Source of the DNA: a virus
Length of the DNA stretch: 64,000 nt
Virus record (IMG/VR): IMGVR_UViG_3300020281_001713
Strand: one strand, 5' to 3'
Shown here: positions 1-64,000 of the stretch, in pieces
How positions within the stretch are numbered: position 1 is the stretch's first letter
How the letters are laid out: each line of letters opens with the position of its first letter
Position numbers and translations under genes: made by a program
The notes under the pieces: generated by a model
Databases searched by the model: none
Told to the model about the DNA's origin: nothing
What the model saw: only the letters and a program-made list of their open reading frames with translations

Positions 1-559
1 GATGATGTCCCCAACACCTAGCAGTGATACACCATCTTTCGTTTTCGCTGTTCATATCAACATTGTGAGGAATATCTGTTCTGCACATGGTGATTTGATC
101 ATGGGATAAGCAGTGTTCGCTTTCACGTTCTAATATTTCTGTAGGCCATTCTTTGTAGGCCATGCTACCCTGGTCAACATCTGAATCTAATTCGCCACTA
201 TAGGGCTTATACCAAACCATAGGGTTGAGACTGTCTTCCTGCATCACCCAGTTGTAGCTAAAGATTACAGGCAGGTTAACACCATTTTGCGGATCAACAT
301 CTGTATGAGCTCCAGGGTGTTGATATTTTGGGGTTCTATAAAATATAAGACCACCTGTGATATCTACATTAAAGTACTTGTTTGTTTCTTGTAGCCATTG
401 TTTTTTAAATATATGTTCTGCAGGTAGTTGCCATACGCCTACCTTTTCATTCCAAAGTTGTGTAATACCGTCCCGCATGGGCTCACTTAAACAAAAGTCT
501 TTGACATCTATGTTCAAAGCGTGATCTACAGGATATCCAGTTTCAAGCCAGTTATTCAT
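1..559 (-). CDS. 2OG-Fe(II) oxygenase-like protein, 3' end runs off the window (not in ORF track)
   Basis: Manual translation MNNWLETGYPVDHALNIDVKDFC...YQHPGAHTDVD...RTDIPHNVDMNSENERWCITAR; HxD...H...R pattern; paralog of 1576-2268 and 2470-3075; ATG overlaps the upstream TAA. Confidence 0.75.
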   Translation of the reverse strand, partial: MNNWLETGYPVDHALNIDVKDFCLSEPMRDGITQLWNEKVGVWQLPAEHIFKKQWLQETNKYFNVDITGGLIFYRTPKYQHPGAHTDVDPQNGVNLPVIFSYNWVMQEDSLNPMVWYKPYSGELDSDVDQGSMAYKEWPTEILERESEHCLSHDQITMCRTDIPHNVDMNSENERWCITARCWGHH

Positions 560-1098
560 TAGCCTCCTCCTAAAAAGTATGGGTTACTTTGGTCTTGGCA
601 TTGACTTACTAATAAACTAAACAAAGGGTCAGGAGCCTGTTGCGGATCTATACCATGAGCCTTTACAAATTTATCTTGTACTTCAAACGCATGTTCTTCT
701 AGCTTCTTCCTACAAGGTACAATATCATATGTGCCATCATGATATTGTAGAAAGTGTACTAGCTCATGTACTAGTACAACTTCATCAAATCTATCTTCAA
801 CCATGTGTTGGGTAGGAGTATCACGTATGTAAATTGTGTTTGTTTCATCATTATAGTAACCTGCTATGTCACACTCTTCTCTTGGAGGGTCATATACTGA
901 CTTACAAATTTCTTGCATAGTAGCTATTATGATTTCAGGGTACTCCCAACCACCATAGGTATAAAGAGTGTTATCTTCTATAAAACTAATTAGATTAGGG
1001 GTAATTGCTTTTAGGTAGCTTACTTTATCTTGATCTGCATGCACAGGATGTTGACAAAATCCTAAAAAAATAAGTAAAAAAATTGACCAGCGTTTCAT
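559..1098 (-). CDS. Secreted HExxH zinc-metallopeptidase-like protein
   Basis: Signal-peptide-like N-terminus; VLVHELVHFLQ motif with downstream E (LEEHAF). Confidence 0.6.
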   Translation of the reverse strand: MKRWSIFLLIFLGFCQHPVHADQDKVSYLKAITPNLISFIEDNTLYTYGGWEYPEIIIATMQEICKSVYDPPREECDIAGYYNDETNTIYIRDTPTQHMVEDRFDEVVLVHELVHFLQYHDGTYDIVPCRKKLEEHAFEVQDKFVKAHGIDPQQAPDPLFSLLVSQCQDQSNPYFLGGG

Positions 1099-1298
1099 TG
1101 TTCAAACCTCATACAAATTGCTTGTTTACCTATAGGAAAATAAACAGAATGCATTGCTTCGGATGCAATTTCTTTTTGTAGTTTTTCTCTAGCCCAGAAA
1201 CATTCTGTCATTGTGTTATAATAATAGTTAGGACCTGCTCCATTGACAGCTATTGGCACTCCGTTGTTGATTGCAATATAAACTAAGATCCATTTCAT
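1095..1298 (-). CDS. Small exported two-cysteine hypothetical protein
   Basis: Hydrophobic N-terminus, ECF...AICM; overlapping start/stop with neighbours. Confidence 0.6.
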   Translation of the reverse strand: MKWILVYIAINNGVPIAVNGAGPNYYYNTMTECFWAREKLQKEIASEAMHSVYFPIGKQAICMRFEQ

Positions 1299-1591
1299 TT
1301 TGTATATAACATCACTTTCTCACCTTGTTTGGTGTTATCTCCATCTGTAAAAACTTTTACACACCCAGCTTCTTCTATTTCAGCTGAATCATTGTGTTTT
1401 TGTATGATATGGGTTTCGGCACCTGTCATTATATCAGGTTTGTATCTATTGTAAAAGCTGACACATTCCCACATTGCGTTAAACGGCAATCCCCAACTAA
1501 TAATGTCAGCAGTTTGTCTTTCTGTTAGATCAGGGGATTCAAAGCTGTATAAAACGTACAGTACATAGGCCCATTTCATTCTATTATCCAA
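1295..1591 (-). CDS. Small exported two-cysteine hypothetical protein
   Basis: MKWAYVLYVLY...WECVSF...AGCVK; probable start near 1579. Confidence 0.6.
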   Translation of the reverse strand: MDNRMKWAYVLYVLYSFESPDLTERQTADIISWGLPFNAMWECVSFYNRYKPDIMTGAETHIIQKHNDSAEIEEAGCVKVFTDGDNTKQGEKVMLYTK

Positions 1592-2268
1592 TCTGTTAGG
1601 GTATCAACAGCTTCATCCCACGTCGACCAGTTCATTATGCATCTAGCACTAATAGCCCAACGCTCCTGTTGACCCATGTCTACATTATGTAATACATTTG
1701 TACGTACCATTACTAGTTTATCATGCCCTATTGTACACCTGTCTATTTCATCTAATTTTTCTAGTGGTACTTCATCATAGTGTACAGCGTCTGTAAATTT
1801 TTTAAGTTCTAGTAGTTCAGATTCATTTTGATCAGCTTTAGGGCGGAACCATGTCATGGCACTGTCATCACCTTTATCTAATATCCAATTGTAACTAGAT
1901 ACTACAGGGTAAAAGTCTTTCTTGTCCATGCTATCGCTTGCGTTAGTTGCATGAAAATTATTTTCATACTCAACCCCCTCTACCCTGCTAGGGCTATCGT
2001 TGGGGGCTACGTCTATATGAGCTCCAGGGTGTTGATAGCCAGGTGCTCTCCAAAATATAAGGGCACCGGTGACGTCTAGCCATGGGCATGTTTCTTTAAC
2101 ATAGTCTACCCAATCTTGACTGAAAATTTCATCTTTACCAAACGTCCATATACCCCCGTGGCCTTCTATAAAGATATCAGCCCTATTAGTATTATCAAAG
2201 CAGTGTTTTTTGACGTCTATCTTAATAGCATCTTTTGTATCTATATCTAGTCTTACCCAGTTCTTCAT
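1576..2268 (-). CDS. 2OG-Fe(II) oxygenase-like protein
   Basis: YQHPGAHIDV...RTNVLHNVDMG...ERWAISAR. Confidence 0.7.
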   Translation of the reverse strand: MKNWVRLDIDTKDAIKIDVKKHCFDNTNRADIFIEGHGGIWTFGKDEIFSQDWVDYVKETCPWLDVTGALIFWRAPGYQHPGAHIDVAPNDSPSRVEGVEYENNFHATNASDSMDKKDFYPVVSSYNWILDKGDDSAMTWFRPKADQNESELLELKKFTDAVHYDEVPLEKLDEIDRCTIGHDKLVMVRTNVLHNVDMGQQERWAISARCIMNWSTWDEAVDTLTDWIIE

Positions 2269-2269
2269 A

Positions 2270-2473
2270 TTACTTTCCTACGTTCATAGGAGCATATACT
2301 TCTCCGTTATATTTGCTTCCAGTTGCGTTGTCTCCTGTTTCAACGCCATTGTTACAACCAACTACAACAACAGCTAAAAATAAACCAGCATATAGTGTGC
2401 CTCTTTTACACCACAATATAAATTGTTTATATGTGCGTTCTGCTTCTTGTTGGGCTAATTCTTTTGGTGTCAT
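2270..2473 (-). CDS. Small membrane or lipoprotein-like hypothetical protein
   Basis: AERTYKQFI followed by a hydrophobic segment ending VVGC. Confidence 0.55.
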   Translation of the reverse strand: MTPKELAQQEAERTYKQFILWCKRGTLYAGLFLAVVVVGCNNGVETGDNATGSKYNGEVYAPMNVGK

Positions 2474-3075
2474 GTTACTATCCTTGTTTTAAAACTTTTC
2501 ATATAGTCCTCCCATGTTGTATGCCATAAGAATCTAGCACTTATAAGCCAACGTTCATTGTCACCCATATCAACAGTATGAGGTATATCTGTTCTCACTA
2601 GGGTAGGAGTTTGTCCAATGCATACCCTATCTATTTCTTTTAATTGTTCTAGAGGCCATTCCATATTACGATCGGTTTCACTACGTTTGGTGCTCACCCC
2701 TTCTGTGGTTGGCATGTCATACCATACCATTTCAGCATCATCAGGGTCAACAGTCCAATTTAATCCGCACCCATAAAGTTTATTGTTCTGGCCAAGGTCA
2801 ACGTGAGCTCCAGGGTGTTGGTACCCACTAGTTCTGTAAAATATTTGAGCTAGATCAACTTGTAATAATAAATTGTCTGCTAGATATCCTAAAAACTTAT
2901 CTGTAAAAATAGTTTGCGGAGCAATAGTCCAAACACCTACAGTGTTTTCAATGTATATGTTGTGTTCACCCTCACGATAAGGGTCACTTAGTAGGTAATC
3001 TTTGAGGTTTAAGCGAAGTGCATTGGTAACATCTAAATCAGTTCTATGCCAATTCTGTTGTTTCATTTGGTTCAT
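2470..3075 (-). CDS. 2OG-Fe(II) oxygenase-like protein
   Basis: YQHPGAHVDL...RTDIPHTVDMG...ERWLISAR. Confidence 0.7.
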   Translation of the reverse strand: MNQMKQQNWHRTDLDVTNALRLNLKDYLLSDPYREGEHNIYIENTVGVWTIAPQTIFTDKFLGYLADNLLLQVDLAQIFYRTSGYQHPGAHVDLGQNNKLYGCGLNWTVDPDDAEMVWYDMPTTEGVSTKRSETDRNMEWPLEQLKEIDRVCIGQTPTLVRTDIPHTVDMGDNERWLISARFLWHTTWEDYMKSFKTRIVT

Positions 3076-3349
3076 TTATCCATTCAACGACTTCTACGTC
3101 CCAACAGTCATCAAATGGTACTTTAAAGGTAATATTTGAAACAGTGTCTAACAGTTGTACTATTCTTGTATCAGTATCTCTAACTTGTATAAGCCCAATA
3201 CTTTCGTAGGTTTTAGGAATGCCGCGGTGCGCCTGTCCAATGGCTAAATTTTTCTCTTCAACAGCTTCATTTGTTTTAGGGTCAACAAATGTTGTTGTTT
3301 TAAAACGACATGCCCAACTTTCTCCGGCAGGAATATCTTCTATTTTCAT
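3044..3349 (-). CDS. Hypothetical protein
   Basis: ORF with GGAG RBS; first gene of the leftward unit. Confidence 0.6.
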   Translation of the reverse strand: MKIEDIPAGESWACRFKTTTFVDPKTNEAVEEKNLAIGQAHRGIPKTYESIGLIQVRDTDTRIVQLLDTVSNITFKVPFDDCWDVEVVEWINEPNETTELA

Positions 3350-3445
3350 TTAGATCTCCATACAATATATTTACTATTACTTATATTATATAATTTTACA
3401 CAGATAAATATTTGAGTACAACCGTACGACAAAAGGAGAACTCCA

Positions 3446-3658
3446 ATGACATTACGAAACCTTACGCTTAATCTCGAGGTTGGGCAAAACATTCTTGTGG
3501 GCAAAAACAATACACCTGCAACCATAACTAAGATTGAATTTCATGAAAAGTCAGGGGAGGTATCCTTAAATACTACAAAAGGCCCTAGAAGTGCTTTAAC
3601 CTTTAAGCTTTGTGAATCAAACAATCAATACGAGAGCCCTGCTGACAAATACCGATAA
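3446..3658 (+). CDS. Hypothetical protein
   Basis: AAGGAG RBS; GATAAATA late-promoter-like motif upstream. Confidence 0.6.
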   Translation: MTLRNLTLNLEVGQNILVGKNNTPATITKIEFHEKSGEVSLNTTKGPRSALTFKLCESNNQYESPADKYR

Positions 3659-3666
3659 ATAACTGT

Positions 3667-3915
3667 ATGCGTGTTGAAGACATATTACAGTTAGAAGAAG
3701 ATATCGAAGAGTGGCAGGCTACACGTAGTCTTTGCAAGAGTTCTAAACCAGATCATGCTCTTGGTGCTTCTGCATTGGCAAGTTGTAAGAGTCAAGGGTA
3801 TAGACGCAGAACTGGCAACAAAAGTCATAAAATAGGGCCAAACAAAAGAGTCAAGGTTGGAGGCAAGAAGATCAAGGGAAAAGATTACGGTGGTCCCTTG
3901 CCTGACTATAGTTGA
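3667..3915 (+). CDS. Basic, putative virion-internal protein
   Basis: MRVEDILQLEE N-terminus, K/R-rich C-terminus, late-promoter motif upstream. Confidence 0.55.
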   Translation: MRVEDILQLEEDIEEWQATRSLCKSSKPDHALGASALASCKSQGYRRRTGNKSHKIGPNKRVKVGGKKIKGKDYGGPLPDYS

Positions 3916-3916
3916 C

Positions 3917-4444
3917 ATGGTTAGTCCTGGAAAGATATTAGTTGCACACCCAAATCTAGAAAGCGGGTTGTTTGGGAAAAGTGTTATTCTTATTACTGAA
4001 GCACACCAAACAGGCACAGTAGGTTTTATAATGAACAAACCTTCTCCGCACAATCTTAATCAAATTATGCAAGAAAGAGGGATCAGTTGGGAACTAGGCG
4101 ATGTTTTATATCAAGGCGGGCCACTTAATACATCTGCACTAGTAATGGTACATACAGAGGACTTTAGTTCTAGCAATACAATGTATCTTCCTGGAGGTCT
4201 TGCTATCAGCAGTGACGAACTAATGATTGAAAAAGTATTAATGGGAAATAGGCCAAATGCTTTTAGGTTAGTAACAGGAATATGCAGTTGGGCGCCTGGA
4301 CAAATACAACAAGAAATAAATCATAACAAAAGTTGGTTGACAGCAACGCCGAATGATGCTATGCTATTTAATAGTACAGGACTCAAGCAGTGGCGCAAAG
4401 CTCTCAATCTTGTAGCTTCGGAGACTACTGCTCAATACTTTTAG
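3917..4444 (+). CDS. YqgE/AlgH (DUF179) family protein
   Basis: GKILVAHP...F.KSVIL...GTVGFIMNKP...YQGGP...G.CSWAPGQIQQEI...W; start reassigned to ATG at 3917. Confidence 0.85.
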   Translation: MVSPGKILVAHPNLESGLFGKSVILITEAHQTGTVGFIMNKPSPHNLNQIMQERGISWELGDVLYQGGPLNTSALVMVHTEDFSSSNTMYLPGGLAISSDELMIEKVLMGNRPNAFRLVTGICSWAPGQIQQEINHNKSWLTATPNDAMLFNSTGLKQWRKALNLVASETTAQYF

Positions 4445-4454
4445 GAGAAAGTAA

Positions 4455-5039
4455 ATGAAAGCAGTAACTAAGATACTTGTATTTTGTTCAATTATAGGCA
4501 TTGCTATATTATGGGCAACAACAATTAAAGCACACGAAGATCCATTAGGACAAATACCTTGGCCCGAAGGTGAAAAGGTACCTTGCATGTGTGAAAATTT
4601 AGCTATAGATTATGAGCTATGTCTAAAGGGTATTGGTGCAGAAGAGTGCTTTAAAAAAGTAGATCACGAAACACCCAATCCACTATCACCGTCACCCTTA
4701 CCAGATCCAAAGCGTATACCTAATGTACCTGAAATGGAAGAAGGTGATCCTTTACCAGAATGGCCAAACGTTGTCATATTTCAAGAAGTTTTACCTTGTC
4801 ATGATGCAAACACATTTATAACCAGAATGCAAAATGAATTAGGTATGCAAGCATTTGCACAAGGAACTGCCACAGTGAGAAACGGGCAAAACTTTCAATT
4901 CAGTGCCCCTGACATGGTTATGCTTGTAAACATTAAAACAGGTGACTATATGATGATGGGTATATGGCCCAACGGTTTAGGTTGTGTGCTAGCAGGTGGC
5001 AAAAACTTTAAACCTTATATCGTAGGCGACAAAACCTAA
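4455..5039 (+). CDS. Exported hypothetical protein
   Basis: Signal peptide, Pro-rich linker, Cys-containing C-terminal domain. Confidence 0.6.
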   Translation: MKAVTKILVFCSIIGIAILWATTIKAHEDPLGQIPWPEGEKVPCMCENLAIDYELCLKGIGAEECFKKVDHETPNPLSPSPLPDPKRIPNVPEMEEGDPLPEWPNVVIFQEVLPCHDANTFITRMQNELGMQAFAQGTATVRNGQNFQFSAPDMVMLVNIKTGDYMMMGIWPNGLGCVLAGGKNFKPYIVGDKT

Positions 5040-5042
5040 TTT

Positions 5043-5050
5043 TATAAATA
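5043..5050 (+). promoter_or_regulatory. T4-type late promoter (gp55 sigma)
   Basis: TATAAATA in an intergenic gap; the same motif or NATAAATA/CTAAATA variants recur before many genes (e.g. 15414, 30663, 42014, 43562, 53252). Confidence 0.7.
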
Positions 5051-5269
5051 GTCATGAAGAGGATATACCATGACAGTAATCAGTCCTATATCTTACTATG
5101 CACATTACTTTGTGCCAGGTACTCCAGTGAATGTTTATAAACAGGAAAAAGTTTTTCCGCCTGATCCTATTGCAGTTAAACCAGTTAAAGAAGTAATTGA
5201 CGAGTTTCGTTCGCATATTAGAAGCACGAAAGGCGCTTGGTATCTTGGCAGTAAACTTGATATGATGGT

Positions 5270-5479
5270 ATGATATACAATTGGATAAATGAACATATTC
5301 TTAGGAGAAAGATAAAGGATTTTAAAAAAGATCCTTTGAAATTTGCCAAATGGGTAAATGAAAATGTTGATTCTGATTTTTTAGTAGAGAAAAAAGACAA
5401 GGAGGTAGGCGGGCCTGATGGACCAGAACCTACTAGGTTTGGCACTTGGGAAAATAAAGGTAGAGAGATAGATTTCTAA
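5270..5479 (+). CDS. DUF1674 / SDHAF4-like protein
   Basis: C-terminal KEVGGPDGPEPTRFGTWENKGREIDF matches the family GGP.GPEPTRYGDWE.KGR..DF signature. Confidence 0.85.
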   Translation: MIYNWINEHILRRKIKDFKKDPLKFAKWVNENVDSDFLVEKKDKEVGGPDGPEPTRFGTWENKGREIDF

Positions 5480-5988
5480 TGGGTGACGTATTATTATTAA
5501 ATGCTGACGCACAACCTACCAGCTACCTTCCATTGTCTGTAATCAATTGGAAAGAAGCAATTACTTATGTTTGGATGGACAAAGTAGTTGTACTTGATTG
5601 GTACGATGACTGGATGGTGCGTAGTCCAAATTGGGAAACAAAAGTTCCAGCAGTAGTAATGCTAAAACAAATGCAACGACGGCGTGGCCGTCCTAGATTC
5701 TCAAAAACAAACCTTTACATTCGCGACTTATACACCTGCCAATACTGCAACACTACCCACACAAGAAAAGAACTTACAATGGATCATGTTATTCCATTAA
5801 GCCTAGGAGGAAAAACAACCTGGGAAAATATGGTTGCCGCATGTGGTCCTTGTAATACATTAAAAGGCAACAAGACACGTATGAAACCTAAATGTAAACC
5901 TTACAGGCCTGATTACTATGATCTAGTTGCAAAACGTAAACAATTAGATATGCCTATAAAACATGAAGCATGGAGAACATATATTTGA
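5479..5988 (+). CDS. HNH endonuclease
   Basis: VLLLNA..., RDLYTCQYC, LTMDHVIPLSLGG.TTWEN.VAAC..CN..KGN. Confidence 0.9.
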   Translation: MGDVLLLNADAQPTSYLPLSVINWKEAITYVWMDKVVVLDWYDDWMVRSPNWETKVPAVVMLKQMQRRRGRPRFSKTNLYIRDLYTCQYCNTTHTRKELTMDHVIPLSLGGKTTWENMVAACGPCNTLKGNKTRMKPKCKPYRPDYYDLVAKRKQLDMPIKHEAWRTYI

Positions 5989-6169
5989 ACGATGAATTTC
6001 CTAGTCATAAAGAAGTTTACGAAATGTTCTACAAAACAAAAGGACACATAGATTCCACTGAAGAAACAATATACAGTTGCTATTGGGGATATTTTAAAAG
6101 AGCATGGCACAACGAAGAGTTTTATAGTCATGGAGAAGGTTTCGAAGAAGCATATAGGAAAAAATTTGG

Positions 6170-7360
6170 ATGAATATTAGTATAACAACAAAGCCAACAG
6201 GAAGAAGTCCTGAAAACAAATGGTACTTTGGATCAAGAGCAGAAGCTTTAGATTTATCAAGACCCAAATACAATAGGATAGGAAATGAAGAAGATTTTTG
6301 GGACCTTCATTGGAAAGTATATGAACTAGACTATCCACATGTGCTAGTATTTTATACCTGTGGTATATGTTTTCGTGTACACACCAATGACGATAGGCAT
6401 GCACAGTTTGTAAGAAATATGTTTACTGTTGAAGATGACCCTTGGGCTCATTCATCTGATTGGGAAATTTATCACAATACAGATTATAAAATAGACACAC
6501 CTAAAATTTATATTCACTTAAATGAAAAACGTGCGATAATCGTTGGGACGACATTCTTAGGTGAAATAAAGAAAAGTGTGTTTGGTATCTTAAGTTTCGA
6601 ATTACCAGAACACAAAGTTCTTCCTATGCATTGTAGTGCATTTACATATGAGAATAGTACTAATCTTATGTTTGGTTTGAGTGGCACAGGAAAAACTACA
6701 CTATCTAGCGATCCTGACTACAAACTAATTGGTGATGATGAAATAGCATGGAACTATGAAGGTGTAAACATGATCGAAACAGGCTGTTATGCAAAGAGCG
6801 AAGGCCTATCTCCTGAAACACACCCAACAATATTTGATGCAGTAGAACGTGCGAAATTAAACGATTGTCTAGTTGAAGAAAATCCAGGTGAGGCAAATGC
6901 AAGACTTAGTTATCCTTTAAGCTTCGTTGAAAATTCTTGGGAAATGAAAGATCTTGATCACCCTAATAACATTTTCTTTCTCACAATGGATGCCAAAGGT
7001 GTGTTTCCTCCGATAAGTAAAATTAGTGGAGATACTGTAAGACGGTTTTTCGAAACAGGATATACAAGCCAAATGCCAGGGACTGAAAAAGGTGTAAATG
7101 AAATACGTCCTTTGTTCAGTCCCTGCTATGGTTCACCGTTTATGCCCCGCCATGTTGATGTTTACAGCGATATGTTAATGCATAAAATTGATACGCATAA
7201 GGTTAATGTATATCTTGTTAACACTGGAATGGACAAAAATGGTGTGCGTTATCCTTTGGAGTTCACTAGACAATGCGTCAAAGATGCTATTGTTACTGGT
7301 AGAGAAGATAATAGTGAAGCAGTTCTTTCAACACTGGAGACACTTATAGAAAGGAAATAA
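6170..7360 (+). CDS. pckA: Phosphoenolpyruvate carboxykinase (ATP), short form
   Basis: TGRSP, GEIKKS, LPMHCSA, FGLSGTGKTTLSSDP, LIGDDE, GCYAK, FSPCYGSPFMP, YLVNTG. Confidence 0.9.
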   Translation: MNISITTKPTGRSPENKWYFGSRAEALDLSRPKYNRIGNEEDFWDLHWKVYELDYPHVLVFYTCGICFRVHTNDDRHAQFVRNMFTVEDDPWAHSSDWEIYHNTDYKIDTPKIYIHLNEKRAIIVGTTFLGEIKKSVFGILSFELPEHKVLPMHCSAFTYENSTNLMFGLSGTGKTTLSSDPDYKLIGDDEIAWNYEGVNMIETGCYAKSEGLSPETHPTIFDAVERAKLNDCLVEENPGEANARLSYPLSFVENSWEMKDLDHPNNIFFLTMDAKGVFPPISKISGDTVRRFFETGYTSQMPGTEKGVNEIRPLFSPCYGSPFMPRHVDVYSDMLMHKIDTHKVNVYLVNTGMDKNGVRYPLEFTRQCVKDAIVTGREDNSEAVLSTLETLIERK

Positions 7361-7361
7361 A

Positions 7362-7631
7362 ATGTGGTATGTAATTGTGTTCTTTATGACATTGAACCCA
7401 TTAGATCCTCAACCGTTATTTGTTTTTACAAATCCTAGTTTTGCAACAGAAGAAGAATGTAGAGCAACATTGACACATCAACCATCAATATACATGTATA
7501 CACAAAAGCTTAACGAAGCTTACAAAGGCGAATTACCTGGAAGGATACGTGGGGTTAATTGTATTAATGAAGATATAAAACAACAGCTTGACAATATTAA
7601 TAAAGAGGAAACACAAGGAACATCAATATGA
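7362..7631 (+). CDS. Small exported two-cysteine hypothetical protein
   Basis: MWYVIVFF...FATEEECRA...VNCI. Confidence 0.6.
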   Translation: MWYVIVFFMTLNPLDPQPLFVFTNPSFATEEECRATLTHQPSIYMYTQKLNEAYKGELPGRIRGVNCINEDIKQQLDNINKEETQGTSI

Positions 7632-7810
7632 TTAAAGTTATAGGATATATTCTTGTTGCTGTATACATTCAATCGGACGGGGTTGTAGATGGTAAAGCAT
7701 TAGATTATTATACAGATTTAAAAAAATGTTATTATGACGCAGTTGAACATGAATCTCTTGCAGATCCAGGAGTTGGATTTGTTTGCTTAGAAGATTATGT
7801 AGTACAATAA
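7628..7810 (+). CDS. Small exported two-cysteine hypothetical protein
   Basis: YILVAVYI...KKCYY...FVCLE. Confidence 0.55.
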   Translation: MIKVIGYILVAVYIQSDGVVDGKALDYYTDLKKCYYDAVEHESLADPGVGFVCLEDYVVQ

Positions 7811-8154
7811 TGTTAGACCATCTTAGAAAATACATAGGACTATATCTCACAGCATTAATTTTACCTTTCATGTTTGGATATGGCGTCAGTGAAGAACATC
7901 CGGTATGGGTATGGTGGATAGCATTTGTATTAATCATATTGAAAACGCCTCCTTACAATATTAGTGATCGTTTTTGGGGAGCTTATAATAGATTATTAGA
8001 ATGGGTACTAGGACCTTTATTGAATAGAGTGAAAAAATGGCCTTGGTGGGCAAAAACTATATTTGTATTAATTATATTTTACTGTACTGAAACTTACGTC
8101 CTATCACCACTAGGTTATACAATGTTACCTTGGCGTATGGACTTTGGATGGTAA
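7810..8154 (+). CDS. Membrane protein
   Basis: Several hydrophobic, Trp-rich segments; ATG overlapping the upstream TAA. Confidence 0.6.
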   Translation: MLDHLRKYIGLYLTALILPFMFGYGVSEEHPVWVWWIAFVLIILKTPPYNISDRFWGAYNRLLEWVLGPLLNRVKKWPWWAKTIFVLIIFYCTETYVLSPLGYTMLPWRMDFGW

Positions 8155-8180
8155 AACTTAGCCACCGAAGTGGCTAAGTT
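8155..8180. terminator. Hairpin terminator between convergent genes
   Basis: AACTTAGCCAC-CGAA-GTGGCTAAGTT perfect inverted repeat. Confidence 0.7.
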
Positions 8181-8189
8181 CTATTACTG

Positions 8190-8375
8190 CTAGCCTACCC
8201 ATTGAATGCCACGATAAAGTCTTTCAACTTTAGCAGGCTGAGTAGATCTTTCTACTGTTTCGTTAGAGTAACCAATACCACGATAGATCAAAGATTTGAT
8301 CTTAGATGACACATTTTTTGTGTCAGCTTTTGGTGATTTTGATACTTTGAAACCTCTATAGATTAGATCTGTCAT
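8190..8375 (-). CDS. DUF4278-like small protein
   Basis: Three L.YRG repeats (LIYRGF, LIYRGI, LYRGI); AGGAG RBS; downstream of a glutamine riboswitch. Confidence 0.75.
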   Translation of the reverse strand: MTDLIYRGFKVSKSPKADTKNVSSKIKSLIYRGIGYSNETVERSTQPAKVERLYRGIQWVG

Positions 8376-8403
8376 TGCTCATCTCCTATTTTGTCTATAA
8401 AAG

Positions 8404-8462
8404 ATGCGTTCCTTCGACGTAATAGTCTACTTCCGTTCACAATACTGCCGTGAATGAACGAT
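8404..8462 (-). ncRNA. Glutamine riboswitch (glnA-motif type)
   Basis: Minus strand AUCGUUC-A-UUCAC...GUGAA-CGGAAGUA-GAC-UAUUAC-GUC-GAAG-GAACGCAU: P1 CGUUC/GAACG, P2, CGGAAGUA junction, P3, GAAG. Confidence 0.8.
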
Positions 8463-8515
8463 GTGTAGTCTTTTAAACCATGACAATGGTGTATACGATG
8501 TGTTGTATACACATA

Positions 8516-8523
8516 TATTTATA
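8516..8523 (-). promoter_or_regulatory. T4-type late promoter for the riboswitch/DUF4278 transcript
   Basis: TATAAATA on the minus strand. Confidence 0.6.
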
Positions 8524-8531
8524 CTCTTAAT

Positions 8532-8631
8532 TGGCTTTGGGGGAAGGATTCGAACCTTCACGGTAAATATATTGCAGTATCTTTACCACACGATAAACAG
8601 TCGTGCGTGTCTACCATTCCACCACCCCAAA
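8532..8631 (-). tRNA. Atypical tRNA, anticodon GTT (Asn), 29-nt variable region
   Basis: TTTGGGG TG GTG-GAATGGTAGA-CAC G CACGA-CTGTTTA-TCGTG [TGGTAAAGATACTGCAATATATTTACCGT] GAAGG-TTCGAAT-CCTTC CCCCAAA G CCA. Confidence 0.9.
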
Positions 8632-8639
8632 CTGGTCAA

Positions 8640-9593
8640 CTAGTTTGCAATTACATGCTTACCGTCTATAACTAAAACTTCCCCTGGATCTTCGTTAGTC
8701 ATCAAAGGACCCTTAATAGATGTGCCTTTTTGAATCATACCCATTGGCACAGGACGCTTGTATTCAGGATTGACTAAAGTATCCAAAGCCGCAATCATAC
8801 GAGTCATACCTATGCCGCCGCCAACTCTTGGGAAGAAGTCAAACTTTAAAAACTCTTCTAGTTCTGCTTCTACTCTTTCTTTACCAAATAACTTATACAA
8901 CAGTTGACTATATTCTCCACCTGTAATAGTATGGAAGGTATCACGCATCATTTCTACATCACATGAACGTTCTGCACTGCCTATTGTTTCCATACCTCCT
9001 AATATTACATCAATCTTCTTACTTGTCTCTGCGTTTTCATGTCTACTCATATTCCAAAACGGACTAGTAAACTCTGGGAAATCTGTAATCATACAGCTTT
9101 TATTTTGCTTATACATTCTTACTTCGTGATCTGCTTCCAATTCATCATAAGATCCTAGTCCAAAATGCCACTGCCATTCAGCATAAGTTTTTTCTGTAGG
9201 TTCATCAAAACCTAAATATTCACATAATTCATATTCCATTGTTTTCAGATCATTAATATCTCCTGGCATTTCAAATTCAAACATTGGAAATATTATATCG
9301 TGTCGACCTGGTATTGCATTTGGTTCTTGTCTGTAAGAAGTGGAGACACAAAAAAACCCCTTACTATCGGGGCTACTTAATAATTCGTGTTCCAGCCACA
9401 TTTGGCCTGTTTGTGGCAAAGGCCAAACTTGGCCTGCGTAATTGTACGTTGCTACATTGAATGGATCTTCGCATGCGGCAAGTATTGATAGTCTGTTTTG
9501 TGTATGGACTTCTTCAAAACCTTTGTCCAAAAAAAATGACCTTAAAAGGCCAACTGTTTTTGTAAACTTCGTAGGGGATATTAGTTGCGTCAT
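8640..9593 (-). CDS. Class IIb (Asn/Asp) aminoacyl-tRNA synthetase catalytic-domain-only protein
   Basis: Motif 1 FFLDKGFEEVHT, LPQTGQMWLE, motif 2 SYRQEP...RH..FPMFEFE, ETIGSAER, motif 3 GGGIGMTRM; no N-terminal OB domain. Confidence 0.85.
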   Translation of the reverse strand: MTQLISPTKFTKTVGLLRSFFLDKGFEEVHTQNRLSILAACEDPFNVATYNYAGQVWPLPQTGQMWLEHELLSSPDSKGFFCVSTSYRQEPNAIPGRHDIIFPMFEFEMPGDINDLKTMEYELCEYLGFDEPTEKTYAEWQWHFGLGSYDELEADHEVRMYKQNKSCMITDFPEFTSPFWNMSRHENAETSKKIDVILGGMETIGSAERSCDVEMMRDTFHTITGGEYSQLLYKLFGKERVEAELEEFLKFDFFPRVGGGIGMTRMIAALDTLVNPEYKRPVPMGMIQKGTSIKGPLMTNEDPGEVLVIDGKHVIAN

Positions 9594-9668
9594 TTCTTTT
9601 TCCTTTTTAGTAAATTCAACCTAAAAAAAATTTGCTCAAAAAAAAATTGAGCTTATTTCTTCATCTGT

Positions 9669-9848
9669 TTATTTATCAAAGCGACCTATTATGCTGTCAT
9701 TAAACTTGACCCACAGATACAAAAATCCTAAAACTAACCATGCCCAATTCAAAAAGTCCCATGGCAAAATCATATGATACCAAAAATCCCAATGAAAAGG
9801 ATGCATTGTGCTATAATCTGTTCCTGTATAATAGTAATGCTTATCCAT
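9669..9848 (-). CDS. Small Trp-rich membrane protein (59 aa, not in ORF track)
   Basis: MDKHYYYTG...WDFLNWAWLVLGFLYLWVKF...; abuts the upstream ORF stop. Confidence 0.5.
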   Translation of the reverse strand: MDKHYYYTGTDYSTMHPFHWDFWYHMILPWDFLNWAWLVLGFLYLWVKFNDSIIGRFDK

Positions 9849-10118
9849 TTATCTCAAATCACAGTATACTTTTTTTGGGCATTTACATTCATAGCAAATA
9901 GTAACCCTATCATCTATTTCTGATTTAGGATGATCGTAAACACATACCCAATGATTTTCTAAATCTGTAGACTTTTCAACTGTACGTAATCTGCAAGGTG
10001 TTTCTCTTTTATTTAATTCACCATGTACCTTGCCTTTGCCTGTAGGAATATTACTTTCGTGTGTTTCTGTGTTACAACCAGCAAGTGTAAGGATTAGTAG
10101 AATAAAAACATACTTCAT
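9849..10118 (-). CDS. Cys-rich lipoprotein
   Basis: LAGC lipobox, multiple Cys. Confidence 0.6.
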   Translation of the reverse strand: MKYVFILLILTLAGCNTETHESNIPTGKGKVHGELNKRETPCRLRTVEKSTDLENHWVCVYDHPKSEIDDRVTICYECKCPKKVYCDLR

Positions 10119-10306
10119 CTTCTACGTGGTGCCTTTGCTTTTTCTTTTTGTGCTTTTGCTTCTGCTACACGATCTGCTTCTAGTGCTTTTTCAAGTCTTG
10201 TGCCTACCCACACTCCTACTACATAAACAAACACAATCGCTCCGCATATGTATATAAATGTAGCCAATATAATACTCCAACATAAATATTTACCTTAAAT
10301 ACACTG

Positions 10307-11500
10307 ATGATTAACAAGGATCCATTTAATAAAGTCTTACAGGACTTAAAAAAGCAAGGTAGGTACAGAGTGTTTAACGACATAGTTCGTGAACGTGGTG
10401 ACTTTCCTAAATCAATTTGGTACGGCCCGTATGCAATTAAAAATATTGTAAACTGGTGCAGTAATGATTACCTCGGTATGGGTCAAAATAAAGTTGTCAT
10501 CGATGCAATGCATACTGCTCTTGATCAGACAGGAAGTGGATCAGGCGGTACGCGAAACATTGGCGGTACTTCGCACTACCACGTAGCATTAGAGCATGAG
10601 CTTGCGAAATTGCATGGTACTTCAAGTGCTTTATTGTTTACAAGTGCGTATGTCGCTAATGAATGGACACTGGTTGCTCTAAGCAAAATCATTCCCAACA
10701 TTATGTTTTTAAGTGATAACTCGAACCATGCCAGCCTGATAGAAGGTATAAGACATAGTGGTGCTCCTAAGGCAAGGTGGAAGCACAATGACCTGAGCGA
10801 CTTAGAAGAAAAATTGCAAGATTGCGTAGACCAAAATAAGGTACCTTGTATCGTATTTGAATCCGTGTATAGCATGGATGGTGACGTAAGTCCAATTGAA
10901 GGTGTCTGTGAGCTTGCCGAAAGGTATAGGGCCATTACATATCTAGACGAAGTACATGCTGTAGGCTTGTATGGGAAAACTGGTGCCGGTATGCTAGATG
11001 AGATCGGTATGAACGGTGGAGTTGATATAGTCAACGGAACTCTCGGCAAAGCGTTTGGGGTGCAAGGCGGTTACATAGCTGGTGAAGGGATTGTCATAGA
11101 CGCAATCAGATCAGTAGCAAGTGGATTTATTTTCACTACCAGTATGAGTCCTGTGATTTGTGCTGGTGCCTTAGCCGCAATTAAATATTTAAAAGATCAT
11201 AATGAATTAAGAGAGCAACATCAATCTAAAGCAAAAAAATTAAAACAAATGTTAAAAGATGTTGACATAGAAGTTTTATCATGTGCTAGTACTCACATTG
11301 TACCTGTTATGATAAGAGATGCAAAACGTTGCAAAAAATATAGTGACGAGTTGCTACATGAATATGGGATTTATATACAGCCCATTAACTATCCTACTGT
11401 GCCAGAAGGTACAGAAAGATTAAGGATCGCACCAACACCACTACACTCTGACGCTATGATGAGCGACTTAGTAGATGCATTGGTTAAGGTTATAAAATGA
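10307..11500 (+). CDS. hemA: 5-aminolevulinate synthase
   Basis: WCSNDYLGM, GSGGTRNIGG, NHASLIEGI, FESVYSMDG, DEVHAVGLYG, GTLGKAFG, QPINYPTVP.GTERLR. Confidence 0.95.
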   Translation: MINKDPFNKVLQDLKKQGRYRVFNDIVRERGDFPKSIWYGPYAIKNIVNWCSNDYLGMGQNKVVIDAMHTALDQTGSGSGGTRNIGGTSHYHVALEHELAKLHGTSSALLFTSAYVANEWTLVALSKIIPNIMFLSDNSNHASLIEGIRHSGAPKARWKHNDLSDLEEKLQDCVDQNKVPCIVFESVYSMDGDVSPIEGVCELAERYRAITYLDEVHAVGLYGKTGAGMLDEIGMNGGVDIVNGTLGKAFGVQGGYIAGEGIVIDAIRSVASGFIFTTSMSPVICAGALAAIKYLKDHNELREQHQSKAKKLKQMLKDVDIEVLSCASTHIVPVMIRDAKRCKKYSDELLHEYGIYIQPINYPTVPEGTERLRIAPTPLHSDAMMSDLVDALVKVIK

Positions 11501-11937
11501 TCGCTGAAAGGAATAATATGAATGTAATTAAAAAATATTTTTATCAAAGTTTAGGCTTATTTTGCGTAGGCATGGCTTATGTTGGCTTTGTAACTCCAGG
11601 AATACCATTTAGTATATTCTTGGTTATCGCGGCATGGGCCTTTGCTAAAAGTTCACCCCGTTTACATGCTTGGTTATACAACCATCCTTGGTTCGGTGAA
11701 TTTTTAACAAATTGGACTACGAAGAAAGTATTTCCAACCAAAGGCAAATATTTTATGATAATTGTTATGTCAAGCACATTAGCATTTACATGGTTTACCA
11801 CAGGCAACGTAAAGGCAGTTCTATACTCAGGCATTTTTATGGCACTAGTAGCAATATGGGCTTGGAGATATCCAGGTTCACTTGAAGAGTACAATCGCAG
11901 AGTAATGAATAAGGAGAGGATAGCGTGGCTACGGTAG
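11497..11937 (+). CDS. YbaN / DUF454 inner-membrane protein
   Basis: G.VTPGIP...F...AAWAFAKSSPRLHAWL.NHPWFG. Confidence 0.85.
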   Translation: MIAERNNMNVIKKYFYQSLGLFCVGMAYVGFVTPGIPFSIFLVIAAWAFAKSSPRLHAWLYNHPWFGEFLTNWTTKKVFPTKGKYFMIIVMSSTLAFTWFTTGNVKAVLYSGIFMALVAIWAWRYPGSLEEYNRRVMNKERIAWLR

Positions 11938-12122
11938 AGTATGACGATCCACAGATATGGAGTGTCAAGGAATTTTTACAATCAGAAAGAGATGGAATAG
12001 CAGAGCTAGTTGAAAAATTAGGAAAAGCAGAACATCCAGATGTTGCTGAAATACAAAAATTAGTAACAGTTGCAGGTTATTTAGAAGACAGAATTGCTGG
12101 AAAATACCTTGACACTTGCTAA
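11925..12122 (+). CDS. Hypothetical protein
   Basis: GAGG RBS, GTG start. Confidence 0.5.
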   Translation: MATVEYDDPQIWSVKEFLQSERDGIAELVEKLGKAEHPDVAEIQKLVTVAGYLEDRIAGKYLDTC

Positions 12123-12173
12123 ATACTATGCTATATTATATAGCGTACACACAGACACATAGGAGAATATATA

Positions 12174-12488
12174 ATGACTGTAGAAACAAAATACGGGGCT
12201 GACATTCTTAAGCAGACCCAGGCAATGGCAGAAATGGTTAAAGACATGATGCCAAAAGTAACAACAAATAAAAATGGATACGAAATCAGGACAAAAGTCC
12301 TAGAGATGGCACAAAGCAATGTATGGCAAGACTATCATGCAAAGTTTGGCGGCTGGGAACAATCTGTAAAACGTGATCCTCAAACTAATGAAATTGTAAC
12401 ATCTGTTACAATGCCAGAAGTACCAGGAACAGATGCAGTATTAGAAGCGGCTGAAAAGTTTTACGATTTCGTAAATGGTAAAAAGTAA
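12174..12488 (+). CDS. Hypothetical protein
   Basis: TTGACA promoter and AGGAG RBS upstream. Confidence 0.7.
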   Translation: MTVETKYGADILKQTQAMAEMVKDMMPKVTTNKNGYEIRTKVLEMAQSNVWQDYHAKFGGWEQSVKRDPQTNEIVTSVTMPEVPGTDAVLEAAEKFYDFVNGKK

Positions 12489-12669
12489 ATAACAACTAGA
12501 CAGGATATAAAGGGACATAGTCCTTACAACATATAGGAGTTTAGTAACCCCCGGCACAGGAAACTATGTCGGGGGTCAATCGTTATAGTATCTTAAAATG
12601 ATGTAACGCCTACTCTTAAATACATTACTGGCTTTAGTTCATGCCAGTAAAACAAAGGAGGTATCCATC

Positions 12670-12903
12670 ATGGAAATCTTAAATAAAATAAAAGGATGGG
12701 CAGGAGCGATTACTGAAGTAGGTATTTCACTTATTTCATTGGCAATCGTAATGGAAGTTCTTTTCAACGGCCAAGGCATTCCGTTCTGGCCTAACATCAG
12801 TGTAGTAGACAACATAACCGGAATGATAGCTGGACTATCTGCAGAAGGACTTGTTGGCTTAGTCGCTGTTTGGGTGTTATATCATATCTACAATCGCAAG
12901 TAA
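12670..12903 (+). CDS. Small membrane protein
   Basis: AAGGAGG RBS; two hydrophobic helices. Confidence 0.7.
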   Translation: MEILNKIKGWAGAITEVGISLISLAIVMEVLFNGQGIPFWPNISVVDNITGMIAGLSAEGLVGLVAVWVLYHIYNRK

Positions 12904-12921
12904 AAATTTATAACACACTAA

Positions 12922-12954
12922 GTGAGTAGAGCCTTCTCACATGGGCTCTACTCA
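12922..12954. terminator. Hairpin between convergent genes
   Basis: TGAGTAGAGCC...GGCTCTACTCA inverted repeat. Confidence 0.65.
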
Positions 12955-12961
12955 TGATTGT

Positions 12962-13555
12962 TCAATCCTTTAGCGTATCGGCCATACCATGATTAACATC
13001 TGCATGACCTTGTTCGTCTTTGCGTACAGCAACTATCACATCACTTAACTTTGCAGTCTTAGGAAGTTTATAATAATCTATTGCAATTTGCGGAGCATCA
13101 ATATTTTCAACTTCTCCTTTTTCTATTTCTTCTAGATATTGCGTGTAACTTATTACAGCTTGATCTTCAAAATATCCTATCATTCTGTGTGCAGTGCTAG
13201 GAAAGAAAATATAAAGTATCAAATAAAAATGCCAAAAAACAAATTGTGCAAAAGCAATTAATAATCTTTCGAATACATTTGGCTGTGCAATCTCAATAAA
13301 AATCATTAAATGCATACGCTCATTTTCGGCTTCGTCTAACAAAGTTTTAATCCAACCCCTTTGATCAGGTTGCATCTTTCTTAAGCTTCGCAAGTGATTC
13401 CACATGCCAGCTACCATGCCAGGTACACCTGCCACAGTTTCAAGCACAACAGCTCTATGTCCATAGCGTTTAACAAAAAAAGTATCTGCTAACCATCTAA
13501 AAGACATAGTTAAGCTGAAGGCTACACTATCAGAAATGTCACTTCGTTTTACCAT
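12962..13555 (-). CDS. aox: Alternative oxidase (AOX)
   Basis: LETVAGVPGMV, EAENERMHL, GYFED.AV.SYT, IAIDYY, RKDEQGH di-iron motifs. Confidence 0.95.
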   Translation of the reverse strand: MVKRSDISDSVAFSLTMSFRWLADTFFVKRYGHRAVVLETVAGVPGMVAGMWNHLRSLRKMQPDQRGWIKTLLDEAENERMHLMIFIEIAQPNVFERLLIAFAQFVFWHFYLILYIFFPSTAHRMIGYFEDQAVISYTQYLEEIEKGEVENIDAPQIAIDYYKLPKTAKLSDVIVAVRKDEQGHADVNHGMADTLKD

Positions 13556-13594
13556 TTATCCAATCTGATTCTTCGTCATTGTAAGGCCACATAG

Positions 13595-13792
13595 TTATCT
13601 CCTATAAACCTTGCCACCACGTGCAATGTATCCAATATCAGATCGGCTAATGCCTATGTCTTTAAGCTGTCTATTAGTTAAACTGTTTAAGTCATTATAA
13701 ACTCCCCAGTTCATGTTTGATCTAAACTTGCTAAAAAATCTTCCTACTGTTTCACAAAATTCACAGTAGTATAATGTTAATGTATTATGCAT
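13595..13792 (-). CDS. DUF1127 family small protein
   Basis: DLNSLTNRQLKDIGISRSDI. Confidence 0.85.
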   Translation of the reverse strand: MHNTLTLYYCEFCETVGRFFSKFRSNMNWGVYNDLNSLTNRQLKDIGISRSDIGYIARGGKVYRR

Positions 13793-13878
13793 CAGTCTTT
13801 CCTTCCTTTGAAATAATGCTTAGATGGTTCGTAAGGATTTGTAAGTTCCTTCCAAAAGTTTTTAAATAGCTTCCACAT
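13792..13878 (-). CDS. 28-aa small protein (not in ORF track)
   Basis: MWKLFKNFWKELTNPYEPSKHYFKGRKD; TGATG overlap with the DUF1127 gene. Confidence 0.5.
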   Translation of the reverse strand: MWKLFKNFWKELTNPYEPSKHYFKGRKD

Positions 13879-13879
13879 A

Positions 13880-14002
13880 TTATAATTGTGCAAGTGATAA
13901 CCACATGCAACCAAAAATTACTCCGCCTAGTCCAAACATAAGGACTGCTTCGCAGAATTCTCCAGTGCATCTAGCTTGTAGTTCTTTAATTACTTTAATC
14001 AT
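13880..14002 (-). CDS. 40-aa membrane peptide (not in ORF track)
   Basis: GGAG RBS; MIKVIKELQARCTGEFCEAVLMFGLGGVIFGCMWLSLAQL. Confidence 0.55.
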   Translation of the reverse strand: MIKVIKELQARCTGEFCEAVLMFGLGGVIFGCMWLSLAQL

Positions 14003-14128
14003 GATCTCCGTTCCTGTGTGTGTTGATCTTTCCTCACATTGAGAAGCATGCCTCTCCCATATGATTCTGTGATCATTAGTGTTAATAGTAAAACCAAGCA
14101 GACCCCTGCTTGATAATTGAATCTGAAT

Positions 14129-14281
14129 TTAGGATCGCTCCCGTACAGCCGCAAGCTCTAGCATGAGCCTTTTAGCTATGTCATGATGACCTTGTCTAGT
14201 TAATTCGTTAGCCGCTCTTGAGTAACTTATTATCTCAACTGTCTTCATTATTCCTTGCCATATGTTTGAAAAGATATGCAT
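14129..14281 (-). CDS. 50-aa small protein (not in ORF track)
   Basis: MHIFSNIWQG...YSRAANELTRQGHHDIAKRLML; TAATG coupling. Confidence 0.55.
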   Translation of the reverse strand: MHIFSNIWQGIMKTVEIISYSRAANELTRQGHHDIAKRLMLELAAVRERS

Positions 14282-14457
14282 TACACCCACCCTTTCAAAT
14301 TTGGATTAGACTGGGGTGCTTTGTCATGAGCAATCATATACTCATAGGCATAGCGCCAATCTTTACCGTACTCTGTTTTAGCCCATGTACGATAACTGTT
14401 TTCCTTGGATGTTTTAGATCCAAACAATCGTCGTAGGACTTTAGACACATTTTTCAT
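14281..14457 (-). CDS. 58-aa small protein
   Basis: AGGAG RBS before ATG at 14457; YRTWAKTEYGKDWRYAY. Confidence 0.65.
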   Translation of the reverse strand: MKNVSKVLRRLFGSKTSKENSYRTWAKTEYGKDWRYAYEYMIAHDKAPQSNPNLKGWV

Positions 14458-14469
14458 TGTGAATCTCCT

Positions 14470-14622
14470 GTTTCTAAAAATGTTGGATGCTTGAGGAAAG
14501 CAATACCCCGAGTCTTTTCTCGGTGTCAATGTCGCTTTGGACATCGTCAATTGCTGTTTTAGGAGTGCTTTCAACTCCCTGGTCTATCCCTAGTGTCTGT
14601 GTGTGGTTACATTGCTGTAACA
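14470..14622 (-). ncRNA. Putative structured 5' leader RNA (unassigned)
   Basis: Nested stems: GUUACA/UGUAAC, GGAGU/ACUCC, and AGCAAU/AUUGCU enclosing AUGUC/GACAU and CCGAG/CUCGG; late-promoter motif at 14627-14634. Confidence 0.5.
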
Positions 14623-14749
14623 AACTTATTTATCATTCGATATAATAAAATCGTGCAATTTAGAGCTGATAAACCACGATTTTTCTATTTTTTTTATTAA
14701 TATCTGGTATGCACAATATGCATAGTATCTTAACATAGTATTAATAAAA

Positions 14750-14787
14750 TTAATATGACTGTAATCTTAGATTAATCTTTGTATAAT
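14750..14787 (+). promoter_or_regulatory. Pho-box-like promoter
   Basis: 11-bp-phased TTAAT/GTAAT/TTAAT units at 14750, 14761 and 14772 (including CTGTAAT) followed by TATAAT; upstream of the pst operon. Confidence 0.5.
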
Positions 14788-14826
14788 AAATATGATTGGT
14801 ATAAAGGTGAATTTATACCCTACAAC

Positions 14827-14859
14827 TATGATGGCCCAACAGGGCATTACCATAGAGGA
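14827..14859 (+). repeat. 33-nt leader hairpin, copy 1
   Basis: TATGATGGCCCAACAGGGCATTACCATAGAGGA. Confidence 0.85.
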
Positions 14860-14866
14860 TAAAAAA

Positions 14867-15418
14867 ATGAAACACATATTAGTGGCGCTCTTTACGGGTG
14901 CTTTTTTCTTTTGTGCTCCTGCTATTGCAGAAGAATCAGAGCACAACTACAAGGCAAAAATAGACGACTGGGAATATACCTATAGGCATAGAGAAGGTCG
15001 TTGGCATTTTGAAGTAGGCAACAAGATAGGTCCAGTTGAAGTAATGTATCGTTATGCTGATCAGCGTAGCTCAATAGAAAACCGTATAAAGTTTACTTGG
15101 GCATTTCTAGAACTAGATGATCTGACAGTAGAAGGCAGAATGGAATTTAGGGGTTTTGATAACAAAGAGTCACATTGGCGTTATCGTTTTATTACAGAAT
15201 ATACTCCACACTTGTTTGGAGATTTTTATCTGTATGTAAAATGGCAACCACGTTGGGCGTTAAAAGACGCAGGTGTAAAATTTGACTCAAGAGATCAATT
15301 AGGCATAACCTACAAAAAGAACAATTGGAAAATTACTCCTTTTATTGAACGCAATGGCACAGAAGGTTATGGCTACAAACAGACCGTTTACGGTACGCAT
15401 TTTGAGATCAAATTATAA
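14867..15418 (+). CDS. Outer-membrane beta-barrel / porin-like protein
   Basis: Signal peptide, aromatic- and Arg-rich alternating beta-strands; first gene of the pst operon; GAGGA RBS. Confidence 0.6.
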   Translation: MKHILVALFTGAFFFCAPAIAEESEHNYKAKIDDWEYTYRHREGRWHFEVGNKIGPVEVMYRYADQRSSIENRIKFTWAFLELDDLTVEGRMEFRGFDNKESHWRYRFITEYTPHLFGDFYLYVKWQPRWALKDAGVKFDSRDQLGITYKKNNWKITPFIERNGTEGYGYKQTVYGTHFEIKL

Positions 15419-15447
15419 ATAGATTTGAGGCAGGAATGTCTCATCCA

Positions 15448-15480
15448 TATGATGGCCCAACAGGGCATAACCATAGAGGA
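15448..15480 (+). repeat. 33-nt leader hairpin, copy 2
   Basis: TATGATGGCCCAACAGGGCATAACCATAGAGGA (one mismatch to copy 1). Confidence 0.85.
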
Positions 15481-15487
15481 GAAAAAA

Positions 15488-16489
15488 ATGGTAAAATCAT
15501 GGCTCGCCGCACTCGTGGCGGTATTTGCAGTTGCATCCGTAGCTGAAGCACGAGAAATTAGAATTGTAGGATCCTCTACAGTTTATCCTTTCACAACAAT
15601 CGTAGGAGAAACATTTGCCGCAGAAGGTAACACAGCTCCTGTAGTTGAGTCAACTGGTACAGGTGGTGGTATGAAACTGTTCTGTGCAGGTACAGGCGAT
15701 TCACATCCTGACTTTACAAATGCAAGTAGAGCAATCAAAAGCAGTGAAGTTAAAATGTGTGATGAAAATGGTGTGACTCCACTAGAAATGTTGGTAGGAT
15801 ATGATGGCATTGTTTTTGCAAACAGCAAAGATAGTGCAGTACTAGAAGTTACTCCAAAAGAATTATTTCAAGCACTAGCTAAAGATGTTCCACAGGATAA
15901 CGGTAACTTAGTACCAAACACATTTACACATTGGAATCAAATTAACAGCAGTTTTCCAGCAATTAAAATAGAAGTGTTAGGACCACCTCCTTCAAGTGGA
16001 ACACGTGATGCATGGGTAGAGCTTGTAATGGAAAAAGGTTGTAAGACTTACGACTGGGTTAACGCAATGAAGAAGGTAGACAAAAAAGCATACAAAGGTA
16101 TCTGTCACGGTATTCGAGAAGATGGTGCTTATGTAGAAGCAGGCGAAAATGATAATTTAATTATTCAGAAGCTTACTAATAATCCAAATGCTTTCGGAAT
16201 CTTCGGATATTCATTCTTAGATCAAAACACAGATGTAATTCAGGGATCTCCTATTGCAGGTGTAATTCCAACATTTGAATCAATTGCTGACGGTTCATAT
16301 CCAGCAAGCCGTGGACTATATGTATATGCTAAAAAAGAGCATATGGGTGTTATCCCAGGTATGACTGAGTTTATGGAACTTTATCTTAGTGATGACGTGG
16401 CGGGAGAAGATGGTTCATTAGGTGATGCAGGACTTATTCCATTACCACAAAAAGAACTTGACAAAGTACGTGAAACTGTGTTAAACTAA
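15488..16489 (+). CDS. pstS: Phosphate ABC transporter substrate-binding protein
   Basis: IVGSSTVYPF, ESTGTGGG, NASR.IK, GPPPSSGTRD, YPASRGLYVY. Confidence 0.95.
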   Translation: MVKSWLAALVAVFAVASVAEAREIRIVGSSTVYPFTTIVGETFAAEGNTAPVVESTGTGGGMKLFCAGTGDSHPDFTNASRAIKSSEVKMCDENGVTPLEMLVGYDGIVFANSKDSAVLEVTPKELFQALAKDVPQDNGNLVPNTFTHWNQINSSFPAIKIEVLGPPPSSGTRDAWVELVMEKGCKTYDWVNAMKKVDKKAYKGICHGIREDGAYVEAGENDNLIIQKLTNNPNAFGIFGYSFLDQNTDVIQGSPIAGVIPTFESIADGSYPASRGLYVYAKKEHMGVIPGMTEFMELYLSDDVAGEDGSLGDAGLIPLPQKELDKVRETVLN

Positions 16490-16546
16490 CAGTAATAGTT
16501 AGGGGTGGGTAGCACTTGCCCCTAACATTCTTTCAAAAGGATTAAT

Positions 16547-17494
16547 ATGCTTATATGGATAGGTCCAAAGAAAAAGTCCAACGGGATTAACGAAGATTAT
16601 TTTAAATTCTTTTTTAGATTATCTAGTTGGATAACAATAGGTATAACATTTGCAATTATAGCAAGTTTATCGTACGAAACAATAAAATTCTTTACGCTTA
16701 TAGATCCAAGAGAATTTTTCTTTAACACAACATGGTCCCCACAGACAGCTTTTAGGGCTGACAGTGTAGGAAGCTCTGGTGAGTTTGGGCTTATACCTTT
16801 GTTATGGGGTACCTTTTTTATTACAACAATAGCAATGTGTATTGCTGGACCGTTAGGATTGCTTTGTGCTATTCTAACAGCAGAGTATTTAAAACCAAAA
16901 GTCAGAATAATAGTAAAACCTTTACTAGAAGTTCTAGCAGGTATACCTACAGTGGTGTATGGTTTCTTTGCCGCGATTGTATTAGGACCTTGGCTTAGAC
17001 AAACTGGGGTTACTTTAGGATTAGATGTCAGTACTGAATCTGCTCTTGCGGCAGGCCTAGTGATGGGTATAATGATTATACCTCTGATAAGTTCTATTAC
17101 AGATGATGTACTTACCGCAGTACCTAGTGCAATGCGTGATGGTGCTAGAGGCGTAGGAGCAACAAGAGAAGAAACAATCCTATCAGTTGTATTACCTGCC
17201 GCACTTCCCGGAGTAGTTGCAGGATTTATAATGGCTATTAGTAGAGCAGTAGGCGAAACTATGATTGTAGTCATGGCCGCAGGACTTGCCGCCAACCTTA
17301 CGATTAATCCTCTAGAAGCAGTTACCACAGTAACAGTTCAAATTGTTACACTACTGATTGGCGACCAAGAGTTTGAAAGTGCAAAAACTCTAAGTGCTTT
17401 TGCATTAGCATTTACTCTTTTCACAGTTACATTTATTTTAAATTGGATAGCATACAGGAATTATAAAAATGCAGTCAACAGACTTAGACAATAA
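16547..17494 (+). CDS. pstC: Phosphate ABC transporter permease PstC
   Basis: KPLLEVLAGIPTVVYGFF, SRAVGETMIV. Confidence 0.95.
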   Translation: MLIWIGPKKKSNGINEDYFKFFFRLSSWITIGITFAIIASLSYETIKFFTLIDPREFFFNTTWSPQTAFRADSVGSSGEFGLIPLLWGTFFITTIAMCIAGPLGLLCAILTAEYLKPKVRIIVKPLLEVLAGIPTVVYGFFAAIVLGPWLRQTGVTLGLDVSTESALAAGLVMGIMIIPLISSITDDVLTAVPSAMRDGARGVGATREETILSVVLPAALPGVVAGFIMAISRAVGETMIVVMAAGLAANLTINPLEAVTTVTVQIVTLLIGDQEFESAKTLSAFALAFTLFTVTFILNWIAYRNYKNAVNRLRQ

Positions 17495-18650
17495 AATAAC
17501 AGGACGCAGGCGAGTAGTACAAAAAAGTCTTGAGTATGCATGTTATAGTGCAGTGACATTGACTGCTATTTTAATGATTATATTTTTTGCTACTTTAGGT
17601 TACAGAGGAATAGGAGCATTTACTCAAACAAAAATTGAAGTTGATGTAGTAGAAGTACAAAGCACAAGTAAAAAAAGTATTAATGAAGCAATGTATAGAC
17701 TAGTTAAGGAACCTGATCGAACGACTAAAAAAGGATTAAGGCAATTAGTTACACCAAATGCTTATAGCACAATAGATATTACAGAAGCAGGTACTTATGT
17801 TCTTGTAGCACATACTAACGTAGACATGTACGTTAAAGGAGTATACGACAAATTAACAGATTCGCAAAGAGAAATAGTAGACATATTAATTTCTGACGGC
17901 AAAATATATCGCACATGGAATTGGAGCTTCTGGACAAACTCAGACAGTCGATCTCCTGAGATAGCAGGCATCTGGGGAGCAATGGTAGGTACATTCTACA
18001 CAATAGGACTTGCATTGATATTTGCATTTCCTATAGGAGTAGGTTGTGCCACCTACATGGAGGAATTTCCAAAGAAACGTAATTCTTGGGCTTATGATTT
18101 TATGGAGATCAACATTAATAATCTTGCCGCAGTACCTAGCATAGTTTATGGTTTACTAGGACTTGCGGTGTTTATACAATTTTTTGGTATGCCTCGAAGT
18201 GCGAGCCTAGTTGGAGGATTAACTTTAGGTATTCTCACATTGCCTACAATAGTAATCGCATGTCGAACAGCATTAAGAACTGTGCCACAAAGTGTTAGAG
18301 ATGCTAGTAATGGACTTGGTGCTAGTAGACTACAAACGACAATGTATCAAGTACTGCCTGCGGCACTGCCTGGGATTATCACAGGAACTATTATTGGAAT
18401 TGCAAGAGCAATAGGAGAGTCAGCGCCTCTACTAATGATTGGTATGGTTGCATTTATTCTTACTGCTCCAACTAGTATATTGGATCCTGCTACAAGTTTG
18501 CCTGTGCAAATTTATCTATGGGCAGACAGTCCAGAAAGGGGATTTGCTGAAAAGACTAGTGCGGCTATCTTAATATTGTTATTAATATTAGTAACATTAA
18601 ACTTATTAGCTATTTGGCTAAGGAAGAGGTTTGAAATAAAATGGAAATAG
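17469..18650 (+). CDS. pstA: Phosphate ABC transporter permease PstA
   Basis: [27 protein letters not shown]. Confidence 0.95.
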
Positions 18651-19438
18651 AAACTAGAAATACACTTACGCTCACAAAGAGCCAAAAAATAGAAGTTCGT
18701 AATCTTAATATTTGGTATGGAGATGCACATGCTATTAAAGATGCAAGCTTAAAAATTAGAAAGAACAATGTGACCGCACTAATTGGTCCGAGTGGTTGTG
18801 GTAAAAGCACATTCTTACGTGCCTTAAACCGAATGAATGATTTTATTGATGACTGTGTTACAAAAGGTTCTGTTGGCATAGATGGGACTGACATCTATAG
18901 AACACAATATACAAATGTAAACAATTTGCGTAAGAGTGTTGGGATGGTTTTTCAAAAGCCCAACCCATTTCCGAAATCAATTTATGAAAATGTCGCATAC
19001 GGCCCGCAATTACATAGGATGCATGAATCAAAGGCACATCTTGATGAAATAGTTAAAAACAGTTTACAGAAAGCTAACCTGTGGGATGAAGTAAAAAATA
19101 GGCTTACATCAGAAGCATTTAGTTTAAGTGGAGGTCAACAACAGCGATTGTGTATTGCTAGAACCCTAGCAGTTGATCCACAAGTTGTATTACTTGATGA
19201 GCCATGCAGTGCTTTGGATCCTATTAGCACTAATGCTATTGAACAACTAATACTTGAACTTAAAAAGTCTTACACTATTGTTATGGTTACTCATAACATG
19301 CAACAAGCCAAACGTATAAGTGATACTACTGCTTATTTTCATCTCGGTGAAATAGTAGAAGTAGGAGCCACTAAAAAGATATTTGGAAATCCTAATCACA
19401 GATCAACGAGGGCTTATGTAAGTGGAGAATTTGGTTAA
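18641..19438 (+). CDS. pstB: Phosphate ABC transporter ATPase PstB
   Basis: [50 protein letters not shown]. Confidence 0.97.
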
Positions 19439-19497
19439 AGCTCTTGACAATATTAGTATTAGATAGTATACTATAAGAAACAATTACGGATCTACCT

Positions 19498-20286
19498 ATG
19501 AAAATAGCAATAGCTGGATATGGTTATGTTGGTAAGGCTGTTGAAGCTTATCTACAACATACTGGTGCTACGACTAAAATAGTTGATCCTGAATACTATA
19601 GAATACTAGGTAAAGATCTTACATGTGGACTTAAGGTATCAGATACAAATGCCGATGGTGTTATCATTTGTGTTAATACTCCGCAGGCAGAAAATGGTGA
19701 GTGTGATATATCAAATGTTATTGATGTTTTAGGTGATACACATGCTGAGAAACCAGTACTAATAAAAAGCACTATTAGCTTAGAAGGTTGGAAACAAATC
19801 AAGGAAATATTTCCAAGCCATACAATATCTTTTTCACCTGAGTTTATAAGAGCAGATACAGCTATAGAAGATATGTTGAATACCAAAACTATATACATTG
19901 GTGGAGGACATTATTACTTTTGGGAAAGGGTATTTCAGCGAACCACTAAATTATCAAAAATTATACATGCTAAGCCAGAAGAACTAATATTAGCTAAATA
20001 TTTTCGTAACAGCTTTCTAGCTACTAAGGTTGCTTTCTTTAATCAAATTTATGATTTATGTGAAGCAACCAACATAGACTTTTCTAAAGTCTCAACACTA
20101 ATAACGGAGGACAGCCGTATAGGACAAAGCCACACTGAAGTAACAACTGAACGGGGCTTTGGAGGCCACTGTTTCCCTAAAGACACCCAAGCAATTATAA
20201 AGACAGCACACAGGGAAGGTGTAGACCTTTCGTTATTACGAGAGGCTATACGTTATAACAATAACATTAGGAAGGGTACCACTTGA
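19498..20286 (+). CDS. ugd: UDP-glucose 6-dehydrogenase-like protein
   Basis: GYGYVG, ICVNTP, IKSTI, FSPEF, K...[21 protein letters not shown]. Confidence 0.85.
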
Positions 20287-21221
20287 AAATGAAAATCATA
20301 ACTGGAAATTCAAACCCAGAGTTAGCGGAAAAGATAGCAAAACACTGCTTCGCGACACTGGTTCCTGCCAACGTGAGTGCGTTTGCAGACGGGGAAACAA
20401 GCGTAGAGTTTTTAGAAAATATTAGAGGTGAAGATGTTTTTATTGTAAACTCAACATCAACACCAGTAAACGATAGTTTAATGGAATTACTTATAATGAT
20501 TGATTCTGCTAGACGTAGTTCAGCAAAAAGGATTACCGCAGTTATTCCTTACTTCGGTTATGCTAGACAAGATAGAAAAAGTGCAAGTCGTACACCTATC
20601 ACTGCTAAACTAGTAGCAAACTTGCTTACCACAGCAGGAGCAGATAGAATACTTACTATGGACTTACATGCTGGTCAAATTCAAGGTTTCTTTGATATAC
20701 CTGTGGACGATTTAACCAGCAGGAAAGTTTTTGCAGAAGACATACAGGCTAGGGTGAATGTTGACGAAGGCACAGTATTTGTATCTCCAGATGCAGGCGG
20801 TGCCGTTCGTGCTAGAAAGTTTGCTGACATGTTTCATGCAGACATTGCTATCGTTGACAAACGTAGGCCGGAGGCTGGTGTTGCAGAAGTAATGGCTCTT
20901 ATCGGAGATGTCAAAGACAAACATGCAATCTTAGTAGATGATATTGTAGACAGTGGCGGAACATTATGTAATGCCGCAAAAGCAATAATGGATGCTGGAG
21001 CATTAAGTGTAAGGGCATATATTACTCACGGAGTGCTTAGTGGAGAAGCTACTAAGAAGATTGAAAAGAGTGTGCTAGAAGAATGTGTAGTTACAGACAG
21101 TATCAACACTAGAGATATTAGTAAAATGAAACGTGTCAGAGAAGTAACAACAGGTTCTTTATTTGGTGAAGCTATTCGTAGGGTAACAAATGAAGAAAGC
21201 GTAAGTTCTTTGTTTATCTAA
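20283..21221 (+). CDS. prs: Ribose-phosphate pyrophosphokinase
   Basis: [40 protein letters not shown]. Confidence 0.97.
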
Positions 21222-22003
21222 ACTTGTAGAGTTTCTAATCCTTTAGACGCCTTTTCGGTATGTTCTACATATGCATCTATTGAATGATCTGAAAAGCTAT
21301 CAATTTTTCCTTTTTTGATGCCTCTCCATATTCCTCTAAATCTATCTTTCACCCTTTGCCAGCCAGTAAGCTTTCGTACATTTCCCCATGTATTCAAATA
21401 ATGTTCCATACCATGATGTCTGTAGCCCATAATATTCAAAGGGACTCTTGTTACAATATCGTTATTGTTTACCCACCTAATGTGCCTTACTCCTAGCGAG
21501 TTGCAATATTTAGACCACCCTACTCTTGGACTACCGTAAGTATAAAGTTCATGCGGGTTTTGAATATCTTCACAATGATAACATCTACTTGCCATTATAG
21601 TGGCCATAGCCGCTCCTAACGAATGTCCACAAAACCAAACTGTTTTATTTGCATTTGCCTTTCGTTGTATATCTTCTAGTATCATAGGCCATAAGTCGTC
21701 AACTTCAGTTTTGAAACCGTGATGTACTCGTGATACTGTTTCTGCAACAACAGGATAAGCTTTGAGGTCAGCTTCAATATCACTATATTGCGTAGGCTGT
21801 GTTCCTCGACAAGCTATTACCATGTCAGTCTTATTTTGGAAGCGATATGCCTGAGCACCGTCTCTATCATAAAATTCTACAGTTGTATAACCTAATTTTT
21901 TTGCTTGCTTCTTTGCTTGATCTATGTTATAATAAGCATACTTTGATAGTTTTGCAAACAAAAGTGAACGTCCATAGAGGTCAAGATCTAATATACTCGG
22001 CAT
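21218..22003 (-). CDS. Class 3 lipase
   Basis: [34 protein letters not shown]. Confidence 0.9.
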
Positions 22004-22105
22004 ATAATCTCCTTTCGAATAGTGTTTGGGATAATACTAGTTATCATTACAGTGATATTTATGACAGAAATGCACTAAATACATTAAGGAAGTGCGAGTA
22101 AAAAT

Positions 22106-22369
22106 ATGAAGAAACGTACCAGATCAATATTAGACGAACTAAACCAAGTACATGGTAAAAGAGACAATGACTTGTTTATTGATTCTACGGCAAATAATAT
22201 TATAGAAAGTGCAATCAATTTACTTAGTCGTGTACATAGTCACTATGATGTTGACACAGCTTCAGAACTTGAAAGGCGTTTTATTAATAGTATAAAATCA
22301 GGCGATCCTAGGAAGTTTCGCAGAGCAATTCAAAGAATACGTGAAGGAAAAACAAATGATGTTGAATGA
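22106..22369 (+). CDS. Conserved T4-like phage hypothetical protein
   Basis: TRSILDEL...RRFINSIKSGDPRKF; late-promoter motif upstream. Confidence 0.65.
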   Translation: MKKRTRSILDELNQVHGKRDNDLFIDSTANNIIESAINLLSRVHSHYDVDTASELERRFINSIKSGDPRKFRRAIQRIREGKTNDVE

Positions 22370-23096
22370 AGGCGGTAAAGCATTCCCTGATGTTGTGCCA
22401 TTTGATCACAAGATAATTAAGAAAATTCAAAAACCAATCGACAGTGTTTTGAAATCGGTAGGTGCAGAATCAAGAGCTATAGGATCTGGTGCAACTCCAA
22501 CTCCTGGTAAAATGAGTGGAGACTTAGATGTTATTGTTGATGCCGATAAGATACAAGGGCATTTTAACAGTGCAGATATTCCTACTGCTAGAAAAGACCT
22601 AAGGTCACTTTTTGATAAAGCAGGATTACAAACAACACAGTCGGGTAATAGCGTACATGTAAGAGTCCCTATCGGAAAAGAAGCACACCAAGTAGACATT
22701 ATGATTGTGCCTAATGCAGAAACAGCCGCTGGTTTTCATACACACGAAATACCAAAGGATAGTCCTTATAAAGGAAAACACAAACAAATTGCTGTGGCGT
22801 ATTTGGCTAAAAATCATCCAAAAAGCTTTAAGTGGTCACCTTACAAAGGCCTAGTAGATAGACAAAGCGATGAATTAGTTTCTAACAATTTAGACGAAAT
22901 TGCAAAAATATTAATTGGTCCTAAAGCAACCGCAAAAGATCTAGGTAGTGTTGAAAGTATAGCAAAAGCACTAGGTAAAGAACGTGGTGATAAAATGATG
23001 GCAGACCTTACAAGTGATAAAGGATTTAATCCTCCACCTAAAGAGTCTCTAGCTGACAGACAACTAAGACGTATCAAAGAACTTTTACCAAAATGA
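22356..23096 (+). CDS. Pol-beta-type nucleotidyltransferase-like protein
   Basis: IGSG...SGDLDVIVD...QVDIM motif set; LNE N-terminal motif. Confidence 0.55.
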   Translation: MMLNEGGKAFPDVVPFDHKIIKKIQKPIDSVLKSVGAESRAIGSGATPTPGKMSGDLDVIVDADKIQGHFNSADIPTARKDLRSLFDKAGLQTTQSGNSVHVRVPIGKEAHQVDIMIVPNAETAAGFHTHEIPKDSPYKGKHKQIAVAYLAKNHPKSFKWSPYKGLVDRQSDELVSNNLDEIAKILIGPKATAKDLGSVESIAKALGKERGDKMMADLTSDKGFNPPPKESLADRQLRRIKELLPK

Positions 23097-24178
23097 GATA
23101 TCATGAATTTAAATATTTGACCGAAGCAAAGGTAGGGAGAGAGTATCAACATCTCGAAGACCTAGTTTTTGTTGATGGCTCTAAGGGTGCATTGAAAGCG
23201 GCTGATATTTTAGATGATCTTGGTACTGATTCTGGTGACGTTGCAATTAAATGGGACGGTAACCCTACATTATATTGGGGCAGAGAACCAGACGGACAAT
23301 TCGTGCTTGTAGGAAAGAATGGTTGGGGAAGAAATAAATCCACCTCAGCAGATAACTTATCTAAATTTATAAAAAATACAGGCAAAGGCGAAGACTGGAG
23401 AGAGAAGTTTGGAAATGATATGGCTGGTGTTTTTGATGTTATGAAGTCTGCAACACCACCTAACTTTAGGGGGTACGCATACGGAGACTTACTATATCAT
23501 CCAGGCAAACCATACACCGCCGCAGAAGGCGCAGTAGAATTTACTCCTAATCTTGTCAAATACACAGTGGATACAAAAAGCGAACTTGGGCAACGCATAG
23601 CGGCCTCACAGGTTGGTGTTGTAGCACATACAATATACGACAGTTTTGGGAGTAAACAAAGTACACCAATAAAAGATGTAAGTATTTTTAATAGTAAAGA
23701 GGTAGTAGTATTAGGACAAACTTATGTTACACATCAACCTAAAGTAGATACAAAGGAAACTAATGCTATTCGTAAAAAAGCAAGTGCAAGTGCCTCAATT
23801 ATTGATACTTTTCTTGCACCTGTAAAAGGATTAAGTGATATGAAAAATATCATTTATACATATGTAAATCATATGACTCGTACACAGCAACTTAAAAATA
23901 TAGAATCAGGATTTTTTGATTGGCTAAGTACAAGTAAAGTAAGTGCAAATAAGCAGGCTAAGATAAAAGCTATGAGTGATGCGTCACCAAAAGCTCTTCC
24001 TGGAATATTTGGACTTGTCAAAACGATAATGGCTGTTAAAGACAATATCATAGATCAATTAGATTCCGCAGATGCAGACGTTAAGGCAACAACAAGAGGC
24101 GATAAAGGCGGCGAAGGATATGTCGCACAAAAGAATAAAATCAAACTTGTACCTCGTGCAAGATGGCAACCAAACTAA
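23093..24178 (+). CDS. KxDG-motif (ligase-like) putative virion protein
   Basis: HLEDL...IKWDGNP...GDLLY...GEGYV...KLVPR. Confidence 0.5.
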   Translation: MRYHEFKYLTEAKVGREYQHLEDLVFVDGSKGALKAADILDDLGTDSGDVAIKWDGNPTLYWGREPDGQFVLVGKNGWGRNKSTSADNLSKFIKNTGKGEDWREKFGNDMAGVFDVMKSATPPNFRGYAYGDLLYHPGKPYTAAEGAVEFTPNLVKYTVDTKSELGQRIAASQVGVVAHTIYDSFGSKQSTPIKDVSIFNSKEVVVLGQTYVTHQPKVDTKETNAIRKKASASASIIDTFLAPVKGLSDMKNIIYTYVNHMTRTQQLKNIESGFFDWLSTSKVSANKQAKIKAMSDASPKALPGIFGLVKTIMAVKDNIIDQLDSADADVKATTRGDKGGEGYVAQKNKIKLVPRARWQPN

Positions 24179-24191
24179 GGAGTTAGAAAAA

Positions 24192-24656
24192 ATGAAAATA
24201 CATGAAATAGTAGAAGGGTATTACGATGCATCACCTTTTGCACAGAAGATGGCAAAATATGGTCGTAGACTAATGCAAATGGGACAAGGCAGTGGAGAGC
24301 CTGGTAGCCTAGCAAAAATGTCAGATGAAGAACTAGGCATGATGAATAAAATGGGATCACTTGGTTCAGCTCTTTCAAAAGTAGGAACACCTTTCGGTAT
24401 TAAAGATCCATCAGAGAACGATGGAGTCAGCAGTCCAAAGCAAAGGCTTGCAAAGTTTTTTGCTGAACTAGAAAAGGCAAGTGGTTGTGATAAAGCAATG
24501 TGTATGAAATTGCTTAAAAAAGCAGAAGCCGCAGGCGATATAAAATCCAAAGTTCCTGATCCAGAACCTCAAGACGATGGTGATGACGAACCAGAAGATA
24601 AAGCACCTAGTGATGATGAAATTGATAGAGACGCAGTAGCATTTGCAAAAGGTTAA
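24192..24656 (+). CDS. Putative virion-internal protein
   Basis: AAGGAG RBS; MKIHEIVE N-terminus. Confidence 0.55.
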   Translation: MKIHEIVEGYYDASPFAQKMAKYGRRLMQMGQGSGEPGSLAKMSDEELGMMNKMGSLGSALSKVGTPFGIKDPSENDGVSSPKQRLAKFFAELEKASGCDKAMCMKLLKKAEAAGDIKSKVPDPEPQDDGDDEPEDKAPSDDEIDRDAVAFAKG

Positions 24657-24661
24657 TTTTA

Positions 24662-25579
24662 ATGGAAGATACTGCAACACTTGATATAGAAACACAAACA
24701 GAAACAGAAGACACTGCATTTTCTTTTATAAAAGACTTGCATGAAGCTCGCATGACCAAAGATAATGGCAGTGCAAAAAAGCTTACTTTTTCTGATTGTT
24801 GTGAAAGACTTTATCTTTCGTTGCTAATACTAGAAACGATGCGACAGTTTCCTGACTTTAAAGGTCCAGTACAGAGGTATGCCAAAAAAACTATAGGATT
24901 TGAAACTTATAAGTTCTACAGAATAATGGCAACAGATCTATATAACTTTATATATTTTATAGTTGGTACGGATTCAGCACAGGATAAGTTAAAAGATCCA
25001 AAGTCAGCTAAAGAAATGAAGCGTAATACAAGAGTACCTGTAAATGACCTAAATAGATATATTAGATCATTAGCATCTGGATCATCTACTGGTCCTGGAT
25101 CATTATTCATAAAACTTGAATCTGCTTTAAGAATTACTAACTCCGACTATAAAGCAGTTCGCAGAAGTGTGATGAACTGGGATAAGCAAACACGATCAGA
25201 AAAACGACTTGTAGCAACACGTTTGATATTTGCGGCAAGAGCAAAACTTAGAAGTTCAGACTTAATTGATGATTTTGAGAAGTGGGCCGCAATTAAAAAC
25301 ATGGAGAAAGCTAGTGTAACTGATCCGGAACCTACAGTATCAAAACCAGACCTAGCAGGCTCACAACAGAATTTAGCACTATATAGATATCTTGTAGGAT
25401 CTAAAAACTTAGCCCTTACAAAACGTTTCTTACAACAGGCAAGCAATGGACAAGCCGCGAGCAGTGGCATGGTGCAAGCATATATGCCTGCAATAGAAAT
25501 GATTGATGATATCGTGCAAGCAGGCCCTGCATACGTAAATAACCTACGTGCATTGCATAAACGAGCCAAAAAGAGCTAA
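24662..25579 (+). CDS. Hypothetical phage protein
   Basis: 305-aa ORF in the late cluster. Confidence 0.7.
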   Translation: MEDTATLDIETQTETEDTAFSFIKDLHEARMTKDNGSAKKLTFSDCCERLYLSLLILETMRQFPDFKGPVQRYAKKTIGFETYKFYRIMATDLYNFIYFIVGTDSAQDKLKDPKSAKEMKRNTRVPVNDLNRYIRSLASGSSTGPGSLFIKLESALRITNSDYKAVRRSVMNWDKQTRSEKRLVATRLIFAARAKLRSSDLIDDFEKWAAIKNMEKASVTDPEPTVSKPDLAGSQQNLALYRYLVGSKNLALTKRFLQQASNGQAASSGMVQAYMPAIEMIDDIVQAGPAYVNNLRALHKRAKKS

Positions 25580-25670
25580 AACACCCTATATTTTACCATA
25601 TAAATGATAAATAAAAGTATACAAAGAAGGAGAGGCCTTCTTTAGTCATTAGAGTATAGGAGAATATAAA

Positions 25671-26000
25671 ATGGCAGCAGTAACAAGAGTAAATGGTTTG
25701 GGTCATGCCCACGCTACACTATATAGCACAGCTAATATTGGCTTTGCAGTAATCGACGCAGGTGCTTCATTGGCAGCTAAAGGCGGAATTGGTTCAACAA
25801 TTGAAGCAATCGCACAAGCAGTTAATCCAATTGCACTTGATTCAGAAGGCACAGCTGGTTTGGTAAACATCTGTTATGATGCTTCACAAACTAATGCCGC
25901 TGGCCTACAAGTTATTGTAAGAGGACTAGGAACAGTTGATTCAATCGACCTTTCTTCTGCTACAGTAACTGAAGGCGGACAGTTTATCGTAAGTGCATAA
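25671..26000 (+). CDS. Putative structural (decoration-like) protein
   Basis: Own late promoter, strong RBS, Ala/Gly-rich, followed by a terminator. Confidence 0.5.
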   Translation: MAAVTRVNGLGHAHATLYSTANIGFAVIDAGASLAAKGGIGSTIEAIAQAVNPIALDSEGTAGLVNICYDASQTNAAGLQVIVRGLGTVDSIDLSSATVTEGGQFIVSA

Positions 26001-26040
26001 TTTACGTAACTAAAAATAAAATCTACCTTAGGATTTTTAA

Positions 26041-26069
26041 GAGCTCACATTTATGTGGGCTCTTTTTTT
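26041..26069 (+). terminator. Rho-independent terminator
   Basis: GAGCTCACAT-TT-ATGTGGGCTC followed by TTTTTTT. Confidence 0.75.
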
Positions 26070-26086
26070 ATGTCTGTAAATACTGT

Positions 26087-26485
26087 ATGGACACTTTCAG
26101 ACTGATTACATTAGTAGACATAACCGAGACTGGTGCTAGACGTGGGGAAGATCCTGTAGAATTTAGGCAACAACAAAACTTTCTTTCAGTATTGCAGACG
26201 ATAGGTTTACGCACAAATCTTGATTATTCTTCTGGTCCTATACAAAAAAAGGGTCAATCAATTAAAAATAATTTAGGGTCAGAGTATAAAGGACAACAAT
26301 CTATTTGGCAGTTTGATTTTACTATTCCTGCACCTGATTCATTAACTGTAGACATGTTAAACAACGATTTTAATTTAATTCCTATAATTACAAATTTAAC
26401 TGAAACAGCTGAATTTAAAAACAACGTTTTTATCACCCAAAATGATAAAATATCTAATGTTTATTTCGAACTTTTGGATAAATAA
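26087..26485 (+). CDS. Hypothetical phage protein
   Basis: TLVDITETG...QQ.NF...LQTIGLR. Confidence 0.65.
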   Translation: MDTFRLITLVDITETGARRGEDPVEFRQQQNFLSVLQTIGLRTNLDYSSGPIQKKGQSIKNNLGSEYKGQQSIWQFDFTIPAPDSLTVDMLNNDFNLIPIITNLTETAEFKNNVFITQNDKISNVYFELLDK

Positions 26486-26586
26486 TATTGTTAGACAAAA
26501 ACTATCCAGGCATCTAAAAAGACCCATTAAGGCCAACTAAGAGTTTACTTAATAAACTTACTGAGCGTAAGTAATCGGAGATATAG

Positions 26587-26820
26587 ATGGCTGGAGCCAC
26601 AGAATTAGAAAGAGAGAACCTTGAAGCACATGTTGATTTATGTCAACAAAGATATGAAGCTTTAGAAGGTAGACTCACAAAAATAGAAGAAAAAGTAGAT
26701 AGCATTCATAAAGATGTTGTCGAAGGCCAAAAGAGTATGACAAAAGTCCTCATTGGCGCCGCTGGCACGATCGTAGCCGGCTTATTATCCACTATCATTG
26801 TTTTAGTAATGAACCTTTAA
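26587..26820 (+). CDS. Coiled-coil protein with C-terminal transmembrane helix
   Basis: LEAHVDLCQQRYEALE...; GGAG RBS. Confidence 0.65.
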   Translation: MAGATELERENLEAHVDLCQQRYEALEGRLTKIEEKVDSIHKDVVEGQKSMTKVLIGAAGTIVAGLLSTIIVLVMNL

Positions 26821-26838
26821 AATCCGCTAAATAACTAT

Positions 26839-27252
26839 ATGTTATTACGGGAACTATACATACCACCTAAAGATGCCGTTGAAGTAGAGAATCCTAAAAC
26901 AGGATTTACCTACAAGGTTGACAAAAAGAAAGCTAGGCAACTTGTACGCAAGCATGGCTATAAAGTTGTCGCTGTTCATCATGAGGATGATATCGGCGAA
27001 GGTCCTACATGGGCTAGGTCAGGTAAGAAAGTTGTACGAAAGTATAGATGTTCAGGTGGCCCCCGCAAAAACAGAATTGTATCTAAATTACAACAATGTT
27101 TTGCTCCACCTAATGTTAAAAAACGTATGGCACTTAAAAGGATAAAAGCAAGATTAGGTTCAAGAATAGCTAGGAAAGCTAAGAGAACAAAAAGAATTAA
27201 TCCAGCATCAATAAGAGTACAGCGTTTAAATAAAGCTACAAGAAGGCGATAA
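26839..27252 (+). CDS. Highly basic protein, paralog A
   Basis: WARSGKKVVRKYRCSGGPRKNRIVSK...C.APPNVK. Confidence 0.7.
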   Translation: MLLRELYIPPKDAVEVENPKTGFTYKVDKKKARQLVRKHGYKVVAVHHEDDIGEGPTWARSGKKVVRKYRCSGGPRKNRIVSKLQQCFAPPNVKKRMALKRIKARLGSRIARKAKRTKRINPASIRVQRLNKATRRR

Positions 27253-27253
27253 A

Positions 27254-27580
27254 ATGCTTATTCGCGAAATAACAGATACTGTAGAAGGTGCAACACCCAT
27301 ATTTGCCAAGAAAGGCACACAGGTTGTACGTAAATACAGATGTACAAGTGGTACAAGGAAAGGAAGAATAGTATCCAAACCTAAAACTTGTACAGCGCCT
27401 AAGAATGTTAAAGCTATGACTACAATGAAAAAAACTAGGCGTAGCAAAGGAGCAACAGTAAATATTAGGGCAAATAGAACAAAAAGGACTAGTCCAGCTA
27501 GCCAAAAGTTAAAAAGATTAAACGTAGGTTCTAGGAGAAGGATAACTCCAAAGAAAAGGCGCGGAGCAAAAAGGAGATAG
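27254..27580 (+). CDS. Highly basic protein, paralog B
   Basis: FAKKGTQVVRKYRCTSGTRKGRIVSK...C.APKNVK. Confidence 0.7.
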   Translation: MLIREITDTVEGATPIFAKKGTQVVRKYRCTSGTRKGRIVSKPKTCTAPKNVKAMTTMKKTRRSKGATVNIRANRTKRTSPASQKLKRLNVGSRRRITPKKRRGAKRR

Positions 27581-27584
27581 TAAA

Positions 27585-27827
27585 ATGAAAATGTCAGATA
27601 TCATAACAGAAATAGATCAAATTTTACAAATTGAAAAAGATGACGACAATGAAACTGTCCTTATTGATCCAAAAACTAAAATTAAAACTGTCGTACCAAA
27701 AGATCCTAGCAAGCCAGGTGCTATTGCAAAAGATGAACGCGGCAATTTGACATTAGACACAAAAACCAAAGGTACTGTAGATCGCGGGATTAAGCCCGGA
27801 GACAATGTAACAGTAAAAAACGCATAA
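27585..27827 (+). CDS. Hypothetical protein
   Basis: AAGGAG RBS; MKMSDIITE N-terminus. Confidence 0.6.
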   Translation: MKMSDIITEIDQILQIEKDDDNETVLIDPKTKIKTVVPKDPSKPGAIAKDERGNLTLDTKTKGTVDRGIKPGDNVTVKNA

Positions 27828-28042
27828 TGAAGGTAAATGAGCTCATAGACAATTTTGAGATTTTCACCACCAACGAGGAAGGTAGCCTATTGGAAAGACT
27901 AGGCTCAGAGCCATTACCATTATCATCATTCACAGAACACGATCAAGTCATAATTAATAACCTTATACGTAAGAGTGTTATAAGTAAGATAAGCAATCCA
28001 AACAATAGTTCTGTAATGGTGATGAAGAATGATTTCGAATAA
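27827..28042 (+). CDS. Hypothetical protein
   Basis: TAATG coupling. Confidence 0.6.
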   Translation: MKVNELIDNFEIFTTNEEGSLLERLGSEPLPLSSFTEHDQVIINNLIRKSVISKISNPNNSSVMVMKNDFE

Positions 28043-28451
28043 TCTATTAAGTGACCTTGAAGATATTGTTAATAAAGGCTTAGAAGATAGTCCTATTCCT
28101 CATGCTAAAGGGAATAGTATAAGAATAAAACAATATATAATAAGAAGTAGTAAAGCAGGTTACTTAATTTATGATAGCACAACTAATAAGCAAATACATA
28201 GGACACAATTTAAATCTGTGGCTGTAGCTATTGCAAAAAATCTTGCTGATCGTAAGAAACATAGGGTAGATGCAATATTAAATATTGAAAATAACCTAGC
28301 AAAACACTATAATGATGCTGTTTTTTACAAACATGCTATTAGAAAGACGGATTGTGAGAGCAAAAAACTTACAAGAGAGACAAGATTACAAATTTCTTTG
28401 GAAGAAGCCCAAAGAATAAGAAACAAATTAGATGAGTATATCTTCGCCTAA
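28029..28451 (+). CDS. Hypothetical protein
   Basis: Overlapping ORF in the late cluster. Confidence 0.6.
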   Translation: MISNNLLSDLEDIVNKGLEDSPIPHAKGNSIRIKQYIIRSSKAGYLIYDSTTNKQIHRTQFKSVAVAIAKNLADRKKHRVDAILNIENNLAKHYNDAVFYKHAIRKTDCESKKLTRETRLQISLEEAQRIRNKLDEYIFA

Positions 28452-28492
28452 ATGATAAATATACATATAACGGATAGTCAAGGAACACTAAA

Positions 28493-29254
28493 ATGAAAGT
28501 TAGAGAATTTACAAAACCAGTTACAGCTGATAAGCTTAATGAAAGTTTAGCTAGTCGCTTTGGATCTAAAATTGATCTAGAAGCTTTTTCAACAGAGCAA
28601 CTAGAAGATGCAAGAAATAAAGTAAGAACAGCTTTAAGTCAGACAGAAACAAATGAAGCTTTTGACGCAGTACAAGATACAACTTATCAAAAAAATAAAC
28701 TATTCCTTGACGTTTTAAACACAGCTATTGCAGAGCGTGATGATAATATTGTATCCGAAATTGACGAAGCAGTACAGGAAATAAAAGAAGGCGAAGAAGA
28801 CAAAGCCGAACTAGTTATGGCCGCAAAGGACATGGTAGATAGACTTACTGGTTGGATGGAAGATACAGCTGAAATGCAAACAGAATCAATGCTTGAACTA
28901 GCAGATGCTATCCGTGATGAAATGGGTAGCGAAGCATCTGAAGCATTTACAAATTTAGTTAAACCTGCACTAGAATCCATGTATGAAGTAATGGAAACAA
29001 CACGTGGCACACTGACACAAGGTGTAGGTCAGCTTACAGGAGAAGCACAACCAATGGACACAATGGGTGCTGAAGATCCTGCCGCAGAACCAGAAATGGA
29101 ACCAACAGTTGATGCAGACGCAGAACTTGCTCCAGGAGAAGTAGGTATGCCTGATGATGACGGTATGGGAGCGGCTGATGCTGCCGCTGGTGGCGAAGAA
29201 GAAGCTGGCAGAGAAAAACGTGAGTCTGTAGAGCGTTCAAAAAAAAAGTCATAG
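28493..29254 (+). CDS. Acidic helical putative head core/internal protein
   Basis: Late promoter, MKVREF N-terminus, LNE/IKE motifs, acidic tail; ends at an A9-G run. Confidence 0.6.
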   Translation: MKVREFTKPVTADKLNESLASRFGSKIDLEAFSTEQLEDARNKVRTALSQTETNEAFDAVQDTTYQKNKLFLDVLNTAIAERDDNIVSEIDEAVQEIKEGEEDKAELVMAAKDMVDRLTGWMEDTAEMQTESMLELADAIRDEMGSEASEAFTNLVKPALESMYEVMETTRGTLTQGVGQLTGEAQPMDTMGAEDPAAEPEMEPTVDADAELAPGEVGMPDDDGMGAADAAAGGEEEAGREKRESVERSKKKS

Positions 29255-29559
29255 AAGCTGTTGACAGCACATCAATATTTCAAATCTTAGATCATTTAAA
29301 AGATACTGATCGCACAGTGTTAAGCATTAAAAAATTGGATAAATTTATGCGTAATACTGGACGCAACCAATTTAGCTTTGATGTATTTAAAGCCGCATAT
29401 GACGAAGATCCCCGCATTCAAAAGATTGTTAAAAACTTTGACAAAGAAAAAATCGAACTTAAAACTTCTGAATTAGATGATGTGCCTGCAGATGCCAAAA
29501 AACCAGACGCAGATAATACTGTAAGTTCAATGGCAAAACGTGCTACCGATTTAGGTTAA
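29248..29559 (+). CDS. -1-frame ORF lacking a good start; possible frameshift extension of 28493
   Basis: Frame open from 29224 (VIEAVDSTSIFQILDHLKDTDRTVLSIKK...SSMAKRATDLG); GTG at 29317 has no SD. Confidence 0.55.
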   Translation, partial: VIEAVDSTSIFQILDHLKDTDRTVLSIKKLDKFMRNTGRNQFSFDVFKAAYDEDPRIQKIVKNFDKEKIELKTSELDDVPADAKKPDADNTVSSMAKRATDLG

Positions 29560-29618
29560 TTAGAACTTGACAACTTGTTGATTTTGTGTTACTATAGTAG
29601 TTACGCATTGGAAAAGTA

Positions 29619-29969
29619 ATGAGTAATAAAGAACAATATGACAGAATAGTCCAAAATATTAAACAGGTTTTAGACAACTATGTTGCTCCAGCCGTAGCTG
29701 GACACGGCGGCTTAGTAAATTTTGTAGATTTTCAAGATGGAACATTAACACTCGAAATGAGTGGTGCATGCTCAGGCTGTGCAATGTCTGCTATGACACT
29801 TCAACAAGGAATAGAAGGTATTATGATATCTATGGTTCCTGAAGTAAAAACTATAGTAGGTGTTGACGATCCAAATTCCGGTGTGAGTCCTTTTATGAGT
29901 CATAACTATGGTTATGACCCCCAAGAATATTGGGATGACAAAGACGACATTATAGCTACTGACAAATAG
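29619..29969 (+). CDS. NifU/NfuA C-terminal-type Fe-S carrier
   Basis: V.PAVAGHGG...MSGACSGC..S..TLQQGIE. Confidence 0.9.
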   Translation: MSNKEQYDRIVQNIKQVLDNYVAPAVAGHGGLVNFVDFQDGTLTLEMSGACSGCAMSAMTLQQGIEGIMISMVPEVKTIVGVDDPNSGVSPFMSHNYGYDPQEYWDDKDDIIATDK

Positions 29970-29976
29970 GATTCCC

Positions 29977-30657
29977 ATGTCATTAATAACCGAGAAGTTT
30001 CAATATACAAAATTAGAACGAGTAGAAGTAAACGGAAAAAGAAGATACCTTACGCCAGGTGGCGGAAAGGTAGCAAGTGTAACTACCATACTTGATGCTA
30101 CAAAAGATAAATCCCATTTAATTGCTTGGAAAAAACGTGTAGGTGAAAAGAAAGCACAGGAAATTGTTACCGAAGCATCAGGTGTTGGTACTCGCATGCA
30201 CAAATACCTTGAAGATTACATAGAATTTGGAGAATGGCCTACGCCAGGATCTAATCCATATGCAAAACAAGCACATCAAATGGCAACTGTTATAAAAGAC
30301 AATGCAATGAATGATGTAGACGAAATATGGGGAAGTGAAGTTCCCTTATATGTTCCTCAAATGTATGCCGGAACAACAGACTTAGTAGGACAATATAAAG
30401 GCAATCCATGTATAATGGATTTTAAACAAACTAATAAGCCAAAAAAACCTGAATGGGTATATGATTACTACTTACAATTAACAGCATATGCTATTGCCCA
30501 CAACGATGTTCATGGCACTGATATACGTGAAGGACACGTTTTCATGTGCAGTCGCGACCTAGATTATCAACAATTTGATATATGGCCCGACGAATTTGAC
30601 GACTGGGAACAAGAGTGGTGGAAAAGAGTATATGAGTATTACGAGAAACACGGCTAA
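29977..30657 (+). CDS. PD-(D/E)xK exonuclease
   Basis: SVTTIL, GTRMHKYLE, E..LY...YAGTTDL, IMDFKQ, QLTAYA. Confidence 0.85.
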   Translation: MSLITEKFQYTKLERVEVNGKRRYLTPGGGKVASVTTILDATKDKSHLIAWKKRVGEKKAQEIVTEASGVGTRMHKYLEDYIEFGEWPTPGSNPYAKQAHQMATVIKDNAMNDVDEIWGSEVPLYVPQMYAGTTDLVGQYKGNPCIMDFKQTNKPKKPEWVYDYYLQLTAYAIAHNDVHGTDIREGHVFMCSRDLDYQQFDIWPDEFDDWEQEWWKRVYEYYEKHG

Positions 30658-30698
30658 GTCTGTATAAATACATAAAACACATGTAGGAGATAATAGCA

Positions 30699-32318
30699 GT
30701 GGCCGTAGTATCTATATCACGAATACAAGTCCGTAGAGGACGAAAAAATCAAGGATCTGGCTTGCCGCAACTTGCTAGTGGAGAACTAGGTTGGGCAGTC
30801 GATGCACAAGAACTTTGGATAGGTAACGGCGCAGTATCAGAAGGATCACCTTATGTTGGTAATACTAAATTACTAAGTGAACACGATGATCTTTTTCAAT
30901 TTGCAAAAACTTATGCATACAAAAGTTTAAGCAATAATTACCAAACAGGGCCAAGTGTAAATGCCCCTATTCAAAGAACTTTACAGGCAAGATTAGATGA
31001 TAGAGTTAGTATTAGGTCTTTTGGTGCTAACGGAGACGGATTAGATCAAACAGCCGCCTTTCAAAGAGCATTAGATCAATTATACTTAAATGCCGCAACT
31101 AAACTTACTGCCCCGTCTAGAGTAGTACTTTATGTTGAAGCAGGTAATTATACATTTTCAAGTGCAGTCAGAGTACCACCTTATGCAACTATTGTAGGTG
31201 CTGGTATAGATAAAACTATAATTAATTGTACGTCTAACAATGGCTGTGCATTTATCACTGTTAATGACTCAAGTACACCAGGAAATTATGCTAGCGATGC
31301 TACAAGCACTACATTAAATCAAGCTAGAGAAATTCAAATATCAGGCATGACAATTCAAATGCCTAATGGCGGTAATGCATTAGATCTTACATCATGTAAA
31401 GATAGTACATTTAAAGACTTAAAACTTAAAGGAGCTTGGGAAAATAACGATAGTGTTACAAACGGAGCAGGCTTATATTTTACATCTTTAAGCACAGCAG
31501 TAAATTGTTTCCGTAATAGATTTGAAGATGTTAGATTTGAAGGTTGGACCAATGCTGTTAAATCAGACCATGATATTACAGATAATATTTTTACACAGTG
31601 CAGTTTCAAAACATGTAGAACCGGAATAGACTTTGGTAGTGCAACAGTTCTTGGCACAAGCGGACAGTTAACCGGTCCTATAAGAAATACAATAGAGAAG
31701 TCAACTTTTGATGATATCAGTAGACAAGCATTAGATATTACAGTAGGGTCGGATAATTTAAGTACAAATAATAGGTTTTATAATTGTGGCAATAATATGG
31801 GATCTTCATCAAATCCTGTGCATTCTATAATTAAATTTACATCATTTAAGAATCAAACTATAGATGATTGGTTTCAAAGGACCGAAGAACTAGGTTATGA
31901 TGCAAGTTATCAGACTAACATTCCGTATGTTCCAGAAGTAGAAGGATCGACTATTGCAGATATTGGAACTACTTACAAAGTTACAATAACAAACTACGGA
32001 GAGTATTCAAAACTTTTTAGACTAGCGGCAGATACTACTAGAGCATATGAAATAGAATATGTGTATAAAAGCAGTGCAGTCAATGCTTCACGAACAGGAA
32101 AACTAGATGTGCTAGTTAATCCTGCACAAAATCTTGTAACCCTTACCGATGACTATGATTACATTGGTGATGTCAACTTAGCACAAAATTTAAAATTCAA
32201 AGCCCAAAATTATGATGAAAATTCCAATTCTTCGGTTGACACAGTGGCCATTATGGTGTTAAACTCTACTAATAGCGATAATGCAACTTTAACATATAAG
32301 GTGAAAATTAAATCATAA
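30699..32318 (+). CDS. Tail fibre/spike-like protein with pectin-lyase-like beta-helix
   Basis: RIQVRRG...LPQLASGELGW N-terminus; SIRSFGANGDG.DQTAAFQRALD. Confidence 0.7.
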   Translation: MAVVSISRIQVRRGRKNQGSGLPQLASGELGWAVDAQELWIGNGAVSEGSPYVGNTKLLSEHDDLFQFAKTYAYKSLSNNYQTGPSVNAPIQRTLQARLDDRVSIRSFGANGDGLDQTAAFQRALDQLYLNAATKLTAPSRVVLYVEAGNYTFSSAVRVPPYATIVGAGIDKTIINCTSNNGCAFITVNDSSTPGNYASDATSTTLNQAREIQISGMTIQMPNGGNALDLTSCKDSTFKDLKLKGAWENNDSVTNGAGLYFTSLSTAVNCFRNRFEDVRFEGWTNAVKSDHDITDNIFTQCSFKTCRTGIDFGSATVLGTSGQLTGPIRNTIEKSTFDDISRQALDITVGSDNLSTNNRFYNCGNNMGSSSNPVHSIIKFTSFKNQTIDDWFQRTEELGYDASYQTNIPYVPEVEGSTIADIGTTYKVTITNYGEYSKLFRLAADTTRAYEIEYVYKSSAVNASRTGKLDVLVNPAQNLVTLTDDYDYIGDVNLAQNLKFKAQNYDENSNSSVDTVAIMVLNSTNSDNATLTYKVKIKS

Positions 32319-32328
32319 ATGGCATTTC

Positions 32329-32754
32329 ATGTTCGATAAAGATTTCGATAGTAGATTAGCAACTTGGGCAAAATTCCGCGAAACACTTGAAACAACAAAA
32401 GATCCTATTCAGGATACAATTGATTTCTTCAATCCGGCGCCACTTGTTAATATACAAACTGATCCTTACACTCCGAGCTCTTGGCCCGATCCGTGGGAAC
32501 TAATTAAGGAAAATACTTATTGTTCCTTCGTTAAGATTCTTGCAATTTGTTACACCTTGCAATTAACCGAAGTTTTATCTGTTGAAGATTTTGAGATACA
32601 TATTACACACGACAATAAAAAATCGTCAACGTATTATCTGCTATATGTAGGCGACAGGGTCGTTGGTTTCAAAGAGAATACACATGTCAGTAAAAAAGAT
32701 ATTCCAAATAGTCTTATTTCACATCATGAGTTTTCCATGCCACGGCTAAACTAA
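32329..32754 (+). CDS. Hypothetical phage protein
   Basis: WPDPWELI.EN.YC. Confidence 0.65.
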   Translation: MFDKDFDSRLATWAKFRETLETTKDPIQDTIDFFNPAPLVNIQTDPYTPSSWPDPWELIKENTYCSFVKILAICYTLQLTEVLSVEDFEIHITHDNKKSSTYYLLYVGDRVVGFKENTHVSKKDIPNSLISHHEFSMPRLN

Positions 32755-32779
32755 ATATTTTACTGAATAGGGAGTAGAC

Positions 32780-35095
32780 ATGAGTAACGGAATAATGATA
32801 GTCAAACGTGACGGCACAAAAGAAAATCTTAACATTGATAAAATACATTTTGTAGTAGAGGAGGCATGTAAAGGTCTCGCTGGTGCAAGCTCTAGTCAGA
32901 TTGAAATGAATGCTAATTTACAATTTTACGATGGTATGACTACAGAAGAAATACAAGAGATTTTAATTAAAAGTGCAAACGATCTTATATCATTAGAGAA
33001 TCCAAATTATCAAACAGCGGCGGCTAGACTACTAAGCTATACTGTTAATAAGCAAGTGTTTGGCAAGTTTCAACCTATTAGCCTTAAAGAAATGATTGAT
33101 CTAAATATAGATCGTGGTGTTTATGATCCAGAAATTTTAAACTTTTATAGTGAAGAAGAACTAGCAAAACTAGATAGTTTTATTTGTCACTCAAGAGATG
33201 AGAATTTTACTTATGCTGGAATGCGTCAAGTGGTTGACAAGTATCTTTGTCAAGATAGAAGCAATAATCAATTATTTGAAACCCCGCAGTTTATGTATAT
33301 GATGATTGCGGCTACATTATTTTCGCAGTACCCAAAAGAAACACGCCTACAATATGTAAGGAGATATTATGATGCGACATCGTTATTCAAAATCAACATA
33401 CCGACGCCGGTTATGGCAGGAGTTAGAACACCGGTCAGACAATTTGCAAGTTGTGTTCTCGTTGACAGCAATGATACTCTTGACAGCATTTTTGCTAGTG
33501 ACATGGCAATTGGTAGATATACAGCCCAACGTGCAGGCATTGGAATTAATGCTGGGCGTATCAGAGGAGTCAATTCTAAAATTAGGGGAGGAGAAGTAGC
33601 ACACACAGGAATCATTCCGTTCCTAAAAAAGTTTGAATCTACTGTAAGGTGTTGTACACAAAATGGTGTTCGCGGAGGTTCAGCTACTACACACTTTCCT
33701 TTTTGGCATCAAGAAATTGAAGATATACTCGTGTTAAAAAATAACAAGGGTACAGAAGATAACAGAGTGCGTAAATTAGACTATTCAATTCAACTTAATA
33801 AAACAATGTACGAACGGTTACTGAGTAATGGTGACATTACTCTTTTCTCACCACATGATGTTCCCGGACTTTATGAGGCATATTTTGATGATGCTGATAA
33901 GTTTAAAGAATTATATGAAAAGTATGAAAGAGCTTATTCTGTTAAAAAGAAAACTATACCAGCAATGGAATTATTTTCTGCATTAATTAAAGAACGTGCA
34001 GAGACAGGAAGAATTTACATAATGAATGTAGATCACTGTAATACTCATAGCTCATTTAAAGATAAAGTATATATGAGCAATCTATGCCAAGAAATAACAC
34101 TGCCTACGAAGCCTTTAGAACACATAGATGACGCAGAGGGCGAAATAGCTTTATGTATTTTATCTGCAATAAATGTTGGCACTCTTAAATCACTTGATGA
34201 TCTAGAAGAATTATGTGAATTAGCAGTTAGAGCTTTAGAAGAAATTATTGATTATCAAAAATATCCAATCAAGGCGGCTGAAGCTAGCACAAAAGCTAGA
34301 CGTTCATTAGGTATTGGATACATTGGTTTAGCACATTTCCTTGCCAAAAATCATGCAAAGTACGAAGACAAAGAAGCATGGCAATTGGTGCATGATTTGT
34401 CAGAAGCTTTCCAATACTTTTTATTAAAAGCATCTAATAAACTTGCAGAAGAAAGAGGTGCTTGCGACTATTTTGAACGTACTAAATATAGTGAGGGCAT
34501 TCTACCAATTGATACATACAAAAAAGAAGTAGACACAATAGTAAAAGGAAAATTAAAATATGACTGGGATACTCTTCGCAAGGACATTCAATTACACGGT
34601 CTTAGGCACTCAACATTGTCCGCACAAATGCCTTCAGAGAGTAGTTCCGTTGTGTCGAACGCAACCAATGGAATCGAACCGCCTAGAGGATACTTGTCCG
34701 TTAAAAAATCAAAAAAAGGGCCTCTTAAGCAGATTGTTCCGCAGTATATTAAACTAAAGAATCAGTATACATTACTCTGGGAAATGCCTAGTAATGAAGG
34801 ATACATTAATATAGTGTCAGTAATGCAAAAATTCTTTGACCAAGCCATAAGCGGTAATTGGTCTTACAATCCGACGCACTTTGCTAACAATGAAGTTCCG
34901 ATGAGCGTGATGATGAAAGACTTGCTAACAACATATAAAATGGGTTGGAAGACAAGTTATTATCAAAATACTTACGACTACAAAACTGATCCAAGTGAAG
35001 TAGACGATGAACCTGTAATTGAAGCACCGTTAGCAACGCAGAATCCTTATTTGACTGAAGAAAATGAGGAAGAATGTGAAGCCTGTGCAATTTAA
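32780..35095 (+). CDS. nrdA: Ribonucleotide reductase class Ia alpha subunit
   Basis: ATP cone VKRDG, RQFASCVL, SNLCQEI, ALCIL, MPSESSS, C-terminal CEAC. Confidence 0.98.
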   Translation: MSNGIMIVKRDGTKENLNIDKIHFVVEEACKGLAGASSSQIEMNANLQFYDGMTTEEIQEILIKSANDLISLENPNYQTAAARLLSYTVNKQVFGKFQPISLKEMIDLNIDRGVYDPEILNFYSEEELAKLDSFICHSRDENFTYAGMRQVVDKYLCQDRSNNQLFETPQFMYMMIAATLFSQYPKETRLQYVRRYYDATSLFKINIPTPVMAGVRTPVRQFASCVLVDSNDTLDSIFASDMAIGRYTAQRAGIGINAGRIRGVNSKIRGGEVAHTGIIPFLKKFESTVRCCTQNGVRGGSATTHFPFWHQEIEDILVLKNNKGTEDNRVRKLDYSIQLNKTMYERLLSNGDITLFSPHDVPGLYEAYFDDADKFKELYEKYERAYSVKKKTIPAMELFSALIKERAETGRIYIMNVDHCNTHSSFKDKVYMSNLCQEITLPTKPLEHIDDAEGEIALCILSAINVGTLKSLDDLEELCELAVRALEEIIDYQKYPIKAAEASTKARRSLGIGYIGLAHFLAKNHAKYEDKEAWQLVHDLSEAFQYFLLKASNKLAEERGACDYFERTKYSEGILPIDTYKKEVDTIVKGKLKYDWDTLRKDIQLHGLRHSTLSAQMPSESSSVVSNATNGIEPPRGYLSVKKSKKGPLKQIVPQYIKLKNQYTLLWEMPSNEGYINIVSVMQKFFDQAISGNWSYNPTHFANNEVPMSVMMKDLLTTYKMGWKTSYYQNTYDYKTDPSEVDDEPVIEAPLATQNPYLTEENEEECEACAI

Positions 35096-35164
35096 CTATT
35101 GACAATTAGTTAAATATAGTATAAAATAATATAAGTAGTAGAAAGAAGGAAGAAGGGCCCACCC

Positions 35165-36268
35165 ATGGCGAAGACAGTTTTTAATCAAGAAAAAGTAGAT
35201 TTTACAAAGCAAAATATGTTTTTTGGCGAAGACCAAAACACACAGAGATATGATGTTTTTAAGTTTCCGGTGTTTGATAAACTTAATCAAACAATGCTAG
35301 GATATTTTTGGAGACCTGAAGAAGTAAGTCTTCAAAAGGACAGAGCAGATTACGCAAGCTTTCGTCCAGAACAAAAACATATTTTTACAAGTAATTTAAA
35401 ATATCAAACACTTTTAGATAGTGTACAAGGTAGAGGTCCCTGCCTTGCATTCTTACCACATGTAAGTTTGCCTGAGTTGGAAGGTTGTATTGTAACTTGG
35501 GATTTCTTTGAAACAATCCATAGTAGATCATACACACATATTATGAAAAATGTGTACCCAGATCCTTCTGTTGTGTTTGATACTATCTTAGATGATAAAA
35601 AAATTATTGCAAGAGCTACTAGTGTTACAAAAAATTATGATGCATTTACAGAAGCCGCTGATGATTTTACTCATCATAAAAAAGGATCAATGTATGATGT
35701 AAAGAAAAAACTTTACCTCGCAATGCATAATGTAAATATTTTAGAAGGACTACGTTTTTATGTTAGTTTTGCTTGCACATTTGCATTTGGTGAATTAAAA
35801 CTTATGGAAGGAAGTGCAAAAATTATATCTCTAATTGCTAGAGATGAAGCACAGCATTTAGCTCTAAGTACACATGTCCTTAAAAATTGGGCTCAAGGTA
35901 AAGATGATCCAGACATGGTCAAAATTGCAAAAGAAACCCAAGAAGAAGTCTTAGATATGTGGAGAGAATGTGTAGCAGAAGAAAAGGATTGGGCCGAGTA
36001 CCTGTTTAAAGATGGATCAATGATTGGACTTAATGAAACATTACTTCACAAGTATGTAGAATATATTGCAAATCGTAGGCTCAAAGCATTAGGATTGCCA
36101 ATGATTTTTGATCAACCTAGCACACAAAACCCACTTCCTTGGACGCAACATTGGTTATCAAGTTCTGGCTTACAAGTTGCTCCACAAGAAACAGAAGTAG
36201 AGTCATATGTAATTGGCGGTATCAAACAAGATGTTGACGAAGATGCCTTGAAAGGATTCAGTTTATGA
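35165..36268 (+). CDS. nrdB: Ribonucleotide reductase class Ia beta subunit
   Basis: FWRPEEV, LLDSVQGR, ETIHSRSY, LEGLRFY, RDEAQH, VAPQETE. Confidence 0.98.
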   Translation: MAKTVFNQEKVDFTKQNMFFGEDQNTQRYDVFKFPVFDKLNQTMLGYFWRPEEVSLQKDRADYASFRPEQKHIFTSNLKYQTLLDSVQGRGPCLAFLPHVSLPELEGCIVTWDFFETIHSRSYTHIMKNVYPDPSVVFDTILDDKKIIARATSVTKNYDAFTEAADDFTHHKKGSMYDVKKKLYLAMHNVNILEGLRFYVSFACTFAFGELKLMEGSAKIISLIARDEAQHLALSTHVLKNWAQGKDDPDMVKIAKETQEEVLDMWRECVAEEKDWAEYLFKDGSMIGLNETLLHKYVEYIANRRLKALGLPMIFDQPSTQNPLPWTQHWLSSSGLQVAPQETEVESYVIGGIKQDVDEDALKGFSL

Positions 36269-36531
36269 GTTCTACACAAAATGTTGTTGTATTATCTAAA
36301 CCTCACTGTCCATACTGTGATATGGCAAGAGCATTATTAGACAAAATGGGTGTAGATTACACTACAAGAACATTAGGCAAAGACTTAACTAGAGAAGAAG
36401 TATTCGAACTAGCACCACAAGCCCGAACATTTCCCCAGATAATCATCAATAACCAAGTAATTGGCGGTTATAATCAGTTAAATACATATATAGAGAACAC
36501 AGGGTTTAACGGAACGGGGTATACATTATAA
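36265..36531 (+). CDS. Glutaredoxin
   Basis: CPYC, TFPQI, IGGY. Confidence 0.93.
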   Translation: MSSTQNVVVLSKPHCPYCDMARALLDKMGVDYTTRTLGKDLTREEVFELAPQARTFPQIIINNQVIGGYNQLNTYIENTGFNGTGYTL

Positions 36532-36830
36532 TGGCATTATTACAAACAACAGTAGAAAAAGACGATATTATTACTATTAGAACAGTTCAGGGCTTTGAAA
36601 TGGTAGCTAAATTTGTATCTGAATCTTCTGCGTCAATTAAGGTAAACAAACCTTTAATGATTACAGGGACAAGTTCAGTTGCAGATACAGGAGTAACAAA
36701 AGCTCTTTTTGGTCCAGTTGCTTCTACAATGGCTACACTAGGCGATATTGAAATTAATAGTGTTAATATTCTTTGCGCCAACGAAACAGATAGCGATATA
36801 GCGGACCAGTATAAATCACAGGTAAGTTAA
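36531..36830 (+). CDS. Sm-like / hypothetical phage protein
   Basis: Short beta-rich ORF downstream of glutaredoxin. Confidence 0.5.
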   Translation: MALLQTTVEKDDIITIRTVQGFEMVAKFVSESSASIKVNKPLMITGTSSVADTGVTKALFGPVASTMATLGDIEINSVNILCANETDSDIADQYKSQVS

Positions 36831-36831
36831 A

Positions 36832-37920
36832 ATGAGTGGTGTAAATACAACTCCAACTACACCAAACTCAACTGAATCAGGACATCCTGGTAACAGTATG
36901 ACGCATACGGGCGTTGACGCCCACGAAGGGTCAACTGTCACTAGCAACCCTGATGAACATTCACATGTACATTTCGATGACGGTTATAAATTACATTTTG
37001 GCGAAATAGCTAGCTTGTTTGAAGATATCCAAGCTGATATTAGAATAATAACAGATAGAGCAACAAGCCTTACAAAAGGTTTATATAAAAGAGATGCAGA
37101 TACAACTGCACCTAATGCCGCAAATATTGCATTACAGGCCGCGGCAGAAGTTAACTTTGATGCTACTGGAATTTTATCACAACTTAATGCTGAAATGTCC
37201 CGTCCTACAAATTACGCAGATACTACAAGCCAAAACTATGCAACAGTGCAAGGTGGCGGCACCTCAGGTAACTTTGTAGGAAGTAATAATTACCAAAGAC
37301 CTGCAGGATATGCAAGTGCAAGTACAGTAATAGTTCAGAATGATGACGGAACTACTACAGCAAAAAGAACAGGCGATGTCACATTACAAGAACTAGAAGC
37401 GGCTGGTTTAGCAACAACAGGTTCAGCTAGCGGTAATGTAAAATATGGTAACCAAGGTAAAATACGTAATCGTCCTTTACAACAAGCACTTATGGATATT
37501 TTAATTGCAGGTGCTAATGCCGCGAATGTTGATGTTTTAATTACAAGTGGCGGACAACTTGCCGCAAGAGATGGCGGAGTTGACGGAAGGACTAGGACAG
37601 GATCTAATAGACACGATAATGGATATGCCGCAGACGTTGTTATATTTAAAGACGGATTTCAAGGACGCGAATTATCTAGTAGAAATTCAGACGACTTAGC
37701 AATTATGGTTGCATTTATGAAAGCATGTAAAGATGCAGGAGCAACTGCAATAGGTCAAGGAAATAATTACATGGGCGATACAGGGATTCATGTAGACATT
37801 GCTTTAACAGGACAATCAGCAGGACAACTTACTAAAATTAGTACAGCATCTTTCTGGGGAGGAAAAGATGCTAAACGTGGATTGGCTCCACAATACTTAT
37901 CGGACATAATGACAGCATAA
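36832..37920 (+). CDS. Putative tail/baseplate protein with M15-like peptidase domain
   Basis: ITSGGQ...GSNRHDNGYAADV...GIHVDI (H-x6-D...H). Confidence 0.6.
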   Translation: MSGVNTTPTTPNSTESGHPGNSMTHTGVDAHEGSTVTSNPDEHSHVHFDDGYKLHFGEIASLFEDIQADIRIITDRATSLTKGLYKRDADTTAPNAANIALQAAAEVNFDATGILSQLNAEMSRPTNYADTTSQNYATVQGGGTSGNFVGSNNYQRPAGYASASTVIVQNDDGTTTAKRTGDVTLQELEAAGLATTGSASGNVKYGNQGKIRNRPLQQALMDILIAGANAANVDVLITSGGQLAARDGGVDGRTRTGSNRHDNGYAADVVIFKDGFQGRELSSRNSDDLAIMVAFMKACKDAGATAIGQGNNYMGDTGIHVDIALTGQSAGQLTKISTASFWGGKDAKRGLAPQYLSDIMTA

Positions 37921-38720
37921 TGCCTATACGATTTACACATACAGATTACACTGAAGAACTTAACAGGATTATCACTGCCATGACAGGTATTCGTAATGAC
38001 ATTAGATTATTAAGAAGAACATTAGAAGACCCAGAACAAGGTGTAGCAGTTAGTCATGTAATGAATGATTTACAAAAAGCTCTAATGGCAGTGGCTTTAA
38101 GTAATGATGGTGCAGGAAATGCAGAAGTAGTACGCAAAAAAATAATTTCAGGGGCAGGTGCTTCCTTAAATGCAGGAGCAGGAGTAACATCCGCTGGCAC
38201 AAGTCAAGAAAATATTGCGGCTATTAAACAAGGTGCTCCACCTAAGGCAACCGCAGTTGACCCTAGTATTGGAGACAAACGTTGGCCTGCTGAAAGAGCG
38301 GCAGGATCAGTTGCATTACCTAATGCGGGACCTAATTCAGATCTTGTAAATCCTGCCACAGGTGAAGTTATTGCAGTTGGTAGAGATCAACAAATTGCTA
38401 ACGTACAATCTGCTACGTCTCCTCAACCAGCTACTGGAGATCCAGTAATAGGCGTTGCACAAACAGAAAGACAACGTATACTTGAAAAATTAGGGCAGGA
38501 TATTGCAAGCACAAAAGTTTTAATTAGAGTAGCTGGACAATATTATTTTGAAGCTGATCCTACAGCAGGACCAGATGACGGTACTGTAGGTTCAATCCCC
38601 CAAGTAACAAAATTTGCACTTGGCACACAATTAGGATATCAATCTAAATCAGGCGGCGGAGATGATGAAGATTATGGACATGATACATCTGCAAGAAGTA
38701 GTCAAGGAAGTGTACAATAA
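37920..38720 (+). CDS. Putative tail/baseplate protein
   Basis: N-terminal helix resembles that of 36832; Gly/Ala-rich. Confidence 0.5.
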   Translation: MPIRFTHTDYTEELNRIITAMTGIRNDIRLLRRTLEDPEQGVAVSHVMNDLQKALMAVALSNDGAGNAEVVRKKIISGAGASLNAGAGVTSAGTSQENIAAIKQGAPPKATAVDPSIGDKRWPAERAAGSVALPNAGPNSDLVNPATGEVIAVGRDQQIANVQSATSPQPATGDPVIGVAQTERQRILEKLGQDIASTKVLIRVAGQYYFEADPTAGPDDGTVGSIPQVTKFALGTQLGYQSKSGGGDDEDYGHDTSARSSQGSVQ

Positions 38721-39508
38721 TGGCTAAGGTTCATAGAGTAGGAGACTTTGATACAAGCGGAGCGATGTCAAGTACTGGCTCTGAAAATGTTTTTGCCAAT
38801 GGCGGACCCACATTAGGAGGAGGAGTATCTGAAGTTTTTGATTTACCTGACGCAGTAGGAGTAACTGATATTGCCGCTAGAATGATATTATCAGATAGGG
38901 CAGATGAAATTAATAGAGGCGAAATTGATCCGGACATGAATGAACCATTCGAACAGTTTGATCCTGCTAGCGGCAAAGGCATTAATCCAGTTGATGGATC
39001 AACAGCGATAATTGGTGCACCTGGCTCACCTGCTGGAGGCGCCGGCGGAAATTTTGAAACAGACGCAGACGAAGAAACTGTCACTGTACCTTTTGATAAT
39101 TCTACACCAATTTCTGATATGTTATTACCTGAGCCACAAGTAAATATGAATGTATCAACAGATACCTTTAATAAGGCAGTTAAACTTGCAAAAAATTTAG
39201 GCAGACCGCTTAGAATAAACAGTGGGTATAGAACTCCAGAATATAATAGAAAAGTTGGAGGAGCCAAAAATAGTCAACATGTCGCAAAAAAAGCAATGGA
39301 TATAAGATGGCCTGATGGAGATTTCAGTACTAGAATAGCATTTATCCAATTAGCTTGTGATGTTGGATTTACAGGCATAGGTGTGTATAATAATTTCATG
39401 CATGTTGATACAGGTCCAAAAAGATGTTGGGGTCCATCGGGAGGAAGAGCTAGTGTATATCAACAGTACGTATCAGTTTTAAGAAAAAATGGATATACTG
39501 TTGGTTGA
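38720..39508 (+). CDS. PAAR-like N-terminus plus peptidase M15A domain
   Basis: HRVGD...TGSENVFANG; SGYRTPEYNRKVGGAKNSQH...AMDI...GIGVY..FMHVD. Confidence 0.75.
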   Translation: MAKVHRVGDFDTSGAMSSTGSENVFANGGPTLGGGVSEVFDLPDAVGVTDIAARMILSDRADEINRGEIDPDMNEPFEQFDPASGKGINPVDGSTAIIGAPGSPAGGAGGNFETDADEETVTVPFDNSTPISDMLLPEPQVNMNVSTDTFNKAVKLAKNLGRPLRINSGYRTPEYNRKVGGAKNSQHVAKKAMDIRWPDGDFSTRIAFIQLACDVGFTGIGVYNNFMHVDTGPKRCWGPSGGRASVYQQYVSVLRKNGYTVG

Positions 39509-39533
39509 CAACTATCATATTTGATGTTATAAT
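39505..39533 (+). promoter_or_regulatory. Sigma70-type early promoter
   Basis: TTGACA-17-TATAAT; similar promoters at about 19444, 29567, 42979, 45245, 48586 and 62177. Confidence 0.8.
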
Positions 39534-39556
39534 GGTATTATAAAATTAAATAAAGA

Positions 39557-40168
39557 TTGGATAGTATGGCTGAAAAACTAATACTAACAGACGCAGATGG
39601 AGTACTTTTAAACTGGGAGTATGCATTTACATGCTTTATGGACCAACAAGGTTTCCAAAAACAACCAGGATCAGCATTCCAATATGACATTGCAAAAGCT
39701 TTTAATTTAAAGTCTAATAATCAAGGACACAAACTAATTAAAAGATTTAATGAAAGTGCGGCAATGGGCTTTTTACCTGCACTAAGAGATAGTGTCCATT
39801 ATGTAAAAAAATTACACGAAGAGCATGGATATGAATTTCATTGTATTACTTCAATGAGCACTGACACATATGCATACAAACTTCGTAGAATGAATATAGA
39901 AAAGCTTTTTGGAACATCAGCTTTTACAAAACTTATATGTTTAGCTACAGGGGCACCTAAAGATGATGCCTTAGCTGAATATAAAGGTTCTAACTATTTT
40001 TGGATAGAAGATAAGTTAGATAATGCGGTCGCAGGCCTAAAACAAGGATTGCGTCCACTTTTGGTCGAACACGGCCACAATATGAATGAAGAACTTCCTG
40101 AAGGCATACATAAAGTAGTCAATTGGAAAGAAATTTATTCTATTATAACAGGAGAAAATGATGAGTGA
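39557..40168 (+). CDS. HAD-family 5'(3')-nucleotidase-like protein
   Basis: TDADGVLLNW, HCITS, WIEDK..N. Confidence 0.75.
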   Translation: MDSMAEKLILTDADGVLLNWEYAFTCFMDQQGFQKQPGSAFQYDIAKAFNLKSNNQGHKLIKRFNESAAMGFLPALRDSVHYVKKLHEEHGYEFHCITSMSTDTYAYKLRRMNIEKLFGTSAFTKLICLATGAPKDDALAEYKGSNYFWIEDKLDNAVAGLKQGLRPLLVEHGHNMNEELPEGIHKVVNWKEIYSIITGENDE

Positions 40169-40346
40169 ATTATCACAACACGAACAGATTGTTCAAGCGT
40201 TTAATCAATACCTTGCAGAAGCAGAGACTTTTGATGAAAAAGGTGTGAAGGCCGCGGCAGCTAGAGCCAGAAAGGCCCTTGGAGATCTAGGCAAACTTGC
40301 CAAGACAAGAAGAGCAGAAATCCAAGAGAAAAAGAACAACATGTAA
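40158..40346 (+). CDS. Small basic histone-H1-like protein
   Basis: KGVKAAAARARKALGDLGKLAKTRRAEIQEKK. Confidence 0.6.
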   Translation: MMSELSQHEQIVQAFNQYLAEAETFDEKGVKAAAARARKALGDLGKLAKTRRAEIQEKKNNM

Positions 40347-40552
40347 TGAGCGGGCAACGACTATGGCTCAGGACATGGGCAAGGATAGTTGGAATGCCTA
40401 TAGGTATGACAGATGATGACAAACCTGAATTTCTGCCTATACCGCAGACTAGTGTAAAACGTGCATTGGCGGCTAGAACTTTCTGGATCGTCTTGCACGT
40501 TGTTACATGTTGTATGATAATTGCCGGTAATGCAAAAGCACTTTTTTGGTAG
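40346..40552 (+). CDS. Small membrane protein
   Basis: C-terminal transmembrane segment. Confidence 0.55.
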   Translation: MSGQRLWLRTWARIVGMPIGMTDDDKPEFLPIPQTSVKRALAARTFWIVLHVVTCCMIIAGNAKALFW

Positions 40553-40560
40553 GAGGTAAT

Positions 40561-40935
40561 ATGAAAAAACTTTTAATCTTAATAATACTAGGCGTTGCAA
40601 TATTTGCAACCTTACCAGCAAACGCAGATCACCGTTATGGTTATGGTAATCAATGGAATAATCATTCATATGGTTATTATAATCATGGCGGCCCTTGGAA
40701 TAACCGTTGGCATAATCCAAGAGGTTATAGACCACATATGCATCACAGACATAATGGTGGTAGATGGCATAGACGCAATAATGATATTGCAGGAGTGATT
40801 ATAGGTGGCATAATTCTTAACGAAATATTTAGGAATAATAATCAAAGATACCAACAACAATGTTATGATGTAAAAAGGCAAGGATATAACCAAAATGGTT
40901 ATTATACCGAATGGTACGAAAGGGTTTGTAATTAA
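40561..40935 (+). CDS. Exported His/Asn/Tyr-rich protein
   Basis: GGAGG RBS, signal peptide, low-complexity HRH/NHG region. Confidence 0.6.
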   Translation: MKKLLILIILGVAIFATLPANADHRYGYGNQWNNHSYGYYNHGGPWNNRWHNPRGYRPHMHHRHNGGRWHRRNNDIAGVIIGGIILNEIFRNNNQRYQQQCYDVKRQGYNQNGYYTEWYERVCN

Positions 40936-41532
40936 GTGGGACAATACCCATTCTTCTATTTTTATGATTTAGAATTTGATGCTAGTAAAATTTTAGACTT
41001 CATCAATACTATACCAGATGAAGAATGGGTAGGACCACACATTGGCAATTATGATCCTGACATAGATACAACAGAGCATTTAGCAGACAACAACTTATGG
41101 ACTGCTAATAATCTCCAAACTGATTTTACTAAATGTAATGAAATTAATAAAATAGCAAAATACTTTTCCCCAGGTAGACGTTTCTTCAAAGGCATGATGA
41201 TAAAGAAAAGTAAAAAGGATTTTAAATCACCTTTTCATCCACTAATGCAAAATTTAGAATTTGATAAAAAAAATAACATTGTAAGAACATTTGATATAAT
41301 AGTACCTATTCAAGGAGGATTTGTAGAAAGTCCATTAGAAGCAATTGATACAAAAACAAACGAACACTTTACATTAGTGCCAAAAGGTTTAGCCTTTATG
41401 GTTCCTAATGATCCCAGTTGGCATTTTAGCTGGTGTGAAACAATACATGACTTTCGATATACTTTACACCTAAGGGGAGTAATGCCTATCAAACATGAAT
41501 TCATGAAAGGCTATTATCACAAAAATGTCTGA
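40936..41532 (+). CDS. Degenerate cupin / 2OG-oxygenase-like protein
   Basis: PFH...DIIVPI...WH...RYTL pattern. Confidence 0.45.
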   Translation: MGQYPFFYFYDLEFDASKILDFINTIPDEEWVGPHIGNYDPDIDTTEHLADNNLWTANNLQTDFTKCNEINKIAKYFSPGRRFFKGMMIKKSKKDFKSPFHPLMQNLEFDKKNNIVRTFDIIVPIQGGFVESPLEAIDTKTNEHFTLVPKGLAFMVPNDPSWHFSWCETIHDFRYTLHLRGVMPIKHEFMKGYYHKNV

Positions 41533-42033
41533 CTATCTAATTGAATTACCTCATTTTGAATATAATAAATCAGCACTAATTGATTACCAAAAGGAAATCA
41601 AGGACTGGCGTCCTAATAATCATTATACAAGAGCAGGAATTGATACAGGTAAAGCTAACAGTTGGTTTGACTATTATCCTGACAAAAATAATTCAGTAAT
41701 AAAGGAAATTACAAATAATCTAAATATTGATCTTGTAATACAAAAACCGTATAAGTTTACAATGCATTTAGCTGGAGGTAAACTACCTTGGCATATCGAT
41801 CCAAAAAGAGAATGTGTATTAATGATTCCTTTAACAGATGATAACGAAGGACTTAAATGGATTAATAGTAAGGGTGAAACCTTATGTGAACATATCTATA
41901 CATGCCCTACAGTTATAAATGCAAAAATTATGCATGGCTGTCCCACTATTACAAAAGATAGAATATTCTTGCAGGTTGATATACCATGTTCTTGGAGTAC
42001 CTTAAAAGAGGATTATAAATATATTTTCAATGT

Positions 42034-42043
<10 letters not shown>
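41525..42043 (+). CDS. 2OG-Fe(II) oxygenase-like protein
   Basis: LPWHID..RECVLMIPL...INAKIMHG...RIFLQ. Confidence 0.65.
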
Positions 42044-42109
<66 letters not shown>

Positions 42110-42128
42110 TTTTCACTAAATATTAATA

Positions 42129-42395
42129 ATGTCTACTATACCAAACAATGCTATGCCAATGACAAAAGATGTAGAATATCTTAACAGTCTACGTCGGCAA
42201 GAAGATGTAAGGATAGAAAAGCAATTAGAAGCAAAACGGTTAGAAGAGTTCAACAATAAAAAAATTATACTTTCAGAACTAATGTTGCAAAAATACTACG
42301 AAAGATTAGATGCACTTGCCTTATATAACAGACAAAAGCAACTAGAAAGAGCTCAAGCCGAGCAAGGCCGTTTTGTAGACATAGAAGTTAAGTAA
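42129..42395 (+). CDS. Hypothetical coiled-coil protein
   Basis: ORF after a CTAAATA motif. Confidence 0.55.
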   Translation: MSTIPNNAMPMTKDVEYLNSLRRQEDVRIEKQLEAKRLEEFNNKKIILSELMLQKYYERLDALALYNRQKQLERAQAEQGRFVDIEVK

Positions 42396-42429
42396 TCAGC
42401 TAAATACACTACACAAGAGGACGCAAACC

Positions 42430-42819
42430 ATGGCGTATTCAGATAAAGTGATAGATCATTACGAAAATCCACGTAATGTTGGCAAATGGGATCCCAAAAC
42501 AGACGGAGTAGGAACTGGAATGGTAGGAGCCCCTGCCTGTGGTGATGTTATGAGATTACAAATAAAAGTAAAAGATAACATAATAGAAGATGCCAAATTT
42601 AAAACTTATGGATGCGGTAGTGCAATAGCTTCTAGTTCTTTGCTCACAGAATGGGTCAAAGGTAGAACATTGGAAGAAGCAGGTGAAATAAAGAACGTAG
42701 AGATAGCAAACGAACTGGCTCTACCACCTGTAAAAATCCATTGTAGTGTTTTGGCAGAGGATGCTATAAAGGCCGCTATTGCAAATTACAAAGAAATAAA
42801 CGGAGAAAATAATGTATGA
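42430..42819 (+). CDS. iscU: Fe-S cluster scaffold IscU
   Basis: YSDKVIDHYENPRNVG, GAPACGDVM, GCGSAIASSS, LPPVKIHCS. Confidence 0.97.
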   Translation: MAYSDKVIDHYENPRNVGKWDPKTDGVGTGMVGAPACGDVMRLQIKVKDNIIEDAKFKTYGCGSAIASSSLLTEWVKGRTLEEAGEIKNVEIANELALPPVKIHCSVLAEDAIKAAIANYKEINGENNV

Positions 42820-43093
42820 TAACACTCAAGCTGAACACATTTATCAACAATGGGCACAAATCCAGCAAGGCTTACCACAAGGTAACCTTGAACAGTTACT
42901 TATAAACGAGTTGCACCTTAAAAAATCCGAAGCAATACAACTTGCAAAAAAATTAAATAAAAAATATCAAAAAACAGGTTGACAGCCTAAACAAAAGAAA
43001 GTATACTGTAAAAACAATGAGGCTAAGAGAATAGCTTCTTGGTGAGCGGAGTAGTTATCTACTCCATTTTATAAACTTTGAGAGAGGTAAATT

Positions 43094-43342
43094 ATGGCTT
43101 TTACAACCATTAAAACTAACCAGAAAACTTTCTTAGAAAACTATCTAAGAGGTACTGGCAAAACTTTGACTGCGGCTGATGCCAATGCAAGGTTCGGCAT
43201 TCAAAAACTAGCGGCTAGAATGAGCGAAATGAAAGCGGCTGGCTTGAATGTTAAAACTTCAACTGCTTCAACAGGCAAAGTGAAGTATGGCATTTCTGCT
43301 CGTGACGTAAACGGCAGTAGAGCTAAGGTATTCGCTTCCTAA
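43094..43342 (+). CDS. Small HTH-like DNA-binding protein
   Basis: LTAADANARFGIQKLAARMSEMKAAG; early promoter upstream. Confidence 0.6.
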   Translation: MAFTTIKTNQKTFLENYLRGTGKTLTAADANARFGIQKLAARMSEMKAAGLNVKTSTASTGKVKYGISARDVNGSRAKVFAS

Positions 43343-43358
43343 CATAAAAAGCGACACG

Positions 43359-43387
43359 AAAAAGGCGTCTCAGGGCGCCTTTTTTTA
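43359..43387. terminator. Bidirectional terminator
   Basis: AAAAAAGGCGTC-TCAG-GGCGCCTTTTTTTT. Confidence 0.8.
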
Positions 43388-43572
43388 CGACCACACAAGG
43401 AGAACGACTTCTCGATATACGTAAAGAGAATAGTTATAAACTGTGTATTGATCGCAATGACTTGGATCATAGAGAATGAACCAGAACTTTGTCGATTCAA
43501 AAAAAAGGGCGAACAATCCTCAGTGGTTGAAATCGAAGTTGACATCTAATAAAATCTATGTTATAAATAAAC

Positions 43573-43839
43573 TGCAACGTTGAAGCAAGCTCAACGACAT
43601 ACTGGACCCGGGGGCGGTACCCGGCGACTCCACCATAAACACATTTTACCGCAAGTGTGCTTATGATGGGGTCGAAATAGGATCGACAGGTGTTTAATAG
43701 GTAAGTGGAGTTGTCCGGATGTAAGCTCGGTTAACGCGAACAAAAACTATAATTGCAAATGACAATTATGCGCCAGAAATGGCAATGGCGGCCTAAATAG
43801 GCTTTCCGGGGTGGGTACTACCTGGCAACAGAAGTGCCA
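43573..43839 (+). ncRNA. ssrA: Permuted (two-piece) tmRNA, alphaproteobacterial type
   Basis: Acceptor piece ...CCGGG-GGCGGTA-CCCGG-CGACTCCACCA (ends 43635), spacer, coding piece GGGGTCGAAATAGGATCGAC from 43668; G3-U70; tag ANDNYAPEMAMAA* at 43755-43796. Confidence 0.93.
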
Positions 43840-43917
43840 ACTATTTACAAAAAGACATATTTTTTGATAAGTAAAAGTGCAAGAAATATTTGCAATCCAA
43901 AAAACGAAAGGAATACA

Positions 43918-44505
43918 ATGACAAAATATTTTGTAACGATCATCGCTGTGGCTTTATTTTCTTCAGTCGCAGTCGCAGATGATTTTGATAATACAGCACT
44001 TACACTGGCCGTAGAAGGCACTGACTACGGTATTGAATTATCAGCTAATGAAACAAGTAGATCATTTGAACTACACACTAATGATATGCCAGTAGCTCAA
44101 TATGCTGTTGGCATGACAGATAATGAAAGTGCGAGAGATTGGAGTGTATCGGTGACACCGAGTGTCAGCCAAGACGTGAGATCTTTTACTCTTTATGTTG
44201 AACCATTATTTGGACTCAACTGGGGAGACAATCATGATAAGACACAACTAGAACTTACACCAACAATAGGTGCTTCTTATCATGGCAGACCTGAAGCAAT
44301 ACCTTACTTCGAAATAACAGGCAGGAACGTTGCCGAAGCAGGTGACATTTTTGATATAGAAGCTAGTGAAAGGATTGCAACACTTGGTGCTATAGTACCA
44401 GTTAATCCAGTAGTTGATGTTGACTTAATGATGATTCAAACAATGGACAAAGAATGGGACAATGCGAATAGACAAATAGAAGCAAAGCTTTCTATAAAGT
44501 TTTAA
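43918..44505 (+). CDS. Outer-membrane beta-barrel-like protein
   Basis: Signal peptide (AVA-DD), beta-strand pattern, C-terminal Phe. Confidence 0.6.
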   Translation: MTKYFVTIIAVALFSSVAVADDFDNTALTLAVEGTDYGIELSANETSRSFELHTNDMPVAQYAVGMTDNESARDWSVSVTPSVSQDVRSFTLYVEPLFGLNWGDNHDKTQLELTPTIGASYHGRPEAIPYFEITGRNVAEAGDIFDIEASERIATLGAIVPVNPVVDVDLMMIQTMDKEWDNANRQIEAKLSIKF

Positions 44506-44585
44506 TTTACCATTTTTATAGAAAGAGGTCGCCTTAAGCGGCCTTTTTTTATGACTAAATATTACGTAATAGAAAGGAAGCAGAT

Positions 44586-44781
44586 GATAAAAAATTTAAA
44601 AGATTTAATCATATGCGTTTTGGTTGCAGGAGTATTAGTTTTATTAGGTATTATCATTATTGGAGATTATTATGTTGCCTTACAAGAAAACAGACCAGTT
44701 GACGAAAGCGTAATCACATTAATGAAAATGAGCTTAACAGGGATGATCGGTATAATTGCTGGTTACATAGGGAGTAGATAA
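44586..44781 (+). CDS. Small two-TM membrane protein
   Basis: Two hydrophobic helices; start approximate. Confidence 0.5.
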
Positions 44782-45242
44782 TGTACGAATATAGATGTAA
44801 AGTTGTAAAAGTAATAGACGGTGACACAGTTGATGTAGATATAGATCTAGGGTTTGGTATCTGGCAAATGGACGAGCGAGTCCGTATTATGGGTATAGAT
44901 ACTCCAGAAAGTAGAACACGAGATAAAGTAGAAAAAGCATTTGGATTAGCCGCAAAAGCTAAATTAAAAGAATTACTTAAAGGCACTCCTACTTTAAAAA
45001 CACAAATTAACAAACACGGCGAAGATATGAAAGGCAAGTTTGGAAGAATACTTGGCGACTTTATTGTTGAAGATGGGTATGGCGGATACAAAAATGGATC
45101 TTTGGTAACTGAAATAATGATTGCTGAAGGACATGCAGTTCCATATACCGGAGGATCCAAAGAAGAAATCCAAGCCATGCATATGAAAAATCGTGAAAGG
45201 CTTATTGCTGAAGGATTAGTAACTCCTCCAAACCTAAAATAA
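44781..45242 (+). CDS. Thermonuclease (SNase-like)
   Basis: KVIDGDTVD, RVRIMGIDTPESRT, GKFGRILG. Confidence 0.9.
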   Translation: MYEYRCKVVKVIDGDTVDVDIDLGFGIWQMDERVRIMGIDTPESRTRDKVEKAFGLAAKAKLKELLKGTPTLKTQINKHGEDMKGKFGRILGDFIVEDGYGGYKNGSLVTEIMIAEGHAVPYTGGSKEEIQAMHMKNRERLIAEGLVTPPNLK

Positions 45243-45296
45243 GGTTGACATATACTTTCGTACATGTTATAATGAAATATAATTGTAACATGGAGA

Positions 45297-45728
45297 ATGT
45301 CTATGACTATGAGTTTGGCACGAGGGCTAACTACTCTCAACACACGAAAGCGTAAGCCTAAGAAATTTACTCTAAAACAGCAAGAGAAAAATGAAATTGA
45401 TCGTAGAGCTTATAATAAGCGTATGAAACAACTTGGCTTGCATAATCAACAAATGAATTCAGAAGAGTATGAGCAGTATCTTTTGGGTAATTATAAGTCA
45501 AAAAAGAAACAAGAGTTCAAACCTTATGTTCCAAAAGACAATCCTTTCTACAGAGAAACACCTGAAATTCCTAGCAATGGAAATGGTATAGGTAATTGCT
45601 ATAAAAAGGAAAATAACACCTATACAGGTACATTAATTACAGGTATTGCTACAATGCATAAAAGCAACGCCGTGCCTATTACTAATAAAAAACAGGCAAT
45701 TGACGTAGCCAATATGCGTAGAAACTAA
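45297..45728 (+). CDS. Conserved T4-like early hypothetical protein
   Basis: YTG..ITGIATMHKSNAVP; early promoter at 45245. Confidence 0.65.
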   Translation: MSMTMSLARGLTTLNTRKRKPKKFTLKQQEKNEIDRRAYNKRMKQLGLHNQQMNSEEYEQYLLGNYKSKKKQEFKPYVPKDNPFYRETPEIPSNGNGIGNCYKKENNTYTGTLITGIATMHKSNAVPITNKKQAIDVANMRRN

Positions 45729-45770
45729 AATATGTACTTAATAACCACTGAAATTTCAATTAAATAATAG

Positions 45771-46352
45771 ATGAGGCTTACTATGAAACAGATAAGAGAC
45801 GGTCTGACCTTAGCAGTTATATCCATCTTTACTTATATGGGTACAGGATTAGCAGAAACAGTGTCAGGCATAAACGAACTGTATGCGGAAGAAGAAAGAC
45901 CGCAGGAATACTGCCTAGCACTTAATATGTATTTTGAGTCTAGAGGAAGTAGTGTTGCCGACATGGCAGGCGTGAGTGATGTAGTACTAAATAGAGTAAA
46001 GGATGCGAGATATCCTAATACAATTTGCGAAGTTATTAAGCAAGGTCCAGTAAGAGAAAGTTGGAAAACTAAAAAAGATCCAGACTTACTTGATCATGAA
46101 AGAGTATATAATCCTGTAAGACACAAATGCCAATTTAGTTGGTATTGTGACGGCAAAGCTGATGTTCCACGTAACCAAGATTTATGGCACCTAGTGCAGA
46201 ACATGGCATACTTAATGATCTGGGAAAAGAAGTATGTAGGTATTACTGAAGGATCTACGCATTATCACGCAGAATATGTAAACCCAAGGTGGGCGAATGG
46301 TTTACATTTAACGGGTAGAATAGGAAAGCATATATTCTACCGCTGGGAATAG
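45771..46352 (+). CDS. Cell wall hydrolase (SleB / Hydrolase_2)
   Basis: CLALNMYFESRG, VVLNRV...YPNTICEV, CQFSWYCDG, THYHA.YV.P.W, IGKHIFY. Confidence 0.92.
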   Translation: MRLTMKQIRDGLTLAVISIFTYMGTGLAETVSGINELYAEEERPQEYCLALNMYFESRGSSVADMAGVSDVVLNRVKDARYPNTICEVIKQGPVRESWKTKKDPDLLDHERVYNPVRHKCQFSWYCDGKADVPRNQDLWHLVQNMAYLMIWEKKYVGITEGSTHYHAEYVNPRWANGLHLTGRIGKHIFYRWE

Positions 46353-46361
46353 GAGAAACAT

Positions 46362-48281
46362 ATGTTTTTAGGGGTATTAGTTTTACTTACGGCTCTGACC
46401 ATCTCCGCCGTTGCTATCTATTATAGTGTCAGTGGATTGGTTGCAATATTTGCGGCCGCGGCTCTGCCGATTATGATTATGGGAGGAGTACTAGAAGTTG
46501 GTAAACTAGTTACCGCAGTTTGGCTTCATAGGTACTGGGCACAAACAAAGTGGTGGCTAAAGTCTTATCTGTCTTTAGCTGTCATATTACTAATGTTTAT
46601 TACAAGCATGGGCATATTTGGGTTCCTATCTAAAGCTCACATAGAACAAACAAGTGCAAGTGAAGAAAGTGTTGCACAAGTACAAAGAATAGATACAGAA
46701 ATAGCAAGATATAATGCAGTAATAGATAGAGCAGAAGAAAAAATTGAGACCTTAGAAACTAGAGGTACAGGCGGACAATCAAATATACAATCCCAAATTG
46801 ATATCGAAGAAGAAAGAATTAAAACAGCATATGAAAGATATCAACCACAAATTGAAGAACAACAAAAAATAATTGACCAACAACAAGAACTTTACAATAA
46901 TCAATTAACCCAACTTGATGATTTATTAGGAAGTGTGCAAGAGTTTATTGCACAAGGAACAGATTCTTCTATCAAACAAGCACAAACAATTATAGGAACA
47001 AGAGCAGATGGAAATTGGGGAAGTGGATCAGCCAGAACTTATCGAAATTGGGTAGCAACACAAGAAGAACGTAGACAAGAAATAATTTCTAAAATTGAGC
47101 AACTTGCCAATAATCCTACTGTGATTGCCGCAAGAGAAGAAATATTAAGATTAAGGGGATTAGCTGAGAAGCAAATAGAGGAATCTAACAGACTAATTAC
47201 TTCTTATAGGGAACAGTTATCAAGCAACAGAACCATAGATGTGGGTAGCTTGATTGATGCAGAGTTAGCAAAAATAAATGAAACTAATGACAACATAGAC
47301 AAGCTTACAGAAGAAAAGTATGCATTAGAAGCCGAGTATAGAAAATTAGAAGCAGAAGTAGGACCTATCAAATACATTGCTGAATTTGTTTATGGCGAAC
47401 AAGCTGACAAAGATCTATTAGAACAAGCAGTTAGATGGGTTATCTTACTAATTATATTTGTTTTTGATCCGCTTGCAGTTTTACTATTAATTGCAAGTCA
47501 GTATACTTTTGAGACTATACGCAATAAAAAACCAAAAAAAGAAGTTTTTGACTGGGATGACTATGAGCATAAAAGGGCACAAGCAATAGTTGATAATCCT
47601 GGACCAGAGGGAGATAAAGATGTCAATGTCAATGAAGCACCTGATAGTGTCGATGATGAACTTGCACAATCATCAGCCACAGAAGAAGAACAAGCAGTTG
47701 ATAAGCAACCTGAACAAACAGAATCAAGAGCCGAAGACGAAGCCAGCGATGACTCCAGCAGAGCTGAAAGAGATATTGGGGGACAGCCTGGAACCCCGCC
47801 TTTGGGAGACGATACAGTTTACGAAATAGCAAAAAGTACAGCCTCTATGACAATGGAACCATTTGACGGAAAGTTAGCTGAAGAAACAGTAAAAGAGCAA
47901 ATGGAGGCTGAAGAACTTGTACCAGATGTAATCGAGCCAGCAGTTAATATGAAAATTGATGAAGAATGGCAAGAAAGAGAAAAGCCAGAAACTAAAAAAA
48001 AACAAGAATCATCGGAACGTTTAAAGGCTCTTGAAGAAAAGGAAAATGACGAAGAGTATGTTGCCGCAAGGACAAAATGGAAAGCTGAAAATCCTGATCA
48101 AACTCTGAAGCACTATAAAAACTTATATGCAAAAGGAGTTATAGATTCATTACCTTGGGAGCAAAATACAATAGAAAATAAGTATACTCGTGAGCCACTT
48201 ACTGAAGTAATTGAACCAGAAGGATATTCACAAAACAGTGAACAAAATGAAAATACTCTTTTTAACAAACTTAAAAAATAG
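46362..48281 (+). CDS. Membrane-anchored coiled-coil protein
   Basis: N-terminal TMs, SMGIFGFLSKAH, EAEVGPIKYIA, VFDPLAV. Confidence 0.7.
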   Translation: MFLGVLVLLTALTISAVAIYYSVSGLVAIFAAAALPIMIMGGVLEVGKLVTAVWLHRYWAQTKWWLKSYLSLAVILLMFITSMGIFGFLSKAHIEQTSASEESVAQVQRIDTEIARYNAVIDRAEEKIETLETRGTGGQSNIQSQIDIEEERIKTAYERYQPQIEEQQKIIDQQQELYNNQLTQLDDLLGSVQEFIAQGTDSSIKQAQTIIGTRADGNWGSGSARTYRNWVATQEERRQEIISKIEQLANNPTVIAAREEILRLRGLAEKQIEESNRLITSYREQLSSNRTIDVGSLIDAELAKINETNDNIDKLTEEKYALEAEYRKLEAEVGPIKYIAEFVYGEQADKDLLEQAVRWVILLIIFVFDPLAVLLLIASQYTFETIRNKKPKKEVFDWDDYEHKRAQAIVDNPGPEGDKDVNVNEAPDSVDDELAQSSATEEEQAVDKQPEQTESRAEDEASDDSSRAERDIGGQPGTPPLGDDTVYEIAKSTASMTMEPFDGKLAEETVKEQMEAEELVPDVIEPAVNMKIDEEWQEREKPETKKKQESSERLKALEEKENDEEYVAARTKWKAENPDQTLKHYKNLYAKGVIDSLPWEQNTIENKYTREPLTEVIEPEGYSQNSEQNENTLFNKLKK

Positions 48282-48288
48282 GCTGTAA

Positions 48289-48687
48289 TTGAAGAATATA
48301 AACATAATCACACCGCCAGATAAATTATTCAACGATGCCCTACAAGTGTTGCTAGTGTTTCCTACAAAAGAAACACAAGAACAAGTGCAATCTAATCTTC
48401 TTGCTTATGTAGAAGAAGATGTCAACATTTATTATTATGATGCAGAAGTATGTGCTGAAAAGGATATAGATTGGCTTTTAACTGTGTTCAAAATGTCCGA
48501 TTTAGCAATAATTGATATAGATAATGTCCAACCTTATGCAAGAGATCTAATTGGATACATGATTGCAAAGCCAAAATCTTTCTGGTTGACAAAAGGCCAG
48601 AACATAGTGTATAATAAATTAAGTAAAAATGAAATAACGGATTTTAAATTTTTGTCCAAGTTAGGAGGTAATTTTGAGACGAAATAA
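48289..48687 (+). CDS. Hypothetical protein
   Basis: IITPPD...; TTG start. Confidence 0.55.
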   Translation: MKNINIITPPDKLFNDALQVLLVFPTKETQEQVQSNLLAYVEEDVNIYYYDAEVCAEKDIDWLLTVFKMSDLAIIDIDNVQPYARDLIGYMIAKPKSFWLTKGQNIVYNKLSKNEITDFKFLSKLGGNFETK

Positions 48688-48925
48688 AGGTGGCTTTCGC
48701 CACAACAAAGAAAAACCACTCGGCAAAGGTTTATACGTCGAAGTTAGGAATAACGATCTAAATTGGGCACTACGGAAGTTTAAGAAAAAAGTACAAGAAG
48801 ATGGTGTCTTGCAAGAATTTAAAGAGAGGCAGTTTTACACTAAACCAAGTGAAAAACGTAAAAGAGCTAAAGCCGCAGGCAGGGCTAGATGGCTAAAGAA
48901 ATTAGAAAAGCAAAGGTTGGATTAA
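48674..48925 (+). CDS. rpsU: Ribosomal protein bS21
   Basis: VEVRNNDLNWALRKFKKKVQEDG.LQEFKERQFYTKPSEKRKRAKAA; GGAGG RBS. Confidence 0.9.
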   Translation: MRRNKGGFRHNKEKPLGKGLYVEVRNNDLNWALRKFKKKVQEDGVLQEFKERQFYTKPSEKRKRAKAAGRARWLKKLEKQRLD

Positions 48926-48926
48926 A

Positions 48927-50051
48927 ATGCGTATTGAAGAAGATGTGAAATTGGATTTCAAAGATGTTCTTTTCAAACCAAAGCGAAGTAAGTTAGAAAG
49001 TCGCCGAGACGTTGATTTGACAAGGACATTTAAGTTTCATAACAGTGGAAATGAATGGACTGGCGTTCCTATTATGGCAAGTAATATGGACGGAGTAGGT
49101 ACGTTCGAAATGGCTAAAATCTTACAAGAACATAAGATGATTACAGTCATGCGAAAACATTATACCATTGATGATTGGAAAGAACAAAGTCAAGGCGTCA
49201 AAATGAAATACCTTAGTGTATGCACAGGCACAGGTGTTATATGGGATTCTAATGCACAAGATTATGCTACAATGAAAGCAGTGCTAGAAATGTATCCAGA
49301 CATCAAATTTATTACTGTTGATGTAGCTAATGCATATCACGAAAACTATGCAGAATTCATTGCTAGATTAAGAGATGCTTATCCAGATAAAACTATTGTA
49401 GCAGGAAATGTAATTTCTGCAGAAATGGTCGAAGAACTTATTATCAGAGGAGCAGATATTGTAAAGTGTGGTATTGGACCAGGTAGTGTTTGCACTACAC
49501 GTTTGATGACTGGTGTAGGTGTACCACAACTTTCAGGAATTATTGAATGTGCTGATGCGGCTAATGGTATAGGCGGACATATGATTGCAGACGGAGGTTG
49601 TGTATATCCAGGTGATGTAAGTAAAGCATTTGGAGCAGGCGCACACTTTGTTATGCTTGGAGGTATGCTAGCTGGACATAAAGAAGGTGGCGGCAATATT
49701 ATAACAAAGCACACTGCAACTGGAGGCGCATTTAAAGCAGAAAGCGGAACTTATGTACCACACTTTGCTGAACAAAACTTTGTTGAGTTTTATGGTATGA
49801 GTTCAGATGCGGCTATGGCTACACATGGAACCCGTAAAGATGGATATAGAGGAGCAGAAGGTAAAGTTGTTTCTATTCCATACAAAGGCAATGTGCAAGA
49901 CACATTAACTGAAATTTTAGGCGGTGTACGATCTACTTGTACATATATAGGTGCTAAAAGGCTAAAAGACATGTCAAAATGCACTACATTTGTACGTTGT
50001 ACACAACAAGTAAACCAGATATTTACTCCCTTTGACGTACAAAAGGGATAA
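48927..50051 (+). CDS. guaC: GMP reductase
   Basis: KLDFKDVL..PKRS, GIGPGSVCTTR, ADGGC..PGDV.KAFGAGA, FYGMSS, LGGVRSTCTY. Confidence 0.95.
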   Translation: MRIEEDVKLDFKDVLFKPKRSKLESRRDVDLTRTFKFHNSGNEWTGVPIMASNMDGVGTFEMAKILQEHKMITVMRKHYTIDDWKEQSQGVKMKYLSVCTGTGVIWDSNAQDYATMKAVLEMYPDIKFITVDVANAYHENYAEFIARLRDAYPDKTIVAGNVISAEMVEELIIRGADIVKCGIGPGSVCTTRLMTGVGVPQLSGIIECADAANGIGGHMIADGGCVYPGDVSKAFGAGAHFVMLGGMLAGHKEGGGNIITKHTATGGAFKAESGTYVPHFAEQNFVEFYGMSSDAAMATHGTRKDGYRGAEGKVVSIPYKGNVQDTLTEILGGVRSTCTYIGAKRLKDMSKCTTFVRCTQQVNQIFTPFDVQKG

Positions 50052-50059
50052 ATAAAAGT

Positions 50060-50141
50060 GTAAGGCAATGTATGCTTTACATTAACCGAGTGCCGAAAGG
50101 GCTCATTTTATAAATCTTGCTTATTAAAGGAGAAAACAATG
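50060..50141 (+). promoter_or_regulatory. ROSE-like RNA thermometer
   Basis: Two 5' hairpins, then TCTTGCT-TATTAA-AGGAGA: the U(U/C)GCU anti-SD motif paired to the SD of a small heat-shock gene. Confidence 0.7.
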
Positions 50142-50597
50142 ACAAGACTAACAACCCTAGATATCAACCCCCATTTTCAAAGAGCAACTATTGGATTTGA
50201 TCGAATCTTTGATCAACTCGAAAGACAGTTTGCTAATAGTCCAAACGGACAGGGGTATCCACCATATAACATTGCACAGTTGAACGAAGATGAGTTTATG
50301 ATCTCTCTTGCAGTTGCTGGCTTTGGTATGGATAATTTAGATATCACCAAAGACGGTGAAACCTTAAGAATTGAAGGGACTGCACCGGGTGGTGACGATC
50401 AAATAAATTATTTACACAAAGGAATTGGTGGACGTAATTTCCGTAGGGAATTTACACTTGCTGAACATGTTGAAGTTGTAAATGCTCAACTTGAACTTGG
50501 TATGCTTAATGTACACCTAAAGCGTAACTTACCGGAAGAATTACAGCCTAAAAAAATTAAAATTAATGAAGGCGTAACAATCGACCAAAGCAAGTAA
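50139..50597 (+). CDS. Small heat-shock protein Hsp20 (IbpA-like)
   Basis: IGFDR, YPPYNI, LAVAGF, YLHKGI..RNF.REFTLAEHVEV. Confidence 0.95.
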   Translation: MTRLTTLDINPHFQRATIGFDRIFDQLERQFANSPNGQGYPPYNIAQLNEDEFMISLAVAGFGMDNLDITKDGETLRIEGTAPGGDDQINYLHKGIGGRNFRREFTLAEHVEVVNAQLELGMLNVHLKRNLPEELQPKKIKINEGVTIDQSK

Positions 50598-50646
50598 TAG
50601 GCATCTGGGGGAGTACTAGTTATTCCCCCATACCTAGGAGGAAAAA

Positions 50647-50958
50647 ATGACTACAGTGACAGATATAGATGTTAAAATAGATGAAAAGATCAAAGATCTT
50701 ATTCAAGAACCTAGCCGTTATAATGTCATCTTTCTAAACGATGATGCCACACCCATGGAATGGGTAATTGACTTATTAGTAAGAGTATTCAAACATACTC
50801 AGACTTCCGCACAAAATCTAACATTGGAGATACATACTAATGGTAGTGCAGTTGTCGGCACTTACAGCTATGAAATTGCCGAACAGAAAGCTATAGAATC
50901 TACTACAGCAAGTAGAGAAAACGGCTTTCCACTACAGATTAAAGTGGAAGTGGAATAA
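50647..50958 (+). CDS. clpS: Clp protease adaptor ClpS
   Basis: Y.VIFLNDD.TPMEWV...EIH..GSAVVGTY.YEIAEQK...FPL. Confidence 0.92.
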   Translation: MTTVTDIDVKIDEKIKDLIQEPSRYNVIFLNDDATPMEWVIDLLVRVFKHTQTSAQNLTLEIHTNGSAVVGTYSYEIAEQKAIESTTASRENGFPLQIKVEVE

Positions 50959-51513
50959 ATGTCGAACTTAAAAGAGTTAACTTGGGAACATCACAAGAAC
51001 GCTGAGCGACAAGAATTTGTTAAAGAACTAATGTCCGGAGACATATCAAAAAAAAGATATGCAACTCTTTTATTTAATTTACATCCATGCTATAATATTT
51101 TAGAAACATTTGCACGATTATATGATCTTTTAGATGTTAGACTCGCACCATCTATACATGCAGACTATCATGAATTATGGAACGAAACTGAGGAGTACCA
51201 ACCACCATTACTGCCAGTAGTAAGAGAATATATGGATCACATAGTATCAATACAAGAAGATCCAGACAAATTAATGGCACATCTATATGTTAGACATATG
51301 GGTGATCTTAGTGGAGGACAAATGATAGCAAAGAAAGTACCAGGATCTGGAACCATGTATAAGTTTAACGAAGATGTAAAAGTGCTGAAAGAAAAAATAC
51401 GTGCTAGGCTAGATGACAGTATGGCTGAAGAAGCAAAAATAGCATTTACTTTCGCTACTAAACTATTTAAACAAATGATGGAAATTGAAAATGGTAGCAA
51501 ACAAAAACACTGA
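50959..51513 (+). CDS. Heme oxygenase
   Basis: LKELTWEHHKNAE, AHLYVRHMGDLSGGQMI, EAKIAF. Confidence 0.92.
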   Translation: MSNLKELTWEHHKNAERQEFVKELMSGDISKKRYATLLFNLHPCYNILETFARLYDLLDVRLAPSIHADYHELWNETEEYQPPLLPVVREYMDHIVSIQEDPDKLMAHLYVRHMGDLSGGQMIAKKVPGSGTMYKFNEDVKVLKEKIRARLDDSMAEEAKIAFTFATKLFKQMMEIENGSKQKH

Positions 51514-52540
51514 CCCAGTCCAACAAAATCGACCAAAATCAATAAAACGCCAAAGTGTAAGATTCGGCGGTGCTCAAATTCCTGTCACACATGATTTAAA
51601 AAAGAATGTTGTAGAAATTAAAGAAGCAATTGATTGGGCCGCAGAAAATAAAGTAGATTATCTAGTCACACCAGAAGGATCACTTAGCGGTTACTACGAT
51701 AAATTTATGGACCAACCACATCAACTAGAGGAACTTCGTGCAGGAGAATGGGAAGTAACTCAGTATGCAGGAAGCAAACAACTAGGTTTATGCTTAGGAA
51801 CATTGTTTTTAGATTACGAACCATCTGGTCAATTAAAAAGAGATCAGATAAGATTTTACAATAAGTCTGGGCAAATAGAAGATGTGTATAACAAAATCCA
51901 ACTTATACTCAATGATGTAGTGGTTCCAGGAGAATTTAAAGAATATAACACAACCCATCCAGATAAAGAATGGCAAGGGCACCCTATAATAAATTTACCT
52001 GCTGGTCCGACGACAAAGGTGCAAGTCAGTGCATTGATATGTAATGACATGTATGGAGAAAATCCAAAAGGAGAAGGCATTGCAAGAAGAGCTTTGTATA
52101 TGTTAAGCACTTGTCCTAATCCGATAGAATTAATAATCCATCCTACTTATGGACTTAGAGGCACCGAGGTAATAGAAAATTTTCAATATGATGGTACTCG
52201 TGATGGTAAAGAAGTACCAGCAGAATTTGCAGATCATATACGCAAGACAATGGAAGATTGGCATGAAAGTACTTTAGTAATGTTGTCTTATCAATTAAAT
52301 CAAACATTTTTTATAGTAGATGCATGTTCTGATTTTTCTGGACAAATGTCAGACTTTAACACAAGTAGTCCTAGTGGAGTAGTTAGTAAAGGAGAATGGT
52401 TAGTCAAAGCCCCTAGGAAGGGCAAACAATATTTTTATCATGATTTCGAACTGCCTACAATAATAGATTACAGTATGACTACCAATAGAGATATTGTAGG
52501 ATTACTAGAAAAGAATAATCCAAAACCGATTGAGGAATAG
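51485..52540 (+). CDS. Carbon-nitrogen hydrolase (nitrilase/amidase) family protein
   Basis: LVTPEGSLSGY, YNKIQL, LICNDM = E-K-C triad. Confidence 0.75.
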   Translation: MKMVANKNTDPVQQNRPKSIKRQSVRFGGAQIPVTHDLKKNVVEIKEAIDWAAENKVDYLVTPEGSLSGYYDKFMDQPHQLEELRAGEWEVTQYAGSKQLGLCLGTLFLDYEPSGQLKRDQIRFYNKSGQIEDVYNKIQLILNDVVVPGEFKEYNTTHPDKEWQGHPIINLPAGPTTKVQVSALICNDMYGENPKGEGIARRALYMLSTCPNPIELIIHPTYGLRGTEVIENFQYDGTRDGKEVPAEFADHIRKTMEDWHESTLVMLSYQLNQTFFIVDACSDFSGQMSDFNTSSPSGVVSKGEWLVKAPRKGKQYFYHDFELPTIIDYSMTTNRDIVGLLEKNNPKPIEE

Positions 52541-52542
52541 CT

Positions 52543-53256
52543 ATGTTTACTTTTGAACCACCACCAGAGTCAGAAATATGGGACAAATTAATATTGTGCC
52601 AAAACGACATTATTGAAATGTTTGATCACTATGCTGAAGAATTTGAAGAACCAGGATTAGATTATTTTAATAAACCAGATGGCAGTTGGATTAATAGAGT
52701 TTGGAAGAATAAACATATACGTAGAGCTCATATTGATGTAGTAGATGCTAGAGCTACAAAAGGATTATGGATGATGCATGTATGTTGTTTTCCTGATTTA
52801 AATAATGATGGTCCTATATATGGTTTTGATGTAATAGCTGGTAAAAATAAAATCACAGGAGCATTTCACGATTTTTCTCCTAGTGCCACTTTAGAACATG
52901 AACTAATTGATGAATATTATAGATCAGTAGAAAACTTTGTGCCTAAAAAACAAAGAGAATTACCTGAATGGGCAAAAAATATTTTTACTGATAAAATGTT
53001 GGCCGCAAGCAATGTGAAAGCAGATGAAGCAGATGATATAATCGCTATAGCAATTCGTAATCTAGCTATGTATTTCATGACTATTGGTGAGTCTGCAGGA
53101 CAAGGTAATGTAGATGAAGTAAAAGGCGCTCAAAACTACTATTGTGAAAACCAACAAATGAATCCACATACACCTAATGTAATGAAAAGTTTAGGCCTGC
53201 CTGAAGCCGATGTAGAAAAATTCTGCACAGATATGCTGTTTCCAAAAATCGTATAA
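52543..53256 (+). CDS. Ferredoxin-dependent bilin reductase (PcyX/PcyA-like)
   Basis: RRAHIDVVD, WMMHVC.FP, PIYGFDVIAG..KITGAFHDFSP, RELPEWA..IF, YCENQQ.NPHT. Confidence 0.9.
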   Translation: MFTFEPPPESEIWDKLILCQNDIIEMFDHYAEEFEEPGLDYFNKPDGSWINRVWKNKHIRRAHIDVVDARATKGLWMMHVCCFPDLNNDGPIYGFDVIAGKNKITGAFHDFSPSATLEHELIDEYYRSVENFVPKKQRELPEWAKNIFTDKMLAASNVKADEADDIIAIAIRNLAMYFMTIGESAGQGNVDEVKGAQNYYCENQQMNPHTPNVMKSLGLPEADVEKFCTDMLFPKIV

Positions 53257-53263
53257 ATACTTT

Positions 53264-54430
53264 ATGCGTTACTCAGATTTCAAACAACCTTTATTTGAAG
53301 GGTATACAATAGGAGATATTGCGGAAACACTATGGGGAGCCGCAGTAACAGCCGCTTTTGAAAACTATCCTGCTCCTGCACAGCCTGCAGATGTAAACAG
53401 GATAATGGCCAGTCTTAAAAATCTAAGTTATACAAAAACAAGAGCAGACGGACTTAAAAGTGAAATGACTGATGAAGTAAGCTTTGTTAATCAAATCGCA
53501 ATGAAAGATCACGTAGCAGATATAAAAGCATGGCCGAACTCAGTATTTCCTACTAAAAGAATTGATATAGTAACAGGTAATGTTATTAAAGATGCTAATT
53601 TACAAGTTAAAACAGCAGGGCTAGATCTAAAGCAAATCTTTGCAAATGGTAAAGCAGACAAAATTGTTATTGGAGCTCAAGGCGGAGCAGACCAAAAAGG
53701 CACTAAAGTTGATGTAGCAATTACGCATAGTGTTCAAGGTGCTACAGAAACAATTCATTTAGGATATAGTCTTAAAACAAACGATAAAGATGCAAAGCTT
53801 ATGCCAGTAGGACAAAATCCTGGAGTCAAATCAGCAAGGGGTTCTGGTAGAAGTGTAGTTGAATTTTTTACTGATCTTGGCATCAAAGATATTAAAGAAC
53901 CATTATATGATGCGGCCGCAGAATTGAATAAGCAGATTAAAGACCAATTTGCATTAGGTAGAACTGACCAAGCAAAGATACTTCGAAAAGGCGGAGAAGT
54001 AAATCAAGACATGAACGATAACATGGCTAAAGCAGTTCAACAAATAAACGATAGAGTTAACAACGATGCAGAAGAAAGGAAGTTTTTCGAAGACTTAATT
54101 AATTTCCTTAATGTGCATATTAACAAAGGTGAAAAAGGTTTAAAACTTTTAACAATTGGTAAAGAAGAAGTATATACAAGTACTCTTGAAAAATTTGCCG
54201 AAATGGCTCCTCAACTAAAAATATCTGCAAAACATTTCCCACAAGGACAAAAGTTTTTCATTTATGCAGAAAATGATGAAACTGGTGAACAAGATGCAAT
54301 TCTTGAAGTAAGATTAAAAACTACCGGCGGAGTACCTAGTAGTAAAAATGCCGCAATCTATAGAAATTTAAGATATACACTTACAGTTTCAACTGGACCT
54401 GGTTACAACAAGTACGCCAAGATTTCCTAA
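53264..54430 (+). CDS. PD-(D/E)xK-like putative virion protein
   Basis: MRYSDFK..LFE N-terminus; GDIAE...KVDV...YSLK; late promoter at 53252. Confidence 0.45.
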   Translation: MRYSDFKQPLFEGYTIGDIAETLWGAAVTAAFENYPAPAQPADVNRIMASLKNLSYTKTRADGLKSEMTDEVSFVNQIAMKDHVADIKAWPNSVFPTKRIDIVTGNVIKDANLQVKTAGLDLKQIFANGKADKIVIGAQGGADQKGTKVDVAITHSVQGATETIHLGYSLKTNDKDAKLMPVGQNPGVKSARGSGRSVVEFFTDLGIKDIKEPLYDAAAELNKQIKDQFALGRTDQAKILRKGGEVNQDMNDNMAKAVQQINDRVNNDAEERKFFEDLINFLNVHINKGEKGLKLLTIGKEEVYTSTLEKFAEMAPQLKISAKHFPQGQKFFIYAENDETGEQDAILEVRLKTTGGVPSSKNAAIYRNLRYTLTVSTGPGYNKYAKIS

Positions 54431-54596
54431 CACCATTTAAGACCCCTTAAACACCGTCAAAATTTTGACGGATAACTTTTACAAATTTCTTACACCTAAG
54501 TTGTGCAAAAAAATGCTTACTCCCAGCGATTTTTTTATTTTTAGAAATAAATACATTTGAGCAAAGCGTGAGGGCTTTGACATAGGATTGAAATAG

Positions 54597-55754
54597 ATGA
54601 ATAAGTTTAAATTGAGGGTAGCGATCGTTGTGTTCGCATTAGGTTTCCTTGCTTTCGAAAGTGTCGCACAAGTTGAGAATGATGCTGATGGATTATATGA
54701 TAGCACAAGCCTAGTTGATACAAATACTAACACCACATCTAACAGTACGGTGAACAGTACCAATACAAATAATAACAATACTACTATTAATAGTACTAAT
54801 GCAAATACCAACACTAATACAAACACCAATACCAACACGAATACTAGTACCAGTACGAGTACTAATACCAACAATAACACTAACACAAATACAAATAATA
54901 GTACAATTAATAGTACCAATGTAAACACAAACAACAATGTTTTGAGCGGAGGCACAAACAATACTAATGTGAATACAAATACTAATAATACTACTATCAA
55001 TAGCACAACGAACAGTACAAGTACAAATACTAATAACAATAATAATGTTAATACAAGTACTTCTAACAATACAAATACAAATAACAGTACAATTAACAGT
55101 ACTTCTAATAATACGAATACTAATACTAACACTAACAACAGTACTGTAAATCAAACAGTTAATCAAACTACAAACAGCACAGTAGATCAAACTGTTAACA
55201 GTACAAGCAATAATACAAACACTAATAATAATACGAACACAAATACTAACACCAATACGAATACTAATAATACACAAGTTAATAGTACAAGTACCAATAC
55301 CAATAACAACAACAATGTGAGCAGAATTGAGCAAAAAATTGAGAGCCCTCCGCCAACTGCTATTGCTCCAACTGTTAATGCAGGAGGAATTGATACTTGT
55401 ACAACTAGTGTCAGCGGAGCAGTACAAACACAGATATTAGGTATATCAGGTGGTACACACATACGAGACCTAAACTGTGAACGATTAAAGAATTCGAAAA
55501 CCCTTTACAATATGGGTATGAAAGTGGCGGCAGTCGCTCTGATGTGTCAAGATCCAGGAGTCTTTGAAGCTATGAAGATGGCCGGAACTCCATGTCCATT
55601 TAATGGTAAAATAGGCGTAGAAGCACAGGCAGAATGGGACGCAAATCCTAAGATGCAACCTGTGGCTAAAGAAGTGGAGACAAGACGCAATGATAAAATC
55701 GACGGAGCTCTTATGGGCATCGGCGGTGTTGGCCTGCTACTACTTCTTCTCTAG
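54597..55754 (+). CDS. Exported Asn/Thr-repeat protein with Cys-containing C-terminal domain and TM tail
   Basis: Signal peptide; about 200 aa of NT/NN/ST repeats; SPPPTAIAP...DTC...NCERLK...MCQD...PCP. Confidence 0.8.
   Translation: MNKFKLRVAIVVFALGFLAFESVAQVENDADGLYDSTSLVDTNTNTTSNSTVNSTNTNNNNTTINSTNANTNTNTNTNTNTNTSTSTSTNTNNNTNTNTNNSTINSTNVNTNNNVLSGGTNNTNVNTNTNNTTINSTTNSTSTNTNNNNNVNTSTSNNTNTNNSTINSTSNNTNTNTNTNNSTVNQTVNQTTNSTVDQTVNSTSNNTNTNNNTNTNTNTNTNTNNTQVNSTSTNTNNNNNVSRIEQKIESPPPTAIAPTVNAGGIDTCTTSVSGAVQTQILGISGGTHIRDLNCERLKNSKTLYNMGMKVAAVALMCQDPGVFEAMKMAGTPCPFNGKIGVEAQAEWDANPKMQPVAKEVETRRNDKIDGALMGIGGVGLLLLLL
54720..55320 (+). repeat. Low-complexity coding repeat (AAY/ACN codons)
   Basis: Degenerate aat-aca/aac-act arrays within the CDS. 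Confidence 0.85.
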
Positions 55755-58251
55755 TACAGCATACGCACAAACGGTAAACCCTAATAACTGTCCTAACACG
55801 TACACAGGTTCATCAACAGCCTATGACAGCTATAATGCAACAGACTATTCTAATACAGTTATATGTAATAGTATACAATTAAAAAATCTAGTTGATAGTA
55901 CTATACTTAATTTTGAATTACCAACTGATGGACAAGGCTTACCTCAAAGTTTGTATGATCCTAGCACAGACACGCTTTCTTTTTCACAACAGGCAGGACT
56001 ATTAGTAACAGCTAAAGCTTCTTTTGCTATCAATGCCGCATTACAAGCCGCAGGTATTGGTTTAGAATTTAGAGGATTTAAATATGAATGGGAAGTATAC
56101 AAGCCAACAGCTAGCAGTGAATTAAAAATTACTGTGAGGATTAAATCAAATGGCTCCGGTGGATTAGTAGGTAATGGGTTAATTTATCAAGCAACACACA
56201 ATTATACAGGAACAGCGTTTACATCTTGGACCTTACGTGACGATACAGGATTTGGTAAGCCACCGTTTGCATTTGTAATACAAGATGAATGGACTGTAGA
56301 GGGTGAGGTAAAAAATGATGATCCACAGAATAAGATACGTAATATGAAATATACATTTTCTTATGCACCTAAAATAGGTCATGAAGATGACTTCGATCCT
56401 AATTATGTATATCCCGGACAGCAACAAGACACAACTACAACTAAAACAGACTTCGAAGAACAATGTGAAATAGATCCCCAGTTTAGTCCAGGTTGTGCAG
56501 ATTACGTAGATCCTAACATAGATGATGGCATAAATGACGGTGGTAATTCACATACAGGATTAGGACATAATGATGATTTACAAGAAGAACTAGCTAACGC
56601 AGGTATTGATAATTTAATTAGCGATACTGCACTACAAACTGGTACTAATGCAGATGGTTCACTTAGCTCGGCTATAATAGATACCGGTGCAGACATACAA
56701 GATGGTACAGGTGGGCATCACGATGGGCATCACGATGGTAGTTTACCAGAAATGCCTGAAGATACTATTGCTGTCATTATGATTGTTGATAATACCGGAG
56801 AACCTTTACAAGAAGATCAGCTATTAGAATTAGATGAAATACTTAATGAAACACTAATGGATTTACCTGGAGGTCCAGATTTAAATATGGATGTCGTGCA
56901 AGATGCTCTAAATGATGCTTTGGATGAAATAGGCGGAACTATAGAAGTAATAGAGTTACCCGAAGCCGAAATACAAGCTATTGATGAACAATTACAAGAA
57001 CTATCAGGAGGTCCGCCAATTACTGGTAATCCCCAAGGACCTGGAAATGGACAAAATATCGAACCTAATATGGGCGGGCCAAATTTAGATGCATTGCCTA
57101 TAGAAGGTGACATAAGCACCGAAATATCAGAAAGTGGAGAAGTTGCATTAGAAGTAGACGGCACTCTAAGTAACTTGCCTGAAGAACCAGGAGGGCCTGA
57201 TCGAGAAGAAATAATTGATGTAGAGCCAGTTGAGTCAGTAGTTGAAAGTGCAGTAGAAGAAGTTGCTGTAGTATCTGAAACTGGTACAATATCAGAAACT
57301 GCCCCTGTAGCCAAACCAACTTTAAGTGTTATACAAAAGAAAGCACTTAGTATAGCATCAGCAACAACAGTTGCCGCTATAGAAGTAGCAGGGCAACAAG
57401 CATACGCAAGCACTACAAGCGGTATAGCACAGTCACAAAGTGGATCTAGTTTAGACGCTCAAGGAAGTAACAGTGGAAGCACAGGCAGTAATTTAGATGG
57501 ATCTCCATCTAGCGGCAGTGATAGCGGAATGAGCTTTGGTAGTACAGGCAGTTCAAGCGGAATGGACACAGGTTCATCGACTACAGCAAACAACAACACA
57601 GGTAATTTTAACATAGAGCAAAATAATAACACAGGCCCACAAACAGTTCTAGGACAAGGTACATCCTCTACAGGAGATGTAGAAATTTCATCTATTATAG
57701 CAGATTCAAGTATTAGTTCGCTTAATCAAAGTGGACCCAGCGGTGTATTTGAATCAGAAGAAAATTTAACTGGGCAGATTGATACTGGAGAAGGACTTGC
57801 CAAAGGAGGAGCAATCACATACGAAGAAACCAATGAGACTATGTTTGGCACTATTGTTATTCCACAGTTAGACTTTACAGTACGTGAAATGATTGATGCC
57901 GTAATTAGACAAACACTTGTTGACGCAGGAGCAGAACCAGAATTTTTAACACTAGACGAAGTATCTGAACAAGAACTTAAAGAACAACAAGCCTTAGAAG
58001 ACAGGCTTGTACAAGAAGCTATAGCAGGAAGCACAAGCGAAGATGCTAATGCGGCTTTGTTGGGATATAACCCAACATTTAGAGACTATGTAACCCCTCA
58101 AGTATATGGTGCTGGGACACAAGCATTTTATGCACCAGAAGAAATATATACGGGTAACAGAAATTATGATAACCCTAATCAACGTTTCTTCAATGGAGCA
58201 AGTGATGCACTACATAGAAAAATGATTAGATTACAATATGGAGAAAACTAA
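55690..58251 (+). CDS. Large exported acidic protein
   Basis: Signal peptide, C..DPQFSP.C motif, Ser/Gly-rich stretch, C-terminal MIRLQY. Confidence 0.75.
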   Translation: MIKSTELLWASAVLACYYFFSSTAYAQTVNPNNCPNTYTGSSTAYDSYNATDYSNTVICNSIQLKNLVDSTILNFELPTDGQGLPQSLYDPSTDTLSFSQQAGLLVTAKASFAINAALQAAGIGLEFRGFKYEWEVYKPTASSELKITVRIKSNGSGGLVGNGLIYQATHNYTGTAFTSWTLRDDTGFGKPPFAFVIQDEWTVEGEVKNDDPQNKIRNMKYTFSYAPKIGHEDDFDPNYVYPGQQQDTTTTKTDFEEQCEIDPQFSPGCADYVDPNIDDGINDGGNSHTGLGHNDDLQEELANAGIDNLISDTALQTGTNADGSLSSAIIDTGADIQDGTGGHHDGHHDGSLPEMPEDTIAVIMIVDNTGEPLQEDQLLELDEILNETLMDLPGGPDLNMDVVQDALNDALDEIGGTIEVIELPEAEIQAIDEQLQELSGGPPITGNPQGPGNGQNIEPNMGGPNLDALPIEGDISTEISESGEVALEVDGTLSNLPEEPGGPDREEIIDVEPVESVVESAVEEVAVVSETGTISETAPVAKPTLSVIQKKALSIASATTVAAIEVAGQQAYASTTSGIAQSQSGSSLDAQGSNSGSTGSNLDGSPSSGSDSGMSFGSTGSSSGMDTGSSTTANNNTGNFNIEQNNNTGPQTVLGQGTSSTGDVEISSIIADSSISSLNQSGPSGVFESEENLTGQIDTGEGLAKGGAITYEETNETMFGTIVIPQLDFTVREMIDAVIRQTLVDAGAEPEFLTLDEVSEQELKEQQALEDRLVQEAIAGSTSEDANAALLGYNPTFRDYVTPQVYGAGTQAFYAPEEIYTGNRNYDNPNQRFFNGASDALHRKMIRLQYGEN

Positions 58252-58742
58252 TGGCTGAACTAGAATTTGGCGGAATGAAATTTCGCGGAGGTAGACTAGT
58301 AACAATATTAACTGCACTTTCAATGTTAGGAGGAGCGGCATGGGGATCATTTGAATTTTATAATGATTATCGAATGATGAAAAAGAAAATTAATTCATAT
58401 GTGGCACCCGACCTTTCATCTATCAATGAACGTTTATCTGTAATGGAAGAACAAGTAGTAAACGCTGTGGACAATACTCGGACAGTCAAAATTGACTTGA
58501 AAAGAGATATACAAACTATAGAAACACAGGTTGACAGAGTTGAAAAAATTGTTAAAGATACGCAGGATAATATAGACGAAACTCTACGTGAAGTAGAAAT
58601 AGTGAGTAGAGAATCTGAAAAAGATACTAGAGATAGAATGCGTGAAACCGAAGATAGAATAGATGCTGAAATGTTAAAATTAGAGAAAAAGATTTCAGAA
58701 CAAATTCAGGAGGCTTTAGACAACCCACTTGCACAACAATAA
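58251..58742 (+). CDS. TM plus coiled-coil protein
   Basis: EFGGMKFRGG, TM, coiled coil, ALDNPLA. Confidence 0.75.
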   Translation: MAELEFGGMKFRGGRLVTILTALSMLGGAAWGSFEFYNDYRMMKKKINSYVAPDLSSINERLSVMEEQVVNAVDNTRTVKIDLKRDIQTIETQVDRVEKIVKDTQDNIDETLREVEIVSRESEKDTRDRMRETEDRIDAEMLKLEKKISEQIQEALDNPLAQQ

Positions 58743-58952
58743 ATATTTGTGTAATGATATATCGGTGTGAAGCACAACAAGCTATATTAGAGCTAAGGGA
58801 TAAAGGTGGTTCTTCTGCTTTATATAAGCGAGGACAACTAATGTTTGTTGGTTCAAGTTCAGTTGCAATGAAATGGTTTGTAGATTTGTGTGGTAAAGAT
58901 CTAGATATGAAAACGCTTAAGGCTTTGAGAAAACGTTTAGATGTGCGTAAAG

Positions 58953-59141
58953 CTAACTCGTAGTCATATGAAATAGTGCTGGACCAAAACTACTAGCCGC
59001 CCATCCAAGTGCAATAATAGTAATTAGACCATAGATAAGCCATTTTACTTTAAAATCATCTACTACCATTTTTAGTGCAACAAGTTCGTTGCCTAGCACT
59101 CTAACAGCTACTTCTAGTTTTCCTGTATTATCTTCTGCCAT
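58953..59141 (-). CDS. Small membrane protein
   Basis: LEVAVRVLGNELVA plus TM. Confidence 0.6.
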   Translation of the reverse strand: MAEDNTGKLEVAVRVLGNELVALKMVVDDFKVKWLIYGLITIIALGWAASSFGPALFHMTTS

Positions 59142-59624
59142 TTACCATTTTCCTCTATCCATCCCAACAAGGTATACCATACCGATCAAAAGACCAGCTA
59201 TAGCGGCTAATCCTATTATGACCATTATAATCTCAAAAACTTTGCGTCTACGTTCTTGTTGATCGTAAATTGCTTGTTGGCGTTTTTTACGTATGTCAGC
59301 TTCTGTTTTCAAAAGTTCTTCCCAAGCACTAGGTCCGCGAGTCATACTTATAATTGTTTTAAGCTCTGCTCGCATATCTTCTGCTTTTTTCCTTGCCATG
59401 AAAGTTGCCATGGCCTCTTCTTCTACAGAACCTGCTTGAAATAATTTTTTAAATAGCGGCGGTTTCTTAGCGTATTCTTCTGCTTTCTTAATGTCACTTA
59501 CGGCACCCATCCAACGGCCAAGGTCACCCGCCATAGATTCTACTTCTCTACCAACTGCAAACCCTTGTTTGATTGTGTTAAATGCCGCTGTAGCGGTTGC
59601 CACTGCGGTGATTGGATCTATCAA
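59142..59624 (-). CDS. Hypothetical protein with C-terminal TM
   Basis: MIDPITAVATATAAF..IKQG. Confidence 0.7.
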   Translation of the reverse strand: MIDPITAVATATAAFNTIKQGFAVGREVESMAGDLGRWMGAVSDIKKAEEYAKKPPLFKKLFQAGSVEEEAMATFMARKKAEDMRAELKTIISMTRGPSAWEELLKTEADIRKKRQQAIYDQQERRRKVFEIIMVIIGLAAIAGLLIGMVYLVGMDRGKW

Positions 59625-59764
59625 TATACCCTACTTTCTGTAACGAATAATAGTTACCCCTCAATAGTATTTAGCCTTTTATTAAAATGCAATGTATATT
59701 CATTATCTATAAATAGTGAGTAAGAAGAAAACTTTTTACTAATCACCAATAAAAGGAGGGAACA

Positions 59765-60163
59765 ATGTACGTAACTGAAGCGATGATTAATAGCATGGAA
59801 GAAATGCAACGTAATGCTGGAGATATGGAAAAGCATATTAAAGCTATGATGGAAACTGAAGCTAGAATGCACGGCTTAGAACTAGACAGTAGAAACAACG
59901 CTAGAGATATGTGGGGACAATTATCTGCACATATGGCTAACATGCCAGCAGACGAACCAGTAATGGACGAAGATGAAGAAGCTTTAGATGATGAAGCACA
60001 TTGGGAGCAACCAGAAATGACTCCAATGGAAGAAGCACCTATTGAAGTTGAACATACTCATGCAGATGGCACTACTCATGCACACGAAGGTGGAGATGTT
60101 GAACATACCCATGATGAACCTGTAATTGAGCAACCATCAGATGGTACAACACCACATGGTTAA
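59765..60163 (+). CDS. Acidic, His-rich protein
   Basis: AGGAGG RBS; HTHADGTTHAHEGGDVEHTH. Confidence 0.7.
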   Translation: MYVTEAMINSMEEMQRNAGDMEKHIKAMMETEARMHGLELDSRNNARDMWGQLSAHMANMPADEPVMDEDEEALDDEAHWEQPEMTPMEEAPIEVEHTHADGTTHAHEGGDVEHTHDEPVIEQPSDGTTPHG

Positions 60164-60248
60164 ATAACGGTAGACAAAACGTAATAACTATGTTATATTA
60201 TTAGTGGGGCTATAGAAATATAGGCCCACTATTTCTCTAAGAGGCATA

Positions 60249-60860
60249 ATGAACTTTAAATTACCGAAAAGAAAACATACACATGTAGTTGTTATACACG
60301 GAGCAAATGCTAGTCCAAAAAGTTTCAACTACATATTAGAAAATACCAACCTAACTAATGTAACAAAAGTTAGGTATTTTAGTGGCGATGGTTTCTATAA
60401 TAATTTAGAGAAACTTAAAATACAATTACAAGGTATAGAAAAATGTTTTGTAATTGCTCATAGCCTTGGCGGTATCTATACCTTGCATTTATTGCAACAC
60501 ATCAATATAATTGGAGTTGTTAGTATAGCTACACCATTTGGAGGAAGTATGACTGCTGACTGGGTGAAATATTTAATCCCAAGAAGATTGTATTCAGAAA
60601 TAGGGGTATCTAGTTCTCCTATTACAAACGGACATAAGATTGCAATTAATATACCTTGGACACAGATAGTGACTACTGAAGGTGCTATTCCTGTACATTT
60701 TTCAAAAAATGATGGAGTAGTTACATACAAAAGTATGACACATAGGAAAGACATGCAATTTTTTGAAATACCTTATAATCATTATGAGATTATGAATTCT
60801 CCTGAAGTTGTGCATACAATTAATAAGAAACTAAAGTCTAACTTTATTTACTTTGGTTAA
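60249..60860 (+). CDS. Alpha/beta hydrolase
   Basis: IHGA, AHSLGG, TPFGGS, NDGVV, NHYE. Confidence 0.85.
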   Translation: MNFKLPKRKHTHVVVIHGANASPKSFNYILENTNLTNVTKVRYFSGDGFYNNLEKLKIQLQGIEKCFVIAHSLGGIYTLHLLQHINIIGVVSIATPFGGSMTADWVKYLIPRRLYSEIGVSSSPITNGHKIAINIPWTQIVTTEGAIPVHFSKNDGVVTYKSMTHRKDMQFFEIPYNHYEIMNSPEVVHTINKKLKSNFIYFG

Positions 60861-60900
60861 ACGACGGGTGGCTCCTTAATCAGCCCGGTGGGGATCACGG

Positions 60901-61320
60901 TTAATCCCCAATTATATAAATTTCGGGACTTTCAGGATTACTTACTGTTATTTCAATAAAGTTTGAAAGAAAATTAAAATGCTTAGATAAAGTGCCGAAA
61001 AGTTCTCCATTCATATAGTCGGCCGCTACACTATAACTACCTATACCTATATCTTGATAATAACTTTTTTTAATACCATGTCTCTTACCATATTCAGGAA
61101 ATACTCCTGTTACAAATAAACAAGTATCTCCTAATTCTTTAGGTGTCTTATTATTCATGTAGCTTTCTGCAAAAGTTCCTTTAGGTAAAAAATCTGGTTG
61201 ATCTACTTTAGAAGCAAGTAGCATAACAATATATGCTTCTATGTGATGTGGAAGTGTATAGCCTGTGCTATCTTGAGTTTGTTTAACAACGCCATAAAAA
61301 GCGTCTGTGTAATGATCCAT
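60901..61320 (-). CDS. Hypothetical protein
   Basis: KELGDTCLFVTGVFP...YY..IG..SY. Confidence 0.65.
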   Translation of the reverse strand: MDHYTDAFYGVVKQTQDSTGYTLPHHIEAYIVMLLASKVDQPDFLPKGTFAESYMNNKTPKELGDTCLFVTGVFPEYGKRHGIKKSYYQDIGIGSYSVAADYMNGELFGTLSKHFNFLSNFIEITVSNPESPEIYIIGD

Positions 61321-61408
61321 TAGTCAAAGCCTTTTCCAGTTGTAATATTATTTATTCGGTTGTACGATCTCAAAATTTGTGTTAAAATAAATATAATAGG
61401 AGAAAATA

Positions 61409-61603
61409 ATGACTATTGAATCACTTTATAAAAAAGAAGAAATCTTTACCAATGTTGATAAAGAAAAAGGCACAGTCGATATGACTATTCCGGAAGAAGT
61501 TAAATCCAGAATGGGCTGGAAAGAAGGTGACGTCCTTGCATTTAAGGTTTTGGACGATGGAAGCATAGAAGTTACCAAAAAAGACCTTGACTCAGCATCA
61601 TAA
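61409..61603 (+). CDS. AbrB/MazE-fold protein
   Basis: TIPEEV..RMGWKEGDVL. Confidence 0.75.
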   Translation: MTIESLYKKEEIFTNVDKEKGTVDMTIPEEVKSRMGWKEGDVLAFKVLDDGSIEVTKKDLDSAS

Positions 61604-61642
61604 TGATGCTATAATATATTACAGTTAGACAGCTAGGATATT

Positions 61643-62173
61643 GTGGATATGAGTAACTATATTGATTATTTGAGCGGCCAAAATATGATGGAAGTAAACA
61701 TCAAAGGTGGTACTGTCACGCAGAAAAAATATGCTGAAAGTATAACATGGTTTGTATGTAGGAAGTTAATGCCTAGGCTGATGAACAAATTAGTAATTAA
61801 TATACATATCAAATCTTTTGGTAAGGACGATACACTAGGTTATTGCTTGCCTGATGATGATGCTGATGAACAGCGTCCAAGAGAGTTTAACATTGAAATC
61901 AACAAAACCTCTAGACTACGTCGATTATTAGAAACAGTTGCACACGAGTTAGTACATGCAAAACAATTTGCAAGAGGTGAATTGTATTGGAGCACAATCA
62001 AAGGACAAAACCGTTGGCAGGGAGAGTGGCTTAGTAATACACGTAAGGCAGTAAAAGACTACTGGGACCAACCTTGGGAAATAGAAGCTCATGGCAGAGA
62101 ATGTGGGTTATTTGTCCGTTGGGCAGAACAGGAAGGACTTGCTAGTAGAAAATGGGCACAGGATCTAAATTAG
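61643..62173 (+). CDS. HExxH metallopeptidase-like protein
   Basis: TVAHELVHAKQ...GEL...PWEIEA. Confidence 0.7.
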   Translation: MDMSNYIDYLSGQNMMEVNIKGGTVTQKKYAESITWFVCRKLMPRLMNKLVINIHIKSFGKDDTLGYCLPDDDADEQRPREFNIEINKTSRLRRLLETVAHELVHAKQFARGELYWSTIKGQNRWQGEWLSNTRKAVKDYWDQPWEIEAHGRECGLFVRWAEQEGLASRKWAQDLN

Positions 62174-62236
62174 AGGTTGACAATATATCTATTGATGCTA
62201 TACTATGTATATTAATTAGGCAAAATAGAGGCGCAA

Positions 62237-62983
62237 ATGTTCCAAACTAAAGAAGCATTTAAAAAAGAAGAGCTCACCCAAGAGCTTATGGGCGAAATGC
62301 AAATAAAAGAAATCAAGCAAGCAAAAACATCAGAAGTTATTGCCGTTGCATGTGCGGCTTATCGTATCAATAAAAATGAATATGTTAGAGATACAAGAAG
62401 GTTCAGCACACCAGAAAACAATACTTTGTTTGCCAATAAAGAATTAGTAAAAATGTATTTTGGCGCATATAGGCCAGAAGATTATATTCCATTTCAACCT
62501 ACCGAAGAAGATTATGCACAGGCAGAAGAAATTCGTAAATGGATGAAAAGGTATGTATTATTAGGTTTAGGTGATTTGCCTGAATTTAAACGTGATATGG
62601 TTAACGCCGCTTTACAGGAAGAAACTACAAAAAGGTATTTTGGTATACTTGCCTTTATTCCAGCATTTGTTAAAAGAGACAAACATGAAAGTGGTTTAAA
62701 GAAAGAAATTCGTGTAGAATATAGAGATAGTAAACATCTCGGTAAAGAAAAAGATACTGTAGAAGGCGTAATAAAAATATTAGATGGCCGCTACAGTGAT
62801 AGATGGGAAAGCTACAATTATACAGCCGTTATGGACGGTAACCTTGTAAGCTTTATGAATAAGTATAAGCACGAAAATGGCACTATGAAACGTATTAAAG
62901 CAAAAGTAAGGTCTCTTACTGAAAATCGACTGTTTGGTGCTAACGAAACTCGTTTAAACTACGTAAAATTATTTAAGGTATAA
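62237..62983 (+). CDS. Hypothetical early protein with OB-like C-terminus
   Basis: Early promoter; ends ETRLNYVK. Confidence 0.6.
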   Translation: MFQTKEAFKKEELTQELMGEMQIKEIKQAKTSEVIAVACAAYRINKNEYVRDTRRFSTPENNTLFANKELVKMYFGAYRPEDYIPFQPTEEDYAQAEEIRKWMKRYVLLGLGDLPEFKRDMVNAALQEETTKRYFGILAFIPAFVKRDKHESGLKKEIRVEYRDSKHLGKEKDTVEGVIKILDGRYSDRWESYNYTAVMDGNLVSFMNKYKHENGTMKRIKAKVRSLTENRLFGANETRLNYVKLFKV

Positions 62984-62988
62984 AAATA

Positions 62989-63210
62989 ATGATAAGATTA
63001 AAACCACCCGCTGGGGAATCAGAAATAATAATAGATCTTACCGGTCCTGAAGGTAATGCATTTCATCTAATGGCATATGCAAAACAATTATGCAAAAGGC
63101 TTGGATGGGATTCTAATGGAATTCTTGAGGAAATGAAGAAAGGCGATTACGAGCACCTTGTACAAACATTTGATTTACACTTTGGTGAATTTGTAATTTT
63201 GGAGAGATAG
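62989..63210 (+). CDS. Hypothetical protein
   Basis: IDLTGPEGNAF.LM...GDYEHL. Confidence 0.65.
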   Translation: MIRLKPPAGESEIIIDLTGPEGNAFHLMAYAKQLCKRLGWDSNGILEEMKKGDYEHLVQTFDLHFGEFVILER

Positions 63211-63423
63211 ATGACATTTTTTACTGCAAATATTTTATGGTTGCTTTTTGCTTATGTTTCGGGTAGTGTTTTTACTGGATTTGTTTTTTATAAGTCTGGC
63301 ACTCGAAATGGTATAGAAAGTACTATTGATAATTTAGTTAGCCAAGGGTTTCTTCGTCATAAAAGAGTAAATGGTGAAATTGAAATCCTTAAATGGAACG
63401 ACTCGGCCAGCGAAGAAGCTTAA
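63211..63423 (+). CDS. Small membrane protein
   Basis: N-terminal TM. Confidence 0.55.
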   Translation: MTFFTANILWLLFAYVSGSVFTGFVFYKSGTRNGIESTIDNLVSQGFLRHKRVNGEIEILKWNDSASEEA

Positions 63424-63698
63424 ATACAATGCAATACAAACATCAAAAAAGGGAGAGTCAAGTGACACATAAAGCACACAAAATTGAAAATAACAAAATA
63501 ACTTTAGATAACTCATTAGATTCAGATGACTATGGGCTAATTGTATCAAAGAACGGAGAACTAAAAGGTATTTGGATTCCGGATACTGTGGAAGATAAAG
63601 AAAACTTTCCAAAAGCAATCGCAAACCTTTGTATTAATTACTTTGGCTTGGATCCAAATGCTGATGAGGAATATCCTGCTACATTACACTAGGTAGAT

Positions 63699-63950
63699 AT
63701 GGAAGAAAAGAAAGCAACTATAAAGCAGTTAGCCGACCTTGCACGAGAAGGGGAAATGAAAGACCCTATCGATTGGGGTGAGTTAGCAGTTCAAGAAGAA
63801 CAAGCATATTTAATGATGGCTTCTCAAGTGTTGGAGCAAATGGAATCTTGCCCTGAAGATCAAAGGGCAGTAGTCGCAATGGCTACTATGACAAAATTGC
63901 TAGTAGAAAATTTTGTCCTTAATCTAAGATTGGAAGGAAAAGTTAAATGA
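63699..63950 (+). CDS. Hypothetical protein
   Basis: DPIDWG...MATMTKLLVENFVLNL. Confidence 0.65.
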   Translation: MEEKKATIKQLADLAREGEMKDPIDWGELAVQEEQAYLMMASQVLEQMESCPEDQRAVVAMATMTKLLVENFVLNLRLEGKVK

Positions 63951-64000
63951 CAACAACTATAGAAGATAGAGTAAGGAAACTAATTGTAGAATTTATTGAT
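63947..64000 (+). CDS. Probable acyl carrier protein, N-terminus only
   Basis: MTTTIEDRVRKLIVEFID resembles ACP helix 1; truncated by the window edge. Confidence 0.4.
   Translation, partial: MTTTIEDRVRKLIVEFID

Follow-up and report, generated by a model that had tools for sequence, protein, structure and literature searches.

The window analysed here, a stretch of 64,000 nucleotides of viral DNA (IMG/VR record IMGVR_UViG_3300020281_001713), encodes a 100-nt RNA that, judged by its sequence and by comparison with its relatives, is a genuine tRNA under selection, built as a leucine-type class II body that appears to have acquired all of the bacterial asparagine identity elements (G34 U35 U36 and G73) together with U1-A72. 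The tRNA directly follows the gene of a small AsnRS-like enzyme to which it is linked in one direction only, and relatives of this enzyme are fused to, or encoded beside, enzymes of pyrimidine synthesis. The reading that we favour, tentatively and at somewhat less than an even chance, is that the tRNA would be reserved for the enzyme as its aminoacyl carrier or acceptor and not be a routine decoder.

Structure and conservation of the tRNA

The tRNA was recognised by Rfam (RF00005, 50.2 bits against a gathering score of 29, E = 9e-8 over the whole window) and scored 96.3 bits with the family covariance model R1; its parts are located in Table 1. Read from the sequence and the Rfam alignment, it has a 7-bp acceptor stem (UUUGGGG/CCCCAAA) opening with U1-A72, U8 and G9 ahead of a 3-bp D stem with a Leu-type loop, a 5-bp anticodon stem (CACGA/UCGUG) with the loop CUGUUUA, which yields the anticodon GUU and U37, and a 5-bp T stem (GAAGG/CCUUC) with the canonical T loop UUCGAAU. 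G18 and G19, the T loop and the 7-nt anticodon loop appear fully ribosome-competent. ARAGORN located the same 100 nt but labelled them tRNA-Asp(atc), a label that is wrong because the long variable arm displaces the program's anticodon call. The minimum-energy fold of this tRNA as a single sequence was not the cloverleaf (z = -1.6), and the structure therefore rests on comparison with homologues.

For this comparison, a covariance model of the family was built from 38 distinct tRNAs, and covariation and conservation were counted in 94 distinct model-aligned homologues. Paired combinations filled 99.4% of the pair cells, compensatory changes were seen in 19 of 24 pairs, and the three basal pairs of the variable arm all covaried; none of 500 shuffles equalled the observed pairing and compensation. 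U1-A72, G73, G34, U35 and U36 were invariant (94/94), and the pair 2-71 alternated between G-C, C-G and U-A. Position 33 was U in 87 homologues and C in seven, C33 having arisen in both phage groups (that of the window and the cyanophage group), position 37 was U in 81, A in eight and C in five (a pyrimidine in 86 of 94), position 32 was C or U, and position 38 was A or C. Among decoding tRNAs, U33 and the identity of position 37 are almost universal. An invariant triplet flanked by variable positions 32, 33, 37 and 38 is therefore more readily explained if the triplet is read by a protein than if it is read by the ribosome. The variable region always consisted of a U, a hairpin and two further bases, with a total length of 11-37 nt and a hairpin that folds in every member (stem of about 2 to 11 bp); as the arm is always present at such different lengths, the long arm in the window is one variant among many. 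CCA is encoded in the window's phage group and absent from the genes of the cyanophage group.

Much of what an earlier note had read from the window's letters was borne out by these data. All of the tRNA elements it listed are there (the stems, GUU, U1-A72, G73, U37, the 29-nt variable region and CCA), its description of a chimera between Asn identity elements and a class II, Leu/Ser-like body was confirmed by sequence and family comparison, and its argument for selection instead of decay agrees with the pairing and compensation counted across the 94 homologues. It had also called the arm oversized: the presence of a class II arm proved to be conserved, its very long length did not. The search for homologues with covarying arms, which it had proposed, returned the three basal pairs, and the proposed ARAGORN check recovered the full tRNA under a wrong isotype.

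Table 1. Positions of the tRNA, its parts, the enzyme gene and other features in the window, and of related features at other loci (positions without a prefix are those of the window)
Feature	Position	Strand	Source or remark
HNH endonuclease	5479-5988	+	flanks the cassette
PEP carboxykinase-like ORF, shortened, 396 aa	6170-7360	+	flanks the cassette
DUF4278 ORF, 61 aa	8190-8375	-	
Glutamine riboswitch RF01739, 59 bits	8403-8462	-	Rfam; just downstream of the tRNA, ahead of the DUF4278 ORF
Class II-bodied tRNA(GUU), 100 nt, encoded CCA	8532..8631	-	Rfam, ARAGORN, family model
Encoded CCA	8532-8534	-	sequence
Discriminator G73	8535	-	sequence
Variable region, 29 nt: U44, 26-nt hairpin, GU	8560..8588	-	sequence
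Variable-region hairpin, 10-bp stem with one G.A mismatch, loop CUGCAA	8562-8587	-	sequence
U37	8595	-	Rfam alignment
Anticodon GUU (tRNA positions 34-36)	8596..8598	-	Rfam alignment
U33	8599	-	Rfam alignment
AsnRS-like class IIb catalytic core, 317 aa, no anticodon-binding domain	8640..9593	-	PF00152, 2.5e-16
Class I/II aminotransferase-fold ORF, then DUF454 ORF	10307-11937	+	flanks the cassette
tRNA-Thr(UGU)	42034-42109	+	
Permuted two-piece tmRNA, alphaproteobacterial-type, tag ANDNYAPEMAMAA	43535-43887	+	Rfam/ARAGORN
94-nt tRNA(UAU), copies in the phage group	G000:C57:74794-74887; L004:4364-4457; L007:2819-2912		the first lies outside the window
Short DHODH-like gene, examples	L047:3857-4549; G000:C57:75408-76013		giant phages
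Dus gene upstream of an enzyme homologue	L323:5209-6180; L364:5833-6816		Saccharibacteria/Patescibacteria

Origin of the tRNA body and its identity elements

The D arm of the tRNA is nearly identical to that of tRNA-Leu(UAG) of the bacterium with which the phage contig was binned (see below), save for one D-loop U that is missing, and the match to this tRNA-Leu extends to the variable-arm flanks. In other phage genomes, the best matches of the family model outside the family were tRNA-Leu genes (60-68 bits). These likenesses thus point to a scaffold of the Leu type that received the Asn set at its acceptor end and in its anticodon. In bacteria, Asn identity consists of the anticodon and G73, the amidotransferase that acts on Asp-tRNA(Asn) reads U1-A72 as its determinant, and G73 acts as an antideterminant against LeuRS (PMC9976931).

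Compared with the canonical bacterial classes, the window tRNA has the anticodon GUU and the G73 of tRNA-Asn, with a variable region of 29 nt in place of the short class I loop and with U37 in place of A37, the t6A site. It has the D arm and the variable-arm geometry of tRNA-Leu, with GUU and G73, both invariant in the family, in place of a Leu anticodon and A73. The arm orientation of tRNA-Ser and its G1-C72/G2-C71 pairs are absent, and the invariant U1-A72, the variable 2-71 pair and the Leu-type arm flanks all speak against that class.

The AsnRS-like enzyme encoded upstream

The enzyme begins at motif 1 and lacks the N-terminal OB-fold anticodon-binding domain; across the cassette family, the protein encoded beside the tRNA has 265-317 aa. 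An AlphaFold2 model (pLDDT 89.7, confident over residues 1-272) was compared by Foldseek, with the catalytic domains of AspRS and AsnRS ranking top, and the family profile matched AsnRS (4e-16), AspRS (2e-13), AS-AR (4e-7; 3P8T, 3.6e-7) and EpmA (1e-4) among the PDB sequences. When the pocket was aligned with those of three synthetases of the co-binned bacterium (AsnRS, AspRS and LysRS), its amino-acid loop (QTGQMWLE) followed AsnRS (QSGQLYGE) and not AspRS (a Q-S-P-Q loop ending in K-Q), and motif 2, the SAER arginine and motif 3 were intact. The enzyme accordingly carries class II motifs 1-3 and an Asn-type pocket (Q..Q..LE, SAER); curated asnS models gave it 21-24 bits against cut-offs of 343-414. 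It shares the core-only architecture of AS-AR and AsnA and falls outside AS-AR by sequence (PRK06462, 18 bits against 389; 3P8T a weaker match than AsnRS). In PHROGs, the family is PHROG 29758, listed with function unknown.

The C-terminal ~45 aa are not conserved, and the length of this tail did not covary with that of the variable arm (median 11 aa in both classes), the window enzyme being an outlier with 52 aa beyond motif 3. Some distant members (P0055, P0079 and P0107; 33-40% identity) have lost motif 2 or motif 3 arginines and are therefore possibly catalytically dead.

Linkage of the two genes across phages

In the window, 8 nt separate the stop codon of the enzyme gene from the tRNA, which follows in the same orientation. 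The Prochlorococcus phages P-SSM2, P-SSM5 and P-SSM7 encode homologues annotated as 'tRNA ligase', each followed by an 85-88-nt 'tRNA-Asn', which is the sole tRNA of P-SSM2. With the covariance model, the tRNA was found directly after the enzyme gene in 73 of 80 loci of the window's phage group and in all cyanophage-type loci with downstream sequence. In the reverse direction, IMG/VR was scanned with a tRNA-only pattern, which gave 79 new loci, 77 of them with room upstream; in all 77 informative contigs the enzyme gene lay immediately upstream on the same strand, a figure much of which reflects the shared ancestry of related phages. The spacing of 8-50 nt is retained though the neighbours differ between phage families, and the cassette moves as a unit, occurring in Prochlorococcus myoviruses and in this giant phage with different neighbours in each. 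At several loci, the enzyme gene stands among other tRNA genes.

The enzyme also occurs alone. In seven of the 80 loci of the window's phage group (~9%), the enzyme is intact and the tRNA is absent within 3 kb, and a complete 342.6-kb phage genome (IMG/VR) encoding the enzyme has none anywhere. The huge phages LR756501 and LR756508 encode the enzyme (44-49% identity) with the long-arm tRNA(GUU) nowhere in their genomes, and none was found near the cellular homologues (55-62% identity). The linkage, conserved as would be expected of a private synthetase/tRNA pair, is thus one-way and suggests that the tRNA depends on the enzyme and not the enzyme on the tRNA; since intact copies exist without it in cells and phages, the enzyme does not strictly need this tRNA.

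Relatives of the enzyme gene were present in over 500 IMG/VR contigs and in more than 8000 protein clusters at 90% identity; the distant representatives P0107, P0079 and P0033, used as queries, returned no related loci in IMG/VR. Our literature search found no paper on the pair, its sole trace being the entry 'tRNA ligase' in a gene table of 2010 (PMC3037559).

Fusions and gene neighbourhoods of the enzyme family

Nine protein clusters are fusions of enzyme relatives with dihydroorotate dehydrogenase (DHODH; 53-56% identity), and one is a fusion with OMP decarboxylase (44% identity). The gene order DHODH-like, enzyme, tRNA was seen in five contigs (L008, L011, L231, L234 and L235), and in a tRNA-less giant phage (G001) a 231-aa DHODH-like gene lies directly downstream of the enzyme, in the place of the tRNA. 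Short DHODH-like genes of this kind (231-243 aa) occur in giant phages, the one of the window included (C57:75408-76013; Table 1); they score only 57-64 bits on PF01180, and their substrate is therefore uncertain. P-SSM2 and P-SSM7 both carry pyrE.

Cellular homologues were found in Saccharibacteria and other CPR, Rickettsiales (Bandiella, Midichloriaceae), Aureispira and Flavobacteria. In Bandiella, the enzyme gene is the first of a series that continues with pyrF, a PRT-like gene, a DHODH-like gene and prs (PRPP synthetase), with an amino-acid permease two genes upstream, and in Midichloriaceae it adjoins pyrF and a pyrE-like gene. Five cellular carrier genomes all lack pyrB, carB, pyrC and asnS, and all five have gatB. 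The CPR genomes examined are likewise without the early pyrimidine genes, and pyrF was not found in them. In two CPR genomes, the gene upstream of the enzyme encodes a dihydrouridine synthase (Dus) and is not a pyr gene (Table 1), in one of them (L323) with an unannotated 153-aa ORF in between.

The enzyme is most likely adenylate-forming, with an Asn- or Asp-like substrate, and would work with DHODH. Given the fusions of its relatives to enzymes of pyrimidine synthesis, the pair may constitute an enzyme-tRNA module instead of a spare decoder. The family may also explain why late pyrimidine genes are retained in Rickettsiales that lack carB, pyrB and pyrC.

Genomic setting

The window lies within a 335-kb contig (36% G+C, ten tRNAs) that is most simply explained as the genome of a giant T4-like marine phage; canonical tRNA-Asn is absent from this contig. 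A related 342.6-kb IMG/VR genome has terminal repeats. The contig (C57 of G000) was binned with a 2.36-Mb bacterial MAG, which has a one-piece tmRNA, a canonical tRNA-Asn and AsnRS; its placement there probably reflects a binning artefact or an infected cell. A T4 late-promoter motif (TATAAATA) stands just after the tRNA, but the motif is not enriched in the window (8 occurrences against 9.6 expected), and therefore no promoter is claimed. The phage group has a second tRNA with an inserted variable hairpin, a 94-nt tRNA(UAU) with a variable region of ~24 nt in an otherwise class I-like body (Table 1). Genome scans used the smaller alignment A4, the 47-sequence alignment A2 being too diverse for scanning.

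Possible roles of the tRNA and the enzyme

We propose, as the leading although still tentative explanation, that the tRNA is co-transcribed with the mini AsnRS-like enzyme as its private RNA partner and would be esterified, most likely with asparagine, either by the enzyme directly or by a host non-discriminating AspRS and GatCAB, whose determinants are exactly the nucleotides of the tRNA that never vary. The charged tRNA would then act as carrier or acceptor in the reaction of the enzyme, which we infer to be tied to dihydroorotate and pyrimidine synthesis and not to routine decoding of AAY codons; the charging and its amino acid, the binding of the tRNA by the enzyme and the nature of the reaction are all parts of this proposal. 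Because U33 and position 37 drift while the AspRS/GatCAB determinants are kept, a dedicated carrier fits better than a routine decoder. Weighing against the proposal are the intact enzymes without the tRNA in cells and at ~9% of the phage loci, the ribosome-competent appearance of the elbow and the anticodon loop, and the Dus gene, not pyr genes, beside the enzyme in CPR. We know of no chemistry that feeds pyrimidine synthesis from an aminoacyl-tRNA.

A more specific form of this proposal, which we consider quite unlikely, is a tRNA-dependent entry into pyrimidine synthesis, in which asparagine would be built on the private tRNA and converted by the enzyme to dihydroorotate. In hosts without AsnRS, asparagine would exist only tRNA-bound, and the phage tRNA could be the scaffold on which host AspRS and GatCAB make it. 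The enzyme, with ATP, might turn this Asn into dihydroorotate, for example by a CO2-dependent ring closure (speculative chemistry), and the product would pass to the adjacent or fused DHODH, so that carbamoyl-phosphate synthetase, aspartate carbamoyltransferase and dihydroorotase would be bypassed.

The two genes could instead form an orthogonal translation pair, a possible but doubtful explanation and the main alternative, in which an anticodon-blind AsnRS would recognise the tRNA by U1-A72, G73 and its class II arm and charge it with Asn. The charged tRNA would decode AAC and AAU, giving the phage a supply of Asn-tRNA that is independent of the host's indirect pathway or resistant to tRNA-targeting defences. 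In its favour, the enzyme has kept motifs 1-3 of the AsnRS type as well as the pocket motif, the tRNA bears the published Asn identity set (PMC9976931), the linkage is tight, the tRNA is the only one of P-SSM2, the 335-kb phage contig has no canonical tRNA-Asn, and the elbow and the T loop are canonical. The explanation stays serious because the tRNA looks ribosome-competent and the enzyme resembles a working AsnRS core. However, fusions with DHODH and OMP decarboxylase and a place in pyr operons are unexpected for a translation enzyme, and a pyrimidine at position 37 (86/94) and an unfixed U33 are unusual for a decoder of ANN codons. Moreover, an enzyme reading only U1-A72 and G73 might also charge tRNA-Gln, and the lengths of the variable arm and of the enzyme's C-terminal tail do not covary.

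It is unlikely that the two genes have independent functions, the enzyme being a tRNA-independent metabolic enzyme (asparagine-synthetase-like or dihydroorotate-forming) and the tRNA an odd, host-charged phage tRNA-Asn, neighbours through a common variable tRNA island and a shared transcript. Archaeal AS-AR is a precedent for such an enzyme (3P8T match, 3.6e-7), the enzyme exists intact without the tRNA, and its gene stands among other tRNA genes at several loci. Yet the tRNA was never found away from the enzyme gene, the spacing within the cassette stays at 8-50 nt while the neighbours change, and a phage that could copy a host tRNA-Asn has instead rebuilt a Leu body that is kept across divergent phages.

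A recoder charged by host SerRS or LeuRS through its class II body, which would insert Ser or Leu at Asn codons, is very unlikely. In its favour, the long arm and G73 are common to tRNA-Ser, the body is Leu-like and the nematode nev-tRNAs and allo-tRNAs are precedents (PMC5389517). However, G73 counts against charging by LeuRS, for which it is an antideterminant (PMC9976931), Leu-type and not Ser-type features are seen in the D arm and in the two unpaired bases that follow the variable arm on its 3' side, the 1-72 pair is U-A and the 2-71 pair varies (G-C, C-G, U-A). Substituting Asn throughout the proteome would also hurt the phage's own proteins. We rejected both the Ser and the Leu version on identity-element grounds. 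Some phage tRNAs evade tRNA-targeting defences, and the altered flanks of the anticodon in this family recall them; combined with the location of the tRNA, which closes the transcription unit 8 nt past the stop codon, this might suggest a decoy that absorbs a host anticodon nuclease, or an RNase P mark that stabilises the 3' end of the enzyme mRNA, which is nevertheless highly improbable given that the invariant G73, U1-A72 and triplet, the encoded CCA and the canonical elbow exceed what a processing signal needs.

Among the roles listed in the earlier note, that of a private substrate of the neighbouring synthetase remains the leading idea in view of the linkage in 77 of 77 contigs and of P-SSM2, which has no other tRNA. 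The neighbour itself, which the note calls a synthetase, is probably not a simple translation enzyme, considering the DHODH and OMP decarboxylase fusions, the pyr neighbours and the intact tRNA-less copies. A non-ribosomal aminoacyl donor gains weight from the variation of U33 and position 37 around the invariant anticodon triplet, and recoding of Asn codons to Ser looks unlikely from the Leu-type D arm and arm geometry and from U1-A72. If the tRNA and the enzyme do cooperate, they may represent the first aminoacyl-tRNA carrier linked to nucleotide synthesis or, alternatively, a naturally occurring orthogonal aaRS/tRNA pair that is blind to the anticodon and could be useful for genetic-code engineering. 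The cassette is present in cultured Prochlorococcus phages, and the pair is therefore directly testable.

Comparison with known systems

The window tRNA has GUU, G73 and U1-A72 in common with the canonical class I tRNA-Asn(GUU) of bacteria and phages, and differs from it in its 29-nt variable region and 3-bp Leu-type D stem, which stand in place of a short loop, in U37 where the canonical tRNA has A37/t6A37, and in a U33 that is unfixed in its family. With bacterial tRNA-Leu it shares the D-arm sequence, U44 and the variable hairpin with two unpaired bases, whereas it has G73 and not A73, U1-A72 and not G1-C72, the anticodon GUU, and U37 and not G37. The nematode nev-tRNAs and the allo-tRNAs (PMC5389517) likewise join a long-arm body to the anticodon of a class I amino acid; however, they retain Leu or Ser acceptor identity and mistranslate, while the window tRNA appears to have exchanged its acceptor identity, too, for that of Asn and is accompanied by a dedicated enzyme gene.

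The enzyme resembles AS-AR, AsnA, EpmA/PoxA and HisZ in being a catalytic core without an anticodon domain. Archaeal AS-AR, a core-only paralogue of AsnRS, is said, in work by Roy et al. from 2003, to make asparagine and not to charge tRNA. Like this AsnRS-derived, metabolite-making protein, the window enzyme is a core, but its sequence is nearer to true AsnRS than to AS-AR or EpmA, and unlike the window enzyme's family, none of AS-AR, AsnA, EpmA/PoxA and HisZ is known to have a private tRNA or DHODH fusions. An unusual tRNA that is genetically tied to one enzyme, as here, is also found in ProRSx/tRNA-ProA and PylRS/tRNA-Pyl, and in Staphylococcus a non-proteinogenic tRNA-Gly isoacceptor serves as a metabolic acceptor instead of supplying the ribosome, a role to which we liken the one proposed for the window tRNA. 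In contrast to these three systems, the pair described here, known from its sequence, combines such a tRNA with an enzyme that has no anticodon-binding domain and belongs to a family tied to pyrimidine genes.

Follow-up and report, generated by a model that had tools for sequence, protein, structure and literature searches.

Organization of the Locus

The window analyzed here, a stretch of 64,000 nucleotides from a virus (IMG/VR record IMGVR_UViG_3300020281_001713), carries two adjacent genes on its minus strand. One of them (8640..9593) encodes a 317-aa enzyme resembling the catalytic core of the asparaginyl-tRNA synthetase (AsnRS), called X hereafter, and was delineated from the ORF list, Pfam, alignments, and a structure model. 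The other (8532..8631) specifies a 100-nt tRNA with a GUU anticodon, tRNA(GUU), identified with the Rfam tRNA model, ARAGORN, and an alignment of relatives. As reported in a preliminary description of this DNA, the stop codon of X (TAG, 8642–8640) lies 8 nt from the 5′ end of the tRNA (8631), on the same strand. A terminator scan reported no site within this spacer (8632..8639, minus strand), which suggests that X and tRNA(GUU) are co-transcribed and that the tRNA is released by processing.

The 5′ border of the cassette is a terminator-like hairpin of the upstream gene (9634..9652, minus strand), separated from the start codon of X (ATG at 9593) by an A/G-rich ribosome-binding stretch. The 3′ border, just past the tRNA, is TATAAATA (8516..8523, minus strand), a motif similar to T4-type late promoters. 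The preliminary description had placed such a motif ahead of the enzyme; it is found instead between the tRNA and the neighboring Gln riboswitch, and starts the next unit, which comprises this riboswitch and DUF4278. The riboswitch itself, already recognized in that description, is retrieved by Rfam at 8403–8462 with 59 bits.

X Is a Class IIb Core without an Anticodon-Binding Domain

Residues 1–272 of X correspond to a class IIb core, within which residues 12–270 match PF00152 (class II D/K/N core; E 2.5e-16), and residues 273–317 form a non-conserved tail. In an alignment with the AsnRS, AspRS, and LysRS of the same MAG assembly, the N-terminal OB domain is absent from X and the protein begins at the motif 1 helix; approximately 110 N-terminal AsnRS residues have no counterpart, and the ORF has no upstream extension. 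The initial view of a class IIb core of 317 aa with an AsnRS-like signature and no OB-fold anticodon domain is therefore upheld. The statement that motifs 1–3 are intact needs to be qualified: X keeps the motif 2 Arg (R88), the adenine-stacking Phe (F102), R209, and the motif 3 Arg (R265), but the motif 1 Pro is a Gln throughout the X family. E90 is also conserved in the alignment of relatives. Both the fold and the motifs expected of an active class IIb enzyme are present in X.

The amino acid pocket is of the AsnRS type, with the signature Q-T-G-Q-M-x-L-E and F-E-F-E; in the alignment, X lacks the Lys that AspRS carries in its QSPQ-like motif, and a Glu replaces the AspRS Asp after motif 2. 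In view of the published AsnRS and AspRS structures, we take these positions to be the specificity determinants. The motif 2 loop of X is rigid and Pro-rich (P-N-P-I-P-G). In AspRS and AsnRS this loop is polar and, as known from established structures, reads the acceptor end. In addition, the core of X is acidic (pI 4.7).

The C-terminal extension mentioned in the preliminary description (residues ~273–317) is real and is confined to very close relatives, and confidence in its predicted structure is low (pLDDT <50 at 277–307). The possibility that this tail reads the tRNA arm was rejected, given the low model confidence and its lack in most family members. Since the extension is not conserved, the X family has no added domain able to read a variable arm.

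Similarity to Known Synthetase-Like Enzymes

In both profile searches and structure comparisons, X is closer to AsnRS (63 bits; top structural match, Z 27.2) than to archaeal AsnA (3P8T; 32 bits, Z 23.4). The best fold match is the AsnRS catalytic domain (PDB 8H53, 2XTI, 1X54, and 9SH8), with Z 26–27 and an rmsd of 2.2–2.4 Å over ~250 residues, and the two share motifs 2 and 3 as well as the pocket signature G-Q-(L/M)-x-x-E and E-x-E. However, X differs from AsnRS in having neither OB domain nor hinge, in its motif 1 Gln, and in its Pro-rich motif 2 loop, and the X family lacks the C-terminal strand past motif 3. Identity is only ~20%, X scores 24 and 21 bits with the AsnRS equivalog models NF003037 and TIGR00457 (cut-offs of 414 and 343, respectively), and, unlike AsnRS, it is genomically tied to pyrimidine genes.

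The stand-alone architecture of X, a class IIb core of ~290 aa, is that of AS-AR (“AsnRS2,” PDB 3P8T) and AsnA. These enzymes perform adenylate chemistry on an Asp/Asn ligand without tRNA and provide a precedent for a synthetase core turned into a metabolic enzyme. The fold of X is accordingly close to that of AS-AR (3REX; Z 23.4, rmsd 2.7 Å, 240 residues), but X reaches only 18 bits with the AS-AR model NF005055, whose cut-off is 389, and also occurs in genomes lacking an AsnRS that could make use of free Asn. We know of no pyrimidine gene context for AS-AR or AsnA. The anticodon-binding domain has likewise been lost in EpmA/GenX (PoxA), HisZ, and GluQRS, which have acquired new targets: EpmA acts on EF-P, HisZ in HisG regulation, and GluQRS on the queuosine of tRNA-Asp. 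The fold score of EpmA against X is similar (Z 23.8) but generic for class IIb, and X gave no match to the EpmA models TIGR00462 and NF006828 at E up to 1. Moreover, these three proteins are of the Lys, His, and Glu types, whereas X is of the Asn type, and to our knowledge none of them has a dedicated co-transcribed tRNA.

A Long-Arm tRNA with an Asparagine Anticodon

The atypical nature of tRNA(GUU) noted earlier is borne out. The gene passes the Rfam tRNA model (RF00005) with 50.2 bits (gathering threshold, 29) and combines the anticodon loop CUGUUUA, U1-A72, G73, and an encoded CCA with a 29-nt variable hairpin, a 3-bp D stem on a Leu-like D arm, and U37. ARAGORN labeled it “Asp (atc)”; this call was rejected because the Rfam alignment and 104 relatives place GUU in a normal 7-nt loop. 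Minimum free energy folding of tRNA(GUU) alone was not significant (z = -1.6) and gave a non-cloverleaf fold; the alignment recovers the same cloverleaf in 104 distinct relatives. GUU, G73, and U1-A72 are invariant in all 104; at position 37, by contrast, 86 have U, 13 have A, and 5 have C. The variable region ranges from 11 to 38 nt and forms a hairpin in every case, with a conserved loop and a covarying stem.

The 3-bp D stem, the Leu-like D arm, and the variable hairpin are features of class II tRNAs (Leu, Ser, Tyr, and Sec), from which the tRNA(GUU) family differs by its Asn anticodon, its U1-A72 and G73, an arm of up to 38 nt, and a position 37 that is mostly U. The marks of bacterial tRNA-Asn (GUU, G73, and U1-A72) are present, but a class I body, with a 4–5-nt variable loop, and A37 are not. 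A37 is the site of t6A in bacterial tRNA-Asn. GUU and G73 are read by AsnRS or non-discriminating AspRS, and U1-A72 is read by GatCAB. The invariance of these three marks, together with the variability of position 37, fits recognition by anticodon-reading host enzymes and relaxed decoding constraints. No description of a class II tRNA-Asn was found in the literature searched. There is a precedent for tRNAs that function outside the ribosome, namely the Staphylococcus tRNA-Gly used for cell-wall synthesis. The phage studied here encodes a second long-arm tRNA, tRNA-Ile(UAU), which has no partner enzyme.

Linkage of X and tRNA(GUU) among Phages

The preliminary description had suggested examining whether homologs of X are consistently accompanied by a long-arm GUU tRNA, and in phages the answer is strongly positive. 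Among the phage loci found via X, 73 of 80 contain the tRNA; conversely, X is present at all 74 testable loci found via the tRNA, which was never seen without X. The spacer measures ~5–15 nt in most related loci, and adjacency is kept across 59–87% X protein identity and across different phage families. The linkage between X and the tRNA is thus real. It is not absolute, since a complete 342.6-kb sister phage has an X of 85% identity and no tRNA-Asn at all.

Hundreds of ocean phages retain the pair, and the X family is represented in the viral collection by at least 522 contigs; a search of a protein atlas returned nothing but the family's own viral clusters. Carriers of both X and the tRNA include marine jumbo phages, such as the present one, and T4-like cyanophages. 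X is often located inside or beside phage tRNA arrays, and in P-SSM2 and P-SSM5 no other tRNA lies within the 6.8 kb fetched around X. Cultures exist of P-SSM2, P-SSM7, and their hosts. X proteins linked to the tRNA group into a single clade that is nested within the cellular ones and also includes an X–pyrF–PRT locus.

The Cellular X Family and Pyrimidine Genes

A genome survey with a 10-sequence alignment identified the X family in 416 bacterial species genomes, with 55–62% identity over residues 1–271. These proteins, annotated by RefSeq/NCBI PGAP as “amino acid--tRNA ligase-related protein,” are uncharacterized. X is similar over its full length to stand-alone cores of ~270–300 aa from Patescibacteria, Rickettsiales, and Bacteroidota, the last of these including free-living species with genomes of 2.4–6.9 Mb. 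At the 60 fetched bacterial loci that were scanned, no adjacent tRNA-Asn was detected, apart from two matches on contigs grouping with phages.

In Rickettsiales, Rhodospirillaceae, Aureispira, and Chitinophagales, X clusters with pyrD, a pyrE-like gene, pyrF, and prs, and fusions exist both of dihydroorotate dehydrogenase (DHODH) with X and of X with OMP decarboxylase. Among 50 X-bearing genomes, including Bacteroidota of 4–7 Mb, PyrF was found in 33 and PyrD in 29, CarB in only 4, PyrC in 3, and PyrB in 2. In one Bacteroidota order the distribution was complementary: PyrB was present in 0 of 3 genomes with X and in 53 of 58 without it (hypergeometric p = 0.0016). Most genomes in these counts are MAGs, and both gene neighborhood and phyletic complementarity constitute indirect evidence. 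X is unlikely to replace PyrC alone, by cyclizing carbamoyl-aspartate, given that PyrB and CarB are also lacking. Two complete Patescibacteria genomes contain X but neither PyrD nor PyrF, so dihydroorotate would be a dead end there, which speaks against its being the product of X.

A canonical AsnRS was found in 16 of the 50 X-bearing genomes, and the other 34 had no match above the curated cut-off; the carriers include Rickettsiales and Patescibacteria that lack AsnRS. The proposal that reduced genomes use X in place of a missing AsnRS was nevertheless rejected as a general rule, given the 16 carriers that possess the canonical enzyme.

The phage contig itself bears a PRPP synthetase gene (prs; 20283..21221, plus strand), a pyrD-like gene of the subtype found in symbiont operons, and a small phosphoribosyltransferase (PRT)-like gene; OMP decarboxylase was not found on it. 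As prs, pyrD-like, and small phosphoribosyltransferase genes accompany X in symbiont operons, the contig prs possibly belongs to the same pathway as X, although this link is weak. In sequenced phages, X was not found to co-occur with the pyrD-like gene, which is absent from all five examined (P-SSM2, P-SSM7, P-SSM5, LR756501, and LR756508). P-SSM2 and P-SSM7 have both X and the tRNA, and the lack of the pyrD-like gene there counts against a role in pyrimidine synthesis. The small PRT-like protein had no phage match at all.

Possible Functions of X and Its tRNA

As its bacterial relatives do without such a tRNA and seem to make up for absent early steps of pyrimidine synthesis, X probably represents a new metabolic enzyme rather than a dedicated charger of tRNA. 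We tentatively favor the view that X is an adenylate-forming enzyme derived from AsnRS which supplies pyrimidine synthesis, with asparagine as its probable substrate, and that in one phage clade it became tied to a tRNA-Asn charged by the host. Even without an anticodon domain, X would still bind ATP and an asparagine-like ligand and form an adenylate. The cellular enzymes would act at the entry to this pathway and take the place of carbamoyl-phosphate synthase, aspartate transcarbamoylase, and dihydroorotase. Its most likely reaction would be the single-step conversion of asparagine (or an aspartate derivative) and ATP into dihydroorotate, an ATP-driven closure of a ureido ring whose logic may be comparable to that of dethiobiotin synthetase (BioD) or to AsnA chemistry. 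BioD closes a ureido ring in an ATP-driven reaction, with CO2 placed between two nitrogens. It is a chemical analogy only, as its P-loop fold is unrelated and it relies on phosphoryl, not adenylyl, activation; we know of no direct precedent in the class IIb fold for the conversion of asparagine into dihydroorotate.

Under the same hypothesis, one marine phage clade would have acquired X and welded to its 3′ end a tRNA-Asn with a class II (Leu-like) body, the two being transcribed together and the tRNA then cut out. Because GUU, G73, and U1-A72 have been kept, tRNA(GUU) is most likely charged by the host and not by X. The connection between X and the tRNA may lie in the asparagine economy, which is the weakest part of this explanation: in hosts whose only Asn synthesis takes place on tRNA, tRNA(GUU) could supply X with Asn made in this way; alternatively, it could buffer Asn decoding while X drains Asn. 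An improbable variant is a tRNA-dependent pyrimidine synthesis in which the long-arm tRNA(GUU) would act as a dedicated carrier instead of taking part in decoding. Asn would be built on this carrier by the host non-discriminating AspRS, which reads GUU and G73, together with GatCAB, which reads U1-A72; X, needing only the acceptor end, would then convert that Asn with ATP into dihydroorotate. Where the host makes Asn exclusively on tRNA, the phage would thereby gain a route to pyrimidines that does not depend on carbamoyl phosphate.

The orthogonal synthetase/tRNA pair put forward in the preliminary description appears rather unlikely, even if parts of the argument for it stand. According to this proposal, X is a minimal AsnRS that charges the tRNA with Asn via its acceptor end (U1-A72 and G73), and perhaps its variable arm, bypassing the host AspRS/GatCAB or AsnRS. 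An AsnRS-like enzyme and an Asn tRNA that stay 5–15 nt apart across 59–87% identity, the tRNA never occurring alone, are also what would be expected of a true enzyme–substrate pair. The AsnRS-like pocket with its ATP- and amino-acid-binding residues, the top rank of AsnRS in fold and profile comparisons, the phage linkage (74/74 and 73/80), the isolation of the tRNA from other tRNAs around X in P-SSM2 and P-SSM5, and the lack of canonical AsnRS in many X-bearing bacteria agree with it. Nevertheless, X occurs without the tRNA in the sister phage and in the bacterial family, and 16 of the 50 genomes with X also have a canonical AsnRS; the pyrimidine operons, the fusions, and the PyrB complementarity also speak against a private charger, as do the acidic core and a motif 2 loop that is rigid where an acceptor-reading loop would be polar. 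The U or C at position 37 in 91 of the 104 tRNA variants (88%) is poor for decoding AAY. Recognition through the arm, also part of the original proposal, is consistent with the conserved loop and covarying stem but is opposed by the lack of a conserved extra domain, by the partnerless long arm of tRNA-Ile(UAU), and by the host-read marks, kept in 104/104 relatives.

It is quite improbable that X is a tRNA-independent asparagine synthetase of the AS-AR/AsnA type, making free Asn from Asp, ammonium, and ATP while the tRNA-Asn raises decoding, in an “asparagine supply module” beside the Gln riboswitch. The size and core-only architecture of X (Z 23.4 to 3REX/3P8T; 32 bits), weak NCBIfam matches to asparagine synthetase A, and the theme shared by the tRNA-Asn and a nitrogen-sensing riboswitch would suit such a function. 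However, X is nearer to AsnRS in sequence and fold, falls far below the AS-AR cut-off (18 bits vs 389), and is found in Rickettsiales and Patescibacteria that lack AsnRS, where free Asn would be unusable for translation; the pyrD/E/F/prs operons, the fusions, and the PyrB complementarity would also be left unexplained. Comparably doubtful is the absence of any functional link, with an ordinary phage tRNA-Asn traveling along and the shared Asn theme being a coincidence. The frequent location of X near tRNA arrays, the occurrence of a long arm in tRNA-Ile(UAU), and the survival of X after tRNA loss point this way, and the short spacer makes the tRNA likely to depend on the X promoter, a dependence that would be enough to account for the absence of the tRNA from loci lacking X. 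On the other hand, the chance that a welded tRNA matches the amino acid family of the enzyme is roughly 1 in 10–20, and the adjacency has outlasted divergence to 59–87% identity in different phage families. Least probable of all is another relation to the tRNA: X might catalyze the amidation of Asp-tRNA(Asn) or, like GluQRS, a nucleotide modification, or uncharged tRNA might control its activity, as in HisZ or GCN2-type sensing. Such functions have established precedents in truncated synthetase paralogs that act on or sense tRNA (GluQRS and the GCN2 HisRS-like domain); the tight linkage and the conserved loop of the variable arm would also fit, and the small phosphoribosyltransferases beside X recall the short HisG that needs HisZ. 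Yet the adenylate-forming residues of X are fully conserved, unlike those of typical regulatory paralogs, the 104 relatives offer no invariant candidate target nucleotide apart from the anticodon, and the cellular members have no special tRNA.

Implications

Isolated cyanophages carrying members of the X family have been available since 2005. A literature search found no paper describing the X–tRNA cassette or the function of X, which appears only as a table entry, “tRNA ligase, T4-GC 194” (PMC3037559). If X charges or draws on a captive class II tRNA-Asn, the cassette would represent a natural minimal enzyme–tRNA pair that functions without anticodon reading, which would be of interest for the evolution of the genetic code and for the engineering of orthogonal translation. 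If, instead, a single ATP-dependent step catalyzed by X yields dihydroorotate or another pyrimidine precursor, the enzyme would constitute an unrecognized bypass of CarAB, PyrB, and PyrC, and the prediction of pyrimidine auxotrophy from genomes would change.

The catalytic core of X

The gene of X, the AsnRS-like enzyme, occupies positions 8640–9593 on the minus strand and encodes 317 aa. As the preliminary description had claimed, X is a class IIb core that lacks an OB-fold domain and begins at motif 1: the class II Asp/Lys/Asn synthetase core (PF00152) matches residues 12–270 (E 2.5e-16) and, when X is aligned with three synthetases from its assembly (AsnRS, AspRS, and LysRS), the motif 1 helix is the exact start of the protein. 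The motif 2 Arg, the adenine-stacking Phe, the Mg/ATP acidic residues, the pocket Arg, and the motif 3 Arg are retained in this alignment, and the family consensus agrees. Two positions are of the AsnRS and not the AspRS type, i.e., Q-T-G-Q-M-W-L-E without Lys and F-E-F-E with Glu at the Asp position of AspRS; following published structures, we take both to be discriminating. By its sequence, X has an intact class IIb core of the adenylate-forming kind and a predicted Asn-type pocket.

All curated equivalog cut-offs lie far beyond X, which scores 24 bits against AsnRS (cut-off 414), 31 bits against non-discriminating AspRS (353), and 18 bits against archaeal asparagine synthetase A (AS-AR; 389). 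In the AlphaFold model, residues 1–272 have a mean pLDDT of 90 and residues 277–307 are disordered. The best structural matches are AsnRS (Z 26–27, rmsd 2.2–2.4 Å), with further matches to archaeal AspRS (Z 26.4), EpmA (Z 23.8), AS-AR (Z 23.4), and LysRS (about Z 23), and the family profile gives the same order (AsnRS 63 bits, AspRS about 50, AS-AR 32). AsnRS is thus the closest in fold and profile, although its OB domain and hinge are missing from X. Literature searches on the X family, on an AsnRS-like pyrimidine enzyme, and on cyanophage AsnRS returned nothing; the only mention found is a table row in PMC3037559 for the cyanophages P-SSM2 and P-SSM7 ("tRNA ligase, T4-GC 194").

The long-arm tRNA and its pairing with X in phages

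Eight nucleotides separate the stop codon of X (TAG) from position 1 of a 100-nt tRNA(GUU), which runs from 8631 down to 8532 on the minus strand (Rfam, 50.2 bits, and direct reading). Its acceptor stem has 7 bp starting from U1-A72 and is followed by G73 and an encoded CCA; the D stem has 3 bp, in a D arm nearly identical to that of bacterial tRNA-Leu, and the variable hairpin has 29 nt. The anticodon loop, C-U-G-U-U-U-A, directly reads GUU, with U at position 37, and the ARAGORN anticodon assignment is wrong. Over 104 distinct sequences of this tRNA, GUU, U1-A72, and G73 are invariant, and the variable region (11–38 nt) forms a hairpin every time, one whose changes are compensatory. At position 37, a site important for decoding, 86 sequences have U, 13 have A, and 5 have C.

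A protein search of a viral contig collection yielded at least 522 relatives. The tRNA was present at 73 of 80 fetched viral loci, mostly 5–15 nt and up to about 170 nt past the stop codon; the other seven had no such tRNA within 3 kb. The isolated cyanophages P-SSM7, P-SSM2, and P-SSM5 share this arrangement (X at 65% identity, annotated "tRNA ligase"). A protein-independent search for class II-like tRNAs bearing GUU, by pattern, gave 80 loci: X was directly upstream on the same strand in 74, the upstream DNA was too short to show it in six, and no tRNA without X was found where there was enough upstream DNA. Whether a long-arm GUU tRNA accompanies homologs of the enzyme, a check proposed in the preliminary description, is thus answered positively in phages from both directions, and the pairing is beyond chance. 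In P-SSM2 (L002, AY939844.2), GenBank places a tRNA-Asn at 164094–164179, inside a CDS, and ARAGORN places one right behind the "tRNA ligase" gene (locus 3813–3900); the GenBank coordinates seem stale.

A 94-nt tRNA-Ile(UAU), with a variable hairpin of roughly 24 nt on an otherwise class I body, lies outside the window (L298:1895–1988, equivalent to C57:74794–74887 on the contig from which the locus was taken). This second long-arm tRNA other than Leu, Ser, or Tyr recurs in related phages (L006:4364–4457, L008:1407–1500, L009:2819–2912), and no synthetase-like gene adjoins it.

Surroundings in the phage contig

Contig C57 (335,231 bp, 35.8% GC) looks like a jumbo-phage contig and holds the window except for positions 1–1487. 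The MAG containing it (2.36 Mb) has its own AsnRS, AspRS, and LysRS; C57 itself is probably of phage origin and was binned together with a bacterium. It carries a pyrD-like gene of the divergent symbiont-operon subtype, a small phosphoribosyltransferase (PRT)-like gene, and prs (PRPP synthetase, window 20283–21221). A dihydroorotate dehydrogenase (DHODH)-like ORF just past the phage tRNA array (L298:2416–3147, C57:75315–76046; PF01180, 72 bits) shares 33–35% identity with the pyrD-like genes in X operons of Rickettsiales. No ATG, GTG, or TTG start is present in the 89 codons of its homologous N-terminal part, and a 121-aa ORF in another frame overlaps upstream; the cause may be a frameshift, a non-standard start codon, or an error in assembly.

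Directly past the tRNA(GUU), a TATAAATA motif precedes a glutamine riboswitch/DUF4278 unit (8190–8462, minus strand) encoding a 61-aa protein with L-x-YRG repeats; the riboswitch, already noticed in the preliminary description, scores 59 bits. An ATP-dependent PEP carboxykinase (6170–7360, plus strand, 314 bits), 1.2 kb downstream of the X–tRNA cassette, could feed oxaloacetate and aspartate, and the ORF at 10307–11500 (plus strand), 0.7 kb upstream, is presumably an ALA synthase, as first read from the sequence. A two-piece (permuted) tmRNA of alphaproteobacterial type (43535–43887, plus strand, 145 bits) points to an alphaproteobacterial host. Related phage loci (L016, L017, L029) also contain tmRNA genes.

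X in cellular genomes

X is not a phage speciality. Its family, called "amino acid--tRNA ligase-related protein" in RefSeq, has 683 representatives at 50% clustering, and, when each species was represented by one genome, X turned up in 416 bacterial genomes (55–62% identity), mainly in Patescibacteria, Rickettsiales, other Alphaproteobacteria, Aureispira/Saprospiraceae, Chitinophagales, and Flavobacteriia. Only two of 60 bacterial X loci scanned for tRNAs had a tRNA-Asn, both on contigs binned into MAGs that fall in or beside the phage clade of the tree. Moreover, X (85% identity) occurs in a sister phage whose 342.6-kb genome is complete, with terminal repeats, and encodes ten tRNAs but no tRNA-Asn. 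Over most of its range X is therefore independent of the special tRNA, for which it has no need. Since all tRNA-linked X proteins form one supported clade (SH-aLRT 96) nested in the cellular radiation, the tRNA was gained once, in phages.

Many Patescibacteria (L102, L105, L117, L119, L122, L125, L131) have, in conserved synteny, a tRNA-Gln(UUG) 0.1–2.5 kb past X, often with a DNA polymerase III gamma/tau gene, and at locus L161 a dihydrouridine synthase gene is upstream. A 312-aa family member (35% identity) on ENA contig k141_549049 (L087) has eukaryote- or giant-virus-like neighbours (protein kinase, SSNA1, ClpP).

In Midichloriaceae, Rickettsiaceae, and one Rhodospirillaceae MAG, X belongs to a compact cluster with OMP decarboxylase, a small PRT, a DHODH-like gene, and PRPP synthetase. 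Similarly, pyrD and pyrF lie 1–4 kb from X in Aureispira and one Chitinophagales genome, and two family representatives are fusions (DHODH+X; X+OMP decarboxylase). Three Rickettsiales genomes with the cluster contain no transcarbamoylase and no clear amidohydrolase, with a sub-threshold fragment (20.7 bits) in G004. Among 50 X-bearing genomes, PyrF occurs in 33 and PyrD in 29, against PyrB in 2, type I PyrC in 3, and CarB in 4; each pyrimidine enzyme is found in all or nearly all of 14 control genomes. The same pattern holds in X-bearing Bacteroidota of 2.4–6.9 Mb, where genome reduction is no explanation. In the order containing Aureispira, PyrB is absent from all three genomes with X and present in 53 of the 58 without it, 61 having been sampled (hypergeometric probability 56/35990 = 0.0016). 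In the five genomes of this order that lack both PyrB and, at E 1e-30, X (G063, G067, G095, G107, G111), X may have diverged further or a different bypass may exist. X is linked in genomes to the late enzymes of pyrimidine synthesis, and its distribution is complementary to that of the early ones, a pattern that marks a non-orthologous replacement at the pathway's entry.

Possible function of X

The preliminary description had proposed that X and the tRNA are an orthogonal pair, i.e., a true enzyme and its private substrate. This is a serious rival, which we consider rather unlikely. The phage pairing and the Asn-type pocket stand, the tRNA is never found alone, and canonical AsnRS, present in 16 of the 50 X carriers, is missing in 34, but X lives without the tRNA in bacteria and in the sister phage, and sits with pyrimidine genes. 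That last association has exceptions which suit a private pair, as PyrD and PyrF are both missing from two complete Patescibacteria genomes that have X, and the cyanophages with X and the tRNA lack a pyrD-like gene. It had also been suggested that X recognizes the variable arm; the enlarged arm is real, but its role as the handle of X is weakened by the partnerless tRNA-Ile(UAU) in the same phage. We rank the private-synthetase reading below a role in pyrimidine synthesis.

The proposed replacement of early pyrimidine enzymes by X probably involves asparagine, to which the welded tRNA-Asn points because its identity would match by chance roughly 1 time in 10–20. This tRNA keeps all the marks read by GatCAB and by the host's anticodon-reading enzymes while position 37 is free to vary, which hints that host enzymes charge it and that asparagine supply would tie it to X, with the tRNA as a carrier or buffer. 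Asparagine already holds the C4–N3 amide, and the ring would be closed if CO2 were inserted, at the expense of ATP, between its alpha-amine and amide nitrogen; alternatively, aspartate activated at its beta-carboxyl could be joined to urea. By either route, X would make dihydroorotate or its direct precursor without carbamoyl phosphate.
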